7,796 nucleotides of DNA from Naegleria gruberi (taxonomy: Eukaryota): the NCBI GenBank assembly GCA_000004985.1, contig GG739107.1. One strand, 5' to 3'. A program made the position numbers and the translations under genes. Every line of letters begins with the position of its first letter. Position 1 is the stretch's first letter. The notes under the pieces are model-generated. The model was given only the letters and a program-made list of their open reading frames with translations. It was not told the origin of the DNA and made no database searches. Shown here one piece after another: positions 1 through 7,796 of this stretch.

Positions 1-38
1 ATGTAACAACATATCCACCATTATATTTAACACCAACT

Positions 39-225
39 ATGGTAATGGATAAAATGAAAATGGAAGGTATTAGAAAATCTAAATTAACATTTGATCAAAT
101 GATTATTTTATCTTTATTTGCTGGTATATTTAAAGGTGTTGGTTGTACAATGTCTTTATTAACTGCTGGTAATTCTGAATTATTAGAAAAACAAATACCT
201 GGTTTACAAAAATTCTTTTTTGGTG
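39..225 (+). CDS. Formate/nitrite transporter (FNT) family channel, exon 1. The start codon is uncertain: the frame is open back to position 3, and in-frame ATGs lie at 39, 45, 54 and 60.
   Basis: The ORF reads ...KSKLTFDQMIILSLFAGIFKGVGCTMSLLTAGNSELLEKQIPGLQKFFFG, which is an FNT TM1 plus loop. It lies in the same frame (mod 3) as the 399..1184 ORF and is separated from it only by a stop-filled AT repeat. A GTATGT donor sits at 226..231. Codon usage is A/T in the third position. The frame stays open from position 3 (VTTYPPLYLTPT...), so the true 5' end may be upstream of the window. ATGs at 54 and 60 have better AAAATG context than the one at 39. Confidence 0.75.
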
Positions 226-366
226 GTATGTTTTTAATTAATTTAATAATTTTTAATTTAATTTAATAATGTTAAATATAATTTTAAATATAATTTTAAA
301 TATAATTTTAAATTTAATATAATTTTAATAATATAATTTTAATATAATTTTAAATATAAAAAAAAG
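226..366 (+). other. Intron 1 of the FNT gene. It is 141 nt, phase 1, with a GTATGT donor and a ...AAAAAG acceptor.
   Basis: The donor is g226-t227-a228-t229-g230-t231 (GTATGT) and the acceptor AG is at 365-366. The interior is more than 95% A+T, carries stops in all frames and consists of a tandem repeat. The junction codon g225|c367 t368 = GCT (Ala) keeps the frame. The length is typical of short AT-rich dictyostelid-type introns. Confidence 0.7.
274..358. repeat. Imperfect tandem repeat of the 12-mer AAATATAATTTT, about 7 copies, inside the FNT intron.
   Basis: Perfect copies lie at 274-285, 286-297 and 298-309. Variant copies follow (aaatttaatataatttt, aataatataatttt, aatataatttt, aaatataaaa) up to about 358. 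Confidence 0.8.
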
Positions 367-1184
367 CTGTATTTCCAATTAGTTTAATATTAATAACAAT
401 GACAGGATCAGAATTATTTACAGGTAATGTATTAGTAGTATTAGTTGGATTATTTTCAAGAAAATGGAGAGCTAAGAAATTTTTTATTCATTTATTACAA
501 TTTTTAAAAAATATAATATTATCATATATATTTAATTTAATTGGAGCATTTTTAATGGCATATTTATTTATATATTTAACACAACCATGTTGTGATTCAC
601 ATTGGATTGAATATGTTAAACATTTATCAGAATTAAAAACAAGTAGAACATTTGGTTCATGTTTATTATTAGGTATTATATGTAATATGTTAGTTACAAT
701 GGCTACTTATAATGCTTTAGCTGCTACTACTTTAGAAGGTAAAATATTAGGTATTTGGTTTCCTATTATGGTATTTGTATCATGTTCATTTGAACATTCT
801 GTTGCTAATGCTTATTTTATACCTTTAGGAATGTTATATGGTGCTAATGTTACAATGTATGATTTTATTGTTAAAAATTTAATACCTGCTACTTTAGGTA
901 ATATCATTGGTGGTGCTTTTATTATTGGTTGCTTATTTTATTATGTTAATGATTATAGAAATAGACATAATAGATTCATTTTTAATTTTATTGAAAAAAT
1001 TTGGAAATATTTAAAAAAATCAAATTTATTAAGTAATACTAGATTTAATTCAATGAATGATAATGATAATTTAACAACAACAACAAATAATGCTGATGCT
1101 GATGATGAATATGATGAGGAGGAAGATTTGAAATCTGATTTGGATTTCCTTGAAGTTAAAAATAAACAACAAGATGTCATTTAA
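367..1184 (+). CDS. Formate/nitrite transporter (FNT) family channel, exon 2, including the TAA stop at 1182..1184.
   Basis: The spliced product continues ...FFFG-A-VFPISLILITMTGSELFTGNVLVV... It shows FNT hallmarks: the GSELFTGN motif (FocA G-ADLFT), FEHSVANAYFIPLG with the conserved central His (FocA FEHSIANMF), and NLIPATLGNIIGGAFIIG (FocA NLIPVTIGNIIGG). The FocA comparison sequences are recalled from memory. Six or more hydrophobic helices are consistent with the FNT fold. A 78-aa acidic/Asn-rich C-terminal tail (948..1181) is typical of dictyostelid low complexity. Confidence 0.85.
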
Positions 1185-1290
1185 TATATTATATAATTGA
1201 AAATAACCTTCCTTCATTGGTGTTAACAAGCCAACATATCCAAGAGAGTGGACGAATAATAATACTCTTTATTCAAAACTTTTAAAAAAA
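1185..1290 (+). promoter_or_regulatory. A 106-bp intergenic spacer between the FNT stop and the Zn2Cys6 start. It contains a GC-rich island (about 1201..1262) followed by an A-run leading into AAAAAAAATG.
   Basis: ccttccttcattggtgttaacaagccaacatatccaagagagtggacgaataataatactc is roughly 40-45% GC in a locus that is about 20-25% GC. The spacer must hold both the FNT 3' end signals and the promoter/5'UTR of the next gene. An A7 run precedes ATG 1291. Confidence 0.3.
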
Positions 1291-1476
1291 ATGAAAAAAC
1301 AAAAGTCTGATGCTTCTTCATCAAAGAAAGATAAATCATCAAGTGCATTGAATAAAGAGGACGATGATGATCAGTGCCATGCCATCTCATGTGTTCGTTG
1401 TCGACGTCTACATAAAAAGTGTAACAAGAAATTGCCTTCTTGTTCGAAATGTATTTCCGATGGAGTGGAATGTAAT
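1291..1476 (+). CDS. Zn(II)2Cys6 binuclear-cluster DNA-binding domain protein, exon 1 (5' partial gene). The remainder is lost in the assembly gap.
   Basis: MKKQKSDASSSKKDKSSSALNKEDDDDQCHAISCVRCRRLHKKCNKKLPSCSKCISDGVECN has the spacing C-x2-C-x6-C-x6-C-x2-C-x6-C, the canonical Zn2Cys6 (GAL4-type) pattern, with basic residues between Cys2 and Cys3. The start context is aaaaaaaATGaaa. The in-frame GTATGT donor at 1477..1482 falls exactly after ...GVECN (phase 0), and in-frame stops follow soon after, consistent with an intron running into the gap. Confidence 0.7.
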
Positions 1477-1568
1477 GTATGTTTTGATCAAAGAATACAA
1501 AATTATATAATCAACTGATAACTTATAACTGATAATTGTATTGTGGGGATTGTAGTATAGTACTCCTT

Positions 1569-4500
1569 NNNNNNNNNNNNNNNNNNNNNNNNNNNNNNNN
1601 NNNNNNNNNNNNNNNNNNNNNNNNNNNNNNNNNNNNNNNNNNNNNNNNNNNNNNNNNNNNNNNNNNNNNNNNNNNNNNNNNNNNNNNNNNNNNNNNNNNN
1701 NNNNNNNNNNNNNNNNNNNNNNNNNNNNNNNNNNNNNNNNNNNNNNNNNNNNNNNNNNNNNNNNNNNNNNNNNNNNNNNNNNNNNNNNNNNNNNNNNNNN
1801 NNNNNNNNNNNNNNNNNNNNNNNNNNNNNNNNNNNNNNNNNNNNNNNNNNNNNNNNNNNNNNNNNNNNNNNNNNNNNNNNNNNNNNNNNNNNNNNNNNNN
1901 NNNNNNNNNNNNNNNNNNNNNNNNNNNNNNNNNNNNNNNNNNNNNNNNNNNNNNNNNNNNNNNNNNNNNNNNNNNNNNNNNNNNNNNNNNNNNNNNNNNN
2001 NNNNNNNNNNNNNNNNNNNNNNNNNNNNNNNNNNNNNNNNNNNNNNNNNNNNNNNNNNNNNNNNNNNNNNNNNNNNNNNNNNNNNNNNNNNNNNNNNNNN
2101 NNNNNNNNNNNNNNNNNNNNNNNNNNNNNNNNNNNNNNNNNNNNNNNNNNNNNNNNNNNNNNNNNNNNNNNNNNNNNNNNNNNNNNNNNNNNNNNNNNNN
2201 NNNNNNNNNNNNNNNNNNNNNNNNNNNNNNNNNNNNNNNNNNNNNNNNNNNNNNNNNNNNNNNNNNNNNNNNNNNNNNNNNNNNNNNNNNNNNNNNNNNN
2301 NNNNNNNNNNNNNNNNNNNNNNNNNNNNNNNNNNNNNNNNNNNNNNNNNNNNNNNNNNNNNNNNNNNNNNNNNNNNNNNNNNNNNNNNNNNNNNNNNNNN
2401 NNNNNNNNNNNNNNNNNNNNNNNNNNNNNNNNNNNNNNNNNNNNNNNNNNNNNNNNNNNNNNNNNNNNNNNNNNNNNNNNNNNNNNNNNNNNNNNNNNNN
2501 NNNNNNNNNNNNNNNNNNNNNNNNNNNNNNNNNNNNNNNNNNNNNNNNNNNNNNNNNNNNNNNNNNNNNNNNNNNNNNNNNNNNNNNNNNNNNNNNNNNN
2601 NNNNNNNNNNNNNNNNNNNNNNNNNNNNNNNNNNNNNNNNNNNNNNNNNNNNNNNNNNNNNNNNNNNNNNNNNNNNNNNNNNNNNNNNNNNNNNNNNNNN
2701 NNNNNNNNNNNNNNNNNNNNNNNNNNNNNNNNNNNNNNNNNNNNNNNNNNNNNNNNNNNNNNNNNNNNNNNNNNNNNNNNNNNNNNNNNNNNNNNNNNNN
2801 NNNNNNNNNNNNNNNNNNNNNNNNNNNNNNNNNNNNNNNNNNNNNNNNNNNNNNNNNNNNNNNNNNNNNNNNNNNNNNNNNNNNNNNNNNNNNNNNNNNN
2901 NNNNNNNNNNNNNNNNNNNNNNNNNNNNNNNNNNNNNNNNNNNNNNNNNNNNNNNNNNNNNNNNNNNNNNNNNNNNNNNNNNNNNNNNNNNNNNNNNNNN
3001 NNNNNNNNNNNNNNNNNNNNNNNNNNNNNNNNNNNNNNNNNNNNNNNNNNNNNNNNNNNNNNNNNNNNNNNNNNNNNNNNNNNNNNNNNNNNNNNNNNNN
3101 NNNNNNNNNNNNNNNNNNNNNNNNNNNNNNNNNNNNNNNNNNNNNNNNNNNNNNNNNNNNNNNNNNNNNNNNNNNNNNNNNNNNNNNNNNNNNNNNNNNN
3201 NNNNNNNNNNNNNNNNNNNNNNNNNNNNNNNNNNNNNNNNNNNNNNNNNNNNNNNNNNNNNNNNNNNNNNNNNNNNNNNNNNNNNNNNNNNNNNNNNNNN
3301 NNNNNNNNNNNNNNNNNNNNNNNNNNNNNNNNNNNNNNNNNNNNNNNNNNNNNNNNNNNNNNNNNNNNNNNNNNNNNNNNNNNNNNNNNNNNNNNNNNNN
3401 NNNNNNNNNNNNNNNNNNNNNNNNNNNNNNNNNNNNNNNNNNNNNNNNNNNNNNNNNNNNNNNNNNNNNNNNNNNNNNNNNNNNNNNNNNNNNNNNNNNN
3501 NNNNNNNNNNNNNNNNNNNNNNNNNNNNNNNNNNNNNNNNNNNNNNNNNNNNNNNNNNNNNNNNNNNNNNNNNNNNNNNNNNNNNNNNNNNNNNNNNNNN
3601 NNNNNNNNNNNNNNNNNNNNNNNNNNNNNNNNNNNNNNNNNNNNNNNNNNNNNNNNNNNNNNNNNNNNNNNNNNNNNNNNNNNNNNNNNNNNNNNNNNNN
3701 NNNNNNNNNNNNNNNNNNNNNNNNNNNNNNNNNNNNNNNNNNNNNNNNNNNNNNNNNNNNNNNNNNNNNNNNNNNNNNNNNNNNNNNNNNNNNNNNNNNN
3801 NNNNNNNNNNNNNNNNNNNNNNNNNNNNNNNNNNNNNNNNNNNNNNNNNNNNNNNNNNNNNNNNNNNNNNNNNNNNNNNNNNNNNNNNNNNNNNNNNNNN
3901 NNNNNNNNNNNNNNNNNNNNNNNNNNNNNNNNNNNNNNNNNNNNNNNNNNNNNNNNNNNNNNNNNNNNNNNNNNNNNNNNNNNNNNNNNNNNNNNNNNNN
4001 NNNNNNNNNNNNNNNNNNNNNNNNNNNNNNNNNNNNNNNNNNNNNNNNNNNNNNNNNNNNNNNNNNNNNNNNNNNNNNNNNNNNNNNNNNNNNNNNNNNN
4101 NNNNNNNNNNNNNNNNNNNNNNNNNNNNNNNNNNNNNNNNNNNNNNNNNNNNNNNNNNNNNNNNNNNNNNNNNNNNNNNNNNNNNNNNNNNNNNNNNNNN
4201 NNNNNNNNNNNNNNNNNNNNNNNNNNNNNNNNNNNNNNNNNNNNNNNNNNNNNNNNNNNNNNNNNNNNNNNNNNNNNNNNNNNNNNNNNNNNNNNNNNNN
4301 NNNNNNNNNNNNNNNNNNNNNNNNNNNNNNNNNNNNNNNNNNNNNNNNNNNNNNNNNNNNNNNNNNNNNNNNNNNNNNNNNNNNNNNNNNNNNNNNNNNN
4401 NNNNNNNNNNNNNNNNNNNNNNNNNNNNNNNNNNNNNNNNNNNNNNNNNNNNNNNNNNNNNNNNNNNNNNNNNNNNNNNNNNNNNNNNNNNNNNNNNNNN

Positions 4501-6216
4501 NNNNNNNNNNNNNNNNNNNNNNNNNNNNNNNNNNNNNNNNNNNNNNNNNNNNNNNNNNNNNNNNNNNNNNNNNNNNNNNNNNNNNNNNNNNNNNNNNNNN
4601 NNNNNNNNNNNNNNNNNNNNNNNNNNNNNNNNNNNNNNNNNNNNNNNNNNNNNNNNNNNNNNNNNNNNNNNNNNNNNNNNNNNNNNNNNNNNNNNNNNNN
4701 NNNNNNNNNNNNNNNNNNNNNNNNNNNNNNNNNNNNNNNNNNNNNNNNNNNNNNNNNNNNNNNNNNNNNNNNNNNNNNNNNNNNNNNNNNNNNNNNNNNN
4801 NNNNNNNNNNNNNNNNNNNNNNNNNNNNNNNNNNNNNNNNNNNNNNNNNNNNNNNNNNNNNNNNNNNNNNNNNNNNNNNNNNNNNNNNNNNNNNNNNNNN
4901 NNNNNNNNNNNNNNNNNNNNNNNNNNNNNNNNNNNNNNNNNNNNNNNNNNNNNNNNNNNNNNNNNNNNNNNNNNNNNNNNNNNNNNNNNNNNNNNNNNNN
5001 NNNNNNNNNNNNNNNNNNNNNNNNNNNNNNNNNNNNNNNNNNNNNNNNNNNNNNNNNNNNNNNNNNNNNNNNNNNNNNNNNNNNNNNNNNNNNNNNNNNN
5101 NNNNNNNNNNNNNNNNNNNNNNNNNNNNNNNNNNNNNNNNNNNNNNNNNNNNNNNNNNNNNNNNNNNNNNNNNNNNNNNNNNNNNNNNNNNNNNNNNNNN
5201 NNNNNNNNNNNNNNNNNNNNNNNNNNNNNNNNNNNNNNNNNNNNNNNNNNNNNNNNNNNNNNNNNNNNNNNNNNNNNNNNNNNNNNNNNNNNNNNNNNNN
5301 NNNNNNNNNNNNNNNNNNNNNNNNNNNNNNNNNNNNNNNNNNNNNNNNNNNNNNNNNNNNNNNNNNNNNNNNNNNNNNNNNNNNNNNNNNNNNNNNNNNN
5401 NNNNNNNNNNNNNNNNNNNNNNNNNNNNNNNNNNNNNNNNNNNNNNNNNNNNNNNNNNNNNNNNNNNNNNNNNNNNNNNNNNNNNNNNNNNNNNNNNNNN
5501 NNNNNNNNNNNNNNNNNNNNNNNNNNNNNNNNNNNNNNNNNNNNNNNNNNNNNNNNNNNNNNNNNNNNNNNNNNNNNNNNNNNNNNNNNNNNNNNNNNNN
5601 NNNNNNNNNNNNNNNNNNNNNNNNNNNNNNNNNNNNNNNNNNNNNNNNNNNNNNNNNNNNNNNNNNNNNNNNNNNNNNNNNNNNNNNNNNNNNNNNNNNN
5701 NNNNNNNNNNNNNNNNNNNNNNNNNNNNNNNNNNNNNNNNNNNNNNNNNNNNNNNNNNNNNNNNNNNNNNNNNNNNNNNNNNNNNNNNNNNNNNNNNNNN
5801 NNNNNNNNNNNNNNNNNNNNNNNNNNNNNNNNNNNNNNNNNNNNNNNNNNNNNNNNNNNNNNNNNNNNNNNNNNNNNNNNNNNNNNNNNNNNNNNNNNNN
5901 NNNNNNNNNNNNNNNNNNNNNNNNNNNNNNNNNNNNNNNNNNNNNNNNNNNNNNNNNNNNNNNNNNNNNNNNNNNNNNNNNNNNNNNNNNNNNNNNNNNN
6001 NNNNNNNNNNNNNNNNNNNNNNNNNNNNNNNNNNNNNNNNNNNNNNNNNNNNNNNNNNNNNNNNNNNNNNNNNNNNNNNNNNNNNNNNNNNNNNNNNNNN
6101 NNNNNNNNNNNNNNNNNNNNNNNNNNNNNNNNNNNNNNNNNNNNNNNNNNNNNNNNNNNNNNNNNNNNNNNNNNNNNNNNNNNNNNNNNNNNNNNNNNNN
6201 NNNNNNNNNNNNNNNN
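1569..6216. other. Assembly gap: a run of 4648 N.
   Basis: Literal n characters from 1569 to 6216. The 1650-aa and 1562-aa ORFs spanning it are X-translations and not real. Confidence 0.99.
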
Positions 6217-6455
6217 GGATTTAATTTTAAATATTTTTCAGATTTTAAATCCTGACATCTCTTTGATAAATTAATAATTTCAACTTGATGAATATTTTGA
6301 GTATTTGTATTATTTAATAATTCACCTAAAATAATACGTGGTATCATACCAGCTGTTGATGGTATACTATATATAGTAAATTTTAATGGTTGATTAATAT
6401 CAATGGAAGAGTGGAGATCAACATGTTGTTGATCAATAGTTTGATGTTGAGACAT
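6217..6455 (-). CDS. GST N-terminal (thioredoxin-fold) domain-like protein, N-terminal exon (3' part in the gap).
   Basis: The minus-strand ORF starts at ATG 6455..6453 in the context aaaaaaaaATGtct. The protein MSQHQTIDQQHVDLHSSIDINQPLKFTIYSIPSTAGMIPRIILGELLNNTNTQNIHQVEIINLSKRCQDLKSEKYLKLN shows a beta-1-like 'LKFTIYSIPS', a helix 'RIILGEL' and the GST-N signature '...SEKYLKLNP'. The last two bases before the gap (cc on minus) begin a Pro codon. The family call rests on motif recognition only. Confidence 0.55.
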
Positions 6456-6483
6456 TTTTTTTTGAATTTTACAAGAGAATCAT

Positions 6484-6505
6484 TTTACAATTTTGTAAAT
6501 TACAA
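6484..6505. promoter_or_regulatory. Alternating-orientation TTACAA / TTGTAA / TTACAA half-site array (overlapping palindromes) 30-50 bp upstream of the GST-like start codon.
   Basis: The sequence tTTACAAttTTGTAAaTTACAAcg contains the perfect inverted repeat TTTACAA-tt-TTGTAAA (6484..6499), overlapped by TGTAA-a-TTACA. It lies in the 297-bp intergenic/promoter region between two minus-strand genes. Confidence 0.3.
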
Positions 6506-6752
6506 CGTGCATTCATATTGGATTGGTGGATTTGAAAAAAATCAAAATATTTGTACGCACTCTCTGAATCAACTCCGAAATAGTATGCTATTCATTATAT
6601 TGAGTGCAGTTGTTGTAGCTTAATGAATTATCATTATCACATCACTATTCTCCAAAATATCAAAGTATAATAAAAATCATTTCTCAACTACTTATTAAAA
6701 ATTAAATATTAATTAAATAATAAATCAAAATTGAAATTCTCATCATCTCTAT

Positions 6753-7298
6753 TTATTGATTTGGTTTAAAATGAAAGAAAACCAAATTATTACAATCCTG
6801 TCTTTTACCTTCACTATAAGTATGAAATTGCCATGGTGATTCTTTTGAAAATGATTGTGATGATGTATTACCTCTCATTGTTGCTTTTCTTTTTTTAGTA
6901 ATTTTACTACCACTAGTTGTTGTAGTTGAATTGGATGTTGGAGTATTGTTGGTTGGTGATAAACTTGTTGATTGACTTGATGATGATGTAATGTTTGTAT
7001 TAATATTATTATTGAATGTTCGTTTTTTACATGATTTTTTAGCCTCTTTTACAAAATTGGAATTTTTAGATGGTGAAAAATTAATAAAATTATTATTATT
7101 GGATGTAGTGGATGTGGTATTATTATTGTTAATATTAATATTATTATTAATATTGGATGATTGAATGTTATTATTACTCGAAAAATTATTATTTGGGTCA
7201 AAATTGTAAAATGTGAAAATTGGTTGATTGGCAGTATTATTATTTGTAATATTATTATTAATATTATTGTAATATTCAATAGAATATGATGTTTCCAT
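6753..7298 (-). CDS. Asn/Thr/Ser-rich low-complexity protein with basic KKRK-type patches (hypothetical). The frame is open a further 29 codons upstream, to about 7386.
   Basis: A 181-aa minus-strand ORF (METSYSIEYYNNINNNITNNN...KKSCKKRTF...SGSKITKKRKATMRGN...KPNQ*). Codon composition (AAT, ACA, TCA, CCA) is typical of dictyostelid poly-N/T/S coding. Overlapping frames (7049..7357 -) are repeat shadows. The start is uncertain because the context ccaATGg is not A-rich and there is in-frame sense sequence upstream. Confidence 0.45.
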   Translation of the reverse strand: METSYSIEYYNNINNNITNNNTANQPIFTFYNFDPNNNFSSNNNIQSSNINNNININNNNTTSTTSNNNNFINFSPSKNSNFVKEAKKSCKKRTFNNNINTNITSSSSQSTSLSPTNNTPTSNSTTTTSGSKITKKRKATMRGNTSSQSFSKESPWQFHTYSEGKRQDCNNLVFFHFKPNQ

Positions 7299-7436
7299 TG
7301 GAGGTGATGAAACAGTTGTAGATGATTTAATTGGTGATGATGCAATTGTATGATCATTATTGGATTGTGTTATTGATGATGGATTATTATATTATTAAAT
7401 GTATTATTTGATGTATTTAATGTAATATTATTACTG

Positions 7437-7450
7437 TTATTATTATTATT
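7437..7450. repeat. Short (TTA)n / (ATT)n microsatellite. It is one of many AAT/ATT trinucleotide runs across 6950..7680.
   Basis: ttattattattatt at 7437..7450. Similar runs lie at 7085..7096, 7118..7127 and 7551..7562. They reflect poly-Asn/Ile codon repeats. Confidence 0.5.
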
Positions 7451-7508
7451 GGATGATTGAATATTAAAATGTGGAATGTCAACTGTTGCCATTGCGCATG
7501 TAAAATTA

Positions 7509-7796
7509 TTATTTGACATGGAAGATTGCCGGAGTGGTAACAGTATTATTATTATTACAATTATGATTATTATTAATAGTAGCAGTAGTAGCAGTATTAT
7601 TATTGGATGTAGTATTTGTAGTATTAATATTATTATTGGATGTAGTATTAATAGTAGTGGTGGTATTTAAATGTGGAGTATTATAAACTTCATGGTTACC
7701 ATTTTTAGAGGATGATGACAATGTATGAAAATAATTATCTATTTCCACCATTTCATCACTATTAAAACATGTTTGTAGTATTATATTAGAATTAGA
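7509..7796 (-). CDS. Partial Asn/Thr-rich ORF, open to the window's 3' edge. It may be a separate upstream gene or part of the same locus as 6753..7298.
   Basis: The minus frame is open from 7796 (…SNSNIILQTCFNSDEMVEIDNYFHTLSSSSKNGNHEVYNTPHLNTTTTINTTSNNNINTTNTTSNNNTATTATINNNHNCNNNNTVTTPAIFHVK*) with a TAA stop at 7511..7509. It has the same strand and compositional style as the downstream ORF. Confidence 0.3.
   Translation of the reverse strand, partial: SNSNIILQTCFNSDEMVEIDNYFHTLSSSSKNGNHEVYNTPHLNTTTTINTTSNNNINTTNTTSNNNTATTATINNNHNCNNNNTVTTPAIFHVK

Follow-up and report, generated by a model that had tools for sequence, protein, structure and literature searches.

Nucleotides 3 to 1184 on the plus strand of the window (the whole stretch of DNA analysed here, a Naegleria gruberi scaffold of 7796 nt) very likely belong to a spliced nuclear gene of the formate/nitrite transporter (FNT) family, of which the 3' two-thirds or more are present and the 5' end is cut off. 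An exhaustive HMMER search revealed that this gene is represented in public databases by a 'predicted protein' of 161 aa, which is 100% identical to the last 161 residues of the product described here and starts at an internal methionine, Met174. The main yield of our analysis was the correction of this gene model, which grew from 161 to at least 346 aa and is still 5'-incomplete. The features of the gene are listed in Table 1.

Two open reading frames (ORFs) in the ORF listing, 39..266 and 399..1184, lay in one common frame on the plus strand, and joining of nucleotides 39 to 225 with the terminal exon gave a spliced product of 334 aa when counted from the methionine encoded at nt 39 (M39), from which residues are numbered throughout. 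An earlier note on this DNA, made from its letters and ORFs, had proposed that the two same-frame ORFs were separated by a phase-1 intron of 141 nt with a GTATGT donor at 226 and an AG acceptor at 365-366, and all of these points were confirmed. Among 30 frame-preserving GT..AG pairs in the region, the 225|367 junction suggested by the note was the only collinear one and probably represents the true splice: it alone yielded QKFFFG|AVFPISLI, a junction that was free of indels and collinear with both Naegleria (LQKFFFGAVFPIGLIL) and bacterial (LQKFFFGAVFPLGLIL) homologues. Another donor, GTGGTA at 223, would give FFF|AVFP; it was rejected because it drops a Gly found in all homologues and is the weaker donor. 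The G+C content of the intron was 2.8%, compared with 23-25% in the exons, and reading through it in the frame of the first exon gave 13 stops. It was longer than the corresponding introns of homologues (40-86 nt) because of a tandem repeat within it.

Table 1. Features of the FNT gene in the window (nt positions in the 7796-nt scaffold; residues counted from M39)
Feature	Position (nt)	Strand	Basis
5'-incomplete coding exon: N-terminal amphipathic segment, TM1, start of TM2a	3..225	+	No stop from nt 3 to 225
Lys13, nearly invariant Lys (K25 in 346-aa numbering)	75..77	+	Alignment conservation
Spliceosomal intron, GTATGT...AG, phase 1, 141 nt, within Ala63 codon	226..366	+	GTATGT at 226, AG at 365-366
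Tandem repeat in intron: 12-nt unit ATAATTTTAAAT, 9.3 copies	246..359	+	Tandem Repeats Finder (TRF)
Terminal coding exon: TM2a to TM6, C-terminal helix, tail; TAA stop at 1182..1184	367..1184	+	ORF, Pfam match, AF2 model
Thr81, central pore Thr of omega loop (ELFTGN), equivalent to PfFNT Thr106	420..422	+	Alignment, PMC8428694
SRKWRAKKFF, basic insertion of 6-7 residues after TM2b, heterolobosean-specific	456..485	+	Missing in bacterial relatives, LCIA, PfFNT and FocA
QPCC motif, TM3-TM4 loop	582..593	+	Conserved in 7/8 heterolobosean group-A sequences
Lys153, invariant Lys before TM4, equivalent to PfFNT Lys177 (K165 in 346-aa numbering)	636..638	+	Invariant in 118 sequences
Public gene model EFC35619.1 / XP_002668363.1 / NAEGRDRAFT_76723 / UniProt D2W5N2, 161 aa, 'predicted protein'	699..1184	+	100% identity to last 161 residues
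FEHSVANAYF motif	from 789	+	Present as quoted in the earlier note
His206, central pore His of S loop (SFEHSVAN), equivalent to PfFNT His230	795..797	+	Alignment, PMC8428694
Motif NLIPATLGNIIGG	876..914	+	Present as quoted in the earlier note
NDYRNRHNRFIFNFIEKIWKYLKK, C-terminal helix continuous with TM6, residues 257-280, conserved in group A	948..1019	+	Alignment, AF2 model
Asn/Asp/Glu-rich tail, predicted disordered	1020..1181	+	Composition; pLDDT below 50
Distal motif DLDFLE inside tail	1137..1154	+	L-E aligned in all group-A sequences with a tail reaching that far

The reading of this gene as a spliced member of the FNT family was borne out by the Pfam search that the earlier note had proposed. 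Against PF01226 (Form_Nir_trans), the spliced 334-aa product gave an E-value of 3.2e-69 and 233.4 bits (cut-off 34.6) over profile positions 2-240 of 240, i.e., a full-length match above the curated threshold of the FNT family (PF01226; TCDB 1.A.16). A comparison with FocA that the note had drawn held in a HMMER alignment to V. cholerae FocA, and both of the FNT motifs that it quoted were found. Among proteins of solved structure, the best sequence matches were Chlamydomonas LciA (E=1.4e-35, 126 bits) and Plasmodium falciparum PfFNT (7e-31, 110 bits), followed by FocA, HSC and NirC (E=1e-23 to 4e-16; 87 bits for FocA). The AlphaFold2 (AF2) model, which was built for the exon-2 product only (271 aa, TM2-TM6) from a 119-sequence alignment, had a mean pLDDT of 80.2; over TM2-TM6 it agreed with the aquaporin-like six-TM fold with broken TM2 and TM5, in that FNT channels made up all of the best 50 Foldseek matches from the PDB (TM-score about 0.58). 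Scores for NCBIfam models fell below their cut-offs. For TIGR00790 'fnt', a model trained on prokaryotes, the product obtained 203.2 bits (cut-off 232.3), whereas bacterial relatives (P0010-P0069) passed with 258-279 bits; for the FocA equivalogs TIGR04060 and NF008069 it obtained 141 and 96 bits (cut-offs 290.1 and 440, respectively), and for the NirC equivalog NF008595, 80.7 bits (cut-off 293). Since these cut-offs were missed, no characterised subfamily, and hence no substrate, could be assigned, which agrees with the note's view that the substrate cannot be read from the sequence.

The closest relatives of the protein came from N. lovaniensis (67-71% identity), N. fowleri, and Willaertia and an N. 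gruberi paralogue (51-54% for the latter two), while other heterolobosean paralogues and an Acrasis kona protein were more distant. In a neighbor-joining (NJ) tree (174 sequences, 244 columns, 100 bootstraps), the window gene paired with two N. lovaniensis proteins (P0001 and P0002) at 91% within a Naegleria/Willaertia cluster that had 100% support, and Acrasis joined this cluster at 56%. We refer to the cluster as group A, which was defined in this analysis and is not a curated family. The marks that fall within the scaffold were present in the window gene: the basic insertion, QPCC, the C-terminal helix, an intron in the Ala codon of FFFG-A-VFP, and monophyly. Within this heterolobosean paralogue group, its N. 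lovaniensis counterparts are C9374_001649/C9374_006145. These two N. lovaniensis proteins (P0001, 489 aa, and P0002, 475 aa), both named 'Formate/nitrite transporter' in UniRef, share with it the basic insertion, QPCC, the C-terminal helix, the distal L-E motif and the Ala-codon intron. However, their intron, at 55-86 nt and in phase 2, differs from that of the window gene (141 nt, phase 1); two additional introns (KGV|ACT and GML|YGA) have no counterpart in the window gene; and their N-terminal extensions of ~170 aa are visible, whereas that of the window gene is cut off.

Exon structures of the homologues were derived from genomic loci for N. lovaniensis P0001, P0002 and P0004 and W. magna P0005 and P0006. 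All five genes had an intron in the same FFFG-A-VFP Ala codon, in phase 2 (GC|GT...AG|N), whereas that of the window gene was in phase 1 (G|GT...AG|CT), a shift of 1 nt. Because the same codon is interrupted in all five homologues, the intron is older than the separation of Naegleria and Willaertia and than the duplications within group A, and in N. gruberi it sits one nucleotide away and has grown through the tandem repeat. The shared position also implies that the gene has long been resident in the lineage, and within Heterolobosea it is clearly old and vertically inherited. An FNT phylogeny, which the note had suggested for distinguishing vertical from horizontal origin, was informative within Heterolobosea but not at greater depth, where every node had less than 20% NJ support. 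In Heterolobosea, the FNT family comprises several paralogues, bears additions specific to the clade and has an old intron. Public databases already contain automatically annotated FNT homologues from Naegleria, and a search of the literature for FNT or pyruvate formate-lyase in Naegleria found nothing specific.

The start at nt 39 given in the earlier note is very doubtful, since the ATG there is only the first one in the window. The frame of the first exon was free of stops back to nt 3, the first full codon of the scaffold. Moreover, the 12 residues upstream of M39 (VTTYPPLYLTPT) aligned with TTSSYPSIVLFNTPFQ of N. lovaniensis P0001 and TTHFPSIVLFNTPFQ of the second N. lovaniensis orthologue (pattern TT.YP...L..TP), and roughly 90-190 extra residues preceded the M39-equivalent point in all seven full-length group-A homologues. 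Because of the open frame, the aligned upstream residues and the longer homologues, the gene almost certainly continues past the 5' end of the scaffold. M39 is very probably not the true start, so the 334-aa protein would be N-terminally incomplete, and the true start, with an extension of ~90-190 residues, probably lies beyond the 5' end of the 7796-bp scaffold. A gene that is complete in the window and begins at M39 would be consistent with the presence of the ATG, with the Pfam profile match, which begins at residue 2 of the M39 product, and with the bacterial relatives, which begin only ~10 residues upstream of the equivalent point; in view of the three observations above and the fact that the window begins at a scaffold end, we consider a 334-aa protein improbable. 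A non-functional fragment, i.e., a pseudogene or partial duplicate on a small scaffold, also seems very unlikely: the gene does lie at the very end of a scaffold of 7.8 kb, 60% of which is gap, and its intron is enlarged by a tandem repeat, but 346 codons are open across the splice, all columns invariant in 118 FNTs are kept, and the C-terminal helix and distal motif are conserved.

With regard to origin, the note had described a resident nuclear gene with host codon usage rather than bacterial contamination. This was upheld by the position of the intron, shared within 1 nt with the five heterolobosean homologues, and by the GC3 of the coding sequence (8.7%), which was close to that of the neighbouring ORF (8.9%) and far from that of bacterial relatives (32-55%). 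In our first search, among the matches listed, only bacteria (Marinifilaceae and Deltaproteobacteria, ~42% identity) appeared beyond Heterolobosea, as would be expected of a bacterial contaminant or a very recent transfer, e.g., from Bacteroidota. However, an exhaustive search revealed equally close eukaryotic FNTs in Acrasis, Pigoraptor, Gonapodya and Basidiobolus, and on this ground, together with the low NJ support beyond Heterolobosea, a transfer from Bacteroidota was dropped. Considering also the spliceosomal intron, which is older than the Naegleria-Willaertia split, the host-like GC3 and the flanking eukaryotic genes, a recent bacterial source of any kind is extremely unlikely. The note had further placed the gene in an 'amoebozoan-type genome', whereas N. 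gruberi belongs to Discoba (Heterolobosea) and the nearest relatives of the protein are FNTs of Naegleria, Willaertia and Acrasis. Composition would fit a dictyostelid-like genome, whether this were the true source or had contributed a contaminating scaffold to the Naegleria assembly: the window has 24% G+C (with a run of 4648 N at 1569..6216) and a GC3 near 9% and carries Asn-rich ORFs of low complexity, three traits that resemble Dictyostelium, and its G+C content is well below the genome mean of 35% reported for N. gruberi. Nevertheless, no amoebozoan protein was found among the best 120 matches listed or the 20 named representatives, the FNT nests in the fully supported Naegleria/Willaertia clade next to the N. 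lovaniensis paralogues, and the intron codon is common to Naegleria and Willaertia genes. In addition, the scaffold was deposited as N. gruberi, and its amino-acid bias fits the N. gruberi paralogue P0007. An amoebozoan origin is therefore scarcely credible, and we regard the gene as a long-standing resident of the Naegleria nucleus. In the remainder of the window, no homologue was found for the neighbouring ORF of 79 aa (6455..6219, minus strand), Rfam and tRNA scans were empty, and exact 50-mer searches of genome and metagenome contigs gave no match.

Residue equivalences were obtained by combining an alignment to PfFNT with the structure paper, which describes a central pair (Thr106/His230) and two constrictions in the pore of that protein (PMC8428694). 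The earlier note had recommended inspecting the selectivity-filter residues after alignment, and these were found to match PfFNT, including the central Thr and His of the FNT pore (Thr81 and His206), both constrictions and Lys153. Two hydrophobic constrictions, as in other FNTs, were recognizable. The extracellular one (Phe65/Phe199/Ala209) was identical to that of PfFNT (Phe90/Phe223/Ala233); in the intracellular one, Leu79/Val172 were identical to Leu104/Val196, and Leu69 occupied the place of PfFNT Phe94, a position described as variable (PMC8428694). Gly82 corresponded to PfFNT Gly107, the residue mutated in drug resistance. The nearly invariant Lys13 can be equated, by extrapolation and not by alignment, with PfFNT Lys35, which sits in the cytosolic vestibule (PMC11513924).

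Several features outside the pore were also observed. Judging from FNT topology, the basic insertion SRKWRAKKFF would be cytoplasmic and the loop carrying QPCC probably extracellular or lumenal. The acidic, Asn-rich C-terminal tail of 78 aa noted earlier proved to be of low complexity only in part: residues 257-280 form a conserved helix, and a distal D-L-E motif is conserved as well. In the AF2 model, the helix at 163-231 of the exon-2 product had a pLDDT of about 71-88.

That the pore residues (Thr81, His206, the two constrictions, Lys13 and Lys153) are conserved suggests that the protein may act as a pentameric channel for weak-acid anions and H+. By analogy with the family, it would assemble into a homopentamer with one separate pore per protomer. 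The conserved Lys13 and Lys153, the latter presumably in the role of PfFNT Lys177, would draw a monovalent weak-acid anion into the vestibule, from where it would cross the constrictions (Phe65/Phe199/Ala209 and Leu69/Leu79/Val172) that flank the central pair of Thr81 and His206, along with a proton or after picking one up. Family membership, exon structure, source organism and the conserved pore residues were shown in this analysis; oligomeric state, topology and mode of transport are predictions from knowledge of the family.

As for the substrate, our first choice is a small monocarboxylate (formate, acetate or lactate), a guess to which we give an even chance, followed by nitrite or bicarbonate. 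Three hints point to a monocarboxylate: the FocA model gave the protein a higher score (141 bits) than did the NirC one (81 bits), in Marinifilum the gene of a close bacterial relative immediately follows those for pyruvate formate-lyase and the activase of this enzyme (a pflB-pflA-fnt operon), and the Acrasis homologue is automatically named 'formate transporter'. On the other hand, the best solved relative is a bicarbonate transporter, LciA, and not FocA. A role in formate or lactate export also has no physiological support, since a review (PMC6856725) reported that N. gruberi is strictly aerobic and that no fermentation pathway predicted from its genome had been found in it. Both observations, i.e., the rank of LciA (126 bits, against 110 for PfFNT and 87 for FocA) and the absence of fermentation in biochemical work on N. 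gruberi (PMC6856725), would fit a channel of the same fold and pore whose substrate is inorganic, either nitrite or bicarbonate as in algal NAR1/LciA, or HS-. Such a substrate is possible but on the unlikely side, given that the NirC model ranks below the FocA model, that Leu69 stands at the variable Phe94 position of the intracellular constriction, and that the gene of one close bacterial relative is associated with pyruvate formate-lyase, although none of these points is decisive.

The importance of these results lies mainly in annotation, and they are ordinary findings that should not surprise specialists in transporters or protists. It is a rather doubtful speculation that group-A FNTs could constitute a eukaryotic subfamily of their own that has so far escaped description, marked by an N-terminal extension that is long and disordered, a basic insertion on the cytoplasmic side, a pair of extracellular Cys residues, the conserved C-terminal helix and the distal D-L-E motif; that Naegleria might rely chiefly on them for weak-acid/H+ export; and that inhibitors of the PfFNT type might serve as drugs against the N. 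fowleri orthologue (P0003), given the absence of FNTs from humans and the conservation of the residues that these inhibitors contact in PfFNT (Thr, Gly and His). No paper on a heterolobosean FNT family was found in the literature searched. FNTs are validated antimalarial targets and, to our knowledge, are absent from humans, which makes the orthologue in N. fowleri, a pathogen, a modest lead.

Compared with characterised FNT channels, the window protein has the same fold as the P. falciparum lactate/H+ transporter PfFNT (PDB 6vqq and 7e26; Foldseek E=2e-7), with which it shares a C-terminal helix beyond TM6, the matched pore residues and the equivalent of Lys177. However, the identity between the two is only about 30%, Leu69 replaces Phe94, and the 7-residue basic insertion after TM2b is present only in the window protein. 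Chlamydomonas reinhardtii LciA/NAR1.2 (PDB 9v2a) is the best solved relative by sequence and is also eukaryotic, but it resides in the chloroplast envelope of a photosynthetic alga and has neither the heterolobosean insertion nor the C-terminal helix, and a specific phylogenetic link between the two was unsupported in the NJ tree. With the bacterial FocA, NirC and HSC channels (E. coli, V. cholerae, S. typhimurium and C. difficile), the window protein has in common the Pfam family, the pore architecture and the Thr/His pair. In contrast to these, its gene is not part of an operon and has a eukaryotic structure, and the protein has long terminal extensions and scores far below the NCBIfam equivalog cut-offs.

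Comparison of the FNT (formate/nitrite transporter) gene of the window with five homologues, from N. lovaniensis and W. magna, revealed that an intron interrupts the same codon in all six genes, namely the Ala of FFFG-A-VFP. In the window gene the junctions (225|226 and 366|367) were in phase 1, whereas each of the five homologues carried a phase 2 intron in this Ala codon, so that the two sites are offset by one nucleotide. Borders were canonical (GT..AG) in the window intron and in all five homologue introns, and the phase 1/phase 2 offset possibly reflects intron sliding. This intron is absent from the public gene model, NAEGRDRAFT_76723, which spans less than half of the FNT coding sequence visible on the scaffold.

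A second, more distant group of heterolobosean FNT paralogues has members of 539 aa in N. lovaniensis, 419 aa in W. magna and 263 aa in N. gruberi; these and an FNT of Acrasis kona (293 aa) are proteins P0122, P0123, P0124 and P0125. There are thus at least three FNT genes in N. gruberi. In addition, P0008, from an ENA contig of 1858 nt, and P0009, from a 47-kb Logan contig, are Naegleria-like FNT genes translated through introns, the genes on these environmental or read-archive contigs having been called in prokaryote style. Their sequence degenerates past ...PLGML, where intron 3 lies in N. lovaniensis, and an internal MTGSELF is the start of both P0008 and window ORF 399.

With regard to base composition, the G+C content of the non-N window sequence was 24%, and that of the N. 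gruberi genome has been reported as 35% (PMC9928731). The amino-acid bias of the FNT protein agreed with that of its N. gruberi paralogue P0007.

The positions of these and other features, on the scaffold and in the loci compared, are listed in the table.

Features of the window and of the loci compared
Feature	Sequence	Position	Strand	Remark
Model NAEGRDRAFT_76723	window	699..1184		161 aa, 'predicted protein'
Zn(2)-Cys(6) binuclear cluster gene, first exon	window	1291..1477	+	PF00172, E=1.5e-8
Donor GTATGT of this gene	window	1478	+	
N run	window	1569..6216		4648 N, 60% of scaffold
ORF start, MSQHQTIDQQ...	window	6455..6217	-	79 aa, enters N gap
Several Asn/Thr/Ser-rich low-complexity ORFs	window	6753..7751	-	differing frames
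Homologue intron	L001	6763..6817		
Homologue intron	L002	3778..3863		
Homologue intron	L007	1726..1779		
Homologue intron	L003	3459..3501		
Homologue intron	L008	1561..1600		
Marinifilum flexuosum FNT locus	L004	2747..6867		FNT, PFL-like enzyme, activase

The N run is probably a sized assembly gap, and two long 'ORFs' listed across it were rejected as artefacts of N translation. The Zn(2)-Cys(6) exon, whose domain is of the fungal type, begins 106 nt 3' of the FNT stop, and the gene appears to be spliced at its GTATGT donor before entering the gap. For the 79-aa ORF (GC3 = 8.9%), neither a Pfam match nor a homologue among 5.8 billion proteins was found. The low-complexity ORFs are possibly exons of a single gene extending to the 3' end of the scaffold; the one that was searched (6753..7298) had no Pfam match.

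Among bacterial FNT relatives, a deltaproteobacterial one (L005, L006) was found without glycyl-radical enzyme or activase neighbours. The FNT of M. flexuosum, which shared approximately 40% identity with the window protein, lies directly 3' of two genes, one for a PFL-like glycyl-radical enzyme and the other for a radical-SAM activase, an arrangement apparently representing a pflB-pflA-fnt operon.
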